From Clostridiales bacterium (GTDB lineage: Bacteria; Bacillota; Clostridia; Christensenellales; DTU072): a stretch of 64,000 bases of DNA. The stretch covers positions 25,935-89,934 of the forward strand of contig JAAZJD010000061.1 of the NCBI GenBank assembly GCA_012800525.1, in the 5' to 3' direction. Below are positions 1 to 64,000 of this stretch, piece by piece (position 1 is the first letter of the stretch; every line of letters begins with the position of its first letter). Both the position numbers and the translations under genes were made by a program. The notes under the pieces are model-generated. The model made no database searches. It saw only the letters and a program-made list of their open reading frames with translations, and was not told where the DNA came from.

Positions 1-2
1 GC

Positions 3-2333
3 AAAGGGTTTAAAAGCGAATCATTAAAGGGGGATGTGGCTGATATATATTTTAGTTCCCATTCAGCTGGTTTTGATGAGCATATTATCTATTCTATAAT
101 TCCAAATTACAATTATTATGTCAAAGATAAAAGTATAGTAGGGGCGACTTTAATCAATGAAGAGTCTGTAATGAAAGGCAAAATTAAGATGGAAAAAAGT
201 GATGCGTTTATTTTACTTAATATTCAAAAAATTGATTACAGTGTTAAATATCCAATCACAATAAAATCAAATATTGAAAGTTTTAATGTCGCAGATTTAG
301 ATATACCAACGGAAGCAAGTGTTGGAGAGTTTGTTTTTGTAAATACAAATAAACTACTTCAAGATTATAAAATCAATGAAATTAGAGTAAATGGTGCTAG
401 CAATGCTATGGAGCATAGTGGTTTTTATATGCCAAATGAAAGTTCCGTTTTAGTTGATTTTGATTTGATACCATTAAATAAAAGCCAAGCATATAACCTT
501 ACAATTGAAAAAAATGTTTCAAAAGGTGAAATCATCTCAACAAAAAGCAAATATTTGCCAGGTGAAAAAATTGACATAGCAATTAGTGGATTAGATGATT
601 ATTATGTAGAAAGTGTATTTTTGTCTGGAAATCCAGTGAGTTTAGAGCAAATATATATGCCAGAAGAGGATGCGATATTGAGTATAAATATATGTGAAAT
701 TAAAAATTTAATTAAAGTAAATTATGATGAAAATAAAGGAGATGTTTGGATATTATATAATAAACAAACAATTCAAACATCCAATTTGCAAATATTTGTG
801 AAACCAAATCGTGAATATAAAATAAAAAGCATTTATATAGATGAAGTTAATGTAGATCAGTCTCTATTTTATACCAACTATGATAATTATTACACTTTTG
901 CTACTTATGGCTTATATTATGTATATACATTAAAAAAAGATTGTAATAATTTTGGTATAGAATTTATTGAAAATTCAAGAAAAATAGATTTTGAATTAGT
1001 TGATAATGACAGTATAGTTGACATGGAAACAATTTCAACAAAAGATAATTATATTTATGATTTAGAAATATTAACATTTCAAATTAAACAGTTGGAACAA
1101 AATAGAGTAAAAGAAATCCAAATTTCGCAGCGTACATCAGAAAATGTTTTAGTAGGTAATCTTATTACAATAAACAAAAATGAAATTTTAGATAAAAAAG
1201 AAATATCATATTTTTTAAAACATATAGGAGAAAATGTTGCAAAATTAAAAATTGAAGTGACAGCTTTAACTGATGGTGTTTTTTATCAAATACAAGAATA
1301 TATCGGTAGATTTGCCGAAAATCCTATGGATATTGATCTAATTCCAGAATATGGACAAGTTAAGCAAGGAGATTCTGTCAAAATATATATTAAGCACTAT
1401 GCATTTGATTCTGATTTCAGGGTGACATATTCCGGTGTTGAAAAAATCATATCACCTAACGAAGATTTTTTTATAATTGGATGTATTTCAAACCACATTG
1501 CTTTTTATGTTACAAAAAAACCATTAAATTCTGAAAAAGAGGTAAAAATTAATCTGACATGCGACCTTCGTAATGCTGTGGAAATTAATAAAAGTAAATT
1601 TTATGTTGGCGAGAAAGCAATTATTTCCGTTAAGGAAGATTTCTATAATGAATATTATATTGATAGTTTGCTTAATACAAGTGAAGGTAGTATTGAAATG
1701 GATTGTTGCTTTACCATCGATAGTAGTTTTTTAGAAACACTAAATATTCTTGTAACCTTAAAAAGGAAAGAAAATAACATTAAATCTATAAATGAAATTT
1801 ATGATTTGGCTTTATGTAGTAATGTTTTTAAAAAAATAACTTTGTTTGAATCTATATATGAAAAAAGTGAAATATTTAGTTTAGAAAGCTTTCATGCTGT
1901 CGAATTTTATTCAAGTTATGTGAGTTCTATTTTACAACTTTTAACAAAAAATGATTTGCCGATATATGTAATAGAGGTAAAGGATAGGAAGATATCAAAT
2001 GAACTTTTATCTATTGTTAAAGTCTTGTTAGATAATAAACATGCAATGCTATCTGATGCATATATACAAGGAAATCATTTGATAATATCTTATATTAGTA
2101 ATGCAAAAGAAATTTATTATAGTTTAACCAATGAGGATAGTTTTGTTATGGTTAATGATTCTAATATACTCTATTATACTTTAAGTGATAAAACACTTGG
2201 TGTTTTTTCCTATGTTGGTAACAAGAACTGTGTTATAATACCAAAGAATTACAATGGAGTTTACATATCCACAAATGATATAATTCAAACATTAAATAAT
2301 AAAATAATAATTGCCAATTACATTAAAATATAA
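3..2333 (+). CDS. Large putative extracellular protein with divergent InlB B-repeat-like beta modules; 5'-truncated by window edge
   Basis: The frame of the 36..2333 ORF stays open back to base 3 (KGFKSESLKGD-VADIY), so the start lies outside the window. Segments such as YNLTIEKNVSKGEIISTKSKYLPGEKIDIAISGLDDYYVESVFLSG resemble InlB B/Flg_new-type repeats. No C-terminal TM. Stop abuts the yggS ATG. Confidence 0.55.
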   Translation, partial: KGFKSESLKGDVADIYFSSHSAGFDEHIIYSIIPNYNYYVKDKSIVGATLINEESVMKGKIKMEKSDAFILLNIQKIDYSVKYPITIKSNIESFNVADLDIPTEASVGEFVFVNTNKLLQDYKINEIRVNGASNAMEHSGFYMPNESSVLVDFDLIPLNKSQAYNLTIEKNVSKGEIISTKSKYLPGEKIDIAISGLDDYYVESVFLSGNPVSLEQIYMPEEDAILSINICEIKNLIKVNYDENKGDVWILYNKQTIQTSNLQIFVKPNREYKIKSIYIDEVNVDQSLFYTNYDNYYTFATYGLYYVYTLKKDCNNFGIEFIENSRKIDFELVDNDSIVDMETISTKDNYIYDLEILTFQIKQLEQNRVKEIQISQRTSENVLVGNLITINKNEILDKKEISYFLKHIGENVAKLKIEVTALTDGVFYQIQEYIGRFAENPMDIDLIPEYGQVKQGDSVKIYIKHYAFDSDFRVTYSGVEKIISPNEDFFIIGCISNHIAFYVTKKPLNSEKEVKINLTCDLRNAVEINKSKFYVGEKAIISVKEDFYNEYYIDSLLNTSEGSIEMDCCFTIDSSFLETLNILVTLKRKENNIKSINEIYDLALCSNVFKKITLFESIYEKSEIFSLESFHAVEFYSSYVSSILQLLTKNDLPIYVIEVKDRKISNELLSIVKVLLDNKHAMLSDAYIQGNHLIISYISNAKEIYYSLTNEDSFVMVNDSNILYYTLSDKTLGVFSYVGNKNCVIIPKNYNGVYISTNDIIQTLNNKIIIANYIKI

Positions 2334-2999
2334 ATGATTAAAGATAAATTAGAGCAGATTTTAATAAATATTGAAAATAATGCACTATACCCAGTGGAGA
2401 TTATAGCAGCAACGAAACAGCAAACTCTTGAGAGCATAGAATATCTTAATGAACTTTCTAAGGACATTGTAATGGCAGAAAATAGAGTTCAAGAGTTTAT
2501 TGCAAAATACAATGAAAATCGTGCAATTATTTGGGACTTTATTGGTAGATTGCAGTCTAATAAAGTTAAGTTTTTAGTTGGCAAAATTAGATATATTCAA
2601 AGTGTAGACAAGGAATCGCTTCTTAAAACAATAGATTGTTTATCAAAAAAGAATAACCTAATTCAAAAATGTTTTGTACAAATAAATGCCGGCAATGAAA
2701 GCAATAAGGGTGGTATAAGCTTTGATGAGACGGAAGAATTTTTAGAAAAAGCTCTTATTTATAAAAATTTAAAAATGGAAGGATTGATGATTGTTACTCC
2801 ATTTGAATCTGATGAAGGTGTTTTAAGCAAATATTTTGTTAAGGCACGTGAAACTTTTGATTTGTTTAAAGATAGATATGGCTTGAAATATCTTTCTATG
2901 GGAATGAGCAATGATTATATATTGGCATTAAAATGTGGCTCAAATATGATTAGATTAGGTACGGCATTGTTTGGTCCTAGAAACATTTACATACATTAA
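2334..2999 (+). CDS. yggS: YggS/PLPBP family pyridoxal phosphate homeostasis protein
   Basis: AATK (PLP lysine), ENRVQE, FIGRLQSNK, LSMGMSNDY, MIRLGTALFG motifs. Confidence 0.93.
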   Translation: MIKDKLEQILINIENNALYPVEIIAATKQQTLESIEYLNELSKDIVMAENRVQEFIAKYNENRAIIWDFIGRLQSNKVKFLVGKIRYIQSVDKESLLKTIDCLSKKNNLIQKCFVQINAGNESNKGGISFDETEEFLEKALIYKNLKMEGLMIVTPFESDEGVLSKYFVKARETFDLFKDRYGLKYLSMGMSNDYILALKCGSNMIRLGTALFGPRNIYIH

Positions 3000-3019
3000 A
3001 TCTTTTGGAGTTTTAAGAT

Positions 3020-3601
3020 ATGTGGAATAAAGTAAGAAACTTTTTATTCAAAAATAAAAAATTAATTATTAATTTTTGTGTTGAGGTTTTTTTTATCATA
3101 TTGGTTTTATTATTTGACTTGTTAACAAAAAAATACATATATGGTAAAGCTCAAGCTTCTGGTGATATAGTAATTATTCCTAAAATTTTGTGTTTTACCG
3201 CAGTAGAAAATACTGGAGCTTCATTTGGCATTTTAAAAAATTCCACAAAATTTTTGTCTTATATATCTTTATTTTCTGTAATTTTATTGTTTGCTTTTAT
3301 GATTTTTTCATTAAAAGATAGGAATATAGTTTTAAGAGCTTCTTTAGTTTTAATAACTGCTGGTGGTCTTGGTAATTTAGTTGATAGATTTAAATATGGA
3401 TATGTTAGAGATTTTGTTTCTTTTACAATAAAAGATTGGTCTTTTGCAGTGTTTAATTTTGCTGATAGTGCCTTAACTATAGGGTGTATATTGGCTATTA
3501 TATGGGTTATTTTTTATTTTTCAAAAAAAACAAAGGATGAAAAAGATGCCGAATCTCTTGATCATAAAGAAGATGCTGATTTAGATAATCATAATTTTTA
3601 A
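3020..3601 (+). CDS. lspA: Lipoprotein signal peptidase II
   Basis: ENTGASFG, GGLGNLVDR, VRDF, FAVFNFADS motifs; TM segments; upstream of rluD as usual. Confidence 0.95.
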   Translation: MWNKVRNFLFKNKKLIINFCVEVFFIILVLLFDLLTKKYIYGKAQASGDIVIIPKILCFTAVENTGASFGILKNSTKFLSYISLFSVILLFAFMIFSLKDRNIVLRASLVLITAGGLGNLVDRFKYGYVRDFVSFTIKDWSFAVFNFADSALTIGCILAIIWVIFYFSKKTKDEKDAESLDHKEDADLDNHNF

Positions 3602-3605
3602 TTTT

Positions 3606-4511
3606 ATGAATTTATATAGTTTTAATTCGAATTATTACGATAGATTAGACAAGGTAATTTCTAAAACATTAGATGTTTCTCGTTCTTATGCTCAAAAATT
3701 GATTAAATCAAAAGAAGTTAAAGTAGATGATGTTTTGATTGATAGGTCATCAAGTTTGATTAAGGTAGGCCAAACAATCAGCCTGAAGTTTTGTGTTACC
3801 AAGTCAAAAGACAATGCGTTGATTAAGACAAAAGCTGATTATATCATATTATATGAAGATAAATATTTGCTAATTATAAATAAGCCGGCAGGATTAACGA
3901 CTCACATTGGTGCTGGGAATCAAAGTAACACTTTAGTGAATGCATTGTTATATGATAATGTTCATCTTTCTAATATTGCTGGGGAAGATAGATTGGGTAT
4001 CGTGCATAGGCTCGACAAAGACACGTCTGGTTGTTTAGTTATTGCAAAAGACAATGATACGCATCTTAAACTAAAAAAAATGTTTAAGGAAAAAAGCATT
4101 CAGCGAACATATGTAGCTCTTGTTGAGGGAACATTTAAAGAGCATATTGGAATGTGGTCTACTAATATTGGTCGAAATCCTAAAAATCGTCAAAAAATGG
4201 CAGTACTTCCAGAAGGTCGCGAAGCTGTTACAAAATATAAGGTGATAGAAGAATATCATAAAAAATATTCTCTAGTAGAGTTTGAGCTTATTACTGGTAG
4301 AACACACCAAATTAGGGTGCATTGCAAATATTTTAATAAGCCTATAGTTGGCGATAAAAAATATGGTGGGTCATCCACCAAGCTAAAAGCAAAACATCAG
4401 CTTTTACATGCAAAATCATTAAGCTTTATTCATCCATTAACGGGACAGAAAGTTTATGTTGAAGCTCCCATTAATGAGCATTTTGAGAATGTATTAAACA
4501 AACTTAAATAG
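3606..4511 (+). CDS. rluD: RluA/RluD family 23S rRNA pseudouridine synthase
   Basis: N-terminal S4-like domain, INKPAG, GIVHRLDKDTSG, TGRTHQIRVH, GDKKYG. Confidence 0.92.
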   Translation: MNLYSFNSNYYDRLDKVISKTLDVSRSYAQKLIKSKEVKVDDVLIDRSSSLIKVGQTISLKFCVTKSKDNALIKTKADYIILYEDKYLLIINKPAGLTTHIGAGNQSNTLVNALLYDNVHLSNIAGEDRLGIVHRLDKDTSGCLVIAKDNDTHLKLKKMFKEKSIQRTYVALVEGTFKEHIGMWSTNIGRNPKNRQKMAVLPEGREAVTKYKVIEEYHKKYSLVEFELITGRTHQIRVHCKYFNKPIVGDKKYGGSSTKLKAKHQLLHAKSLSFIHPLTGQKVYVEAPINEHFENVLNKLK

Positions 4512-4658
4512 ATTTATTAATGTGTTTTTTGTTGAATAGTAATTATATCTATAAGTAACTTTAAAAGTTGCATTTACTTTGACAAACTTTTCGAGGGCTG
4601 ACTCAAAAGTTGCACTTACCCTGAGAATTAACTTTGAAAGAAGATTTATATAAAAAGT

Positions 4659-4687
4659 TTGATTTAATTAACAAGATGTGGTATTAT
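4659..4687 (+). promoter_or_regulatory. SigA-type promoter of the rimP-nusA-infB operon
   Basis: TTGATT (4659-4664), 17 bp, TATTAT (4682-4687) preceded by TG (extended -10). Confidence 0.6.
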
Positions 4688-4713
4688 CATAAGTAGCACC
4701 TAGGGATTATAGC

Positions 4714-4740
4714 TTAAGAGTGGTCTTTGGCCACTCTTAA
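4714..4740 (+). promoter_or_regulatory. Leader hairpin upstream of rimP
   Basis: TTAAGAGTGGTC-TTT-GGCCACTCTTAA: 10 Watson-Crick pairs plus G-U and C-G, between promoter and RBS (TAGGAG). Confidence 0.6.
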
Positions 4741-4761
4741 TATTTATTAGGAGTTATAAAG

Positions 4762-5238
4762 TTGTCGCAAAAAATTATTGAAAATAAGGCCAAGGAGTTA
4801 TTAATTCCGATTATTGAAAAAGCTGGCTATGAAGTTGTTGAGTTAAAATATTCAACGAAGGGTAAATTAACATATCTTGAAATTTTCATATATAAAAAAG
4901 ATGGTGTTAGTTTGAATGATTGTATCTTTGTGAATGATTTATTAGATCCAATTCTTGAGGAATATGATATTACTAATGGTGCAAGCTATAGCTTGAACAT
5001 ATCCTCGCCTGGGCTCGATCGATCTATAATAACAAACGATGATTTTAGAAGAAATCTAGATGTTGAGATAGAAATATTTTTGAAACCTATGAAAAAGAAA
5101 AAAATAAAGCACATTGGTTTTTTAAGGTTTTATGATGATGATAAAATTGAAATAGAAAACAAGGGGATAAAAACAAAAATCATGAGAATTGATGTTTTGC
5201 TAGTAAGACCTTACATAAATATTAATAGGATAAAATAA
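4762..5238 (+). CDS. rimP: Ribosome maturation factor RimP
   Basis: TTG start after AGGAG; GVSLNDC, YSLNISSPGLDR; first gene of nusA operon. Confidence 0.93.
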   Translation: MSQKIIENKAKELLIPIIEKAGYEVVELKYSTKGKLTYLEIFIYKKDGVSLNDCIFVNDLLDPILEEYDITNGASYSLNISSPGLDRSIITNDDFRRNLDVEIEIFLKPMKKKKIKHIGFLRFYDDDKIEIENKGIKTKIMRIDVLLVRPYININRIK

Positions 5239-5253
5239 CATGGAGGAACAATA

Positions 5254-6339
5254 ATGGATATTGGTGATTTTTTTGAAGCATTAAAAGAGCTTGAAAGGGA
5301 CATGAAAATTGATAGCAAAGAGTTGACAACAACACTAGAAGCTGGCTTAGCTTCAGCATTTAAGAAGGATAGTGGTGATAGTCGTGCAATTAAAGTAACG
5401 ATTAATCCCGAAGAAAAATATATTAGAATTTATGCATATTATAAAGTTGTTGAGGAACCTGAGGAAGATTATGAAATAACACTTGATGAGGCGAGAGAAA
5501 TGAAAGCAAACGCACAAATTGGGGACATCATAGGTGAGGATGTTACTCCTGCTGATTTATCTCGAATTGCTACTCAAACAGCAAGCCAGGTTATTAAGCA
5601 AAGAATTAATGAAGCTAGAAAAAATATAATTAATGAAGAGATGAGTGAAAAAGAGGGTGAACTTGTTCCCGCTATAGTGCGTAGAGTTGATCCAAATGCA
5701 ATTTCAGTTGAGATAATTGGAACGCAAGTTGAAGGTATTATGTCAAAGTATGATCAAGTTTTTGGAGAAAAATTATCAGTTAATGATAAAATCAAAGTGT
5801 ATGTAAAAAAAGTTAGAACAACAGACAAAGGAGGCTCACAAGTTTATGTTAGTAGAAGTTCACCATATTTTGTTAAGAAACTGTTTGAAATTGAGGTTCC
5901 AGAATTAAGAAGTAATCTTGTCAAGGTGAAAAATATTGTTAGAGAAGCTGGATATCGTACAAAAATGGCTGTGTATTCAGATGAAGCTAGTATAGACAGT
6001 ATAGGAGCATGCATAGGACCTAAAGGAGCAAGGGTTAATGAAATTGTTTCAGAATTAAAGGGTGAAAAAATAGATGTTATTCTTTATAGCAATAATCCAT
6101 CAGAATATATAACAAGAGCTTTAAGTCCAGCAAAAGTTTTATTAGTTAGGTTTAATGAAATTTTAAAACAAGCTGAGGTTGTGGTGCCCGATGATAAGCT
6201 TTCATTAGCAATTGGTAAAAATGGACAAAATGCACGTTTAGCAGCTAAATTAACAGGATATAAAATAGATGTAATTCCTTATAGCAAGGCAATAGAGCGT
6301 TCAGAAACAGGTTTTGATGCTTTGCCAGACACTGAATAA
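5254..6339 (+). CDS. nusA: Transcription termination factor NusA
   Basis: RIATQTASQVIKQR, S1 and KH domains, REAGYRTKMAV, GACIGPKGARV, LSLAIGKNGQNARLAAKLTG. Confidence 0.98.
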   Translation: MDIGDFFEALKELERDMKIDSKELTTTLEAGLASAFKKDSGDSRAIKVTINPEEKYIRIYAYYKVVEEPEEDYEITLDEAREMKANAQIGDIIGEDVTPADLSRIATQTASQVIKQRINEARKNIINEEMSEKEGELVPAIVRRVDPNAISVEIIGTQVEGIMSKYDQVFGEKLSVNDKIKVYVKKVRTTDKGGSQVYVSRSSPYFVKKLFEIEVPELRSNLVKVKNIVREAGYRTKMAVYSDEASIDSIGACIGPKGARVNEIVSELKGEKIDVILYSNNPSEYITRALSPAKVLLVRFNEILKQAEVVVPDDKLSLAIGKNGQNARLAAKLTGYKIDVIPYSKAIERSETGFDALPDTE

Positions 6340-6344
6340 AGCAT

Positions 6345-6650
6345 ATGGATTTTAATATACAAAATGCGTATTCAAAAATTAGAGCATATGTTGGATTTTG
6401 TATAAAAGGCAATATGTTAGTGTATGGAATAGATAATATTTTTGTTTCGCGAAAAATTAAATTAATAATATTGTCTAAAGAATTATCGAAAAAATCAAAA
6501 GAAAGAATAAAAAAGCAAACAACAATACCAATTATTGAAGATTATGATTTTTCAACTTTGACGGTTAATACAAATTGTAAAGCATTTGGTGTAATTGATA
6601 AAGGTTTGTCAAATGCTATAAATGAAACATATAAAATGATTAAGGAGTAA
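6345..6650 (+). CDS. ylxQ: L7Ae-family RNA-binding protein (YlxQ-like)
   Basis: 101 aa between nusA and infB; YVGFCIKGNMLVYG matches the YlxQ LGLAxxAGKLVxG pattern. Confidence 0.7.
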   Translation: MDFNIQNAYSKIRAYVGFCIKGNMLVYGIDNIFVSRKIKLIILSKELSKKSKERIKKQTTIPIIEDYDFSTLTVNTNCKAFGVIDKGLSNAINETYKMIKE

Positions 6651-6652
6651 GA

Positions 6653-8998
6653 ATGGGATATAGTAATACCGAAACTGAATATAAAGAGTTATTTGCAAAA
6701 ATTGAGAGTGCAAGAATTGATATTGAAGAACATAGAAAGTCTATAGCTGAAATGATGACTCAGCTTAAACTTTATATTGTGTCATTAGAGAAAACTATTG
6801 ATGATTCTAAAGATTTGGATAAAATAACTGATAACTTTGAAGTTTCTAACATAGTAGGACAAGGAGGGGGCATTGAACTTGACACGCCTTCAGGTCCAAG
6901 TGCGGTTGTTGAACTTGACGCGTTTTCAGGTCCAAGCGAGGTCGTTGAACTTGACATGCCTTCAGGTCCAAGTGTGGTTGTTGAGCCTGAGATAGTTGTA
7001 ACTAGTGGTGGTGCTGGTAGAAGTTTTGGTAAAAATAAAGCAAGAAAGGATGACGAAGACAATAAACCCAAGAAAAAAATTAAAACAAAAGGGTCTAATG
7101 AAAATGAAGATATGAATTATTGGCAATCCTCAATTGGCGCAACTGATACTGAACAACACTTTAAAAACGAAACATTGGCAAGAGTTCGCGTCAAAAAATC
7201 TTCACCTAAGAAAAAAACAACTGAAATTGTAAAGGCTGAAAAAATAACTTTTGCTATTATAAATACAGAAAATATTACCATTAAAGATTTATCGGAAAAA
7301 ATAGGGAAACCAAGCAACGATATTATTAAACAATTACTTCTTTTAGAAATGCCAAAAACTATTAATGAAACAATAGATTTTGAGACAGCAGCAGTGGTAG
7401 CAGGAGAGCTTGGAGTTAGACTTGAGTTAGATATACCTAAAACGGTAGAAGAGATGGTTTTGGAATATCATGATACTGAACAAGATGACCCTAAAGACCT
7501 TGTTGTAAGGCCGCCTATTGTAACAATTATGGGGCATGTTGATCATGGAAAGACATCAATATTAGATTTTATAAGAAAGACAAGTGTTACAAAAGGAGAA
7601 GCTGGCGGTATAACTCAACATATAGGAGCATACTCAATAAAGTTTAATAATCAAAAAATCACTTTTGTCGATACTCCTGGGCATGCTGCATTTACTGATA
7701 TGAGAGCTAGAGGTGCTAATTTAACAGATATAGTAATAATTGTTGTAGCAGCTGATGATGGTGTTATGCCACAAACTATTGAGGCTATAAATCATAGTAA
7801 AGCTGCTAATGCTAGCATAATAGTTGCAATAAATAAAATTGATAAAGGTTTAGGGAATATAGACCGAATATATACACAGTTGTCTGAACTATCTCTATTA
7901 CCAGAAGATTGGGGTGGTGATACACCAATTGTTAAAGTTTCTGCAAGAACTGGCGAAGGCATAAACGATTTATTGGAAACTATTTTGGTTTTAGCTGAAA
8001 TAAAAGAATTAAGAGCAAATCCTAAAAGAAAAGCTCAAGGCATAGTTGTAGAAGCTAGACTAGATAAAGGAATGGGGCCTGTTGCTACTGTTATTATTCA
8101 AAATGGAACTTTATCAGTTGGATCGTATGTTGTAGCCGGAGTAACGAGTGGACGAATTAGAGGTATGTATAACGATTTAGGTGAGCGAATTCGGGTTGCT
8201 GGTCCCTCTACAGCTGTTTCAATACAGGGATTACAGGATGTACCATTGGCTGGTGATATATTATTATCCACGGAAGATGAAAAAACAATGAGGCAAGTCG
8301 TTCAAGAGCGCTTGAATAAGGAAAAAACACAAAAAATTACATCTAGCAAAATCTCTTTAGAAGATTTATATAAAGAAATTGAGGAAGGAAAACTCAAAAA
8401 TTTAAATCTTATCATCAAGACGGATGTCCAAGGGTCAGCTGAAGCATTAAAAGAAAGTTTGATTGATTTGAGTGATTCTGAAGTTAAGGTAAATTCTATT
8501 CATGCTATGGCAGGAGCAATCAATGAAAGTGATGTGATGCTAGCTGAAACAACAAATTCAATAATTATTGGGTTTAATGTGAGACCTGATGCAAAGGCAA
8601 AAGCACTTGCAGAACAAAAAAATATTGAAATAAAAATATATAGAGTAATTTATGATGCGATTGACGATATTTCAAAGGCGATCAAAGGATTGTCTGCACC
8701 TAAATTTAGGGAAGAGTATCTAGGAAGTGCTGAGGTAAGAGTCGTATATACAATCACCGGAGTTGGTTTAATTGCAGGTTGTATTGTTAAAGATGGAAAA
8801 ATTGTTAGAAATGCAAGGGTTCGTTTAATTAGAGATAATATTGTTGTAGCTGAAACTAGCATAACTTCATTAAAACGAGTTAAAGATGACGTGAAAGAAG
8901 TTGCTGCAGGAATTGAATGTGGAATAGGATTAGATAAAATAGAATCATTAGAAAAGGGTGACATCATTGAATCATTCTTGGTGAAATCAAATAAATAA
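6653..8998 (+). CDS. infB: Translation initiation factor IF-2
   Basis: [50 protein letters not shown]. Confidence 0.98.
6873..6986 (+). repeat. 3 x 36-bp in-frame tandem repeat (plus partial) in infB N-terminus
   Basis: TTGAACTTGAC...TCAGGTCCAAG at 6873, 6909, 6945 (partial at 6981); encodes [12 protein letters not shown] / [12 protein letters not shown] / [12 protein letters not shown]. Confidence 0.95.
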
Positions 8999-9005
8999 AA
9001 GTATT

Positions 9006-9365
9006 ATGAAAATAGAACGCATTAATTCTCAATTAGTAAAAGAAATAACCCTTATTATTGAAAGGGAAATAAATGACCCTAGATTGATTAATCAACTTTT
9101 TACAATAACTTCTATATCAACAACTAAAGATTTGCAGTTTTCTAAGGTAAGAATTAGTTTTAGAAATACGCAAGATGCAGAAACATATATTGAAATATTA
9201 AATAAAGCATCATCTTATATCAGAAAATTACTTTTCGAACGTGTAAACATTAGAGTAATTCCTCAAATAACCTTTGAATATGATAAAGGTTGGGAGCATT
9301 CGATGCAAATTGATGCAATTTTACAAAAGATTCATGAAGAAAAAAGAGCAAAGAAAGATGTATGA
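9006..9365 (+). CDS. rbfA: Ribosome-binding factor A
   Basis: RINSQLVKEI, DPR, TKDLQFSKV, IPQITFEYD; follows infB. Confidence 0.95.
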   Translation: MKIERINSQLVKEITLIIEREINDPRLINQLFTITSISTTKDLQFSKVRISFRNTQDAETYIEILNKASSYIRKLLFERVNIRVIPQITFEYDKGWEHSMQIDAILQKIHEEKRAKKDV

Positions 9366-10344
9366 GCATGTAACTAAATTATTATATTCGGTAGAAAGTG
9401 TTGCTTTGTTTATGCATATTAATCCTGATGCCGATTGTGTAGGTTCAAGTTTAGCGATGTATAAATATTTGACAAATCTAGGGAAAAAAGTTGATGTGTT
9501 TCTTGAACCCTTTGAAGAAATTAGAGATAATTTATATATATTGCCAAACATAGAGATTATCAATGCTAATTCCCCTGCATCAAATTACGACTTGGGGATT
9601 GCTTTGGATTGTGCAAGTCCAACAAGGCTTGGTAAAAAAATGTTAAAAGTTTTAGAAAATTGTTGTGAAATCAAAATAAGTTTTGATCATCATAAGTCAT
9701 ATTCTAAATTTACTGACATATTAGTGTTGGAGTCCAATTCAGCTTCAACAACACAAATATTATATAAGTTTTTTAAAGAGAACGACAAAGAGGCTATTGA
9801 TTTAGAGGTGGCAACATGTCTCTATGCTGGCTTAGTTTCTGATAGTGGTAATTTTTCGTATAACTCCACAACCGTAGAAACTTTTGAAGTAGCTTCAGAA
9901 CTAATTGCATATGGAGTTGATCATACTTTGTTGGCAAGAGTATTATACTTAGAAACTTCATATAATGCTTTCAATCTTTCGTTAAGAGTATTATCCAACG
10001 CAATTTTTCATTGTGATAAAAAATTAGCAATAATTACTTTTTCATTTGATGATTTTAAATCAACTAGTACTAAATTAGTTGATACCGAAGGAATAGTTAA
10101 TAGTTTAGTTAATGTTAAAGAAGTATTGTTAGCATTGTCCATTGTTGAGATTTCAAACAATGAATTTAAGGTTGGATTAAGAAGTAAAGGCAACTTTGAT
10201 TCTTCTTTAATTGCAGAATATTTTGGTGGTGGAGGACATAAAAATGCTAGTGGCTGTAAAGTTTTTGGTTCGAAACTTGAAGTTTTAGATAAACTTGTTT
10301 CCATTTCTAAGTATTATATAGAAAAGTATGACGAAAATTTATGA
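9358..10344 (+). CDS. nrnA: DHH/DHHA1 nanoRNase/pAp phosphatase
   Basis: HINPDADCVGS, DHH, DSGNF, GGGGHKNASG. Likely start is the ATG at 9358 overlapping the rbfA end, not 9274. Confidence 0.92.
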   Translation: MYEHVTKLLYSVESVALFMHINPDADCVGSSLAMYKYLTNLGKKVDVFLEPFEEIRDNLYILPNIEIINANSPASNYDLGIALDCASPTRLGKKMLKVLENCCEIKISFDHHKSYSKFTDILVLESNSASTTQILYKFFKENDKEAIDLEVATCLYAGLVSDSGNFSYNSTTVETFEVASELIAYGVDHTLLARVLYLETSYNAFNLSLRVLSNAIFHCDKKLAIITFSFDDFKSTSTKLVDTEGIVNSLVNVKEVLLALSIVEISNNEFKVGLRSKGNFDSSLIAEYFGGGGHKNASGCKVFGSKLEVLDKLVSISKYYIEKYDENL

Positions 10345-11194
10345 TGGTATAATAAATGTTTACAAGGAAAAGGGAATTACTTCAGCAAAAGTGGTTTCCA
10401 TTATTAAGCATATGCTTAAACAGACTTGCCCTAACAACAGTGTAAAAGTTGGACATTTTGGGACATTAGATCCAGATGCACAAGGAATTTTGCCTATTGC
10501 AATAGGTAAAGCTACTAAATTGTTTGATTATTTTGTGGACAAGGATAAAAAATATAGAGTAATTGCTGAGTTCGGATACGAAACAGATACTTTAGATGCG
10601 ACAGGTAAAGTTGTAAAAAAATGCTCTATTGTTCCTACAAAAGATCAGATTGAAAAAAAGTTACTGAATTTTATCGGCGGATATAAGCAAATTCCACCAA
10701 AAGTTTCCGCAAAAAGTCTTCATGGGAAAAGAGCTTATGATTTGTTTAGAAGTGGCATTAAGTTTGAACTTGAGCCACAATTTGTTCGAATTAATGAAAT
10801 TGAGTTGTTAAATTATAGTAAATATTTAGATCTAATTATTAGTTGTGGCAAGGGATTCTATGTTAGGAGTTTTATAAAAGATTTAGCATTTTCATTAGGC
10901 GCACTTGCTACTGTAGTGAGTCTTGAAAGAATTGAAACGGGCCCATTCAACATAAAAAACTCAAAGAAGCTTGATGATATTTGTTTTGAAAAAGATATTT
11001 TAAGTGTAGAAGATGTTTTGTGCAAATTGCCCTCATTTCATATAGAAAAACAGTACTCAAAAAAAATACTTAATGGTGTCAAATGTAATATAGCTGAGGC
11101 ACCCGAGTATTTTAAGGCATATGTTGATGGTTTTTTTATAGGTATAGGAGAAAAAAATGATGGGCTTGTAAGCATTAAAATATGGCTATCATAA
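10328..11194 (+). CDS. truB: tRNA pseudouridine(55) synthase
   Basis: KVGHFGTLDPDAQGIL, GYETDTLDATG, QIPPKVSAK, CGKGFYVRS. Confidence 0.96.
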   Translation: MTKIYDGIINVYKEKGITSAKVVSIIKHMLKQTCPNNSVKVGHFGTLDPDAQGILPIAIGKATKLFDYFVDKDKKYRVIAEFGYETDTLDATGKVVKKCSIVPTKDQIEKKLLNFIGGYKQIPPKVSAKSLHGKRAYDLFRSGIKFELEPQFVRINEIELLNYSKYLDLIISCGKGFYVRSFIKDLAFSLGALATVVSLERIETGPFNIKNSKKLDDICFEKDILSVEDVLCKLPSFHIEKQYSKKILNGVKCNIAEAPEYFKAYVDGFFIGIGEKNDGLVSIKIWLS

Positions 11195-11215
11195 AAGTTA
11201 AATTGGTAAGATTTC

Positions 11216-12106
11216 ATGGATAAAAAGTATATTTTTGGATTTGGTTTTTTTGACAGTGTTCATATAGGGCATCAAAATCTTATTTGTAGGGTATTGAAAA
11301 TTGCAAAAGAAAGTGATTTGGAGCCATCAATTATAACCTTTGACGATGATTTCTATATGTTATTAAATAATCCTGATAAAAATATATATTTATCATCTGA
11401 AAGGGATTTATTGTTTAATTATTATGGTATTAATAAAATCGTAACTTTAAAATCATCTTCGACTTTAAATTTAACTGCTAAAGAGTTTTTTGAAAATTTA
11501 TTAAAAAATTACAAAATAGAACAAATCGTAGTAGGAGGAGATTTTAGGTTAGGAAAAGATCAAAGAGACATTAATTTTTTAAAAGAGTTCTGTGTTTCTA
11601 ATAATATACGATTAAACATAGTAAAACTCTTAAATATTAACGGAGAAAAAGTTTCGACCTCTACCTTGAGAAAATATATAAAAAATGGTGATGTTAAAAT
11701 GGCCAGCATTTTACTTGGAAGATATTTTGCTATTACAGGAGTTGTTGTTCCTGGTAGACAGGAAGGGCGTAATAATAAACTAAATACTGCTAATATTTTT
11801 ATTGAAGAGAAAAAAATAATACCCAAAGATGGCGTTTATGCGACAATTTCTGAAATTAATGGACAATTTTATAGGTCAATTACACATATTGGGGCTATTC
11901 CTACATATAATATTGACAAACTTGTTATAGAAACACATGTTTTTGATTTTAATTCAAACATATATAATAAAAATTTAAAATTATACTTCATTGATAGGAT
12001 TAGGGATGTAAAAACATTTTCTCAAAAGGAAGATTTGTATAAACAAATTGAAATAGATTCTAAACGGGCTAAACGTATAAAAATAAATAAAAAGTTAATT
12101 GTGTAG
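11216..12106 (+). CDS. ribF: Bifunctional riboflavin kinase/FAD synthetase
   Basis: GFFDSVHIGHQ, GGDFRLG, KVSTS, TAN, GVYAT, IETHVFDF. Confidence 0.95.
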   Translation: MDKKYIFGFGFFDSVHIGHQNLICRVLKIAKESDLEPSIITFDDDFYMLLNNPDKNIYLSSERDLLFNYYGINKIVTLKSSSTLNLTAKEFFENLLKNYKIEQIVVGGDFRLGKDQRDINFLKEFCVSNNIRLNIVKLLNINGEKVSTSTLRKYIKNGDVKMASILLGRYFAITGVVVPGRQEGRNNKLNTANIFIEEKKIIPKDGVYATISEINGQFYRSITHIGAIPTYNIDKLVIETHVFDFNSNIYNKNLKLYFIDRIRDVKTFSQKEDLYKQIEIDSKRAKRIKINKKLIV

Positions 12107-12325
12107 CAATAGGGGGTATTTATTTTTTTCGTTATGTTAAATATTGTTCTAAATTAGGTTGAAATACATAATAATACAAAAAAATAAAGCACATATGGTC
12201 GGCTTGTTTTTTTATTGAACTCTTTCTGCGAACAACAAGTGTTGCCCCCTTTTATTTTTTATATTTTTATCGAGATTAAGCTTGGGTTGTTGTCTTAACA
12301 ATTAAACTTGTGTAGCCTTAATCAG

Positions 12326-12354
12326 TTGACTATGAGCATCAAATTCATTAAAAT
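12326..12354 (+). promoter_or_regulatory. SigA-type promoter for M50 protease-scpAB
   Basis: TTGACT (12326-12331), 17 bp, TAAAAT (12349-12354); RBS AAGGA before ATG 12383. Confidence 0.65.
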
Positions 12355-12382
12355 TTAATTATTAAAATTTTAGAAGGAATAT

Positions 12383-13120
12383 ATGTTTGTTTATAAATTA
12401 ATTCAAAGTGGTATAGACACTATCGATATAATATTGATACTGCTTTCTTTTGCCATAGCTGGAACTTTTGCCGTTGTTTTACATGAAGTTAGCCATGGAT
12501 ATGCTGCTAAAAAAAATGGCGATTTAACTGCAGAAATTAACAAAAGACTATCATTAAATCCAGTTTCTCATTTCTCTCCAATGGGCTTTTTAATGCTTTT
12601 GTTGGTGGGATTTGGTTGGGCAAAGCCTGTTCCCATAAATCCTGACAATTTTACTAATTACAAGAAGGGGATGATTCAAGTTTCTATTGCTGGTGTCATA
12701 TCAAATATTATTCTTGCAATGAGTAGTTTGTTTTTGCTTTTTCTAGCATACATAACATTTTTCAGTATGTATGTTTCTAGTTCGCATATATCGGGTTTAT
12801 TTATTAAACTATTCATTTATTTATTTAAAGTTTCTTTGCAAATAAACATTTTTTTAGCAGTTTTTAACATTTTACCAATTTATCCGTTGGATGGGTATAA
12901 TTTATTGAGTACGATTTTGCCATATGAAACAGGCACAAAATATAAGCTATTCATGGTAAAATATGGTACATATGTGTTGATTGGTCTAATAATTTTTAGC
13001 AATATTATGAGAGCTTTTAATATTTGGTATTTAGATATTTTTGGTATGCTTGGACTGTTAGTTGATAAATTAGATGCAATAATACTTAAAGGAGCCTTTA
13101 GCGTTGTTACAAAATATTAA
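12383..13120 (+). CDS. Site-2 protease family (M50) membrane metalloprotease
   Basis: LHEVSHG (HExxH), FGWAKPVP, AGVISN, FNILPIYPLDG (NxxPxxxLDG); several TMs; usual neighbour of scpA. Confidence 0.93.
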   Translation: MFVYKLIQSGIDTIDIILILLSFAIAGTFAVVLHEVSHGYAAKKNGDLTAEINKRLSLNPVSHFSPMGFLMLLLVGFGWAKPVPINPDNFTNYKKGMIQVSIAGVISNIILAMSSLFLLFLAYITFFSMYVSSSHISGLFIKLFIYLFKVSLQINIFLAVFNILPIYPLDGYNLLSTILPYETGTKYKLFMVKYGTYVLIGLIIFSNIMRAFNIWYLDIFGMLGLLVDKLDAIILKGAFSVVTKY

Positions 13121-13904
13121 TCATGAAAATCAATTTAATATTTCATATTCAGAATTTGAAGAAAGGGTGCCTATCGAAGTACTGTTAAATTTGTGTAGTA
13201 CTAATAAGATTGATATTAGGGATATATTCATTTCTAATATTACTTCTGAATTCATTAAGTATGTGGAAAAAATGCAAAGTGAAGAAAGGGATTATGATGA
13301 AATTGCTGCTTTTTTAGTTTATGCAGCAAGGCTTATCGAAATTAAGTCTGCATGCCTTTTGCCTCTTAGTGATTTTGATGATGAGGAATTTAATCAGTTT
13401 GATTCTGATGAGTTGCTATTTCTAAAAGCAGAAGAATATAGAATGCTTCAGGAAGCATCATCAGATTTATCCAATAAAGAAATTTTAAATAGATTTTATC
13501 GTACTCCTGAGTTTACTGATAAAGATGTAACTATAATCGTAAAAGATGCAACTATTGATAAGATGATAGAGGCATTTAAATTGCTATTAGAACAAAATGA
13601 GGAAATTTTTGATGCAAAGTCTATACCAAAAGTTATTGAAAAGGAAAGATTTTCCGTATCAAATAGAATAGAATTCTTAGCTAAATATGCTAAAAATAAA
13701 AAAAATTTTTTATTTTCAAAATTAATAGATGAAGACTTCTCAAAAACTGAAAAAATTACAACTTTTTTAGCAATTCTTGAACTAGTTAAATTAAACATCA
13801 TAAGTGTAAATCAAGAGGAAAAAGATATTTTAATTAAATTTAACGAAGAACATTTAGATTTTAAAGTCGAAACTTTATTCGAAAATATAGATGATTATGA
13901 ATAA
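13104..13904 (+). CDS. scpA: Segregation and condensation protein A (SMC kleisin)
   Basis: TTG start after AAAGGAG; FLVYAARLIEIKSACLLP, ITTFLAILELVK. Confidence 0.92.
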   Translation: MLQNINHENQFNISYSEFEERVPIEVLLNLCSTNKIDIRDIFISNITSEFIKYVEKMQSEERDYDEIAAFLVYAARLIEIKSACLLPLSDFDDEEFNQFDSDELLFLKAEEYRMLQEASSDLSNKEILNRFYRTPEFTDKDVTIIVKDATIDKMIEAFKLLLEQNEEIFDAKSIPKVIEKERFSVSNRIEFLAKYAKNKKNFLFSKLIDEDFSKTEKITTFLAILELVKLNIISVNQEEKDILIKFNEEHLDFKVETLFENIDDYE

Positions 13905-13934
13905 CAAATAAATATTTAGGTAGGGTATTGAGTT

Positions 13935-14624
13935 ATGCAAAAAGATTTAAACCAAAAAGATAAAGCCAAAGAAACAATCAAAGCCTTGATTTTTGCAAGT
14001 GGCACAGGACTTGTAGTTGATAAAATTTATATTGAGTTATCTGAATTTTTTGGAAAAGAAATAATCGAAAGTGCAATTGCTGAGCTTGAAAACGATTTTT
14101 CAAAAGATAATGGAATTTTATTGATAAGGTATGGGAACAAGGTGCAATTTCAGTCAAACCCCCAATACGGTGAAATAGTATCTAAAGTTTTAGTAGAAAC
14201 AAAAGAACGTGAAATAAGTAAAGTATTGCTTCAAGTTTTAGCAATTATAGCTTATAAACAGCCAATAACAAGAGCTGAAATAGAGGATTTGAGAGGAATA
14301 AATCCTGAATATGCAATTTCTATGCTTTTACGACTGAATTTAATTTATGCTGCAGGACGAAAAGATACAATTGGAAGACCAATTCTTTATGCAACAACGG
14401 AAGAGTTTTTGAAAAAATTTGGTTTAAAATGCCTAGAAGATATGCCAAAGTATGATTATATAATGAATGAAATCAAAACAAAATATGAAATGTTGTACGG
14501 GGATTCAAGATTATTTAAGCAAAAAAATATCCCAAACGATAACGGAGAAGATGAAAATAATAGCTCAGATGTTGTTGAAGTGCCAGATTTTTTAGAAGGT
14601 GAAGATTTTTTGGAAATTGAATAA
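13935..14624 (+). CDS. scpB: Segregation and condensation protein B
   Basis: IKALIFASG, LAIIAYKQPITRAEIEDLRG, GRPILYATTEEFLKKFGL. Confidence 0.96.
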   Translation: MQKDLNQKDKAKETIKALIFASGTGLVVDKIYIELSEFFGKEIIESAIAELENDFSKDNGILLIRYGNKVQFQSNPQYGEIVSKVLVETKEREISKVLLQVLAIIAYKQPITRAEIEDLRGINPEYAISMLLRLNLIYAAGRKDTIGRPILYATTEEFLKKFGLKCLEDMPKYDYIMNEIKTKYEMLYGDSRLFKQKNIPNDNGEDENNSSDVVEVPDFLEGEDFLEIE

Positions 14625-14640
14625 ATTTTTATATGCTGGC

Positions 14641-14669
14641 TTTACTAGTATTTTATATTGAGTTAAAAT
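14641..14669 (+). promoter_or_regulatory. Candidate SigA promoter for the giant surface-protein gene
   Basis: TTTACT (14641-14646), 17 bp, TAAAAT (14664-14669). Confidence 0.5.
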
Positions 14670-14734
14670 ATTATATAATGAACTTGGAGAATAAGCTGTC
14701 TCATAGTTTAAAAGCTGAATAGGATGCAATTTTA

Positions 14735-17700
14735 ATGAAAGGGAAAGAAAAAACTAACCATATCAAAATCGTTATATTGCTAAGCATAGCATTTTTTATG
14801 CTACTATTTAAATTTTTCACTATTTCAATTTCATACAATCAGCCTATTAAAGCTGCTTATGCTGCAAATGTTATTACAGATGGAGCAGATTTTTGGTCAA
14901 CTTTTTATTCAAATGGTAATAATATAAGTGGAAACTATTCGTTACAAAATGACATAACACTTGATTACAGCAGTTTGCCTAACGATGAGTATATAAAGAA
15001 AAGTTTTAGCGGTGGAACTTTTGATGGTAATGGCAAAAAAATTACCATTACTGGTTCTAAAACACTGCAGTATTATGCAAATGCTAATTTGGATACAGTT
15101 CAAGATCTTGATATAGGGTTATTGTTTGGTAATTTATTGAACTATAAAGTGCAAAATTTAAAAGTGTTATTTGATGCAAATATACATATTAGGTATGAAA
15201 ATCCATCTGCCTATATACCTGACGAAAGGGCGGATGATATGAAAATATCAAGTGCGTATGTTGGCATTTTGTCAGGCAAATCGAGTGGCTCATCATCAAT
15301 GTCAGATGTTGACATTGAGACAACTGCCTCTTCTCGTCTTTTTGTAGAAGGTATTGACAATAAGAGCGGTTTTTCAGATAGAGAGAAAGCGGGATGGGGC
15401 TATAAAGATTGGCAATCACCTATAGATAGGGCTGTTAGTGCTACCGTGGCACTGGTTGTAGGTAGAAGCAATAATTTCACTTCTAATCAAATTTCTATAA
15501 AACACAATGGTCTTATTATATCTCAATCTCATTGCAAAATAGCTGGACAATCGTATGTTTACCAAAGTTCTGGTGGTGGACCCTCAAAGCAGTATACACA
15601 TAGCTCTGATTATGGTTCTCACGCAGCACTATTTGTGGGTATGGCAGATATAAATTCAACAACAAATCTAAATTATATTTCTATTGAAGGAACTGGTGCT
15701 GTTGTTACATTACTTAAAGCTGCCAGCAACAGCACTACTTATATTTTTAATGACTGTGCAGGAGTAGTGTCAGGGAAAATTTTAAGTGGAATAACGGCTT
15801 TTAATGTTAAAGGGTTGTTGTACAACTATAATGGGCGAGTTGTGGCTGCAACAGGGGTAGGTAATACTATAAAAGCTAGGCTCATTATTGGTGGTGGGGT
15901 TGATGCTAAAACTTCAATTAAATATTTTTTTAGAGATCAAACTGTAAATAATGGTAAAGTCGCTTCATACAATCAAATTAATGTTACGCCACCTGCATCT
16001 GTAGGTGGCGTAACAAGTAGTAATCAAATGTCTTCTATTAACAAAACGCTGTCTTTTGCAGCCACTGATAACTTAGGTTTTAGTGGAAGCATCGCAAGCA
16101 CAACTACAAACATAGAGTCACTAATTCCAGTACATGAAGGAAACACCAAAAACGATGCTCTTCTTACTAGTGCTATCGTAAAATATAAGGGATTTGAAAA
16201 AGTTACTGATACAGAGCGCAAAATTAGGATTTTCGTAGATTTACAAACTGCAAATAGATATCTCTCGGCTCTTGAATATAAAGCAAGTGCTAATGATACA
16301 CAATATATTTCTGTTTACGCTAATAAAGTTACGAGTTTTGAGTTTACTCTTAATCTCAATTATGCTCAATTAGAGCGCGTTTATACCTATATTGAACAAG
16401 TTTACATTAATGGTGTTGATTTTAAGATAGGAACAAATACATATTCTGGCAGTCATAGCTTTCAATACAATGGACAAACCAGTAATTTTAGCGCAAGTTT
16501 AGAAACTCAAGGAATAGTTTTCGGTTCAAACTTAAGATGGAGCATGTCGCATACGCCACGCTCTGGATATGATGCGGAACCATCAAACAGCAATCAAGCT
16601 TCTCTTACTTTATCCGTACCTAAGACAGCAGGGACATATAATTTTTCACTCAAAAAAGATGTCAATGGTGTATTGCAAAATTTGGCTGATGGCGATGTTA
16701 TTGCTGGGAATAGTGACACACATCCTTCAAATGTTTATACTTATTCTTCAGCTTATGTTTCTAATTTTGAATTTACACTTACTATAAACCCTATTGAGGT
16801 CACACTATCTAGTGGCTCTGGAACTTTATCAAAAGCATATGATGGAACTACTGCTTTAGGAGCAGCATTAGTTAGAGGGTTACATTATGATGTCACCGGT
16901 ATAATTCCAAGTGATGCAAGTGAGGTGGGGCTTGAATATACATCAGCAAGTTTTGCAGATTCTTCTGTAGGGTCTAACAAGACGATCACCATTTCAGGAA
17001 TAACTTTTAATCTTCCAAACTACACAACTCCAACTACGGAAATGACTTTTAATTCGGGACAAATTACAAAGAAAAAAATTGAATTTGAGTATACGTATGA
17101 CCCCAACGCTCAACTGGGAATGGATGGTGCGTATAGATACGGCTATATTGGTACAAAGATAATACCAGGTGTTGAGCCAGTTGGCGTTGTATCAGGTGAG
17201 CAAGTATCATTTATATCTAGGATTTATTTATCTAATAGTCCTTCTGACACAACGGTGGTTGATGCAATTGATGTTGGAACATATTATTTTAGACTCAGCT
17301 TAAGTGGAGGACATCAGGGTAATTATGAAATTAGAGATTTTGAAGCTACGCTTACAGGGAAACCATTCTATATAATAGCTAAGCAAATTGACATAGTATG
17401 GGAAGTTGATGGCGTTGATATTGGTACTCCCGAGTATACCCCTTTAATTTACAATGGAAGTGACCAAAGTGAGGCTGTTACAACTTCGAGTGATAGTATA
17501 TATGCTAGAGATACTTTATCAGGGCGAGAAATTGTTTGGACTTATGTAATTAAAAATGCCGTGACAAATGATATTGTAGATTTTATTGATTCTGGCGCTT
17601 ACAATATCGAGGCAGACTTAATAGTAACGGATGGAACAAAAAACTTTAAAAATTATACAATAAAATCGAGTACAAGTTTGGCTCAACTGACAATAGAAAA

Positions 17701-20700
17701 ATTTGCTTTTTCTTTACAATATCATTATAACGATGCTTCATTTTCAACATTGACATATAATGCAACTAATTTGAAAGTGCCGATTAAAGCTGTTCAACCT
17801 GCTGGAGAAGAACCAAGACTTCCTAGAATTGAGCTTGCTAAAGTAGTTTTAGACTATTACTTGGTTCAATCTGATGAATCGTTAGTAAAAATTGATTCTG
17901 CGACACCCTTAAAGAATGTTGGAAATTATAAAATTAAACCGACATATAGCAATTTAAATTCTAATTTTATAATTAACTCGTTAGCAAGTGAGTTTAGTTT
18001 TACTGTCGAGCCTAAAATTGCGAGGATAAATATACCTCAAAGAGAATTTATATATAGGGCAGCCAATATAAAGGGGTTAATATCTTATGAAACTCAAGAT
18101 ATTGAAGTTTCAGATCGCCAAAGTGTCTTTATTACAATTGAAATTCCTCTTCACCCAGAAATTATTAACGTTGGTGAATATGCTGGAACTGTCAAAATAT
18201 CTAGTCAAAATTATATCCCTGAAGTTTGGGAAAATGGTGTCTCCACTTATGATGATGATGTCAACATAGAGGTTACCCCATACGATTTATCTATAACTTA
18301 TCCCCCTTCTTATTTGATGCCGACAATTGAAGTGTCTAATATTCCTCAATATGAGTTTACTGGGGAAGATATTGAGCCTAATGTTTTTGTACAATTAAAA
18401 AATGGAAGTGATTTAATTTCAACTCTAGACAAAGATGTTGACTACTATTTAGAGTATTCGGATAATATTAGTGTTGGGCAAGCTACGGTTATAATCAATG
18501 GAAAAGGAAATTATAAGAACACTAAAAATGTTAATTTTCAAATAACAAAAATCAATTTGATTTTTACCTATATCGGTTATTCTCAATATACTTATGATAG
18601 CACAGATTTAAAAGACAATATAACATTCAACCTAGAAAAGAGTTTATCTGGACCTCAAGCTGCAACTGTAATATTAACATATTACTACAAAGGAGAAGGG
18701 CAACATGGGTATACTGTAACAGATAATGTTATAGACAGTGGTTCCTATTATGTTAGGAATAGCCTTGATCCAGATAATTCAAATAATGAAAATTATAATT
18801 TAAATTCAACGGATTTTAATTTCACTGTGGTAAAAAAGAATGTTAGGGTTTCATTTTCAAATTATACCAATTTAATTTTTGACGGGGAATCAAAATCAGT
18901 TAATTGTAATTTTTTGGATGAAAATCAACTTGGTGAAAATGATAAAGATGATGAAGACAAGGTAAAGATAACCATTTCATATACAAAATTAACAAAACAA
19001 GGAGAACTTGTACCGCCTGAAAATTTAACTAATGCTGGCTCTTATTATGCTAGGGCTAATTTAGTTGGCACAAAATCACATAATTATCTACTGGTTACAG
19101 AGACTATATATCAAGACTTTTTCATTTCAAAATTAGTGGTTAATCCTAATTTTACAATCGATACCGAAGATGGCATCATTATATATGACACACTTGATAA
19201 AAAGAATCAAATAATGATAGATAATAGTTCTGACAATATACCCGAAATTGATGCTTCACAAATATCTAGTTGGTATATAAGACAATATAGAAGAGAGATT
19301 GCTTCAGGAGTATATTCAGAGGTTTTAGCGAATGTAAGGAATGCTGGTACATATAGATTAGAAGTTAGTCTTCCAACATCAAGTAGCCAGCGTGCTTCTA
19401 ACTATACGGTAGCAGTTAACAGTAGATTTTTTACATTTACTATTGCAAAGGCTACAATAACGGCTATATTTACAAAAGATAATATAGGTCTTGGAGAGGG
19501 AGAAGATTCTTGGGAATATGTTGCGGAAGAATTAGATATAGGCACTAAATTTGATATAACTGGCGATTCCCAAGCCCCAGGGGCACAAGCGATGAAAGCG
19601 GAATTAGCTTTAATTCAATTGTCTCCTAATTTTTACATTATCGATTGTGAAGAAGAGATTTCTGTTGAAAATCCAATAAATGCAGGACAATATGTAGCGA
19701 AACTTGAGAACTTAGAGGGAACATTAAATAACTATATTATAGATGACAACATAGATACTGAATTCTTTTTTGAGATAACACAAAAAACCATCTCAAGTGT
19801 AGCATGGGGGCAAGGTGTAAATAATGGACCTTATACTGCCACAGTAAGAGAGATTGTTCCTAATTCTTCCGATGTTATTGAATCGGATTACATTTTTAGC
19901 GTTACTGCTCATAAGAGAATTAACCCTTCAACAGAGGTGGAAATTGAAATGTCTGATATAAAAGATAGTGGTCAATACAGAGTAAATTTGACTATTATTA
20001 GTTCTAATTATAAATTTGCTACAGGTGTTGAGACTGAAAAAATATTTACAATTAATAAACTATCAATACAATATGTACCTCCAACAAGGGAAGTTATTCA
20101 AGAGTTTGGTTCACAAGATATTCCTTATTCTTATGTCCATAGAGTTGCTTTTGGAGGATCGATTTTTGAAGATATAACGATTTCCCTTACTAGAATGCCT
20201 GGCAATGATGTTAGGCAAGAAAATAATGGAATATATCCTTATCAAACAGCTACTTCAACAAATAATAATTATGAGATAATTTTGTCTAATAACAATAATG
20301 AATACGGTGTAAGAATTGTAAAATACAAGCATACGGTAAATCCTAAATCATTTTCAAAATACTATGATGGTTCATCTACACCACCAGAATTAAAAGAGGG
20401 CATAATAATTAATCTAGAAAATCCTATGATAGGCACAATTGAATTTAGTCTTGTGTACAAGGTGCCGTTAGGTGCAACAGATGCAGGTTATTACAATTTA
20501 GAAGATTTTGACTGGGAAGAAGTGGAAGGCGGCGAGCATCCACATAAAAAAAATATAGAAATTATTATAGATACAAGAAATATGGAGAATAAATATCAAA
20601 TACACACTAAAGGTATTGAGATAAGTGTTCCTGAAGGTGGTATCATTGAATTCACCTATGGAACTGAAGTATACAAATCAGATTTATATGCTTATATGGA

Positions 20701-22837
20701 AATAACTAATCCAATGGAAGTTGGTGATGAGCATGCGAACACAAAAAAAGGACAATATTTTGACATTAATTTAAAAGATTTCCCAAATATGGATGATTTA
20801 GAGGGTGGATTTATTAATTTTAATGAGGATGGGTATTTACTAAATATTACAATGAAAAGCACGAACTATAATAGTGTTCATTCTCCAGTACGGATTTATA
20901 TTACAAGAAGGGAAATACCTAAATATGATATAAACTTATCACTGAACAAGATATATGATGGCACAGATCAAGTTGTTGTGCCAGATAATGTTTGGAAAAC
21001 TCCAGAACTTATTGATCCTGTGGCTATTTCAAGGGGATTATCTGTACGTGCTAGATTTGCAAATAAAGATGTAGGAGATAATAAAAATATATACGTAGAA
21101 TATTTCGTAGATAGTAGATACGTTAATAATTTTGATTTACAAGAAGAATATACATTAGAAGGTGAATTTGGAGAAATTTCTCCAAGAGAAATAGACATAG
21201 CTTTTAATGTTATGGAAAGACAGGTTATCTATGGAAATGATTTTAATTTAAATATTCAAGAAATTCATTTAGTAGGTGGGGAAACTCTTGAATCTCAACA
21301 TATCACAATAAATTTATATGCAAATATAGAAGGACAGATAGTTGCTTTAAATGATATTAGAGATGTCGGTGTTTATGATATCAAAGTTGAAGTTGATAAT
21401 CCCGATACAAACTATACATTTGAAAATGCTGATACAACAGCGAGACTAATTATTCAGCAGAGAAACATAGGAATACAACCTAATTCTGAGTACACTAAAT
21501 ATGAAGATGGTACAGTTGATGTGGATATTTCAGTAGGGAACTATTATAAATTTACAAATGTACTTGAAGAAGACAATGATAAGTTGTTTATAACTGGCTA
21601 TTCTGCAGAATTAATTTCTGCAAGTCATCAATATTTGCCAAATTATATTCAAGTTAGGAATATACAGTTAGCTAGTAGCGAAGATGCTTTGATAAATAAT
21701 TATGTATTAAGCATTGCCGATGTCTTAAATATCCCAGCTAGAGTTTTGCCTATTTTTAGTAATTTAATTTTAACACCAAGAGATGCAAATTTTGACAATA
21801 CGCCCAAGGAGGTGGAGTATAGGGTTTCGTTGGTTGAAGGTGCTGAAATTCATTTGAGATATGCGGGGTTAGATTCGGTGCCAGTTAATGCAGGAACATA
21901 CATAGTTACTAGTTTTGTAAAGAGAGGTAATTATGAAGTAGAGGGGCCAGAAACAACTTTGACAATAAAAAAAGCAACGCCTAATATAGAATTTTTCGGT
22001 GAGTTTAGACAAATATATGGAGACTTTACTCCTATACAAGCAAAAGCAACAAGCCCTTATGGTTTGAATGTTACTGCAAATATAACGTATAGTTTTGATT
22101 CGCAAAATTTTAATTATGAACCAGCTGGCGAAAATCATATAGTATTTGCAAATTTTGAAGAAAATACCAACTATAATGCTGTTACGATGCAAAGAAAACT
22201 TGTTATAAAGCCAAAAGAGGTAACTATAACTTTTTCAAATTATGACAATATTGTTTACAATGGACAAGATCAAAAAGAAAATATTGGAGTAACGGTAAAT
22301 GGGGCAATGGAAGCGGATTTATTCAAGCCTCATAAAGTTTTTAGTTCAAGTGAAGTAAAACATGCTGGTGAATATAGCGTATCAGTATCGTCAAAAAATC
22401 CTAATTATGTTATTAGTGGAGTAAGTAGTTTAAATTTTAGAGTAAAAAAAGCAAATTTAACTGTAAGGGTAGTAATAGATGATACTGTTATGTCTAAAAA
22501 GCCTACATATAAAATAATTTATGAAGGCTTTATAGAAGGTGATGAAATTAAGGATTTAGAAAAGGAGCCTATTGTAATAATTTCTCAATCAAAAATGGGT
22601 GAAAATACAGCCATCCCACAGGGAGGCTTAGATGCAAATTATAACTTTGTTTTTGAAAATGAAGAAGCATCATATAATGTTGTAGGCGATACACCAACAA
22701 ATACAAAAAGCACTTATTTGCCATATTTAATTATTGGTGGAATTTTTGGTCTAACTGTCTTAGTTTTAGTGTTGGCCTTTATCTCAAGAAAAAAAATCTT
22801 AAGAAAAGCGGTATCAAGAAGAAAGGGAACTAGATGA
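14735..22837 (+). CDS. 2700-aa membrane-anchored surface protein (adhesin-like) with YDG and MBG-type Ig-like repeats
   Basis: N-terminal signal peptide; GLUG/ZmpA-like start (NYSLQNDITLD...GTFDGNGKKIT); two YDG domains (KAYDGTT...ASFADSSVGSNKTI; KIYDGTD...ARFANKDVGDNKNI); about 14 (N/D)xGxY motifs; C-terminal TM (YLIIGGIFGLTVLVLVLAFI) then a basic tail; no LPxTG. Confidence 0.8.
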   Translation: MKGKEKTNHIKIVILLSIAFFMLLFKFFTISISYNQPIKAAYAANVITDGADFWSTFYSNGNNISGNYSLQNDITLDYSSLPNDEYIKKSFSGGTFDGNGKKITITGSKTLQYYANANLDTVQDLDIGLLFGNLLNYKVQNLKVLFDANIHIRYENPSAYIPDERADDMKISSAYVGILSGKSSGSSSMSDVDIETTASSRLFVEGIDNKSGFSDREKAGWGYKDWQSPIDRAVSATVALVVGRSNNFTSNQISIKHNGLIISQSHCKIAGQSYVYQSSGGGPSKQYTHSSDYGSHAALFVGMADINSTTNLNYISIEGTGAVVTLLKAASNSTTYIFNDCAGVVSGKILSGITAFNVKGLLYNYNGRVVAATGVGNTIKARLIIGGGVDAKTSIKYFFRDQTVNNGKVASYNQINVTPPASVGGVTSSNQMSSINKTLSFAATDNLGFSGSIASTTTNIESLIPVHEGNTKNDALLTSAIVKYKGFEKVTDTERKIRIFVDLQTANRYLSALEYKASANDTQYISVYANKVTSFEFTLNLNYAQLERVYTYIEQVYINGVDFKIGTNTYSGSHSFQYNGQTSNFSASLETQGIVFGSNLRWSMSHTPRSGYDAEPSNSNQASLTLSVPKTAGTYNFSLKKDVNGVLQNLADGDVIAGNSDTHPSNVYTYSSAYVSNFEFTLTINPIEVTLSSGSGTLSKAYDGTTALGAALVRGLHYDVTGIIPSDASEVGLEYTSASFADSSVGSNKTITISGITFNLPNYTTPTTEMTFNSGQITKKKIEFEYTYDPNAQLGMDGAYRYGYIGTKIIPGVEPVGVVSGEQVSFISRIYLSNSPSDTTVVDAIDVGTYYFRLSLSGGHQGNYEIRDFEATLTGKPFYIIAKQIDIVWEVDGVDIGTPEYTPLIYNGSDQSEAVTTSSDSIYARDTLSGREIVWTYVIKNAVTNDIVDFIDSGAYNIEADLIVTDGTKNFKNYTIKSSTSLAQLTIEKFAFSLQYHYNDASFSTLTYNATNLKVPIKAVQPAGEEPRLPRIELAKVVLDYYLVQSDESLVKIDSATPLKNVGNYKIKPTYSNLNSNFIINSLASEFSFTVEPKIARINIPQREFIYRAANIKGLISYETQDIEVSDRQSVFITIEIPLHPEIINVGEYAGTVKISSQNYIPEVWENGVSTYDDDVNIEVTPYDLSITYPPSYLMPTIEVSNIPQYEFTGEDIEPNVFVQLKNGSDLISTLDKDVDYYLEYSDNISVGQATVIINGKGNYKNTKNVNFQITKINLIFTYIGYSQYTYDSTDLKDNITFNLEKSLSGPQAATVILTYYYKGEGQHGYTVTDNVIDSGSYYVRNSLDPDNSNNENYNLNSTDFNFTVVKKNVRVSFSNYTNLIFDGESKSVNCNFLDENQLGENDKDDEDKVKITISYTKLTKQGELVPPENLTNAGSYYARANLVGTKSHNYLLVTETIYQDFFISKLVVNPNFTIDTEDGIIIYDTLDKKNQIMIDNSSDNIPEIDASQISSWYIRQYRREIASGVYSEVLANVRNAGTYRLEVSLPTSSSQRASNYTVAVNSRFFTFTIAKATITAIFTKDNIGLGEGEDSWEYVAEELDIGTKFDITGDSQAPGAQAMKAELALIQLSPNFYIIDCEEEISVENPINAGQYVAKLENLEGTLNNYIIDDNIDTEFFFEITQKTISSVAWGQGVNNGPYTATVREIVPNSSDVIESDYIFSVTAHKRINPSTEVEIEMSDIKDSGQYRVNLTIISSNYKFATGVETEKIFTINKLSIQYVPPTREVIQEFGSQDIPYSYVHRVAFGGSIFEDITISLTRMPGNDVRQENNGIYPYQTATSTNNNYEIILSNNNNEYGVRIVKYKHTVNPKSFSKYYDGSSTPPELKEGIIINLENPMIGTIEFSLVYKVPLGATDAGYYNLEDFDWEEVEGGEHPHKKNIEIIIDTRNMENKYQIHTKGIEISVPEGGIIEFTYGTEVYKSDLYAYMEITNPMEVGDEHANTKKGQYFDINLKDFPNMDDLEGGFINFNEDGYLLNITMKSTNYNSVHSPVRIYITRREIPKYDINLSLNKIYDGTDQVVVPDNVWKTPELIDPVAISRGLSVRARFANKDVGDNKNIYVEYFVDSRYVNNFDLQEEYTLEGEFGEISPREIDIAFNVMERQVIYGNDFNLNIQEIHLVGGETLESQHITINLYANIEGQIVALNDIRDVGVYDIKVEVDNPDTNYTFENADTTARLIIQQRNIGIQPNSEYTKYEDGTVDVDISVGNYYKFTNVLEEDNDKLFITGYSAELISASHQYLPNYIQVRNIQLASSEDALINNYVLSIADVLNIPARVLPIFSNLILTPRDANFDNTPKEVEYRVSLVEGAEIHLRYAGLDSVPVNAGTYIVTSFVKRGNYEVEGPETTLTIKKATPNIEFFGEFRQIYGDFTPIQAKATSPYGLNVTANITYSFDSQNFNYEPAGENHIVFANFEENTNYNAVTMQRKLVIKPKEVTITFSNYDNIVYNGQDQKENIGVTVNGAMEADLFKPHKVFSSSEVKHAGEYSVSVSSKNPNYVISGVSSLNFRVKKANLTVRVVIDDTVMSKKPTYKIIYEGFIEGDEIKDLEKEPIVIISQSKMGENTAIPQGGLDANYNFVFENEEASYNVVGDTPTNTKSTYLPYLIIGGIFGLTVLVLVLAFISRKKILRKAVSRRKGTR

Positions 22838-23541
22838 GGATTAATAGATTTATTGCACAAAGTGGAGTGACATCTCGTCGAAAAGCGGATGATTTGATAA
22901 AAAATGGTAAAGTTATTGTAAATGGTAAAGTTCTTGTAGACTTATCTTATATTGTTCAAAAAAATGATAAAGTTTTGGTGGATGGTAAAATTGCAAAATT
23001 AAATGAAAAGTTTTCTTATTTGATGTTACATAAGCCTAAAGGATGTGTAACTACTGTTTCTGATGAAAAAGGCAGGAAAACAATCTATGATTATTTAAGC
23101 ATTAAAAATAAACGCTTATTTCCAATTGGTAGATTAGATTATGATACTGAAGGTCTTTTATTGCTAACAAATGATGGCGATTTAGCAAATGTTTTGATGC
23201 ATCCCAAACATGAAGTTTTAAAACGCTATGAGGTAACAGTTAAAGGGGAATTTACAGATATAAACTTCATAGCTTTATCAAAAGATATTGTTTTAGAAGA
23301 TGGGGTTGTTAATGTTTTCAAAATAGATAAAATTTTTGTTTCAGCTGAAAAATCTAAAATAGCAATATCAATAATTGAGGGAAGAAATAGAATAGTTAGG
23401 CGTATTTTTGAACATTTAGGCAAAGAAGTTTTATTTTTAAAAAGAATAGAGGTTGGGCCAATTAAACTTGGAGGTCTTTCTAGAGGACAATCAAGATATC
23501 TGTCGTCCAAAGAAATAAAGTTATTAAAAGAAATTGCTTAG
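22834..23541 (+). CDS. rluB: RluB/RsuA family pseudouridine synthase
   Basis: RINRFIAQSGVTSRRKAD (S4), LHKPKG, FPIGRLDYDTEGLLLLTNDG, EGRNR; ATGA overlap with the upstream stop. Confidence 0.93.
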   Translation: MRINRFIAQSGVTSRRKADDLIKNGKVIVNGKVLVDLSYIVQKNDKVLVDGKIAKLNEKFSYLMLHKPKGCVTTVSDEKGRKTIYDYLSIKNKRLFPIGRLDYDTEGLLLLTNDGDLANVLMHPKHEVLKRYEVTVKGEFTDINFIALSKDIVLEDGVVNVFKIDKIFVSAEKSKIAISIIEGRNRIVRRIFEHLGKEVLFLKRIEVGPIKLGGLSRGQSRYLSSKEIKLLKEIA

Positions 23542-23565
23542 AAATTATGTGAGGAGAATTAAAGG

Positions 23566-24330
23566 GTGAATATATTATTAGTTAATGATGATGGATATAG
23601 AGCTGCCGGAATAATAAGCTTGGCTAAGAGTTTAAGCAAGGATCATAAAGTAACAGTTGTTGCACCTCTAAAATGTAGTAGCGGGATGTCTCATGCAATG
23701 ACATTTAATAAATCTATAACACTTCAAAAAATCGAGTGCGAACATTATGATTGTTATGCTACATCTGGAACTCCTGCTGATTGTGTGAAGGTGGGGCTGT
23801 CATTGATGGCGGAAAATCCACCTGATTTAGTTATATCAGGAATAAACAATCAAGCTAATTTAGGAACAGATGTTGCATATTCTGGGACGGCTAGTGCGGC
23901 AATGGAGGCCTCATTAGAAGGGTTAAAAGCAATAGCCGTTTCTTCTGAGATAGAAAAAGATGATGATTTTGAATATATCAGTCATTATTTTATTAAAAAT
24001 TTACCTTTTTACTTAAAATTAGCATCAAAAAAATACTGTATTTCCGTTAACATCAACCCGCCCTCTATAGGAAATAAAGGGCATAAGATTGTTTCACTTG
24101 GAGTAAGAAAATTTTGTGATATATACTTGATTAGAAAAGGTGATAATGGATTATATTCTTATACATTGATAGGTCATCCAATTAATATTGAGAACAAAGA
24201 AGATACAGATGTATATTGGTACAATCAAGGATATGCAACAATTACACCGCTTTTCTCCGATGCATCTGCGAAAGCTAGAATTTCATACTTAAATAAAAAA
24301 ATTGTAGATAAGAAGAGAGAAAAAAAATGA
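23566..24330 (+). CDS. surE: 5'/3'-nucleotidase SurE
   Basis: ILLVNDDG, VVAP, GTPADCV, ISGIN...NLG, YSGT, TITPL. Confidence 0.95.
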   Translation: MNILLVNDDGYRAAGIISLAKSLSKDHKVTVVAPLKCSSGMSHAMTFNKSITLQKIECEHYDCYATSGTPADCVKVGLSLMAENPPDLVISGINNQANLGTDVAYSGTASAAMEASLEGLKAIAVSSEIEKDDDFEYISHYFIKNLPFYLKLASKKYCISVNINPPSIGNKGHKIVSLGVRKFCDIYLIRKGDNGLYSYTLIGHPINIENKEDTDVYWYNQGYATITPLFSDASAKARISYLNKKIVDKKREKK

Positions 24331-25548
24331 AAATAGCTGTAATAGGAGGTGGCCCTGCTGGAATTTTTGCAGCGATATCTGCAAAAAATTCATCCAATCA
24401 AGTAGTCTTGTTTGAGCGTAACAAAATATTAGGCTCAAAAATATTGCTTACAGGCAAAGGTAGATGCAATTTAACCAATTTATCTCCAATACATGATTTT
24501 ATATCTAATGTTGTAACTAATTCTAAATTTTTATATAGTGCAATTTCTAAATTTTCTCCTAGTGAAACTTATCAGTTTTTTGAGAAAAATGGTTTGCCTT
24601 TAATTGTTCAAAGAGGCAATAGAGTTTTTCCACAAACTGAAAAAAGTTTGGATGTTGTAAAATTTTTAGAAAATTGTTTAATTAAATCTAAAATACAAAT
24701 TTATTATAATTTTAAGGTCAATACAATAGAAGTTTTAAATGGTGGATTTTTTGTTAACAATAATTATGAGGATAGATATGATAAAGTGATAATGGCAACA
24801 GGAGGGCTTTCATATCCCAAAACTGGTTCTGATGGTTATGGTTTTCATATAGTTAAAAATTTGGGACATAGTGTATCTGAATGTAGACCAGGGTTAGTTG
24901 GAATAAAAACATGTACAAATAAATGTTTCCCTACTGGTTTGAGTCTAAAAAATGTAAAGTTTGTTGTTACCAAAAAAAAATAAAATTTTGTTTTCCGAAT
25001 TGGGAGAATTGCTTTTTACACATGTTGGTTTATCTGGTCCATTAGTATTAAAAGCGTCGTCTATAATTAATTTCGAAGATATAGCAAAACTTGATGCATA
25101 CATTGATTTAAAGCCGGGGTTGACGGTTGATGCATTAGATAGAAGAGTTCTAAAGGATTTTAATAGAAACTCAAACAAACTGCTTAAAAACTCTTTAGAT
25201 GCATTGTTGCCTAAAAAATTAATCCCATATTTTATTACTAGAAGTGAAATTGAACCAGAGAAACCAGTTAATCAACTTACTAAGGAAGAAAGAGCTAGGC
25301 TTGTAAGTTTGTTAAAGCACTTAGATTTTAAATTGATATCACTTGAAGAAATTGATAAAGCAATAATAACCTCTGGTGGTGTTGATGTAAAGAATATCGA
25401 TTCTAGGACTATGGAAAGTAAAATTATACCAGATCTTTTTTTTGCTGGAGAAATGATAGATGTCGATGCCTATACTGGTGGATACAACATGCAAATAGCA
25501 ATGTCAACGGGATTTTTAGCTGGCACATCGGCAAAAAATAAAAATTAA
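24327..25548 (+). pseudogene. HI0933/YhiN-family FAD-dependent oxidoreductase split by a one-base frameshift in an A9 run (or an assembly error)
   Basis: ORF 24327-24983 has GGGPAG, KILLTGKGRCNLTN, ATGGLSYP. ORF 24961-25548 has GELLFTHVGLSGP, TSGGV, FAGEMIDVDAYTGGYN. Removing one A from 24972-24980 gives a continuous 406-aa protein. Confidence 0.85.
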
Positions 25549-25565
25549 AAAAGGAGATACAAAAA

Positions 25566-26228
25566 ATGATAAATATAGCAATTGATGGACCTGCTGGTTC
25601 TGGTAAAAGTACATTAGCAAAAAATGTTGCTCACAAATTTAATATATTATATTTGGATACAGGAGCTATGTATCGTGCAATAGCATTATCAATGAAAAAC
25701 AATAACATTGATGTTGAAAATGAAAAATCGGTTATTGAACAGCTAAACAAAATTAATTTAGAAATTAAATATATAAATTCAGTGCAGCATGTTTTGTTAG
25801 ACGGAAGAGATGTAACAAAAGACATTAGAGCAAATGATATAAGTATGCTTGCATCTACTGTATCTAAAATTATGCTAGTTAGGCAAAAACTTGTAGAAAT
25901 GCAAAGGGAAATAGCTGCTAAAAATGATTGTGTCTTAGATGGGCGAGACATAGGGACATATGTTTTGCCTAATGCAGCTCTAAAGATATTTTTAATAGCA
26001 ACTCCTGAGATTAGAGCTCAACGTAGAAAAAAAGAATTAACAGAAAACGGCATTAATGTTGAATATGAAGTTTTGTTAAATGAAATAAAAGCAAGGGATT
26101 TACAGGATTCAAGTAGGGATTTTGCTCCATTGAAACAAGCAGACGATGCTGTAGTAATTGATACATCAAATAATACGATTGAAGAGACCTTTAAAAAGGC
26201 TGTTAAGCTAATTACTAAACTTTTTTAA
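25566..26228 (+). CDS. cmk: Cytidylate kinase
   Basis: IAIDGPAGSGKST, LDTGAMYRA, DGRDIGT, RDLQDSSR. Confidence 0.97.
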   Translation: MINIAIDGPAGSGKSTLAKNVAHKFNILYLDTGAMYRAIALSMKNNNIDVENEKSVIEQLNKINLEIKYINSVQHVLLDGRDVTKDIRANDISMLASTVSKIMLVRQKLVEMQREIAAKNDCVLDGRDIGTYVLPNAALKIFLIATPEIRAQRRKKELTENGINVEYEVLLNEIKARDLQDSSRDFAPLKQADDAVVIDTSNNTIEETFKKAVKLITKLF

Positions 26229-26230
26229 AC

Positions 26231-28393
26231 ATGAAAATATTAACTCAAAATATCGTTGGATTTTGTGGAGGAGTGCAAAGATCTCTAGATTTACTAAATG
26301 TTGCCCTGTTCACTTACAGTGAAGTGTATATGTTAGGAGAAATAGTAAATAATAAATTGGTGGTGGAACAGTTTAGGCAAAAAGGAGCAATATTTGTAGA
26401 CAATGCTTTAGAAATCCCAGCAAATTCTGTAGTAGTTATTAGAGCACATGGTGAAACGAAGGAAAATATTGAACATTTAAAGAAAAAATCATGTAAAATT
26501 ATTGATGCTACTTGTCCCAAAGTACAAATAATCAGAGATCAAGTAGTTGAAAAGGAGGCTGAAGGATATAAAGTTCTGATTTTAGGTAATGCTAATCATC
26601 CAGAAGTTTTAGGATTTTCTAGTTTAGTTGAAAATAAAATTTTTATTAGAGATGATGACAATTTTTCATTTTTAGATAAATCGGATAAGTTTTTCTTAGT
26701 TACTCAAACATCTTTTAATTACGATAAACACCTTACATATACGCAAAAACTAACTAATTTGGCTAATAATCAAAACAAATTAGTTGTCATATTAGATAGT
26801 ATTTGTTATACTACAAAAGAACGACAAAATAGTGCTAAAAAAATAGCAAAACAGGCCGATACTATCTTTGTTGTAGGTGATAAAATAAGCAGTAATACGA
26901 CCAAATTGTTTGAGATTTCAAGCCAAATTTGCAAAAACACATATTTTATTACCCAAGTTTCTGATTTAAAGTTAGTTAAAAATAAAAAAAAGATAAAAAT
27001 ACTTGGCATATTGTCAGGGGCATCTACTCCTAAAGAGTTGGTGGTGGAGGTTATAAAAGTAATGAGTGAGATTCAAAAAACTGAAGAACAAAGTGAGTTT
27101 CAAAAAACTGAAGAACAGACATTTCTTGATGGAATTGAAAAAACTTTATCTGCGTCTGAAAAACCAATTAAACCTGGTGAAAGTGTAGAAGTTGAAGTTG
27201 TTTCTGCTGATGAGACTGGTTTGCGTTGTAGTTTGGTAGGAACACATAGAAAAGTTGATATGTGTTTCATTGATAAAGATGATGTTGAGATTGAAGGCGA
27301 TTATGATGCTAACAAGTATCAACCTGGAGATACATTTAAAGCTGTTTTTTTAAAGCATGATAAACAGTTTTATTTTTCTAAAAAATCACATGATAAAAAA
27401 CAAATAGAAAATGAAAAAGCAGAACAAATTTTAGCAGGGAAAGATTTTAAGTTTACTTTTCATAAAACTACTCCAAATAACTCATGTTTGATTGGTAAAC
27501 TGGGTGATTACTCCATTTTAGTCCCCGCAAGTCAGATTACTTTTAGACATGTTAAAGATATCAACAAGTACATAGGTAAAGAGTTGAAACTACGCGTTTT
27601 ACCCCCCGAAAATTCTGAAGATAAAAACATAAGGAAAAAAACTATTTTTGCTAGTCAAAAGTTGATAATGGAAGAAGAAAGAGCTGCAAGGGATGAAGCA
27701 TTTTGGTCAAAAATTGAGATTAACAATGTTCTTGAAGGTAAGGTAAAAAGATTCGGATATAAAGATGGCAAACCTTTTGGAGCATTTATATCCATTGATG
27801 GTCATGATTGTTTAGCACATATTGGTGATTTAAGTTGGACAAAAGTTGAAAAACCAGAAGAAATTTTAGAACTTGGAAAAGTCTATGAGTTTGTTGTGTT
27901 GAGTTTTGATAAAGAAAAAAATAGAGTTTCTTTAGGATATAAGCAGTTGCAAAAACGTCCTCATGAATTGTTGGCAACCAAATACCCAGTTGGTACAATT
28001 GTCAAAGGAATAGTTAAAGAAATCCCTGAAAAAGGTTTTTTTGCTGTAATAGATTTAGGTGAAGATGAAGGTATTGTTTACATTTCAGAAATTGCAGATA
28101 AATTTATTGAATCGATTAATAGCGAATTAAGTGTGGGTCAAGAAGTAGAAGCAAAGGTTATTGGGGTAGAACGTTTTAATAAAGTAAAACTCAGCATTAA
28201 ACAAGCAACTCCAATTGCCGAGCCTAAAGAAAAAGCAAAGTCAACCAAAGATAATTCTAAAACCAAAAAAACACAAAAAGCTGATAGTAATGAGTATATT
28301 GGCGGAGAGTCCATGGGTGCTACGTTGGCTGATTTTTTAGATGCAGAAACAACAAAAAAATTGAAAGAAACAGCAAAAAACAATAAAAAATAA
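26231..28393 (+). CDS. ispH: Fused IspH (HMBPP reductase) / 30S ribosomal protein S1
   Basis: GFCGGV, RAHG, DATCP, HPEV, QT, SIC...RQ, SSNT, GASTP in the first ~275 aa; S1 repeats after (FGAFISIDGHDCLAHIGDLSW, EGIVYISEI). This fusion is typical of Clostridia. Confidence 0.92.
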   Translation: MKILTQNIVGFCGGVQRSLDLLNVALFTYSEVYMLGEIVNNKLVVEQFRQKGAIFVDNALEIPANSVVVIRAHGETKENIEHLKKKSCKIIDATCPKVQIIRDQVVEKEAEGYKVLILGNANHPEVLGFSSLVENKIFIRDDDNFSFLDKSDKFFLVTQTSFNYDKHLTYTQKLTNLANNQNKLVVILDSICYTTKERQNSAKKIAKQADTIFVVGDKISSNTTKLFEISSQICKNTYFITQVSDLKLVKNKKKIKILGILSGASTPKELVVEVIKVMSEIQKTEEQSEFQKTEEQTFLDGIEKTLSASEKPIKPGESVEVEVVSADETGLRCSLVGTHRKVDMCFIDKDDVEIEGDYDANKYQPGDTFKAVFLKHDKQFYFSKKSHDKKQIENEKAEQILAGKDFKFTFHKTTPNNSCLIGKLGDYSILVPASQITFRHVKDINKYIGKELKLRVLPPENSEDKNIRKKTIFASQKLIMEEERAARDEAFWSKIEINNVLEGKVKRFGYKDGKPFGAFISIDGHDCLAHIGDLSWTKVEKPEEILELGKVYEFVVLSFDKEKNRVSLGYKQLQKRPHELLATKYPVGTIVKGIVKEIPEKGFFAVIDLGEDEGIVYISEIADKFIESINSELSVGQEVEAKVIGVERFNKVKLSIKQATPIAEPKEKAKSTKDNSKTKKTQKADSNEYIGGESMGATLADFLDAETTKKLKETAKNNKK
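27065..27118 (+). repeat. 2 x 27-bp tandem repeat at the IspH/S1 junction
   Basis: AGTGAGATTCAAAAAACTGAAGAACAA then AGTGAGTTTCAAAAAACTGAAGAACAG (SEIQKTEEQ/SEFQKTEEQ). Confidence 0.92.
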
Positions 28394-28404
28394 TAATAAC
28401 ACAA

Positions 28405-28428
28405 AAAACCCTCTATCCAGAGGGTTTT
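28405..28428. terminator. Bidirectional intrinsic terminator between ispH/rpsA and tRNA-Trp
   Basis: AAAACCCTCT-ATCC-AGAGGGTTTT, flanked by A-run and T-run. Confidence 0.85.
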
Positions 28429-28441
28429 CAATTTTTTTCAA

Positions 28442-28517
28442 TGGCAGGGGAGACGCGACTCGAACACGCAACCGGCGGTTTTGGAGACCGCTGCTCTACC
28501 AATTGAGCCACTCCCCT
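28442..28517 (-). tRNA. tRNA-Trp(CCA)
   Basis: Reverse complement AGGGGAG...GCGGT-CTCCAAA-ACCGC...GTTCGA...CTCCCCT-G-CCA; 76 nt. Confidence 0.97.
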
Positions 28518-28530
28518 TGAATTCTACTTA

Positions 28531-28559
28531 ATTTTATATTAAAATTGTTTTTAAGTCAA
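28531..28559 (-). promoter_or_regulatory. SigA promoter of tRNA-Trp
   Basis: On minus strand TTGACT, 17 bp, TAAAAT ending 13 nt before the tRNA 5' end. Confidence 0.7.
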
Positions 28560-28593
28560 TACAATAAATAGTTATAGTTAAGGGAGTTTTTTT

Positions 28594-29403
28594 ATGTATG
28601 ATATAGGTTTTGTAGGTGTTGGTGTGATGGGGGGAGCAATTCTTAATCAAATAATTGCTAAAACCCCAAAAGATATGGATAAACTCAACCCAAATAGAGT
28701 TTTAGCTTACGATATTGATAAGGAAAAGTTAGATAGGTTTAAAAACTTAGGCATTAATGTAGCACAAGATATTTCTAATGTTTTTTTAAATTGTAAAACC
28801 GTTGTTATTGGTATAAAGCCACAACAATATTTTGACATGATAAAAACTATTAAAAGTTTTTCATGTAGCACAGTTATAACAATTATGGCAGGCGTAACTA
28901 TAAAAACAATCGAAAAATATTTTAAAAATATTGAAATAATTCGATTGATGCCAAATTTGCCAGTTTTGATTGGCAAAGGTGTTATTGCATACTGTCACAA
29001 TCATAAAAACATATATTTAAATAAATTTTTAACTTTATTTAATAGTTGTGGGAAATTGATTGAAGTAGAGGAAAATATGTTTGATGTAGTCACTAGTATA
29101 TCTGGCAGTGGACCTGCTTATGTTGCATATTTTGCTAAATCAATGATTGATTCTGCAGTTGCAATGGGTCTAGATTTTAATATATCAAAGCAATTAGTTT
29201 TAGCAACGGTAAATGGAACTAGCGAATATTTAACCGTTTGTAATGAAGATATTGATAATTTTATATCTAAAGTTTGTAGCAAAGGTGGAACTACTATAGA
29301 GGCAATTAATTCATTCAAAACTGAAAAGCTAGAATCGATTATTAACAACGGGATGGTCAAATGCAAAAATCGAGCTAAAATGTTATCTAATGAAATTTTA
29401 TAA
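28594..29403 (+). CDS. proC: Pyrroline-5-carboxylate reductase
   Basis: IGFVGVGVMG, IKPQ, RLMPNLP, SISGSGPAY, VCSKGGTT. Confidence 0.96.
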   Translation: MYDIGFVGVGVMGGAILNQIIAKTPKDMDKLNPNRVLAYDIDKEKLDRFKNLGINVAQDISNVFLNCKTVVIGIKPQQYFDMIKTIKSFSCSTVITIMAGVTIKTIEKYFKNIEIIRLMPNLPVLIGKGVIAYCHNHKNIYLNKFLTLFNSCGKLIEVEENMFDVVTSISGSGPAYVAYFAKSMIDSAVAMGLDFNISKQLVLATVNGTSEYLTVCNEDIDNFISKVCSKGGTTIEAINSFKTEKLESIINNGMVKCKNRAKMLSNEIL

Positions 29404-29415
29404 GGTAAAGATAAT

Positions 29416-29841
29416 ATGAAAACAGTTGAAATTTATACTGATGGCGCATGTTTAGGGAATCCTGGACCTGGAGGGTGGTGTGCAATACTGATATACAAAG
29501 GTGTTGAAAAAACTATTTCAGGATTAAATAAAGAAACTACAAACAATCGCATGGAGTTGGCTGCAGCCATTGAGGGACTCAAGGCATTAAAGGAAAAATG
29601 CAAAGTTATTTTATATAGTGATAGTGCATATTTAGTTAATTCTATAAATGAAAATTGGATTGAAAATTGGCAGAAAAATAATTTTAAAAAAATTAAAAAC
29701 GTAGATTTATGGAAAGAGTTGATCTATCAAATAAAAATCCATAATGTAAGGTTTATTAAAGTTAAAGGTCATTCTGATAATAAATATAATAATAAATGTG
29801 ATTTAATTGCTAGGGAACAAGCAAAACAAGCAAGCAATTAA
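29416..29841 (+). CDS. rnhA: Ribonuclease HI
   Basis: YTDGACLGNPGPGG, TTNNRMEL, SDSAY, KNVDLW, VKGH, NNKCD. Confidence 0.97.
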   Translation: MKTVEIYTDGACLGNPGPGGWCAILIYKGVEKTISGLNKETTNNRMELAAAIEGLKALKEKCKVILYSDSAYLVNSINENWIENWQKNNFKKIKNVDLWKELIYQIKIHNVRFIKVKGHSDNKYNNKCDLIAREQAKQASN

Positions 29842-29845
29842 AAGT

Positions 29846-31222
29846 TTAATTATTTTTCGAAAGATGATATTTTGTAGTTCTAAAAAGCAGATAATATATT
29901 AGCGCATATATGGGAAAGAACATTGAATATATCATAGGTATATAAAATTTAAATTTTTTAATTTCAGATATAATATTTCCCGAAATTATATGTGTTATCA
30001 CTGTAATTGAAATTGTCAGTAATATAATAATAGAAGTTTTTATTAATGTAAAAGTTAAATTATATTTAGCCTTTATTCTTTTGGTTGGATAAATATTCCA
30101 AATTATGGTCGTTATTATCGGATAAATTGCAAAAATCAAGGTCATAATTAAAGGTGCAATAATACTATTAATTTCAAGTATTGGATGAAAAATGGTTATC
30201 AATAATGAAATTATAAAAAATATAACAGAAACTATATACGAAGTATCTCTCATAAGCTTGTTTGAATATATGTATTTCATATAATAGTAATTTAATGTGT
30301 TAAATTTATTGTAAGGTTTTAGGCGATAGCCTTCAAGCAATAAATTTTGCCTTAAATCATTAAAGTGTTGCACTCTATGAGTGCCTTCTTCTAATTTTAA
30401 AGATTCCTCATGAAATCTTTTTCTGGTTTCATACTTTGGTTCTTTCTTTCTAAAAAATAATTGAGCCAACTCATCCTTATAGTTTATACGATCTTTTTTT
30501 TCCTCGTTTTCCAACAAAGTGATGGGTTTATTTGCACTTAAATTTTTTTTAACATTAAAATTGTTGTTAATTTCGCTAGATTGTTGTTGGTAGATAGGCA
30601 TAATTGTAATTTTTTGTTCTTCTAGCGAATACTCTCCAATTTGGAGAGTTTTTAGTGCATGTGAAATGTCTTTTTTATGGTTATTATTTGAATCTTCATC
30701 ATTAATGTCATTAAAACTTTTTGTTTGTTGCTCATCAACAGTAGATTCTTTATTTGTTGTATTGTTTGAAGTTTCTTCTTGTTTATCTAAATTATTATAA
30801 TAGTTTTCTTCATCTATTGATTTATTTCTTTTTGTTAAAGGACTAAGGTCACTGGGGTTATATGTGGGGGATATTAACTCTAAATCAACTTGTTTGTCAC
30901 TTACAAGTACATCAAGCAAGGTGCGAGAAAACTCCCAGTCTGCTTGCTCTTCGGCTAAATATGATTTTCCGCTTTCCGTTAGGGCATAATATCTTCTTCT
31001 ACCGCCCATACTTTCATCGCCAAGGTATGAAGAAATAAGTCCATTTTTCTCTAATCGTTTTAGGATGCTATAAAGGGTTGATTGTTTTATATTATATATA
31101 TCTTTTGAGGCATCGCTTATAATCGATAAAATTTCATAACCATATTTAGGTTCTATGGATAAAGCCTTTAGAACGATAGTATCGACGTGACCTCTAAATA
31201 AATCTTGATTAATTTGTGACAT
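29846..31222 (-). CDS. PadR-family regulator with long polar linker and about 4 C-terminal TM helices
   Basis: DLFRGHVDTIVL, YGYEI, STLYSILKRLEKNGLI, GGRRRYYALTESG (PadR wHTH); N/E/K-rich middle; hydrophobic C-terminal ~135 aa. Confidence 0.85.
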   Translation of the reverse strand: MSQINQDLFRGHVDTIVLKALSIEPKYGYEILSIISDASKDIYNIKQSTLYSILKRLEKNGLISSYLGDESMGGRRRYYALTESGKSYLAEEQADWEFSRTLLDVLVSDKQVDLELISPTYNPSDLSPLTKRNKSIDEENYYNNLDKQEETSNNTTNKESTVDEQQTKSFNDINDEDSNNNHKKDISHALKTLQIGEYSLEEQKITIMPIYQQQSSEINNNFNVKKNLSANKPITLLENEEKKDRINYKDELAQLFFRKKEPKYETRKRFHEESLKLEEGTHRVQHFNDLRQNLLLEGYRLKPYNKFNTLNYYYMKYIYSNKLMRDTSYIVSVIFFIISLLITIFHPILEINSIIAPLIMTLIFAIYPIITTIIWNIYPTKRIKAKYNLTFTLIKTSIIILLTISITVITHIISGNIISEIKKFKFYIPMIYSMFFPIYALIYYLLFRTTKYHLSKNN

Positions 31223-31223
31223 T

Positions 31224-31859
31224 TTAAAACTTTAGTTTAAGACAACCAACAATCACTCCCAAAATTTTTATTTTTTTAGGTATGACTGGTTTCATGCTTT
31301 TATTTGCAGGAAAGAGTGTTATCATTTCTCCTTTTTTTATGTATTTTTTTATCGTTGTAAACTCATCTTCTATTAACGCATAAACAATATCGTTTGTTTT
31401 GGCTGTTGTTTGATTTTTAATCAAAACAAAATCCCCATCATCTATGCCGGCGTCTACCATGCTTGTGCCAATCATTTTTAGTATAAAGCAACTATCTGTA
31501 GCATCAATTTCAGGCAATAGTGTTTTTGATATGGACAACACGTTGTCATTTTGAGTAGAAAATCTATTGGGGAATGTATCATTTAAAATTTTGAATACAA
31601 TAGATTCATTTATAGGAGTTTCTTGTTGTAATCTATTTTTTAATCCTATAATTTCGATTGCTCTACTTTTATAATTGTTTATTTTAATTTTATTTAATTG
31701 TTCTAGCTCTAATAGTTTGGGTTTTACCATTGAAATAGACTTATATCCTAATGCTGTCTGAATTTCTCTATAGGAAGGGGAAAAGCCATTTCTATCAATA
31801 AATTCAGTTAAATAATAAAAAAGTTCATTTAATTCAAGATTTAAACTTTTCATATCCAA
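31224..31859 (-). CDS. lexA: LexA-like repressor (wHTH + S24 peptidase) lacking the Ala-Gly cleavage site
   Basis: GFSPSYREI...KSRAIEI N-domain; IGTSMVDAGIDDGD (catalytic Ser), TIKK (catalytic Lys); adjacent to xer as in Clostridia. Confidence 0.8.
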   Translation of the reverse strand: MDMKSLNLELNELFYYLTEFIDRNGFSPSYREIQTALGYKSISMVKPKLLELEQLNKIKINNYKSRAIEIIGLKNRLQQETPINESIVFKILNDTFPNRFSTQNDNVLSISKTLLPEIDATDSCFILKMIGTSMVDAGIDDGDFVLIKNQTTAKTNDIVYALIEDEFTTIKKYIKKGEMITLFPANKSMKPVIPKKIKILGVIVGCLKLKF

Positions 31860-31976
31860 GTTCTCAATATATTAGTTTATTAAATTTTATCATAGTGTGT
31901 AAAAATAGTAAAGAAATGATTTTTTATTCTAAAATAAAGGGTAAAATAAAATACTAAATATAATAACATTCTACTT

Positions 31977-33053
31977 TTATTCTTTTTTATATGAAAAGGA
32001 TGAAACAGCTGTTTTTTTGATTTTTTCTGATGTTGCCGCATAATATTCTTTGGTCGTATTAATATCTTTATGGCCCAAAACTTCTGCAACTACATAGATG
32101 TCACCAGTGGCATTATATAGAGCTGTACCAAAAGTTGCTCTTAGTTTGTGCGGTGATATATTTTTTAGAGGGGCAGCTGTTTTTGCATATTTTTTAACTA
32201 TATTTTGAATAGATCTAACTCCTAAACGACATCCCTTTAATGATATAAATAGGGCATTTGCATGTTTATCATTAATATTTATCTCTTTGGGGACTTTATT
32301 TAGTCGATATTCTAAATATAACTCAAGAAGTTCTTTAATTTCATCAGAATAATATAATTGTGCAATATTTCCACCTTTTCTTGTAATAGAGAAAGAGTTG
32401 TTAGCTAAATCAAAATCATCGATGTCTAGTCCAACACATTCGCTTATTCTTATTCCTGTATTTAAAATTAAATTAATTATCGTATAGTCTCTAAAGTTTA
32501 TTTTTTTGTTATATGCATTTTGAAATTCTGTCTCAAAAGCATTTTCATTTTCAATATTTTTTAACAGTTGTTTAACTTCTGAGTTTTCAAGTCTTATAAT
32601 GGGTTTAGTTCTAATTTTAGGGGACTTTACTTTTGTTGTAACATTTTCTTTTAATTTATCTCTTGAATAAAAATACGAAAAAAGAGCTTTAACTGTACTA
32701 AGCTTCCTTGCTTTTGAGCTATCTTTATTTTTTCGCGAGACTCCTTTATAGGTATAAAATGAAAGATATCTAAGAAAATATTCAATATCAGTTGCTCGAA
32801 TTGTATTCAAGTGTTCAATTTCTATATCGATTGGTGATAAATCTTTAAAGTTTTTATGCTTGCTAATTAAAAAGTCAAAAAAAATAGCCAAATCCATGGC
32901 ATAGTTTAGTTTTGTTAAATAGGTCGTTTGAGTATCGATTGCATTAAAAAATTCAATACAAAAATATGGAAGTTCATTTTCTACAATTTTTTCAAACTTT
33001 TTGTAGGTATTTAAATCTCTTTCATCAAAATAATTGTTTGGTTTATTATTCAT
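31977..33053 (-). CDS. Chromosomal tyrosine recombinase, XerC/XerS-like
   Basis: TGIRISE (R), RKGG (K), SPHKLR (HxxR), LGH, TTKEY (Y); long N-terminus (LPYFCIEFF...YAMDLAIFFDFL) like the clostridial XerS-like family; housekeeping context. Confidence 0.88.
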   Translation of the reverse strand: MNNKPNNYFDERDLNTYKKFEKIVENELPYFCIEFFNAIDTQTTYLTKLNYAMDLAIFFDFLISKHKNFKDLSPIDIEIEHLNTIRATDIEYFLRYLSFYTYKGVSRKNKDSSKARKLSTVKALFSYFYSRDKLKENVTTKVKSPKIRTKPIIRLENSEVKQLLKNIENENAFETEFQNAYNKKINFRDYTIINLILNTGIRISECVGLDIDDFDLANNSFSITRKGGNIAQLYYSDEIKELLELYLEYRLNKVPKEININDKHANALFISLKGCRLGVRSIQNIVKKYAKTAAPLKNISPHKLRATFGTALYNATGDIYVVAEVLGHKDINTTKEYYAATSEKIKKTAVSSFSYKKE

Positions 33054-33182
33054 AACATAATTATTTTATCAATTTTTACTAAAAAATACAATTTTATCAA
33101 TTTGTAAAATTGAATTAATGTTCAAATTAATTTTTAAAAGATAGTAAGTGGGGGATATAAAAACGCAAAGCTTATCAGCCAA

Positions 33183-33220
33183 ATATCTATTCGTAAAACA
33201 CACCTTTTGCGAATAGATAT
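33183..33220. other. 16-bp intergenic inverted repeat/hairpin
   Basis: ATATCTATTCGTAAAA-CACACC-TTTTGCGAATAGATAT (one T-G pair). Confidence 0.85.
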
Positions 33221-33338
33221 CTATCGGGGCGGGTTAAAATTTGCGTATTTCTAAATTTTATTGTTATTTTTATATATTTTATGTTTTTGCATCTTTTTTA
33301 AATAATATATTTTGAAAATTGAATTATATAAATTTAAT

Positions 33339-34544
33339 TTAAAACTTTTTTAAAATTGTATTTAAGGCTATTACAGAATGTTCGTATGTTAAGCTGCCTT
33401 GTAAATATGCAATGTATGGAGATTTAATTGGCGCATCTGCGGAAAGTTCAATTGATGATCCTTGCGTGAATGAGCCTGACGCCATAATAATTTCATTTGA
33501 ATATCCAGGCATTCCCCAAGGTTCTGGCGTTGCAAAACTATCAATCGGTGAATTTTTTTGAATTTCTTGTACAAATTTGATTAATTTATCTTTTGATTCA
33601 AATTTTATTGCTCTTATAATATCGCCTGGTAAATTATTAGAACTAATTTTAGGTAAAGTTTCATATCCTAATTGTTTAAATGCATATCCAAATATAAGGG
33701 AGCTTTTAACTGCGTTTTTTACAATTGTAGGAGCCAAAAATAGTCCTTGATAAAATGGTGTATATGAGGCATTGTATGAGCCAATTTCCATTCCTATTGA
33801 AGGTGCAATAAATCTATTTGCTATTTTATCAATTAATTTTGCTTTTCCTACAATGTAAGCCCCTGTTGGAGCGATGCCACCACCAATGTTTTTTATAAAT
33901 GATCCGACCACTATGTCGGCTCCCACTTCAGTTGGTTCTTTTTTTGAAACAAATTCACCATAACAGTTATCTACTAACACAATTGCATCTTTTTGATTTG
34001 TTTTTATGTAATCAATGAGGTGACCTATTTCGTTTATTTTTAAGGCTTCTCTCCATGAGTATCCGCTTGATCTAGTAATTAATATGAGTTTAGGTTTGTT
34101 TTTATTTAATTCTTTTTTTATAAGATTAAAATTAAAGTTATTGTTAGAATCAGATTCTAAAATTCTACAATTTATGCCAAAATCCTGTAAAGAATTGTTG
34201 TTTTCTCCAAAAATTACGTCGTTGAGAGTATCATATGGTTTTCCTAGACATAAAAAGTTATCATTAGGTTTTAAAATTCCACTTAAAGCAATATATAAGG
34301 CATGTGTTCCAGATGTTATTAATGGTGAAAAAATAGCTTTTTCAGAGGAAAAAATGTCTGCAATTAATTTACATAACATATCTCTACCTAAATCATCGTA
34401 CCCATAGCCAGTTGTTGGAGAAAAATGTTGAGTTGAGACTCGATTATTTTTGTATGCATCCAAAACTTTATTAAAATTGTAAAGTGCAATATCTTCAATT
34501 GCATTGAAAATTTTTTTAAGATTCTTTTCGATATTGTTAATCAT
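33339..34544 (-). CDS. ynbB: YnbB/aluminium-resistance (methionine gamma-lyase-like) PLP protein
   Basis: TTGYGYDDLGRD, SGTHA, VDNCYGEF, GSFIKNIGGG, MPGY...IMASGSFTQGSSIELSADAP. Confidence 0.9.
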   Translation of the reverse strand: MINNIEKNLKKIFNAIEDIALYNFNKVLDAYKNNRVSTQHFSPTTGYGYDDLGRDMLCKLIADIFSSEKAIFSPLITSGTHALYIALSGILKPNDNFLCLGKPYDTLNDVIFGENNNSLQDFGINCRILESDSNNNFNFNLIKKELNKNKPKLILITRSSGYSWREALKINEIGHLIDYIKTNQKDAIVLVDNCYGEFVSKKEPTEVGADIVVGSFIKNIGGGIAPTGAYIVGKAKLIDKIANRFIAPSIGMEIGSYNASYTPFYQGLFLAPTIVKNAVKSSLIFGYAFKQLGYETLPKISSNNLPGDIIRAIKFESKDKLIKFVQEIQKNSPIDSFATPEPWGMPGYSNEIIMASGSFTQGSSIELSADAPIKSPYIAYLQGSLTYEHSVIALNTILKKF

Positions 34545-35457
34545 TTGTATTTCCTTTCTTATGTATTAAATCTAATATTTGTTCATGTGGATTGTCTTCA
34601 ATATCAATATAATATACGTTGCTAATATTTTTATATTGATTATTAAACCAAGTTCTTTGTTTTTTTGCATATTGACGAGTATTTATATTAATTTGCTCTA
34701 TTACAGTGTCAATTTCTGTTTTTTCATAAAAAAATGGCTCCCACTCCTTGTAACCTATGGCTTGCATCGATTTTAATTTAAAAGAATATCCTAAATTAAG
34801 CAGTTTTTCAACTTCCTCTTTAAGCCCAAGATCAATCATTATGTGTATTCTTTTTAAAATTTTCTCGTTAATCAAATTAATTGAAGATGTTAATATAAAA
34901 AATAAATAATTTTCCTTTTTCAATTTAAATGTTTTTGAAAGTGTGGAAGGCTTTTTGCCACTTTTTACTATTGTTAAATATCTAATAACTCTTCTAATAT
35001 TGTTAGGATGTGTTTTTTTGGCTGTAATTGGATCAAACTTTTTGAGTTCATCATATAAATAAATTGCTCCTTTGGTTTTTAAATCGTATTCAATAGATTT
35101 TTTAATTTCTTCTTGATTTATTGTTGTAGCACCATATTCTTGATCATATAAATAAGTATCCATATAAAAGCCCGTGCCACCTGTAATTATAGGTGTTATA
35201 TTGATTTTTTTTAAATCATTTAAAACTATATTTGAACAACGTTTATAGTCTACAACCGTAAAATCTTGATCTGGTTCAATAAGATCAATTAAGTGCTGTT
35301 TTGTTTCTAAGTCTCTATTTTTGTTGGTACCAATATCCATATGCTTATATACTTGAGAAGCATCGCACGACAATATTTCGCCATTTAATTCTTTAGAAAT
35401 AAAATTTGCAATATTAGATTTTCCGGTAGAGGTTGCTCCAGCAATAAAAATGTACAA
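34537..35457 (-). CDS. miaA: tRNA dimethylallyltransferase
   Basis: GATSTGKS, CDASQVYKHMDIGTNK, TGGTGFY, QAIGYKE, TRQYAKKQRTWF. Confidence 0.96.
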   Translation of the reverse strand: MYIFIAGATSTGKSNIANFISKELNGEILSCDASQVYKHMDIGTNKNRDLETKQHLIDLIEPDQDFTVVDYKRCSNIVLNDLKKINITPIITGGTGFYMDTYLYDQEYGATTINQEEIKKSIEYDLKTKGAIYLYDELKKFDPITAKKTHPNNIRRVIRYLTIVKSGKKPSTLSKTFKLKKENYLFFILTSSINLINEKILKRIHIMIDLGLKEEVEKLLNLGYSFKLKSMQAIGYKEWEPFFYEKTEIDTVIEQININTRQYAKKQRTWFNNQYKNISNVYYIDIEDNPHEQILDLIHKKGNTND

Positions 35458-35463
35458 TATGTA

Positions 35464-37326
35464 TTATCTCCTTTTAAATTTTTTTTCAATATCAATTTTT
35501 GAAAATTTTAAAAATGTTGGTCTTCCATGAGGGCATTGTTCGGGAAAGTTGTTTTTTAACAAATAATGAAATATGCTTTTAATTTCTTCTTGAGAAAATT
35601 GTGTATTTCCTTTAATTGCTGCAGAACATGCCATTTTAGCAATTATATCTTTGGCAATTTCTTGTAGTTTCATTTTTTCTTCTGAAAGCAAATATTGTGC
35701 AATGAGTGTAATAAATTTGTGTATATTAACATTTTTAAAAATTATGGGAATTGAATTAAATTTAATTGTATTAATGCCAAAAAGTTCAACTGAAAATCCA
35801 ATATCATTTAAATATTTTAAATTTTGAGATAAAATTTCATATTCATCATTTTCAAAATCTAAAGTTAAAGGAACCAATAACGGTTGGACTATTATATTTG
35901 TAATATCATTAATTTGTGCCATTAAATCATCAAATATTATTCTTTCATGTATGGCATGCTGATCAATAAAATATAATTCGTTATTATATTCTATTAAGAT
36001 ATATGTACCAAATATTTGCCCTATAACATTATAGTTGTAAGAATTGATTGATTCATTATATTTATTAGTTTCCTTATTTTCATGTTTTTCAATTTTTTCT
36101 CTTTTTTTTGAATAAAAGTCAAAAAATGAATAATTTTCTATTAGTATTTCTTCTTTTGTATCTAAAAAGTCATTGTTTGAACTTAGATTACTAATCTTTT
36201 TTTCTATATGTTGTTTGTCATTTTCTTTTTCAATAAACATTTTGTTGTTTTCATCAGGTTTTGTAGTTGCATCAAATGCAAGAGACTTATTTGAATTATT
36301 TTTAATGGATAAATCTGCTTTAAATAGGTTATCTCTAGTTTGTTGTTCATATTCCTCCAAAGCTTGTTTTATTGCATTATATAAGCTTCCTAATATTTTT
36401 GAAGATGTTGCAAATCTAACTTCTTTTTTATTTGGATGTACATTAACATCGACATCTTCAAATGGAACAATTATGTTTAAGACATATACTGGGAAGTTGC
36501 GTTTCATTAATCGATCTCCATAAGCATTTTGAATTGTTGCAGTCATTGCTGTATTTTCAATAACTCTACCATTAACGACTAATAATTGATCATTTCTATT
36601 ATATTTAACTAGTTTGGTATTGGAGATATATCCAAAAATTTTGATTTTATTTATATGATTTTCAATATAGAATAAATCTTTTAGTTCATTTGATGTATAA
36701 ATTGATTTTAATGCACCATTTAAACCATCACCATCACTTGCTAATGTTAAAGAAGAATCAATATAATATTTAAATGCGATATCTGGATTGGCCAAAATTA
36801 ATCTTTTAACTAGTCTAGTTATTTTACTTTCTTCACTTTTGGGAGATCCTAAGAATTTGAATCGAGCTGGAGTATTAAAAAATAAATTTTTTACAGTTAT
36901 GGTAGTACCGATATTAGCTCCACAAATATTTAATGTTTTTTTATCACCTTTAATTTTTAATGATTTTGCAAATTCTTCATTGTAATACCTACTTTTAATT
37001 TCAAAGTCAGAAACAGCTGATATTGAAGCAAGAGCTTCTCCTCTAAACCCTAAAGTTGATATTGAAGTTAGGTCACTTACTGTGCAAATTTTACTAGTTG
37101 AATGTGGGAGAACTGTTTTTTCAAGTTCACTTTGCGGAATGCCAATTCCATCATCAGCAACAATGATTGATTTAATACCGCCATCTTCTATATGAATTGA
37201 TATATTATTTGCAGATGCATCTATTGAATTTTCAATTAATTCTTTAATGATTGATGAAGGGTCATTCACTACTTCTCCAGCAGCAATTAAATTATAGATA
37301 TTTGGACTTAATATATTAATTTTCAT
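35464..37326 (-). CDS. mutL: DNA mismatch repair endonuclease MutL
   Basis: IAAGEVV, KELIENSIDA, LGFRGEALASI, DVNVHPNK, DQHAIHER, CPHGRP. Confidence 0.97.
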   Translation of the reverse strand: MKINILSPNIYNLIAAGEVVNDPSSIIKELIENSIDASANNISIHIEDGGIKSIIVADDGIGIPQSELEKTVLPHSTSKICTVSDLTSISTLGFRGEALASISAVSDFEIKSRYYNEEFAKSLKIKGDKKTLNICGANIGTTITVKNLFFNTPARFKFLGSPKSEESKITRLVKRLILANPDIAFKYYIDSSLTLASDGDGLNGALKSIYTSNELKDLFYIENHINKIKIFGYISNTKLVKYNRNDQLLVVNGRVIENTAMTATIQNAYGDRLMKRNFPVYVLNIIVPFEDVDVNVHPNKKEVRFATSSKILGSLYNAIKQALEEYEQQTRDNLFKADLSIKNNSNKSLAFDATTKPDENNKMFIEKENDKQHIEKKISNLSSNNDFLDTKEEILIENYSFFDFYSKKREKIEKHENKETNKYNESINSYNYNVIGQIFGTYILIEYNNELYFIDQHAIHERIIFDDLMAQINDITNIIVQPLLVPLTLDFENDEYEILSQNLKYLNDIGFSVELFGINTIKFNSIPIIFKNVNIHKFITLIAQYLLSEEKMKLQEIAKDIIAKMACSAAIKGNTQFSQEEIKSIFHYLLKNNFPEQCPHGRPTFLKFSKIDIEKKFKRR

Positions 37327-37327
37327 T

Positions 37328-39964
37328 TTAAACCTCTTCTATTAAAATCTTTTTTATTTCATTTAAAATGGTTAAAGCTTGTATTGGGGTACAATTATTT
37401 AAATCAGCGTGTTCCAATCTTTGTTCTACTTCAGTATATTTACTTGGTATATCAAAAAACCCAATTTGTATATTTGCTTTTGACTTTTTGTGAGGATTTA
37501 AAGTTATTTTATTTACTAACTCTTGGCTATGTTCTTCACCTATTGCTTTTAAAATAATTTTAGCCCTATCGATTATTTCTTGTTTTAAACCTGCCATTTT
37601 TGCTACTTCAACGCCAAAGCTTTTACTCGTACTTCCTCTAGCAATTTTATATAGAAAAGAAATTCCCTCTTTACTTTCAGATATGAGCATATGATAATTT
37701 TTAATTTTATCAAATAAATTTTCTAATTCAGATAACTCATGATAGTGTGTTGCAATTAGTGTTTTTGCTTTAATTGTAGTGGCAATATATTCTGTAACAG
37801 CCCAAGCAATAGATAAGCCATCAAGCGTTGATGTGCCTCTACCTATTTCGTCCAAGATAATCAAACTGTCTTTTGTTGCATTGTTAATTATATTTGTAAC
37901 TTCTGACATTTCTACCATAAACGTTGATTGACCAAATGAAAGATTGTCACTTGCACCTACTCTAGTAAATATCCTATCAAATATGCATGTTTCAACAAAT
38001 TCTGCAGGCACATAAGAACCCATTTGAGCCAAAAGGACAATTAATGCTACTTGGCGCATAAGAGTAGATTTTCCACCCATGTTAGGGCCAGTAATTATTA
38101 TGGTATTACAGTCTTCATTTAACGCGGTGTCATTTGGCACAAAATTTAACATATTGTTCAAATCTTCAATAACGGGATGTCTTCCATTTTTTATTGTTAA
38201 ATTTTTGATAGATGAATCAATTATAGGCTTAGTATAGTTGTTGTTTATTGCAACCACACTTAAACTTAAAATAACATCAATTTCAGCGATTGCTCTTGCA
38301 TTTTCTTGTAGAATTGAAATATTGTCGTTTAACACTTTTTTTATGTTATCAAAAATTTCCAGTTCAAGTGCAAGAGCCTTTTCCTCTGCATTTAATATAT
38401 TTTGTTCCATTTCTTTTAACTCTGTAGTTATATATCGTTCAGAGTTACTTAAAGTTTGTCTTCTATCATAATATGTAGGAACTTGATTCATAAAAGATTT
38501 TGAGACTTCTAAATAATACCCAAAAACTCTATTGTATCCAATTTTTAATGTTTTTAGACCAGTTTTTTCTTTTTCTTTGGCTTCATATTCTGCTAACCAT
38601 TTTTTAGCATCTTTTTGTAGGCTTTTGTATTTATCTAGTTCAGGATGGAATCCTTTTTTTATAAACCCCCCATCTCTAGCTATTAGTGGCGGGGATTCAA
38701 CTAAAGCAGTTTCTAGCATTTTAGCTAGTGATTTTAAGGGTTGTAATCTTCTATAAATACTAATATTATTTTTAGATGATGTGTATACTGACATGTATTC
38801 TTTTACATTAGATATAGAAAACAAGGATTGTAATAAAGATCTACATTCTCTAGGATTTATTGAGTTATATGCTATTTTTGTACAAAGTCTTTCAATGTCA
38901 CTAATTTTTGAAAGTTCGCTTGTTATTAAGTTTATATTATCTTTATGACGTATATGTTCCTCAATTGAGTCTAGTCTATTGTTGATAGCTGAAGATTTGG
39001 TAAAGGGTTCTTGTATGGCTTTTCTAATAGCCCTTGCTCCCATACTCGTTTTTGTTTTATCTAGTAAACCTAATAAACTTCCTCTTTTTGTTCGCTCTGT
39101 AAAACTTTCTAACAACTCTAAGTTTCTTACAGTATTAAAATCCAAAAACATTTTATTCATTTTTCTTAATACAGTAGGAGTTTGTACATGTTTTAGACTT
39201 GTTTTTTGAGTGTTAGTTAAATATTCAAGTAAAGCGCCTAAAGAAGAAATAATAGTTTCCTCAGATTCTAAGTCTAATGCTTTTATGGATTTGGCATTAA
39301 AAAATAACAGTATAGATTTTTTTGCATTTTCAATATCATAAGAATATTCGTAGTATTTTTGTGCTTTGGGAAGTATTTCCATATTTGATATATTAAAATT
39401 ATTAATGATATTAGCACTATCTGCATTTCCAATTATTTCACTTGGATTTATAAAGAGTATTAATTCTTTTAATAACTCAATTTCAAAAGTTTCAAGTTTA
39501 GTAGCCTTTAATTCCCCCGTTGATAAATCAATCCAACTTAATCCAAATTCGCCATTTGAGTTAGAAACCGATAAAAGATAGTTGTTATTTCCTTCATCTA
39601 ACATTTCAGCTTCTATTACAGTACCGGGTGTTATAACACGTACAACATCTCTTTCTACAATGCCTTTTGAATTTTTCGGATCAGATAACTGTTCGCATAT
39701 AGCAACTTTTTTCCCCGCCTTTATAAGTTTTCCTATGTAAGAATCTATTGCATGAAAAGGAACTCCGCACATAGGTGCTCTATCATCTAAACCACAATCT
39801 CTACCAGTAAGTGCAATCTCTAAAATTTTGCTTGCTTCTATTGCATCATCAAAAAACATTTCATAAAAATCACCAAGCCTATATAAAATTATACAATCTG
39901 GGTATTGTTTTTTGATTTCAAAATAATGTTTCATCATTGGAGATAATTTTTCATAATTTATCAT
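37328..39964 (-). CDS. mutS: DNA mismatch repair protein MutS
   Basis: SPMMKHY, RLGDFYEMF, ITGPNMGGKST, STFMVEM, DEIGRGTST, ATHYHEL. Confidence 0.98.
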   Translation of the reverse strand: MINYEKLSPMMKHYFEIKKQYPDCIILYRLGDFYEMFFDDAIEASKILEIALTGRDCGLDDRAPMCGVPFHAIDSYIGKLIKAGKKVAICEQLSDPKNSKGIVERDVVRVITPGTVIEAEMLDEGNNNYLLSVSNSNGEFGLSWIDLSTGELKATKLETFEIELLKELILFINPSEIIGNADSANIINNFNISNMEILPKAQKYYEYSYDIENAKKSILLFFNAKSIKALDLESEETIISSLGALLEYLTNTQKTSLKHVQTPTVLRKMNKMFLDFNTVRNLELLESFTERTKRGSLLGLLDKTKTSMGARAIRKAIQEPFTKSSAINNRLDSIEEHIRHKDNINLITSELSKISDIERLCTKIAYNSINPRECRSLLQSLFSISNVKEYMSVYTSSKNNISIYRRLQPLKSLAKMLETALVESPPLIARDGGFIKKGFHPELDKYKSLQKDAKKWLAEYEAKEKEKTGLKTLKIGYNRVFGYYLEVSKSFMNQVPTYYDRRQTLSNSERYITTELKEMEQNILNAEEKALALELEIFDNIKKVLNDNISILQENARAIAEIDVILSLSVVAINNNYTKPIIDSSIKNLTIKNGRHPVIEDLNNMLNFVPNDTALNEDCNTIIITGPNMGGKSTLMRQVALIVLLAQMGSYVPAEFVETCIFDRIFTRVGASDNLSFGQSTFMVEMSEVTNIINNATKDSLIILDEIGRGTSTLDGLSIAWAVTEYIATTIKAKTLIATHYHELSELENLFDKIKNYHMLISESKEGISFLYKIARGSTSKSFGVEVAKMAGLKQEIIDRAKIILKAIGEEHSQELVNKITLNPHKKSKANIQIGFFDIPSKYTEVEQRLEHADLNNCTPIQALTILNEIKKILIEEV

Positions 39965-41313
39965 ATTACTTCTCCTAATAATGCAGAAATTCCTGCATTT
40001 TTAATCTTAATTTTAACAAAGCATCCAAGTAAGGATATATCATTATTTTTGATGTTGACTTGTTTCCCATCTTGAAGTCTTGCAATGAGAATTTTGTTTT
40101 TATGATCATAAGATTCAACAAATGCGGTATATGTATTATTTACATACTCATTTGATATATTTTTGGCTATTATATTTTGTTTTTTAATTAATTTCATTAT
40201 ACGTTCTTTTTTTATTTCAGGGGCAATTTGTGGCATTTCACTTGCAGGAGTTCCTTTTCTTTGTGAATAAATGAAAGTAAAGGCATTCATAAATTGAGCT
40301 TTTTCAATTATGTCCAAGGTATCTAAAAAATCTTCTTCGGTTTCATATGGAAATCCAACCATTATATCTGTAGTTATTCCACAGTGGGGAATTTTGTCCC
40401 TAATGATTTTAATTATGTTTAGGTACTGTTCCCTATTATATTTACGATTCATTAAATTTAATATTTTATTTGAACCAGATTGCAAAGGCAAGTGTATATT
40501 ATTGCAAATGTGCTTGCTATTGGCTATTGTAGTTATAATATTTTCATCTAAATCTTTTGGATGTGAAGTCATAAATCTTATCCAAAACTCTTTAACAACG
40601 TTAATATTATCTATCATAATTAAGAGTTTATTGAAGTCAATATCTTCAAACTTATAACTGTTAACATTTTGTCCTAATAATGTAATTTCCTTAATTCCAT
40701 TACTTAAAAGACCAGTGATTTCTTCAATGATCTTTTGTGGATTTCTGCTTATTTCGGGTCCACGAACATATGGCACTATACAGTAAGTACAAAAATTATT
40801 ACAGCCGTATGTTATGTTTACAAAGGCTTTATACTTAGACTCTCTATATATTGGGAAATCTTCAATTATATTATTATTGTCTAAAGATTCAATTTGAACA
40901 ATTTTTTTCTTTTTTGAAAGTTCATTAATATGTTTTACTAGATCAAGGTGATTATTGCTTCCAAGTATTATATCTATATAATTATATGTATTTAAAATGC
41001 TTGTAGCTTTACCTTCTTGCTGTGTCATACAGCCCACAATTGCAATGATAAGATTTTTATTTTTTCTCTTTAAGGCTTTTAATTCTCCTATTTTAGATAA
41101 AATTTTTTTCTCAGCCGTATCTCTTATACAGCATGTGTTAAATACAATAATGTCAGCCATTTGCATATTACTAACTTTAGTATAACCATTGGAGCTTAAT
41201 AAACCTGCGATTTTTTCAGATTCGTGTACATTCATTTGACATCCAAATGTCTGAATAAAGTATCTAAATTTATTTTGCAATAAAATTTTATTCATAATTT
41301 TAAAAACTTTCAA
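39961..41313 (-). CDS. miaB: tRNA 2-methylthio-N6-isopentenyladenosine synthase
   Basis: TFGCQMN, NTCCIR, GCNNFCTYC radical-SAM motif, C-terminal TRAM. Start may be 41295. Confidence 0.96.
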   Translation of the reverse strand: MKVFKIMNKILLQNKFRYFIQTFGCQMNVHESEKIAGLLSSNGYTKVSNMQMADIIVFNTCCIRDTAEKKILSKIGELKALKRKNKNLIIAIVGCMTQQEGKATSILNTYNYIDIILGSNNHLDLVKHINELSKKKKIVQIESLDNNNIIEDFPIYRESKYKAFVNITYGCNNFCTYCIVPYVRGPEISRNPQKIIEEITGLLSNGIKEITLLGQNVNSYKFEDIDFNKLLIMIDNINVVKEFWIRFMTSHPKDLDENIITTIANSKHICNNIHLPLQSGSNKILNLMNRKYNREQYLNIIKIIRDKIPHCGITTDIMVGFPYETEEDFLDTLDIIEKAQFMNAFTFIYSQRKGTPASEMPQIAPEIKKERIMKLIKKQNIIAKNISNEYVNNTYTAFVESYDHKNKILIARLQDGKQVNIKNNDISLLGCFVKIKIKNAGISALLGEVI

Positions 41314-42460
41314 TTGTTGTCATAGCAACGGCATCATTAACTAAAGCTTCTATATCGAGCTCATTTTCAAATTTTTTTACCATATCAAGTTTAGGTTTAA
41401 TAGCAGGTTTTTGAGGAACAAATACCGTACAACAATCCTGAAAAGGTCTGATACTAATATCGTATGTGTTTATGTCGTTTGCAATATCTATTATTTCTGT
41501 TTTATCAAATGCAATTAGAGGCCTTAGAACAGGTAATATGGTGGCATTATCAGTGCAAATAATACTTGGTATAGTTTGTGATGCTACTTGTCCTAAGCTT
41601 TCGCCAGTAACAATAGCTTCAGAGTTGTTATTTTTAGATATTTTTTCTGCAATTCTCATCATGAAACGTCTCATAATGGTTATCATATATGAATCAGGGC
41701 ATTTTTTATAAATATTTTCTTGAATCTTTGTAAATGGTACAATGAATAAATCAATTTTTTTTGCATATTCTGAAAGCTTCTTTACCAAGTCTTTTACCTT
41801 TAATAATGCCAGTTCACTTGTATATGGGAAAGAATAAAAATGAATAGCTATTAATTGTACACCTCTTTTAGCAATCATAAAACCAGCGACAGGACTATCA
41901 ATGCCTCCAGAGAGTAGCAAGCTTGCTTTGCCAGAAGTTCCAACTGGAAGTCCGCCAGCTCCTTTTATTGTTTCAAAGAATATATAAGCAAAATTATTTT
42001 CTCTAATATCAATATTAAGATTAAAGTCATAATCAAATAAATTAACAGATAATTGATTGAATTTTTTTAATATTTCAGCACCTAAATATGCAGAAAACTC
42101 CATAGAAGTCATTGGAAATTTTTTATATGCTCTTTTAGTCGTAACTCGAAAAGTTCCTTCTTTTGGTATAACATTCATAACAACATTTTTTATTGAATCT
42201 ACATCTATTGAAACTTTATATGCTTGACTTATGGTTGAAATACCAAAAATTTTTTTTAAAATATTGAGAATATCATTCAAATTAGATAGATTAAATTTTT
42301 CAACATAAAATCTATTTTGCGATTTTAAGATAGTAGCCTCATATTCTTTGAGAGCATCTTTAATGTTGTTAAATAAACAATTTTCAAATAGAAATTTATT
42401 TTTACCTTTTAAAAACAATTCACCGGGTCTAATAATTATACAATTAACATTATATTTCAT
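41300..42460 (-). CDS. thiI: tRNA 4-thiouridine synthase ThiI (no rhodanese domain)
   Basis: GELFLKGKN, THUMP domain, LLSGGIDSPVA, GESLGQVASQT, DCC. Confidence 0.96.
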   Translation of the reverse strand: MKYNVNCIIIRPGELFLKGKNKFLFENCLFNNIKDALKEYEATILKSQNRFYVEKFNLSNLNDILNILKKIFGISTISQAYKVSIDVDSIKNVVMNVIPKEGTFRVTTKRAYKKFPMTSMEFSAYLGAEILKKFNQLSVNLFDYDFNLNIDIRENNFAYIFFETIKGAGGLPVGTSGKASLLLSGGIDSPVAGFMIAKRGVQLIAIHFYSFPYTSELALLKVKDLVKKLSEYAKKIDLFIVPFTKIQENIYKKCPDSYMITIMRRFMMRIAEKISKNNNSEAIVTGESLGQVASQTIPSIICTDNATILPVLRPLIAFDKTEIIDIANDINTYDISIRPFQDCCTVFVPQKPAIKPKLDMVKKFENELDIEALVNDAVAMTTIESF

Positions 42461-42461
42461 T

Positions 42462-43628
42462 TTATACTCCTGAATTTAATTGATTATATATTTTATTGTA
42501 TTCTAGAGAAAATATGTTTAAGAATTTTTGTATTTGCTCTTCATTAGTTTCTTCAGAAAAGCTTAATCTAATTATTCCATGTTTATATTCGTTACCCAAT
42601 TTAAGAGCATTTGAAATTCTTAAATTATGTTTTGATGAATTGCAAGCACTTCCGGTGCCTACAAATATTTTATTTTCTTCTAAAATGTGCTGCATAATTT
42701 CTGACTTTACTTTTTTCATAGCAAATGAAAAAATATGATAGTTACTATTTTCAATTTTAGTAAGAATTTTGATGTTATCCAATTTTGAAAAATAGTGATT
42801 AAGTTTTTGTTGAAAGGATTTCGTTTTTTGAATATTATCTTCAAGTTTTTTCAATTTGTGAATTAATGCTAGTTCCATACATAATATTGCAGTAATATTT
42901 TCGGTAGAAGATCGTATGTTTAGTTCCTGACCGCCGCCATATATAAAAGGTTTTATGTTTATTTGCGATTTAGCATATAATGCAGCAGCACCTTTAATGC
43001 CTCCAAATTTATGTGCACTAATTGAATATAGATCAACATCCAATTCTTTCATGTCAACTGGAATTTTACCGACAGCTTGCACTCCATCAGCATGAAATAT
43101 GATATTTTTATTAGCACACTTAGATAAAGAGTTAAGTAATTTTATATCATTAACTGCCCCTGTTTCATTGTTGACATGCATTATTGAAACCAATTTAGTA
43201 TCGGGAGTTAAAATTTGTTTAAATTTTTCCAAACAAATTTGGCCATTTAAGTTTACAGGAGCAAAGCAAATATTATAGCCTAACGACTTTAGCAATGTGG
43301 TTACATTAAAAACTGATGAATGTTCAGCATTGCCAACAATAATTTTAGAACCTTTTGGTATAGACAAACAACTTAAAGCTATATTATTTGCTTCTGAGCC
43401 TGATGAAGTAAAAACTAATTTCCCTTCGCTTCCATTTAGTTTATTTAGAATGTTTTTTCTAGCTTTTTCCAAATCTTTTTTTACTTCAATTGCTTTACTA
43501 TATGTCGCAGATGGATTGTAAAAACTTGAGAAAGTATATTTTTGAATTATATCCATACAGCCACTTAAACTACATGTAGTTGCAGCATTATCTAAATATA
43601 TTAAATTTTCTTTTGAATTATTTCCCAT
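42462..43628 (-). CDS. Cysteine desulfurase (IscS/NifZ type, partner of ThiI)
   Basis: YLDNAATT, FTSSGSEAN, VNNETG, DGVQA, SAHKFGG, GSAC. Confidence 0.95.
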   Translation of the reverse strand: MGNNSKENLIYLDNAATTCSLSGCMDIIQKYTFSSFYNPSATYSKAIEVKKDLEKARKNILNKLNGSEGKLVFTSSGSEANNIALSCLSIPKGSKIIVGNAEHSSVFNVTTLLKSLGYNICFAPVNLNGQICLEKFKQILTPDTKLVSIMHVNNETGAVNDIKLLNSLSKCANKNIIFHADGVQAVGKIPVDMKELDVDLYSISAHKFGGIKGAAALYAKSQINIKPFIYGGGQELNIRSSTENITAILCMELALIHKLKKLEDNIQKTKSFQQKLNHYFSKLDNIKILTKIENSNYHIFSFAMKKVKSEIMQHILEENKIFVGTGSACNSSKHNLRISNALKLGNEYKHGIIRLSFSEETNEEQIQKFLNIFSLEYNKIYNQLNSGV

Positions 43629-43644
43629 ATTAATTTTAATTGTT

Positions 43645-46020
43645 TTAATAAAAATTGACCATAGTTACCCCGGAGCCTCCCTCTCCGAATCTACCTTCTC
43701 TATAGGATTTAACTATTGAGCTATTTGATAGTGCTTTTTCAACAACAGCTTTAAGTTTGCCAGTTCCATATCCATGTACAATCTTCACTTGTTGATATTT
43801 AGAGGCATATGCATCAGAAATATATTGTGTTAGAATCATTTCTGCTTCAAGTCCCGTAAGTCCTATTAAATTTAATTCCATTGGTATCGCCCTACTAGAT
43901 AAATTATGGCTAAAAATAGAGCCAACTTTAATGTTTTCATCAAAATCAGTCTTTTTGTTAGCTAGGGGGATTAAATCAGATACGTCAAAAATTCCAGCAA
44001 AATTTCCCAATTTAATTTGAAATTTATTTTTTTTCAATATTTCAATGATAATTCCTTCTTGATTTAAAGATTTAACAAACACGCTATCATTGATATTAAA
44101 ACTTTTAAGGCTATTATTTAATTGTGGAGTTTCAGTATCTAGGTTTGAATCAATTTGATTATCGTTTATTTTTTTTAGCTTGCTTTTTAAATCTCTCGCT
44201 TTAAATAAATTTTTTGTTGTTGGATTTTCTGCAAGTTGTTTAATGTCATCAACAATTTTATCTATTTCAACAAGTTTATTTTTTATATATTTAGCTTTAA
44301 AGTTTTCAGCTTTATTTTGCAAGTTTTCTTTAATTCTTTTAATGTTTTCGAGCTCTTTTTCTATTTCTTTTTGCTTTTCTGCATTGGTATTTAAAATCAA
44401 ATCTAATTTTTGTTGCTTCGAGTTTAAGTCAGTTCGCATTTTTTCAATTGATTTAAGCAAATCTTCCGTTTTAATATCAATTTTATTCATTTTTTTTGTA
44501 GCATTATCAATTATTTCTTGTTTTAGTCCGAGTTTAGAGGCTATAAATAAAGCATTTGAAAATCCCGGGGAACCTACTAACAAATTAAATGTGGGCTCAT
44601 AAGTGTTATGGTCAAATTCCATTGATGCATTTTGAAAATTTGATTTTACTAATGCATATTCTTTTAATTCATTATAATGTGTAGTTATTAATGCTTTTAC
44701 TTTAACTTTTTCAAGATAGTCTACTATGGATAAAGCAAGAGCAGAGCCTTCTTTTGGATCAGTTCCTGCTCCCAATTCATCTAATAATACTAAGGATTTT
44801 TCATCAACGTTATCAACAATATATTTAATATTTGATATGTGAGATGAAAAAGTTGAAAGATTTTGTTCAATACTTTGCTCGTCGCCTATATCACAGTATA
44901 CAGAACTAAATATGGAAATATTTGCTGATTCCGCATGAACATATATCCCAGCCATAGCCATTAAAACAAACAGTCCTACAAGTTTTAATGTGACAGTCTT
45001 ACCGCCAGTATTAGGTCCTGTAATAATTAAAATGTTAAAAGTTTTCCCTATTGATATTGTAGTTGGAACAACTTTGTTTAAATCAATTAATGGATGTCTT
45101 CCTTTGCTTATGTCTATGATGCCTTTATTATTTATAATTGGGCGTATTGCTTTATGGTGCTTAGCATAATATACTTTTGCAAAAAGCATATCTAATTTTA
45201 TCATTTTGTCATAATCACATCCTATTTGATCTGCATTTATTGATATTTCTAAAGTGAGAGCATACAATATTTTTTGTATCTCGGACTCCTCATCAAGCTG
45301 AAGTGCTTTTAAATCATTATTTAATTCAACGATAGACATAGGCTCAATGTATAGAGTTTGCCCCGAAGCGCTTCTATCATGTATTAATCCAGGAATAAAA
45401 CTTCTATATTCTGCTTTCACTGGCAAAACATATCTATCATTGCGTATTGTAACAATATTATCTTGTAAACAAGCAGCATAAATTGGGGAGGTTGAAAATT
45501 TATTGATTTGCTTTTTGATTTGATCGCTTTTATTTCTTATTTCTTTGCGAATTTTAGCAAGATTTACTGAAGCGTTATCATTTATTTCGGTTTCGGAAAT
45601 TATACATCTCTCAATTTCATTGAGAAGTTTTTTTTGATTAGATATACTAGAAACAAGATTTTTTAAGTCGGGAGTTGAATCGTCACACAAAATAACTAAG
45701 TTATTTTTTGTTATCGAGGCAGCTTTAATCATTTTGGCTATTTTTATGATGTCTGATATTGATAATAAAGAAGAAAGCTTTGCTTTTTGTAGAATTAATC
45801 TAATATCTTCAAAAGAAAAACTTACATGACATTTTCCGGTTGTTTCAACAATTACAGTTTGCTCAACTAAATCCAGTTCATTATTTAATTTTGTAATATT
45901 TTCATATGGCTTTGTTTGAAGTAATAATTCTTTTGCAGATGATGTTGAGGCAAACTTAGCAATATTTTTAAGGATTTTATTAAATTCTAATAAATTATAA
46001 ATTTTTTCTAATTGTTTCAC
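43645..46020 (-). CDS. mutS2: MutS2 (Smr-domain ATPase)
   Basis: ITGPNTGGKT, SLSTFS-like NLSTFSSH, DELGAGTDP, TTHY, C-terminal Smr (IVHGYGTG). Confidence 0.96.
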   Translation of the reverse strand: MKQLEKIYNLLEFNKILKNIAKFASTSSAKELLLQTKPYENITKLNNELDLVEQTVIVETTGKCHVSFSFEDIRLILQKAKLSSLLSISDIIKIAKMIKAASITKNNLVILCDDSTPDLKNLVSSISNQKKLLNEIERCIISETEINDNASVNLAKIRKEIRNKSDQIKKQINKFSTSPIYAACLQDNIVTIRNDRYVLPVKAEYRSFIPGLIHDRSASGQTLYIEPMSIVELNNDLKALQLDEESEIQKILYALTLEISINADQIGCDYDKMIKLDMLFAKVYYAKHHKAIRPIINNKGIIDISKGRHPLIDLNKVVPTTISIGKTFNILIITGPNTGGKTVTLKLVGLFVLMAMAGIYVHAESANISIFSSVYCDIGDEQSIEQNLSTFSSHISNIKYIVDNVDEKSLVLLDELGAGTDPKEGSALALSIVDYLEKVKVKALITTHYNELKEYALVKSNFQNASMEFDHNTYEPTFNLLVGSPGFSNALFIASKLGLKQEIIDNATKKMNKIDIKTEDLLKSIEKMRTDLNSKQQKLDLILNTNAEKQKEIEKELENIKRIKENLQNKAENFKAKYIKNKLVEIDKIVDDIKQLAENPTTKNLFKARDLKSKLKKINDNQIDSNLDTETPQLNNSLKSFNINDSVFVKSLNQEGIIIEILKKNKFQIKLGNFAGIFDVSDLIPLANKKTDFDENIKVGSIFSHNLSSRAIPMELNLIGLTGLEAEMILTQYISDAYASKYQQVKIVHGYGTGKLKAVVEKALSNSSIVKSYREGRFGEGGSGVTMVNFY

Positions 46021-46045
46021 CTCAAACTCCCTATTATAATATTAG

Positions 46046-48457
46046 TTATCTCAAAGTAGCATGAATTTTTTCATATAAGCTTTTTATTATTTTTTCAGAT
46101 ATTGTATTAATGTCATTTTCGTTTAAAGATTTCGTATCGCTTTGCAAAACTACTCTCAAAGCAATACTTTTTTTGTTTTTTTCAATCTGTTCACCTTGAT
46201 AAACATCAAAAATATTAACTGATTTGATATATGGCCTTGCAGCATCACTGATAATATCAATAATTGTTTGAGCTTCTATATTGTTCTCACAAACAATAGC
46301 AAAATCTCTTTCTACAGGCTGATACTTGGAAATCATTGAATATCCTTTATAGCCTTTGTATTCTTCAAAAACTAAATCTAAATTAATTTCAGCCAAAAAA
46401 GAATTGGAAGATATATTATAATTCTTAGTTAGCTTATTATTTATTTGTCCAATAAAGCCTACCTTTATTTCTTCTTTGTTTTCGCGTTGAATAAATATAT
46501 CCGCAGTTACATATGGGTGTAAAAAATTATAGTTTGAAGATTTAAATCTAACATTAATTGATAGTTTATCAAAAATAGCTTCCACAATAGCCTTAAATGA
46601 ATAAAAATCTCCATTATCATAGGAGCCTAAACAAAGCATTAAGTGTTCATTTATATTGAGTTTTTTTGCGTTTTCCCATTTGTATGTTTTACTGATTTCA
46701 AAAAATGTTGCCGACTTATTACTTCTACTAAAATTTTTTTCCATTACATTGAGCATACTTGGTATTAAAGTTGTTCTCATTATAGACATATCCAATCCTA
46801 ATGGGTTAGACAAGGTAATAGCATTTCTTAATTCATCTTCTTTTAATAAATTAATTTTATCAAAGTCACTTTCTCCTATGAACGAATATGTCATTATTTC
46901 ATATAATCCATTATATATAGCTAAATTTCTAATATTATTTAAACACGTTTCCTTTGTATTTATAGTGCCTACTGTTAATGTGAAACTAGTGTGCTCATCT
47001 GATTCAAGTTTATCATAGCCGTATATTCTTATAATTTCTTCAGCAACATCATTGATGGAAGAAATATCGGTTCTATATTGTGGAGCTGTAACTTGGAAAA
47101 TTCCGTCTTTGGATAATGTTATTTCAAAATTTAAGCCTTTAAGAATTTTTTCAATTATATGTTGCTCTACATAAATACCTAAAACTTTTTCAATATCAAG
47201 AGCTGTAAAAGTTATTTGTGGATTTTCTTGATAATTAAGTATAAATCCGTCATAAATTCTTTTTACCTTCCCCCATTTGTATTTTTCTACAAAAAATAAA
47301 AACATTTCCAAAGCGAGAAGCTGGGTTGTAAAGTTAACACCTTTTTCAAAATTCGCAGAACTATCTGTACGAATACCAAGATGTTTAGAGGTTTTTCTCA
47401 CGGTTTCTTTGCTGAATACAGCACTTTCTAATGCTATTGTTTTCGTGTGTTTGGTTATGGAGCTATCTAGTCCACCAATAACCCCTGCTATTGCCATAGC
47501 CTTATTTTTATTAGCAATAATTAAATCTTCTTCAGAGAGTAAATACTCTTTTCCATCTAATGCTTTAAGTTTTTCATTCTTGATAGCATTTCGAACTATA
47601 ATTTGCTTTCCTTCAATTTTGTCATAATCAAAAGCATGCATTGGCTGTCCGATAGACACTAGAATATAATTGGTTAAATCCACAAAATTATTTATAGAGC
47701 GTATCCCAACAGCTTTTAATTTATTTTTGATCGCTCTTGGTGTTGGTAAAATTTTAACATCTTCAATAAGAGCAGTGAAATAAGCAAAACATTTATTGTG
47801 TTCCATATTATCAATTTTTAATTTGTTTTCCAAACTAGGTGATTTTTCTATTTGTAAACAATTAATTTTTTTCAATGGTTTGGATAAGATACAAGAAAGC
47901 TCTCTAGCAATTCCTAATATGCTGTTTGCATCGGGTCTATTTGATGTTATTGAAATATCAAGAATCAAGTCATTTAATTCCCAAAAATCGCAAAAACTAA
48001 CCCCAGGGTTTATATTGTTTCCATTAAGTTTTAAAACTTCTTTATCATCAATATGATAATCAAAATCGTCTTGAGTTAAATTTAAATCAGTAATTCCACA
48101 AAACATCCCTTGAGATAAAACTCCACGTATTTCTGTGTTTTTTATGGTTAATCCACTAAAAAGAGTTGCATCTTCCAGGGCCAAAAATACAAAATCACCA
48201 ACATTTAAAGTTTTTGAGTTTGTAATTACTTGTTTTAAAACCCCATTATTAATTTCAGCTTGACAAACTTTAAGGTTAGAAGCATGCGGATGATCGTTAA
48301 TTTCAACAATTTTACTTGTCACTATGTTTGTATATTGTTTTCTTTGATCGATAATTTGTTCAACCTCAAAGCCAGAGTTAATAAGCTTTTGAGCAATTTC
48401 ATTGATATCTAATTCAAAATTGATATATTCTTTAAGCCATTTAATCGGTATTAACAT
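46046..48457 (-). CDS. pheT: Phenylalanine-tRNA ligase beta subunit
   Basis: HPHASNL, SRG-like SQGMFC, SNRPD, GQPMHAFD, FEKG, RIYGYD, RDFA. Confidence 0.97.
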   Translation of the reverse strand: MLIPIKWLKEYINFELDINEIAQKLINSGFEVEQIIDQRKQYTNIVTSKIVEINDHPHASNLKVCQAEINNGVLKQVITNSKTLNVGDFVFLALEDATLFSGLTIKNTEIRGVLSQGMFCGITDLNLTQDDFDYHIDDKEVLKLNGNNINPGVSFCDFWELNDLILDISITSNRPDANSILGIARELSCILSKPLKKINCLQIEKSPSLENKLKIDNMEHNKCFAYFTALIEDVKILPTPRAIKNKLKAVGIRSINNFVDLTNYILVSIGQPMHAFDYDKIEGKQIIVRNAIKNEKLKALDGKEYLLSEEDLIIANKNKAMAIAGVIGGLDSSITKHTKTIALESAVFSKETVRKTSKHLGIRTDSSANFEKGVNFTTQLLALEMFLFFVEKYKWGKVKRIYDGFILNYQENPQITFTALDIEKVLGIYVEQHIIEKILKGLNFEITLSKDGIFQVTAPQYRTDISSINDVAEEIIRIYGYDKLESDEHTSFTLTVGTINTKETCLNNIRNLAIYNGLYEIMTYSFIGESDFDKINLLKEDELRNAITLSNPLGLDMSIMRTTLIPSMLNVMEKNFSRSNKSATFFEISKTYKWENAKKLNINEHLMLCLGSYDNGDFYSFKAIVEAIFDKLSINVRFKSSNYNFLHPYVTADIFIQRENKEEIKVGFIGQINNKLTKNYNISSNSFLAEINLDLVFEEYKGYKGYSMISKYQPVERDFAIVCENNIEAQTIIDIISDAARPYIKSVNIFDVYQGEQIEKNKKSIALRVVLQSDTKSLNENDINTISEKIIKSLYEKIHATLR

Positions 48458-48467
48458 AATTTTCCCC

Positions 48468-49499
48468 TTAAAATTTAAATTGTTTTATGAATCTAACGTC
48501 ATTGTCAAACATAAGTCGCATATCTGGAATTCCATATTTTATCATAGCGGCTCTTTCTACTCCTATTCCAAAGGCAAAGCCAGAATATTTTTTGCTGTCT
48601 AATCCGGATTTTTCTAAAACAACTGGATTGACTACTCCAGCACCTAAAAGTTCCAGCCAGCCAGTGTTTTTGCATAAATTACAACCTTTTCCATGACACA
48701 TGCTACAGCTTAAGTCGACCTCAACACTAGGTTCAGTAAATGGAAAAAATGACGGCCTAAATCTAACAGTCGTGTGTTTATCAAAAAATAATTTAGCAAA
48801 TTCCTCAAGTGTTTTCTTTAAATCTTTTAAAGTGACATTTTCATCTATATATAGCCCTTCTATTTGATGAAACATTGGGCTGTGAGTTGCATCATCATCT
48901 GGACGATACACTTTTCCTGGACAAATAATTTTTATAGGTGGTTTTTCTTTTTCGAGTACTCTAACTTGGACCCCTGAAGTTTGAGTCCTTAATAGTAAGT
49001 TTTCAGTAATATAAAATGTATCAGTAAAGTCTCTTGCAGGATGGTCTTCTGGAATATTTAACAAATCAAAATTATATTTTTTTAGTTCAATTTCAGGCCC
49101 ATCAGCTAAACTAAAACCCATTCCGATAAAAATGTTAGAAATGTCTTGTTTAACAATATTGATAGGATTAAATGCCCCAATGTTATATTTTTTTGATAAA
49201 GTAACATCTAATGCTTCTTTTTTTTCTTTTGCATTTTGTTCTTGTTCATTGAGAATAGAGCTTTTTGTAGAAAACACATTTAAAACTTCTGATTTAGCTT
49301 CGTTAATTATTTTTCCATAAAATGGCTTTTGTTCATTGGGAATATTTTTTAAGTCTTTCATTAAATTAGCAAACGAGCCATTTTTAGATAAAATTTCTAT
49401 TTTAATTAATTCTAACTCTTTCAAGGAATTGCAATCACTAATTTGTTCAAGTGAATTTTTAACTAAGGATTTGATTTTCTCTTTCATAGACTTCTCCAT
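48468..49499 (-). CDS. pheS: Phenylalanine-tRNA ligase alpha subunit
   Basis: HPARDFTDTF, LRTQTS, THSPMFHQIEG, FPFTEPS, FAFGIGVER. Confidence 0.98.
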   Translation of the reverse strand: MEKSMKEKIKSLVKNSLEQISDCNSLKELELIKIEILSKNGSFANLMKDLKNIPNEQKPFYGKIINEAKSEVLNVFSTKSSILNEQEQNAKEKKEALDVTLSKKYNIGAFNPINIVKQDISNIFIGMGFSLADGPEIELKKYNFDLLNIPEDHPARDFTDTFYITENLLLRTQTSGVQVRVLEKEKPPIKIICPGKVYRPDDDATHSPMFHQIEGLYIDENVTLKDLKKTLEEFAKLFFDKHTTVRFRPSFFPFTEPSVEVDLSCSMCHGKGCNLCKNTGWLELLGAGVVNPVVLEKSGLDSKKYSGFAFGIGVERAAMIKYGIPDMRLMFDNDVRFIKQFKF

Positions 49500-49700
49500 A
49501 AATAATTACACAAAATAATATATAACTATAAAATGTTATTTTAGTGTGCGTATAAAATATTATACATTAATACACCGAAAGTCTTCAATTAATAATTACC
49601 TAAAAAATTTATTTTGTGTATTAGAGTGTCTTTTATAAAGTTAAATTTTTATGTGATATGGAAAATTTGCATAAAAATACTTAAAATTATTCCAAAATAA

Positions 49701-51428
49701 CTAGCTTTTTGCAATACACTGGTTATTTTTCGCTATTTTATAGCTGTTAGCCCATATTTTTAGCTCCTTAGCGTTATTTAGTCCAGCAATGCTTTTTATA
49801 TCACTTCCTGTTAGTCTCATTATTTCTTTTAACGAATTTTCTTCATCTAATTTTGTTATTTTAGTAAAAGTTGAATTATCTTTTGTAAATTTGGAAATTA
49901 AAAAATGGATATCCGCCATTGCCACAATTTGTGGTAAATGTGTTACGGATATAACTTGATGGTTTAAAGCAATATTATATAGTTTTTTTGCTACGGTTTT
50001 TCCTACATACCCACTGATACCTGTGTCTATTTCATCAAAAACTAATGTTCCAATATGCTCAAAATCTGCAGTTATATTTTTAAGCCCTACCATAAGTCTA
50101 CTCATTTCACCACCGCTAGCAATTTTGGATAAGTTTTTTAAAGGCTCTCCAAGGTTTGGACTAATTTTAAATACAACATCATCATAGCCATTGATATTAA
50201 AATTTGAAAAATTTATAGTATCGCTCGCAATAATATCAACTTCAAACTGAACATTCGGCATATCTAAATCTTTTAAGTGTGCAGTTATTTCATTAGAAAA
50301 ACTTTCTGAACGCTGTTTTCTTAATTGATGCATTTCATTTGCTAATTTTAATAACTTATCATACGTTTTCTTTTTTTCATTTTTTTTATCGCTTAAATAA
50401 CTTTCTGCATTTAATAGTTTTTCAAGCCTATCTTTGGATTTTTTATAAAACGCTTGAATAATTTCTATATTTTCTCCGTACTTTTTTTTCACTAGCCTAA
50501 TTTGCTCTAATCTTTTTGTAATAGCATCTAATGAATTTGAATCAAAATCATTAAGATTATTTGAAGTATTTTTAATATCTGATAATATATCATCAAGCTC
50601 TATTGCGCAACTTTCAATACGAGCTGTCAAAGGAGCATAAGAATCCGTATATTTTTCTATACTTTTTAAGTTTTTAAGTGTCGTATTTAAATTTGATAAG
50701 CATCCAAATTCATTTCCATAATCTAAAATCTTTATCGTATTACTTAATAGCAAGGCAATATGTTCTTGATTTTGAAGAATGTTTCTTTGTTTAACTAAAT
50801 TAGCTTCTTCATCTTCTTCAAATTTTATTTTTTCGATTTCTGATATTTGATGAGACAAAATATCAATTTCAAGTTTTATTTCATTTTCATTTCCATATGA
50901 TTCAATGTCTTCAATTATATTATTATATAAATTTAAAAAATTACGATATTCATTTTTAATGTATAAAATGGTATCCCCTATATATTCATCAAATATATAA
51001 ATGTGATTTTGTTCGTTTAATAAAGATTGATTTTGATGCTGTAAATGCACATCAATTAATAAAGAAACTATCTTTCTAATTTGTGCAACAGTAACTAGCT
51101 TTCCATTAATTCTACATTCATTTTTCCCGTTAATAGACATGGTTCGATTAATAATAATTTCATCATCAAATTCTATGCCGTAAGAATTAAGTATACTATG
51201 AATTTCGGGATTTTTAATTTCAATAAAAGTAGCTTCAACCATAGCAGTTTCACTATTATGTCGAATTAAGGATTTATCTGCTCGGTCTCCTAAAACAAAA
51301 TTTAAACTATCAATCAATATAGATTTTCCTGAACCAGTTTCTCCAGAAATAACATTAAGACCTTTGCCAAAATCAAGTTCAGCCTCTTTTATTAAAGCAA
51401 TATTTTTTACTAAAAGTGTAGAAATCAT
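49701..51428 (-). CDS. recN: DNA repair protein RecN
   Basis: GETGSGKS, ASGGEMSR, VFDEIDTGISG, THLPQI. Confidence 0.96.
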   Translation of the reverse strand: MISTLLVKNIALIKEAELDFGKGLNVISGETGSGKSILIDSLNFVLGDRADKSLIRHNSETAMVEATFIEIKNPEIHSILNSYGIEFDDEIIINRTMSINGKNECRINGKLVTVAQIRKIVSLLIDVHLQHQNQSLLNEQNHIYIFDEYIGDTILYIKNEYRNFLNLYNNIIEDIESYGNENEIKLEIDILSHQISEIEKIKFEEDEEANLVKQRNILQNQEHIALLLSNTIKILDYGNEFGCLSNLNTTLKNLKSIEKYTDSYAPLTARIESCAIELDDILSDIKNTSNNLNDFDSNSLDAITKRLEQIRLVKKKYGENIEIIQAFYKKSKDRLEKLLNAESYLSDKKNEKKKTYDKLLKLANEMHQLRKQRSESFSNEITAHLKDLDMPNVQFEVDIIASDTINFSNFNINGYDDVVFKISPNLGEPLKNLSKIASGGEMSRLMVGLKNITADFEHIGTLVFDEIDTGISGYVGKTVAKKLYNIALNHQVISVTHLPQIVAMADIHFLISKFTKDNSTFTKITKLDEENSLKEIMRLTGSDIKSIAGLNNAKELKIWANSYKIAKNNQCIAKS

Positions 51429-51429
51429 A

Positions 51430-51873
51430 TTATGAATGCATATATTTTTTTAATAGATCTATAACTTTAACAACTTCCGCTTCTGTTTTGATTACAACAA
51501 TAATAGTATCATCACCAGCAACTGTTCCTAATATTTGTGAATTATCAAGATAGTCTATTAAGGCTGCTGATGAATTTGCTGATCCTTCTATTGTTTTTAT
51601 AACTATAATGTTATTAGCGTAATCTATACTTGTTACGGATTGCTTAAAAATTGAAACTAGTTTTTCAAGTCTTGGATCGAGCGGTTGCATGTAATATGTT
51701 TTGCCATCATATGATTCTTTTACCAATCCAAGCTCTTTTATATCTCTTGATATAGTTGCTTGAGTAACTTTATAACCCAATTTAATTAATAAATCCGTTA
51801 ATTCTTGTTGAGTTTCAATAATATTTTCATTAATTAGAGTAAGTATACTTTTATGTCTTTTTATTTTTGACAT
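51430..51873 (-). CDS. argR: Arginine repressor
   Basis: TQQEL, VTQATISRDIKEL, GTVAGDDT. Confidence 0.96.
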   Translation of the reverse strand: MSKIKRHKSILTLINENIIETQQELTDLLIKLGYKVTQATISRDIKELGLVKESYDGKTYYMQPLDPRLEKLVSIFKQSVTSIDYANNIIVIKTIEGSANSSAALIDYLDNSQILGTVAGDDTIIVVIKTEAEVVKVIDLLKKYMHS

Positions 51874-51915
51874 TCAAACTTTATACCTTTTTATATCTAA
51901 AGGTATTTCCTCCTT

Positions 51916-52764
51916 TCATATAATTATCCAATTTAACAGTTTATTTAAAAACCTATCATAGTAATTATATGTTACTGTCCTTATAAATAACAAACTGTTT
52001 TTTGATTTAGTTATTTCTACATCTTCATTTTGATTAATTTTACATACATCTATGCCATCAACATTTAATTGAGCTTGCATTGATACTGAGTTTATGTTAA
52101 TTTTAATTACATTATTTGAGTTTGTGACTAAAGGTCTAGTATGGAGACTATGTGCAGCGATTGGCGTGATGACTAAAGCTGACACATCAGGAGCTAATAT
52201 TGGTCCTCCAGAAGATAAATTATATGCTGTAGAACCTGTTGGGGTGCTTATAATAACGCCATCAGAAGAATATTTGTCTACTAAAAAACCATTAATATAA
52301 ACACAAAATCGTCCTGCTCTTGCATCTCCTCTTGAAACAACAACATCATTAAGTCCAATGTAAACTTTTTTATTTATTTTTGCTTGAATCATAAACCTTT
52401 CATCTAAACAATAATTTTTAGACAAAATATCTTTCAAAATTTGATCTAAATCATTTGGGGGAATTTCTGTCAAAAACCCTCGGCTGCCTAAATTTAATGC
52501 CAAAATTTTTGTTTTATATTTTGAGGCAAGTTCTGCCACGCGAAGAATGGTTCCGTCGCCACCAAGTAAAACAACAACATTGCAAAGTTTAAATAAATCT
52601 TCATTGGTCAAGTATTGAGCTTTAATTCCTAAGTTTTTTAAATCATTGGATAAAAACAAATTATCATTTTCATTTTTAAGAAGATTATTAATAGAATTAC
52701 ATACTTTTTGAGTTTGTAATCCTTTTAAATCTTTTGTTAAATTCGTATAAACACCAAAATTCAC
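51916..52764 (-). CDS. nadK: NAD kinase
   Basis: GGDGT, GFLTE, ND, DGVIISTPTGSTAYNLSSGGP. Confidence 0.96.
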   Translation of the reverse strand: MNFGVYTNLTKDLKGLQTQKVCNSINNLLKNENDNLFLSNDLKNLGIKAQYLTNEDLFKLCNVVVLLGGDGTILRVAELASKYKTKILALNLGSRGFLTEIPPNDLDQILKDILSKNYCLDERFMIQAKINKKVYIGLNDVVVSRGDARAGRFCVYINGFLVDKYSSDGVIISTPTGSTAYNLSSGGPILAPDVSALVITPIAAHSLHTRPLVTNSNNVIKININSVSMQAQLNVDGIDVCKINQNEDVEITKSKNSLLFIRTVTYNYYDRFLNKLLNWIII

Positions 52765-52823
52765 GCTTTTGTCTCCTCAATAATTATAACCTAAAATGAA
52801 TTAATTTAAAACAATGCTAAATT

Positions 52824-53498
52824 TTATTTGTTCTCTTTTTTGTTAAAAATAGATAGAAATTTGGCAGTTTTTAAAATTATATTTTTAGATCTTTTTATAG
52901 CAAAAATTTTAACAAGCGCTTTTCCACCAACAGTAACTGCGCTGACTAAAGCAGAAAAAGCAATTGTTAGCCAAAATGTTATTTGAGCATTATTAATTTT
53001 TTTTGCTAACATTAATATAATAGAAATTGAGCATGCACCACTAATGATTCCGCATATATCACCAATGACATCGCAACAAATTGATGAAACTTTATCTGCA
53101 TTTTTAATTAACAATATGGCTATTTTTGCACCTTTTTCTTTTTTGCTAGCCATAGCATGAAATGGCTGTTCCTCGCTGGCGGTGGCTGCAACTCCTATGG
53201 CGTCTGAAATATAGTTAATTAATATCAAAATTATCAGCAATACAAACGAAACAATCAAACCTGCTTTTGATGTTGTAATTTCAGCAACAAATGAAAATAA
53301 AAAAGCTAAAAAGAATGTCAGTATTATTACAGTTAAAACCCATTTTGTAGCTTTGTGTTTTGAGTTTTTTATTTTTTTATTTTTTTGTTTTGATAAATCA
53401 ACTTCAATATTTTTAAGATTATTGATATTGTTATCAATATTTTTAGAATCTAATATATTAATGTCATCAGAATTATTTTCCAGTTTGTGATTTTTCAT
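52824..53498 (-). CDS. oapA: OLE-associated protein A (DUF21/CNNM-like TM protein)
   Basis: About 4 TM helices; DAIGVAAT...PFHAMASKK..GAK.AI.L; CCDVIGDICG (DxxxD motif); starts 17 nt after the OLE RNA 3' stem. Confidence 0.82.
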   Translation of the reverse strand: MKNHKLENNSDDINILDSKNIDNNINNLKNIEVDLSKQKNKKIKNSKHKATKWVLTVIILTFFLAFLFSFVAEITTSKAGLIVSFVLLIILILINYISDAIGVAATASEEQPFHAMASKKEKGAKIAILLIKNADKVSSICCDVIGDICGIISGACSISIILMLAKKINNAQITFWLTIAFSALVSAVTVGGKALVKIFAIKRSKNIILKTAKFLSIFNKKENK

Positions 53499-53515
53499 TA
53501 TTTAATCTCGTATAT

Positions 53516-54086
53516 AAAAGAGTGCTATAGATTAAGTAAACCTTGCTACTTAGGTTCGGTAGGATTTCCCTGCAGAACACTTGATGTCACCAAACAAGCA
53601 GTTTCCTTTAAAGTTCTACAAAACTTGATTTCTCAAAGTATAACCGAATCGCCACTTAGTACACACTATAATCCTTAATCTAAATACTGTCTAGAAAATT
53701 TCTTTGACAGATTTAATACAACCTATCCTCTTTTGCAACAATAAGTTTCATAGGCACTAGAAAAATCAAGTTCGCGGGCATGTTATTCTTGTAACCCTAA
53801 TCCTCATTATGTCACTCAAGGCAAGCTACACTGTACACAGCTAATATCACCGCATAAACAGGTTTAATCCTACTCAGCAGGTTTCCCCACCAATATAGGT
53901 CTCCACGGAAATTGGATCGGCTCAAATATGCCATTATTTGACGTCCAATATCCTTAACTCCCAGCATCAGCCCAAGTTTGGGCAACTCAAGCAAACACAA
54001 GGAACTTCATCGATATGCTCTTTGACGGTATTTTAACCCCGCCTTCAGCTGTACCTTATCTGACTAGAATACAGTAGCACTCTTTA
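53516..54086 (-). ncRNA. ole: OLE RNA (Ornate Large Extremophilic RNA), about 570 nt
   Basis: GC-elevated structured gap between xseB and oapA. Perfect 11-bp closing stem (5' AAAGAGUGCUA / 3' UAGCACUCUUU). Contains GUUCCUUGUGUUUG, CUUGGGCUGAUGCUGGGAGUUAAG and UUCCGUGGAG, which I recall as conserved OLE segments, plus a GAAA-tetraloop hairpin (53876-53891). Synteny nusB-xseA-xseB-[RNA]-oapA-nadK-argR-recN. Confidence 0.85.
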
Positions 54087-54093
54087 CAACATT

Positions 54094-54102
54094 ATTATAT
54101 CA
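54094..54102 (-). promoter_or_regulatory. Extended -10 promoter (TGnTATAAT) for OLE RNA
   Basis: Minus strand TG-A-TATAAT; predicted start about 54087, matching the 5' end of the closing stem. Confidence 0.65.
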
Positions 54103-54140
54103 TAAAACAAGATTTCTATATATTAAAGATGTGAGAGATG

Positions 54141-54344
54141 TTAATTGATTTCAAAATCGATTTTATTTAATTCTTGAGTTAAAATTTCAAGTTTACCTTT
54201 ACTTTTATTAATGCTTTCTATGCATTTTTTTGATAATGCTATAGCTTCTTCATAAATTTTTAAACTTTCATCAATGCTAGTTTGTTCATTTTCAAGTTTA
54301 TTAAGTAAATTTTCAAGCTTTTTTAAATTTGTTTCGAAATTCAT
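54141..54344 (-). CDS. xseB: Exodeoxyribonuclease VII small subunit
   Basis: FETNLKKLENL, IDESLKIYEEA; ATG 54344 after GGAGG. Confidence 0.92.
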   Translation of the reverse strand: MNFETNLKKLENLLNKLENEQTSIDESLKIYEEAIALSKKCIESINKSKGKLEILTQELNKIDFEIN

Positions 54345-54362
54345 TTTGAAAGCCTCCAAATT

Positions 54363-55493
54363 TTATTTTCTTTTTTTTACCTGTATTACTTCAGCTGTAA
54401 TTTCGCTGTCATATCCTGTAATTTTTAATTCGTCTCCAACAGAAAAGTCTTTAACACTAAATACTTCTTGTTGTCCTTTTTTTATTTTAAAGTAACCTTT
54501 TTGTAAAATGTTGTTAGGGTTTAAAATATTAATTTTTCCTATATAGTTATTTACTAAGTTAAAACAATTATTGATTTTTTTGTCAGCATGATATTGAATA
54601 TCTTTTCCTCTTGAGAATATTTTTTGTTGAGCTTTAAGAATTTTTAAATTAATTTTTGTTTCTATATTAGATAAAATGTCATTAATTTCAGTTATTAAAT
54701 CTAAAACGCTAAAAGCAATTATTTCAGCTGCTGCGGTTGGAGTAGAAGCCCGCTTGTCAGCTACAAAGTCTGCAATTGTAAAATCCGTTTCATGCCCAAT
54801 GGCAGAAACTAAACACGTTTTCATGTTAAAAATAGTTTCAGCAACTATTTCAGCATTAAAAGGCATTAAATCTTCAAACGAACCACCCCCACGAGCTAAA
54901 ATAATGACATCATAGCCTTGCTCATCTGCTAATTTTAAACCATTAACAATTTCTTTTACCGCATTTTCACCTTGAACAGCAACATCAATCAAGTCGATAT
55001 TAATTAAGTGATTTTTTCTTCTTATTGTTGTAACAATATCGTTTATAACGGCCCCTTGCTTACTAGTGACTACACAAATTTGAATTGGATATTTAGGTAG
55101 AGGTTTTTTATAAATTTCTTTAAAATAACCATTTTTAGAAAGTTTTTTCTTTAACTGTTCAAATTCAATATATAATTTCCCTATACCAAAAGGTTCAACA
55201 TATTGAGCGATAAAGGAAATTTTTCCTGTTTTTTCATACAAATTTGGTGACCCTATAGTTAATATCTTATCACCTTCATTTGGTATATATTGATAAGTTT
55301 TTATATTGAAAACAATAAAAGGAATCGATGAGTTTTCATCTTTGATAGTACTATACATGTGTCCACGGACAATTTTTATATCAGAAATCTCACCTACAAC
55401 TGGAATATCGTTTAAAATTTTATCTTGTGATATCAATGAGGATAAACGGCTATTTAGTTCTGTTATGGTAATATATTGTCTATTTTCATTCAC
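54363..55493 (-). CDS. xseA: Exodeoxyribonuclease VII large subunit
   Basis: VVGEISD, GAVINDI, LARGGGSFEDL, SAIGHETD, ASTPTAAAE. Confidence 0.96.
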   Translation of the reverse strand: MNENRQYITITELNSRLSSLISQDKILNDIPVVGEISDIKIVRGHMYSTIKDENSSIPFIVFNIKTYQYIPNEGDKILTIGSPNLYEKTGKISFIAQYVEPFGIGKLYIEFEQLKKKLSKNGYFKEIYKKPLPKYPIQICVVTSKQGAVINDIVTTIRRKNHLINIDLIDVAVQGENAVKEIVNGLKLADEQGYDVIILARGGGSFEDLMPFNAEIVAETIFNMKTCLVSAIGHETDFTIADFVADKRASTPTAAAEIIAFSVLDLITEINDILSNIETKINLKILKAQQKIFSRGKDIQYHADKKINNCFNLVNNYIGKINILNPNNILQKGYFKIKKGQQEVFSVKDFSVGDELKITGYDSEITAEVIQVKKRK

Positions 55494-55905
55494 AATTATT
55501 TAATTCCTTAAATACGGAGCTTAAAATTCCATTAACATATCCACTACTTTTGTCTGTGGAGTATTTTTTAACTAATTCAATTGCTTCTGCAATGGATACA
55601 TTAAGTGGAATAGTTTCAATATATTTCATTTCATAAATTGAAAGAAGTAAGGCAGCTAGATCGGTTTTATATATTCTATCTATTTTGAATCCAATTGCAA
55701 ATTTAGAAATTAAGTCTATTAATTCTTCATGCTTTTCGATTACACCAAAGTACACTATTTTAATATAATCTTCATCATCTTCTAATTTTTCTTCAATTAC
55801 TATATTTTTTAAACTAATTTCATTAGGTGTAAATTTTGAAAACAAAGCTTCATAAATGAGTTTATATGCAGCTTCTCTAGATTTTTTTCTTAGTTTATAA
55901 TTCAT
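55486..55905 (-). CDS. nusB: Transcription antitermination factor NusB
   Basis: RKKSREAA, DLAALLLSIYE, SIAEAIELVKKY, YVNGIL. Confidence 0.95.
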   Translation of the reverse strand: MNYKLRKKSREAAYKLIYEALFSKFTPNEISLKNIVIEEKLEDDEDYIKIVYFGVIEKHEELIDLISKFAIGFKIDRIYKTDLAALLLSIYEMKYIETIPLNVSIAEAIELVKKYSTDKSSGYVNGILSSVFKELNNCE

Positions 55906-56231
55906 AAGTTTATGTTAGTGACATTTATGTTTATTTGTTTTACAGAAAAACTTGTCTCATTTTCAACGTCACTTTTTATTAATTCTTGCAAATAGCATAT
56001 TGCCTCTGGAATAGATGTGCCAAAATCTACATTAACATACATATCTATAATTACAGAGTTGTTATCAAAGTAGACATGAACATTTTTATCCTTCAATAGT
56101 TTCAAGCCAAATCGTGACTTAACTAAATTAGCCTCTTTTGTAATACCAATAGTTTTTTCAATTGCATTATTGCATATTGAAGCTATAAAAGATGCATATC
56201 TATTTTTAACTTGTTGTTTTAATTCAGACAT
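55902..56231 (-). CDS. Asp23/Gls24 family protein
   Basis: IDMYVNVDFGTSIPE...Q..IK..VE..T...VKQININV; between efp and nusB. Start likely MSELK at 56231. Confidence 0.85.
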   Translation of the reverse strand: MSELKQQVKNRYASFIASICNNAIEKTIGITKEANLVKSRFGLKLLKDKNVHVYFDNNSVIIDMYVNVDFGTSIPEAICYLQELIKSDVENETSFSVKQININVTNINL

Positions 56232-56232
56232 T

Positions 56233-56799
56233 TTATGCTCTTGACATATATTCCCCAGTTCTTGTATCAACTCTAATCATTTCACCTTCATTTATAAATA
56301 ATGGTACTTGAATAGAAAAGCCGGTTTCTAGTTTAGCAGATTTAGTGCCTGGTTGAGCAGTTGCTCCTGCAATTCCAGGCTCACATTCAATTATTTTTAA
56401 ATCAACAAAATTTTCTGGTTCAACGTTAAATGCTGCACCTTTATAAAAAGAAACTTCAACGGTGCTGTTTTCTTTGATAAAATTTAGAGCATTACTTACT
56501 AGCTCTTGCCCTAATGGTATAATTTCATAAGTTTCATCATCCATAAAGTAATAAAGTTCACCATCAGCATAACTATAAGTCATTTTTTTTCGATCAATTC
56601 TAGCTAATTCAAATTTATCACTAGGATTAAAGGTTCTTTCAATGACTCCGCCTGTCATGACATTTCTAATTTTTGCTCTTACAAAAGCAGCACCTTTCCC
56701 TGGCTTTACATGTTGAAAATCTACAATTACTTGAACAGTTCCATTGTCTAATTCAAAAGTGATACCTTTTCTAAAATCTCCTGCGGTAATATATGCCAT
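56233..56799 (-). CDS. efp: Elongation factor P
   Basis: [33 protein letters not shown]. Confidence 0.98.
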
Positions 56800-56824
56800 A
56801 CTTATCTCCTTTTACCTGTTTAAC

Positions 56825-57841
56825 TTATCTAATTATCATATTTTTATGTGCGTTTGTCAAGTTACGAATACCTTGTTGTTGAACGACAATCAAATCTTCT
56901 AATCTAATTCCAAATTTATTTTCTATATATACTCCTGGTTCTATTGTTATAATGCTATTTTTTTTCAATATATCATTTGATTTTGTAGAAAGTCTTGGCT
57001 TTTCGTGGATATCAAGACCTACTCCATGGCCTAATGAATGGATAAAATATTTTTGATATATTCCAAGTGAATTTCTTGCAATACAATCGAGTTCTTTAGC
57101 TTCTACTCCTGGTCGAATGTTTTTAATAGCTGCACTTTGAGCATTTAAAACATTATTATATATTTTTTCATACTCAGTTGTGGCAAATTTATATGAAAAA
57201 GACCTAGTCATATCAGAACAATAATTATTATATTTTACACCAAAGTCAATTATAACAGCATCTCCAGCTTGTAATTTTTTGTTTGAAGGGATTGCATGTG
57301 GACAAGCTGAATTTTCTCCAAAAGCTACTATGGTATCAAAGGCTGGAGTGCAATTATTTTCAAATATTTTTTTATTAATTAATATTGCTAATTCTTTTTC
57401 GGTAATACCTTCAAAAAGTGTTTGAATGACTTCAAGATATATACAATCAGTTATTTCTTGTGCCTTTTCAATATTAATAATTTCATTTTTTCTTTTTTGA
57501 ACCCTTTTTTCATTAATTTTTTCCGAATCATCAACAATTGTTATGTTTTTTAGAGATTGTTCTAACATTAAATATTCGAGCATACTCAACGCTTCACCTT
57601 CGACAGCTAAAATGTTAACATTTAATTGATTAATAATTTCTATGGATTTTTTAACTAGAGGCAATTTGTCGCTAAGCACGACGGTATAATAATTACTAAG
57701 TTCTTTTTGTGCTGTTAATATGAACCTTGAATCAGTGATATAGTATTTTGCGTTTCCACATAATAATATTCTAGCATCGCTATTTTTTAGAGATGAATAA
57801 TATAATAAATTTGTAGGACTAGATATATAAGTAGCTTTCAT
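56825..57841 (-). CDS. pepP: Xaa-Pro aminopeptidase (M24)
   Basis: DFG...YCSDMTR, HSLGHGVG, HE, TIEPGVY, RLED; upstream of efp as usual. Confidence 0.92.
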   Translation of the reverse strand: MKATYISSPTNLLYYSSLKNSDARILLCGNAKYYITDSRFILTAQKELSNYYTVVLSDKLPLVKKSIEIINQLNVNILAVEGEALSMLEYLMLEQSLKNITIVDDSEKINEKRVQKRKNEIINIEKAQEITDCIYLEVIQTLFEGITEKELAILINKKIFENNCTPAFDTIVAFGENSACPHAIPSNKKLQAGDAVIIDFGVKYNNYCSDMTRSFSYKFATTEYEKIYNNVLNAQSAAIKNIRPGVEAKELDCIARNSLGIYQKYFIHSLGHGVGLDIHEKPRLSTKSNDILKKNSIITIEPGVYIENKFGIRLEDLIVVQQQGIRNLTNAHKNMIIR

Positions 57842-57999
57842 TAAACAATTAACCTCGGTGCGTTTTACCTACTTAATAATATAGCATATTTATTCTAACA
57901 ATTTAATGAAAAGTGTGTAATGTTCTTATGCTTTTGTAATTTTATATAGTATAATTATAAATATTACACTATATATAAACCAAACTGGAGAAATAAAAC

Positions 58000-59307
58000 A
58001 TGTTAAAAAAATCTAAAAAAATTTTCGTAATATTACTAATTATTGTTATAACTGTTTTTTCTATGACAGGTTGTGTAAGTTTATTTTTAACTGATTCTGA
58101 AAAAAACACACAACCAAACAATTCACCTAACAATCAAGCTAACGGCGGGATTGAAACTGATAGTTTTACGCCGCCGGAAGAAGTTCTCAATTATGAGTAT
58201 GAAATTACAACACCTATTAAATATTCGAGTGATGGTAGAATTGCAACCGAAGATGTAAGTTTAAGCACAGTAACTTTAGTTGATAAAGTTATGAAATCAG
58301 TGGTAAAAATAACAATTAATGAGAAAGATGGAAAATATGATTCCCAAGGTTCAGGTGTTGTATTTGCTGAAGGAACAAAAAAATTAAAAGGAACTGAAAC
58401 TTTAGAAAATATTTTATTTATTATGACTTGTGCACATGTTTTAGAAAGCAATCCACATGGAGCGACAGTCTTATTTGAAAATGGAACAAAAAAAGAGGCA
58501 ATTTTAGTTGGGGGGAGTGAATCACATGATATTGCGGTATTAGCTATTCCCAAGCCAGAAGATTTCGAGTCAGGTGATATACCTGAATTAAGAAAGAAAG
58601 ATGTTAAATATAAAAGAGGTGAAGTCGTTGTTGCGATTGGAACGCCAATAGGTTTAGATTTTAGCGTAACTAAGGGCATAATTAGTAGCGAAAGAACAAT
58701 TACACTAGATGCAACCAAAAAAGAAGTAATACAAACTGATGCTTCAGTTAACCCTGGAAATTCAGGAGGACCACTTTTTGATGGTCTCGGGAGATTGGTT
58801 GGTATTGTAGTTGCAAAAAATGTGGGAAGCAATATTGATTCAATAGGATATGCAATTAAAGTTACAGATAATCATGAAGCATCATTAGACGCAATAACAG
58901 TAGCTACTCAAATTATTAAAAATGCAGGTGGAGATTATGTCTATGGAAGCATTGATGGAACACTTACTGATGTAAAACTTGGCGTAACTGTTGGTGGCAA
59001 TTCAACTGGTGTATATATACAATCTATAGGCTCATACGGAAGTATTGCATGGTTTAATGCTCAACCAAATAGTCAAACAATTGTAGCTGGCTCAAATACT
59101 GCAGGAGATAGAATTGTATCAATTGGTAGCACTGATATTAATTCTATAAAGGACTTAGATACAGTATTAAAACAAAAAACCATGGATTCGACTATCTCAA
59201 TTCGTATTGCTCGCCCTTCTTTGTTTGGGTCAACAGAAATTATAGTAAATGTAAGATTAGTTCCTAATGTTTTTGGGAATACCCCTCATCCCGTTACTGG
59301 CTATTGA
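58000..59307 (+). CDS. HtrA/DegP-like serine protease lipoprotein
   Basis: Lipobox FSMTGC; TCAH, HDIA, TDASVNPGNSGGP catalytic triad; C-terminal PDZ-like segment. Confidence 0.9.
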   Translation: MLKKSKKIFVILLIIVITVFSMTGCVSLFLTDSEKNTQPNNSPNNQANGGIETDSFTPPEEVLNYEYEITTPIKYSSDGRIATEDVSLSTVTLVDKVMKSVVKITINEKDGKYDSQGSGVVFAEGTKKLKGTETLENILFIMTCAHVLESNPHGATVLFENGTKKEAILVGGSESHDIAVLAIPKPEDFESGDIPELRKKDVKYKRGEVVVAIGTPIGLDFSVTKGIISSERTITLDATKKEVIQTDASVNPGNSGGPLFDGLGRLVGIVVAKNVGSNIDSIGYAIKVTDNHEASLDAITVATQIIKNAGGDYVYGSIDGTLTDVKLGVTVGGNSTGVYIQSIGSYGSIAWFNAQPNSQTIVAGSNTAGDRIVSIGSTDINSIKDLDTVLKQKTMDSTISIRIARPSLFGSTEIIVNVRLVPNVFGNTPHPVTGY

Positions 59308-59335
59308 AACTCATAAGTAAAAACAGTTTGAAAAC

Positions 59336-59366
59336 AAAAAAGATGTTGAATGACAACATCTTTTTT
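59336..59366. terminator. Bidirectional terminator between htrA-like gene and tRNA cluster
   Basis: AAAAAAGATGTTG-AATGA-CAACATCTTTTTT. Confidence 0.88.
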
Positions 59367-59451
<85 letters not shown>

Positions 59452-59454
59452 TAA

Positions 59455-59530
59455 TGGAGCTGGCTATCGGAATCGAACCAACAACCTGCTGATTACAAAT
59501 CAGCTGCTCTGCCTGTTGAGCTAAGCCAGC
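59455..59530 (-). tRNA. tRNA-Thr(TGT)
   Basis: GCTGGCT...GCTGA-TTTGTAA-TCAGC...AGCCAGC-T-CCA. Confidence 0.96.
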
Positions 59531-59541
59531 ATATTTGCCAT

Positions 59542-59617
59542 TGGTGCCTTGGGTCGGAATCGAACCAACGACACAGGGATTTTCAGTCCCTTGCTCTACC
59601 GACTGAGCTACCAAGGC
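59542..59617 (-). tRNA. tRNA-Phe(GAA)
   Basis: GCCTTGG...CTGAAAA loop...CCAAGGC-A-CCA. Confidence 0.96.
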
Positions 59618-59624
59618 ATTTGAT

Positions 59625-59701
59625 TGGCGATCCGGAAGGGACTCGAACCCTCGGCCTCTAGCGTGACAGGCTAGCGTTCTAACCAACTGAACTACCGGAC
59701 C
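59625..59701 (-). tRNA. tRNA-Asp(GTC)
   Basis: GGTCCGG...CTGTCAC loop...CCGGATC-G-CCA. Confidence 0.96.
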
Positions 59702-59726
59702 ATAATATTAAGTTAAAAGTTTCTTT

Positions 59727-59803
59727 TGGTGGGCCTTCACGGACTCGAACCGCGGACCAATCGGTTATGAGCCGACCGCTCTGACCAACTGAGCTAAAGG
59801 CCC
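59727..59803 (-). tRNA. tRNA with CAT anticodon, most likely Ile2 (lysidine type)
   Basis: GGGCCTTTAGCTCAG...CTCATAA...AAGGCCC-A-CCA. Paired G1 and no GGG/CCC anticodon stem, so not fMet; overall resembles Bacillota Ile2. Confidence 0.85.
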
Positions 59804-59832
59804 TCATAATCACTAAAATTAAGCGTGTATTA

Positions 59833-59909
59833 TGGTCGGGGTGAAGAGATTTGAACTCCCAGCCCCTTGGTCCCAAACCAAGTGCGCTACCAAATTGCGC
59901 CACACCCCG
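59833..59909 (-). tRNA. tRNA-Pro(TGG)
   Basis: CGGGGTG...TTTGGGA loop...CACCCCG-A-CCA. Confidence 0.96.
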
Positions 59910-60052
59910 TCAATTATTAAACACTCTACTGATTATCATAAAGTAATCTTTTTAGCGTCTTTATCAATATACATTATTATAGTTGCTTATGTCAAATAAA
60001 AAAATAGTTTTAACATCATAAAAATGATTTTTAAGTAAAAATAATATATATT

Positions 60053-62230
60053 TTATGTGGATCTAGAAACTTTGGTAATATTAGGAATTTCACCAATTTT
60101 TTTTATAACAAACTGCAAGTCATCTTTTGATTTTATTTGTACTCCTAAATTAATTGCTGTTTTTCCAAAAGATTGTTTATGTATTTCAAGGTTATCAATA
60201 GATATATTATGGTTTGCAAGCAATTGAATTATTGAATGTACAATTCCTGCTTTATCAATTGCCTCAATTTTAAGTTTTGCTGTAAAAACAGAGCCATCTT
60301 CAACTGCCCACTTTGCATCAAGGATACGCTCTTTTTCCATTGCTGTTACATTTGGACAATCAGCTCTATGCACAGAAATACCAGTACCACGTGCAGCATA
60401 TCCTATTATGTTATCCCCTGGAACGGGGTTACAACACTTGCTTAATCTAACTAGGAAATCATCAAAGCCTTCAATTAAAATACCACTAGTAGATTTGGTT
60501 TTTTTTGTTTGTATCTGCTTTGATATTATTTGTGGCAGTTGTTCAGGATTGTGAATTGCTTGATATTTTTTATATTTATCTATTAATTTGAGCAAAATTT
60601 GATTAGGAGATAATCCTCCATAACCTATTGATGCATATAAATCTTCTAACGAGGTTAACGAATACCTATTTATTATGTATTTTAAATTTTCTTCAATTGA
60701 AAGTAATTCGGAAAGCTTATATCCTCTTCTTTTTGCTTCTTTTTCTAAAGTCTCTTTTCCGCTCTTAATATTTTCTTCTTTCATAGTTTTTTTGAAGAAA
60801 GCTTTTATTTTTGATTTAGCTTGTGGAGTAACAACAAATTTAAGCCAATCCCGACTAGGTCCTTTACTATTTTTATTTGTAATTACTTCAACCAAATCTC
60901 CGGTTTCTAATTCTGTATTGATAGGAAGCATTTTTCCATTAATTTTAACTCCAACACATTGATTCCCAATTTCACTGTGTATTTTATAAGCAAAATCTAT
61001 CGCTGTAGCTTTAGAAGGCAAATTTATTACATCACCTTTTGGTGTAAATATATAAATTTCATTAATTGCGACATTTAGTTTTAAGGCATCTAAAAATTCA
61101 GAGCTATCTTTAATATCTATTTCAGAATCTAAAACTTCTTGAATCCAACTAAACTTTTCATCATATTTAGATGTTTTTTTATTTGATTTTCCCTCTTTAT
61201 ATTTCCAGTGTGCGGCAACACCATATTCTGCTATTTTGTGCATTTCTATGGTTCTAATTTGCACTTCAAAAATTTGACCATATTCCGAAATGACTGTTGT
61301 GTGAAGTGATTGATAGTTATTTGGTTTGGGCATTGCTATATAGTCTTTAAATCGTCCTGGCACTGGTTTCCAAATAGAATGAATGATTCCCAGCGTGGCA
61401 TAACATTCTCTAATATCATTAACAATCACTCTAAGTGCTATTAAATCACTAATTTGACTGACTGTTTTGTTTTGTTTTTGAGTTTTAATAAAAACACTGT
61501 AAAGGTGTTTAGGGCGTCCTTTTATTTCAGAATTTATGCCAACTTGTTTTAATTCCTTATCAAGCCTAGTGCTAATTTGATCAACCATTTGTAAATAGAA
61601 GTCTTTTTTGTTTTCTAATATTTGCGATAAAGATGAATAATCTTCTGGATATAAATATTTAAAGCATAAATCTTCTAGTTCAGATTTAATCTTATATAAG
61701 CCAATCCTACTTGCTATCGGAGCATATATGTCAAGAGTTTCATTTGCAATTCTTATTTGTTTTTCTATTGGCAAAGCTTTTAAAGTTCTCATATTATGTA
61801 GTCTATCAGCGAGTTTGATAAAAATAACCCTAATGTCCTCCGCTATTGAAAAAAAGAGTTTTCTAAAATTTTCTGCCTGTTCCTCTTCTTTAGATCTAAA
61901 TTTAATTTTCGAAAGTTTTGTAACGCCTATGATTAAGTTTGTAATTTCATCTCCAAACTTTAAACGCATTTCATCTTCAGTAAATTGAGTATCCTCAATG
62001 ATGTCATGTAATAAAGCGGCACATATACTTGAACTATCTAATGAGTAATCAAGCAAAATATTAGCAGCTTCTAATGTATGTGTGTAATATGGTTCACCGG
62101 ACATTCTCTTTTGTCCCGCATGCATTTCTTTAGAAAAATCAAGTGCATATGAAATTAAAGCATATTCTTCTTTGGAATAATTGCTTTTTATTTTTTCTAA
62201 AAATTCTTTATCTGTTATAATTTCTGCCAT
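60053..62230 (-). CDS. relA: Bifunctional (p)ppGpp synthetase/hydrolase Rel
   Basis: SGEPY, LLHDIIEDT (HD), KLADRLHNMRTL, GRPKHLYS, YQSLHT, EVQIRT, TGS, CCNPVPGD, ACT. Start at ATG 62230. Confidence 0.97.
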   Translation of the reverse strand: MAEIITDKEFLEKIKSNYSKEEYALISYALDFSKEMHAGQKRMSGEPYYTHTLEAANILLDYSLDSSSICAALLHDIIEDTQFTEDEMRLKFGDEITNLIIGVTKLSKIKFRSKEEEQAENFRKLFFSIAEDIRVIFIKLADRLHNMRTLKALPIEKQIRIANETLDIYAPIASRIGLYKIKSELEDLCFKYLYPEDYSSLSQILENKKDFYLQMVDQISTRLDKELKQVGINSEIKGRPKHLYSVFIKTQKQNKTVSQISDLIALRVIVNDIRECYATLGIIHSIWKPVPGRFKDYIAMPKPNNYQSLHTTVISEYGQIFEVQIRTIEMHKIAEYGVAAHWKYKEGKSNKKTSKYDEKFSWIQEVLDSEIDIKDSSEFLDALKLNVAINEIYIFTPKGDVINLPSKATAIDFAYKIHSEIGNQCVGVKINGKMLPINTELETGDLVEVITNKNSKGPSRDWLKFVVTPQAKSKIKAFFKKTMKEENIKSGKETLEKEAKRRGYKLSELLSIEENLKYIINRYSLTSLEDLYASIGYGGLSPNQILLKLIDKYKKYQAIHNPEQLPQIISKQIQTKKTKSTSGILIEGFDDFLVRLSKCCNPVPGDNIIGYAARGTGISVHRADCPNVTAMEKERILDAKWAVEDGSVFTAKLKIEAIDKAGIVHSIIQLLANHNISIDNLEIHKQSFGKTAINLGVQIKSKDDLQFVIKKIGEIPNITKVSRST

Positions 62231-62295
62231 TTTATACACCTTTTATATCATTATAGCATTAAATTTAATAATAAAATCATAAGCATCAATATTAT

Positions 62296-63993
62296 TTAAT
62301 CCATATTATTGCTTTTTATAAATGAATATATTTTTGAATTATTTAAATCTTTTTTTGTATTTGAAAATTTCAACATGCTTTCATCAAGTGAAACAATTTT
62401 TAGTTCATTAAAAATTAATAAACTCGCAAATAAATCAAAAAAGCTAATAGTTGGGTCGATTTTTAGAACTTCACTATGTATAGATGTTAGTTTTATATTT
62501 TCTAATGTCCTAATTACCCTGTACGTTTTTGCGAGACTATTTCTATTAAATTTATATTTTTTAAATTTAAGAGAATTTAAGTTATTTACCTCTCCAATTT
62601 TTACAACATTACCATAACTAAAATTTAAGTTTTTTAAATATTCTTCTGGCGGATTATCAAATACAATGATTTCTTCAAAGTATTTAAAATTTTCATCTTT
62701 TGATGGTGCAAGTAATATTGTATTAAACACATTGGAAGACTGAAGCTTAATAATGTTTCTATTATAGTCTGGGAACTTTGATGATAAATGATTAAAAGTT
62801 TCATTCGTAAAAGCTAATAAAATTTTTCCAAAATATTTTGTAGGTGTATAAAATTTGGTTTTAGTTGATTTATTATCATTGCTATTTACTAAAAATCTTT
62901 TTAAGGATTCTATTGCTAAAAAAGAATCGTCTAAATATGTGTTTTTATATTCAATATCTTTTATATTACATTGAACGGTTTTTTTGTTTCTAAATTCATT
63001 GATATCAACACTATAATACAAGTTTTTTGATATGTTATTTTTGAGTAAATGAAAGTGCTCTAGTTTGTTAAACATTATTAGTTCGACATTATTGTTTAAT
63101 CTAGATTTTAAGTGAGTTGATAATTTTATTTGTTCACATTTAATTCCATTTTTTAAAGTTTTAAAAAGTGGTTTTGGATTACTGTGGCCATATGGTTCTA
63201 AAAGAGCTAATTGATGAGCAATTTCAATATTTAAATCATTGTAATCGAAATCTATGTCATAATCTAATTTGTATTTAAATGCATTTGGCTCATATATTTT
63301 TGTAGAAATCAAATTAATTTTTTCAACAAAGGCTTCAAAGTTTGAAGCATCTATAGTTATTCCTGCCGCCATTGAATGTCCACCATAATTGTCTATAAAT
63401 TCTGAACATTGGTCTAATAGCTCTAAAATATTAATGCCTTTAATGCTTCTACATGAACCTTTTAATATGTTATTTTCATTTGTAAAAAGTATGGCGGGCC
63501 TATTAAACTTATCAACAAGCTTATTTGCGGCTATACCAAGAACTCCTGCTTCCCAGTTGCCTTTTAAAACTATAATTGTATTTTTTGATAAATCATAGTC
63601 AATTAGTAATTCTTGTGCTTTATTAAACACATCTTCAGTTATAGTTTTTCTTGATTCATTTTCTAGATATAATTCTTCTGCTAGGACTTTTGCATATTTT
63701 TCATCTTCTGTTATCATTAGCTCAAATGATTTAACAGCACTAGAAAGACGACCAGATGAATTTAAAGTAGGAGCTATTTTAAAAGCAATATCGTTAGATT
63801 TAATTATTTGTGGATATGTTATATTAAATTTTTTAAATAAGCAATCAAGCCCTACACGTTTATGATATTTTGATAAAAAGCTCAACCCTTCTTTAGCTAA
63901 AATTCTATTATCACCTATCAATGGAACAATATCTGCAATTGTAGCGATAGCACATAGATCAATATAAAGTTTTGATTCGTTAACTCCAAACAA
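62296..63993 (-). CDS. recJ: ssDNA exonuclease RecJ, 5'-truncated by window edge
   Basis: IATIADIVPLIGDNR, IAPTLNSSGR, KGSCRS, GGHSMAAG, LEPYGHSNPKP. Confidence 0.95.
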   Translation of the reverse strand: MFGVNESKLYIDLCAIATIADIVPLIGDNRILAKEGLSFLSKYHKRVGLDCLFKKFNITYPQIIKSNDIAFKIAPTLNSSGRLSSAVKSFELMITEDEKYAKVLAEELYLENESRKTITEDVFNKAQELLIDYDLSKNTIIVLKGNWEAGVLGIAANKLVDKFNRPAILFTNENNILKGSCRSIKGINILELLDQCSEFIDNYGGHSMAAGITIDASNFEAFVEKINLISTKIYEPNAFKYKLDYDIDFDYNDLNIEIAHQLALLEPYGHSNPKPLFKTLKNGIKCEQIKLSTHLKSRLNNNVELIMFNKLEHFHLLKNNISKNLYYSVDINEFRNKKTVQCNIKDIEYKNTYLDDSFLAIESLKRFLVNSNDNKSTKTKFYTPTKYFGKILLAFTNETFNHLSSKFPDYNRNIIKLQSSNVFNTILLAPSKDENFKYFEEIIVFDNPPEEYLKNLNFSYGNVVKIGEVNNLNSLKFKKYKFNRNSLAKTYRVIRTLENIKLTSIHSEVLKIDPTISFFDLFASLLIFNELKIVSLDESMLKFSNTKKDLNNSKIYSFIKSNNMD

Positions 63994-64000
63994 ACATTCT

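Follow-up and report, generated by a model that had tools for sequence, protein, structure and literature searches.

The DNA analysed is a 64,000-nt stretch (the window) of a Clostridiales bacterium (assembly GCA_012800525.1, contig JAAZJD010000061.1), the genome of which measures 1.78 Mb in 109 contigs, has a GC content of 31.7%, and is 95% complete. On the minus strand of the window, which carries all features of the locus described below, an OLE RNA gene occupies positions 53506..54096 (591 nt, the span of the match to the Rfam model RF01071), and the OLE RNA proper, counted from P1 to P1, covers 53517-54085 (569 nt). It is preceded directly by xseB (54141..54359) and followed by oapA (52824..53498, 224 aa), the ATG of which, at 53498, lies 18 nt after P1; nadK (51916..52764) comes directly after oapA. 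The usual gene order in named genomes is xseA-xseB-ispA-OLE-oapA-dxs-tlyA-nadK-argR-recN, and the order here is xseA-xseB-OLE-oapA-nadK-argR-recN, with ispA missing from its place between xseB and OLE and dxs and tlyA missing from theirs between oapA and nadK. A hidden Markov model built from 30 IspA sequences and a tblastn search for TlyA both returned no match in the 95%-complete assembly, and the Dxs-like matches in the genome turned out to be split transketolase subunits (one on a 2.5-kb contig), not Dxs. We conclude that ispA, dxs, and tlyA are probably absent from the genome, at an assembly completeness of 95%.

Identity of the RNA

When the whole window was scanned with Rfam, RF01071 matched the minus strand from 54096 to 53506 with a score of 388.1 bits (E 1.7e-110; gathering cut-off, 50 bits) over model positions 1-616 of 616. 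A preliminary description of this DNA had recognized an OLE RNA here, had proposed a search with the Rfam OLE model as a check, and had named a better match to another RNA family as the outcome that would speak against it; the significant match extends across the entire model, and no competing family was found at the locus. A genome-wide search detected a single OLE copy in the source genome. The other Rfam matches in the window were tRNAs elsewhere; six form a cluster on the minus strand (59370-59909), and one more lies at 28445-28517.

We note that 212 of the 249 highly conserved (upper-case) positions of the Rfam consensus are identical in this copy (85%), that G-to-A and C-to-U account for 23 of the 37 changes there, and that all 12 anchor motifs are found with 0 mismatches. 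Canonical pairing is kept at 132 of the 159 base pairs of the model; of the others, 9 are deleted and 18 non-canonical. In 62 pairs, both sides differ from the consensus with pairing retained. The whole RNA folds with a minimum free energy of -166.2 kcal/mol (z = -3.93), which was equalled by 0 of 100 shuffled sequences. The elevated GC content remarked upon previously is evident, at 0.37-0.38 over 53600-54199 compared with 0.23-0.30 in the flanks, and the view that the open reading frames of the region are spurious holds as well: two short ones (63 and 62 aa) overlap it, stop-free frames reach at most 64 aa, and relatives show no conservation of any frame. A protein-coding reading of the region was rejected on these grounds. 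Protein gene callers left the OLE interval empty on identical public contigs.

To this we added an alignment of the window OLE and 20 further copies taken from its family and order (21 sequences), onto which the Rfam structure was projected and to which P1, P3, and P3.1, helices without Rfam annotation, were added. In this alignment, 82.4% of the cells are paired, compared with 37-46% when the partners are slid by 1-3 columns, and changes on both sides are seen in 117 of 170 pairs; the helices of domain 2 (helices 18-23) are 91-99% paired. The OLE fold is thus supported by covariation across 21 sequences, and, together with the z-score of the fold, this bears out the many internal helices that had been noticed from the sequence.

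Helices, loops, and binding sites

Helix names follow the text of a review (Lyon and Breaker 2025, PMC12265935), which we matched to the structure line of Rfam. The RNA is closed by P1, the 5' strand of which (AAAGAGUGCUA, 54075..54085) is a perfect 11-bp complement of its 3' strand (UAGCACUCUUU, 53517..53527); the 11-bp terminal stem had been given exactly in the preliminary description, which had set the ends of the RNA at 53516 and 54086, each one base outside it. As placed by the projected structure and by covariation, the 5' strands of P3 and P3.1 (CAGAU..GGUACA, 54050..54062) pair over 5 + 6 bp with the 3' strands of P3.1 and P3 (UGUAUU..AUCUG, 53708..53720). These two helices are 92-95% paired in 21 relatives, with 10 of the 11 pairs changed on both sides, and the P3/P3.1 helix is proposed to cross the membrane in the published dimer model. 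P4 (54024..54043; Rfam alignment and relatives) is a hairpin with the A-rich loop UUAAAAUA, and this A-rich loop is a published dimer contact. The P5/P5.1 hairpin (53952..54014; Rfam alignment) has the loop GCCCA and the flanks AUCGAUGAAG and GGGAGUUAAGG, which are the predicted strands of the OapC k-turn and are identical to the Rfam consensus; the location of the OapC k-turn is published (PMC9723947). The P5.1 loop has as its predicted kissing partner the loop AAUGGCAU of the P6/P6.1 hairpin (53907..53953; Rfam alignment).

P7 (53869..53899) is a 13-bp hairpin capped by a GAAA tetraloop and is shortened, measuring 31 nt compared with 44 in the model; it folds alone with -13.6 kcal/mol, and the distances between anchor motifs indicate that shorter P7 arms are found in many other lineages. 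P8 (53831..53861) and the long arm P9 (53727..53822) are both of normal length according to the Rfam alignment and the anchor distances. The loop of P9 carries the palindrome CGCG (53771-53778), compared with GGCC in the consensus; in relatives the loop reads GGCC, CGCG, or GCGC, every one of which is self-complementary, in agreement with the published P9-P9 kissing contact. The dimerization elements, i.e. the loops of P4, P5.1, P6.1, and P9, are thus all present at the level of sequence. P10 (53696..53705; Rfam alignment) is the hairpin AAA-GAAA-UUU. The small hairpin that follows P10 in the model (positions 424-434) is absent here, and it is absent family-wide, the A8-A9 distance being 18-21 nt compared with 27-33 nt in Clostridium and Bacillus.

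Domain 2, from P12 to P15, covers 53526..53684 (Rfam alignment and covariation). It includes P13 (53623-53639), ACUU(U)GA-GAAA-UCAAGU, in which a single bulged U sits two pairs below the GAAA tetraloop; this is the putative OapB site, for which the published features are the P13 GNRA tetraloop and a single-nucleotide bulge (PMC7936274). P14.1 (53579-53599), also within domain 2, ends in a GUGA tetraloop. The GAAA tetraloop mentioned in the preliminary description is found at three places, namely the tip of P7, P10, and P13. The distal P9 stem and P13 are weak when folded alone. In two genomes of the same family and order (G013 and G027; loci L015 and L009), the tip of P13 is truncated or rebuilt at the OapB site (alignment columns 511-532); an OapB match is still found in both genomes.

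Compared with full-length OLE RNAs (RF01071; Halalkalibacterium halodurans; the cryo-EM structures from Clostridium acetobutylicum and Clostridium botulinum; PMC12265935, PMC12286853), this copy has the same P1-P15 architecture and shares the dimer loops, the k-turn strands, the GNRA loops of P13 and P14.1, and the placement of oapA directly after the RNA, with oapB and a putative ybxF-type gene in the genome. It differs in a P7 shortened by 13 nt, in CGCG rather than GGCC as the palindrome of the P9 loop, in poor pairing of the distal part of P9, and in a gene cluster without ispA, dxs, and tlyA; like the rest of its family, it also lacks the small hairpin after P10. Further, P1 is longer here (GAGUGCUA/UAGCACUC) than the GGUGG/CCACC of those RNAs, which is also the P1 of relatives.

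A predicted promoter upstream of the RNA

As the preliminary description had claimed, the RNA has an extended -10 box of its own, TGATATAAT (54102-54094), which is predicted as a promoter from the sequence and has a poor -35 element. The box (54094..54102, minus strand) ends 8 nt before P1, placing the predicted transcription start at about 54086-54089. Allowing up to 1 mismatch, 18 of 21 relatives have a -10 box at the same spacing upstream of P1, compared with a rate of 11% for randomly chosen positions in these loci, and a TG precedes the box in 15 of 21, including loci with 55-62% GC. A terminator scan found no intrinsic terminator between OLE and oapA. Because the position of the -10 box is conserved in relatives and no terminator precedes oapA, it is likely that the RNA has a promoter of its own from which transcription continues into oapA.

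Predicted protein partners encoded in the genome

The protein encoded downstream of the RNA has four hydrophobic segments and the motifs of the OapA family: the loop FHAMASKKEKGAK, a DxxxD motif (DVIGD), and TVGGKA, which correspond to the motifs FHAMASKK-x-GAK, DVxGD, and TVGGKA conserved among homologues. All 17 homologous loci tested, which come from Bacillus, Clostridium, Carboxydothermus, and many metagenome-assembled genomes, have OLE directly upstream of oapA, and OapA adjoins OLE in all 28 OLE-positive relatives. We therefore identify the downstream protein as OapA, because of its motifs, its four hydrophobic segments, and the conserved adjacency to OLE; the gene had been placed immediately downstream of the RNA before, and it indeed starts 18 nt after P1 on the same strand. 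Its match to the CNNM domain (PF01595) is weak (E 5e-4) and falls below the cut-off, which is the published behaviour of OapA proteins. A sequence search of the PDB with OapA gave nothing relevant, and NCBIfam holds no OapA model. In comparison with the CNNM-domain Mg2+ transporters MpfA and CorB, OapA is alike in this weak PF01595 match and unlike in having four membrane helices and DxxxD and being without CBS or CorC domains. We note that residues 1-51 of OapA (window 53346-53498), which precede the first membrane helix, form an N-terminal extension of ~50 aa that is rich in Asn and Lys; the extension is also present in the genus mate, and homologues outside the genus do not match it.

A search of the genome with the Pfam KOW model did not detect OapB. 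We used as the query YbzG, which two Bacillus-type genomes encode in the interval from map to infA and which matches the OapB structure 7k9b with an E value of 7e-31. With this query, an intact gene of 88 aa was found between map and infA in the genome of the window; its best PDB match is 7k9b (E 6e-13 over 82 residues), and, of the contact residues, the Gly-Arg and His are aligned and Arg49 is replaced by Lys. OapB was found in 38 of 41 relatives, with or without OLE, and the presence of OapB/ybzG irrespective of OLE is the published pattern. The sole L7Ae-family gene of the genome (83 aa; PF01248, 39.7 bits) lies directly upstream of rpsL-rpsG-fusA, where ybxF has its place. Its match to YbxF structures is weak (E 2e-4); the gene position favours a protein of the YbxF/OapC type rather than of the YlxQ type. 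One further observation concerns a genome of the same order (G080, family f22), in which OLE was found (E 5.5e-103) and OapA gave no match at E 1e-8; a contig break or divergence of OapA might account for this.

Size, conservation, and alternative readings

Fernando and Breaker (2024, PMC11332333) surveyed GTDB and collected 2,822 OLE copies, among which they described two reduced forms from reduced-genome gut lineages, mostly without OapB and OapC: variant 1, typical of TANB77, in which P7, P8, and P9 are short and the OapB site is often missing, and variant 2, typical of RF39, in which P7 and P8 are missing. The preliminary description had called the present RNA a compact, AT-shifted variant in an apparently streamlined genome. 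The genome is indeed small, and the RNA is indeed AT-shifted, its GC content of 38.6% being the lowest of the 21 copies (39 to 55% in the others), but it is not compact: relatives span 554 to 632 nt, with a median of about 596 nt, near which the 591 nt of this copy fall, and the anchor distances are normal (35 for P8, 96 for P9, and 90 for P13/P14). When lost and shortened helices were mapped, as had been suggested, the shortened tip of P7 and the one absent small hairpin were found and nothing else. The expectation that this copy would help to define the essential core of OLE was overstated, given a near-median span and the retention of the protein-binding and dimer elements. OLE was found in 160 of 301 genomes of the order (79 of 144 genera), and the model score of this copy ranks about 147th of the 160.

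The possibility that this RNA belongs to variant 1 or 2, i.e. that it forms a minimal particle with OapA in which neither OapB nor OapC takes part, is made worth considering by the small, AT-rich genome of its uncultured Bacillota host, by the shortened P7 and the missing hairpin, and by the closest OapA proteins in named metagenome-assembled genomes, which adjoin low-scoring OLE RNAs (238-264 bits). It nevertheless appears most improbable: P8, P9, and P13/P14 have normal lengths, the P13 GNRA loop with its bulge and the k-turn strands are present, intact oapB and putative ybxF-type genes are found in the genome, and 38 of 41 relatives have OapB. With P7 alone shortened and the partner genes present, the RNA falls outside the definition of either variant, and we rejected this assignment. 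That the copy might instead be a decaying, non-functional relic drifting to AT in a shrinking genome could be argued from its having the lowest GC content and close to the lowest model score in the order, from the weakly paired distal P9, and from the repeated loss of OLE within the same order. Set against this is the strong conservation of the RNA, which is 93.1% identical to that of the genus mate, compared with 72.9% for oapA and 71.2% for the upstream genes, and thus evolves ~4 times more slowly than the flanking genes; pairing is kept in 11 of the 15 stem substitutions between the two genomes, the promoter, the oapA motifs, and the partner genes are all intact, and the sequence of the locus is identical across several independent metagenome assemblies. 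We consider decay extremely unlikely.

In a third reading, the RNA would act chiefly as a long, structured 5' leader for the control of oapA expression and not as a free-standing RNA. The spacing of 18 nt without a terminator between OLE and oapA and the single predicted promoter, upstream of OLE, are what such a leader would have, but co-transcription is compatible with a role in a ribonucleoprotein (RNP), the OLE RNA of H. halodurans is an abundant, stable RNA that binds OapA in an RNP (PMC12265935), and binding sites for trans-acting proteins are conserved here, as far as their sequences tell; a leader function as the main role is therefore very unlikely as well. Overall, we conclude, with a probability of about 0.96, that the gene encodes an OLE RNA of roughly 570 nt, of the full-length type, with AT-drifted peripheral helices, and not a reduced form. 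This copy is an ordinary full-length-type member of an already known family.

Proposed function and significance

By analogy with characterized systems, the following picture can be proposed. Transcription of the RNA, on the minus strand, would start from the extended -10 promoter of the gene itself, as sequence and comparison suggest, and would continue into oapA 18 nt downstream. By homology to the RNA of H. halodurans and to the Clostridium cryo-EM structures, this RNA is expected to fold into the two-domain OLE architecture and would dimerize through the loops of P4, P5.1/P6.1, and P9. The dimer would be tethered at the membrane by a dimer of the four-helix OapA, with P3 at or in the bilayer, while OapB would act as a chaperone at the P13 tetraloop and bulge and the YbxF/OapC-type protein at the P5 k-turn. 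By the same homology, a role in adaptation to stress is expected, involving cold, alcohols, Mg2+, and carbon source (PMC12265935). That OLE forms a stress-responsive membrane RNP which modulates an activity of the CNNM-like OapA in ion or Mg2+ homeostasis is a proposal to which we give even odds.

In itself, the finding adds one more catalogued OLE RNA and leaves knowledge of the family unchanged, since reduced forms in small-genome gut lineages have already been published. It does provide a data point, namely that an AT-drifted OLE in a 1.8-Mb genome keeps every known protein-binding and dimerization element, and that it does so in the absence of the isoprenoid genes that usually flank ole.

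OapA without OLE in the same order

In a sample of the order, OapA was found in 108 of 151 genomes, 14 of which (14/108) had no OLE anywhere in the genome; a further such genome (G017) came from the sample of relatives, bringing the total to 15 genomes of the same order. The absence of OLE was established by genome scans with normal filters and positive controls, and the regions beside oapA were also scanned. In 10 of the OLE-less genomes, from at least 5 families (G017, G034, G036, G040, G152, G072, G075, G101, G104, and G142; loci L115-L118, L124, L126-L129, and L132), oapA lies directly after ispA, with a gap of -16 to 145 nt compared with 574-856 nt when OLE is present. Five other OLE-unlinked oapA genes lie at a different locus, one of them being a second copy in a genome that carries an OLE-oapA pair as well, and one more lies at the start of a contig.

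We next compared the sequences of OLE-linked and OLE-less OapA proteins. A set of 80 OapA loci was left out of this comparison, as FHAMASKK had been among the patterns used to find them and would have biased the result, and the unbiased whole-genome sample was used instead. Of the 24 OLE-linked proteins of the order, 22 have the loop M[AS][AS][KR][KR], compared with 0 of the 16 OLE-less proteins, counts that come from related sequences and do not represent independent events, whereas DxxxD was kept in all 40 (24 OLE-linked and 16 OLE-less). This suggests that the basic loop M(A/S)(A/S)(K/R)(K/R) may be the OLE-binding surface and that OapA may retain an RNA-independent role. The broader proposition, that OLE and OapA are separable in this small-genome Clostridia order, with OLE cleanly deleted, oapA kept, and the basic loop alone decayed, seems to us about evenly poised between true and false. 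If it is true, the basic loop would be the surface on which OLE docks, and OapA would have an RNA-independent activity that OLE merely regulates; the comparison of OLE-less with OLE-linked OapA could guide the choice of residues for mapping the RNA-binding surface. The portion of the text of PMC11332333 that was searched contains no mention of such a loop pattern in OapA without OLE.

Further, we note a second OapA-like type, encoded at a different locus and preceded by an open reading frame of 460-520 aa, in G151, G058, G113, G168, and G153 (loci L135, L125, L130, L134, and L133). The genomes with this type are very small (0.8-1.5 Mb). In G151, the second OapA-like gene (L135) coexists with a normal OLE-oapA pair (L136), and, because both are found in this one genome, the second type looks like a paralogous, OLE-independent branch.
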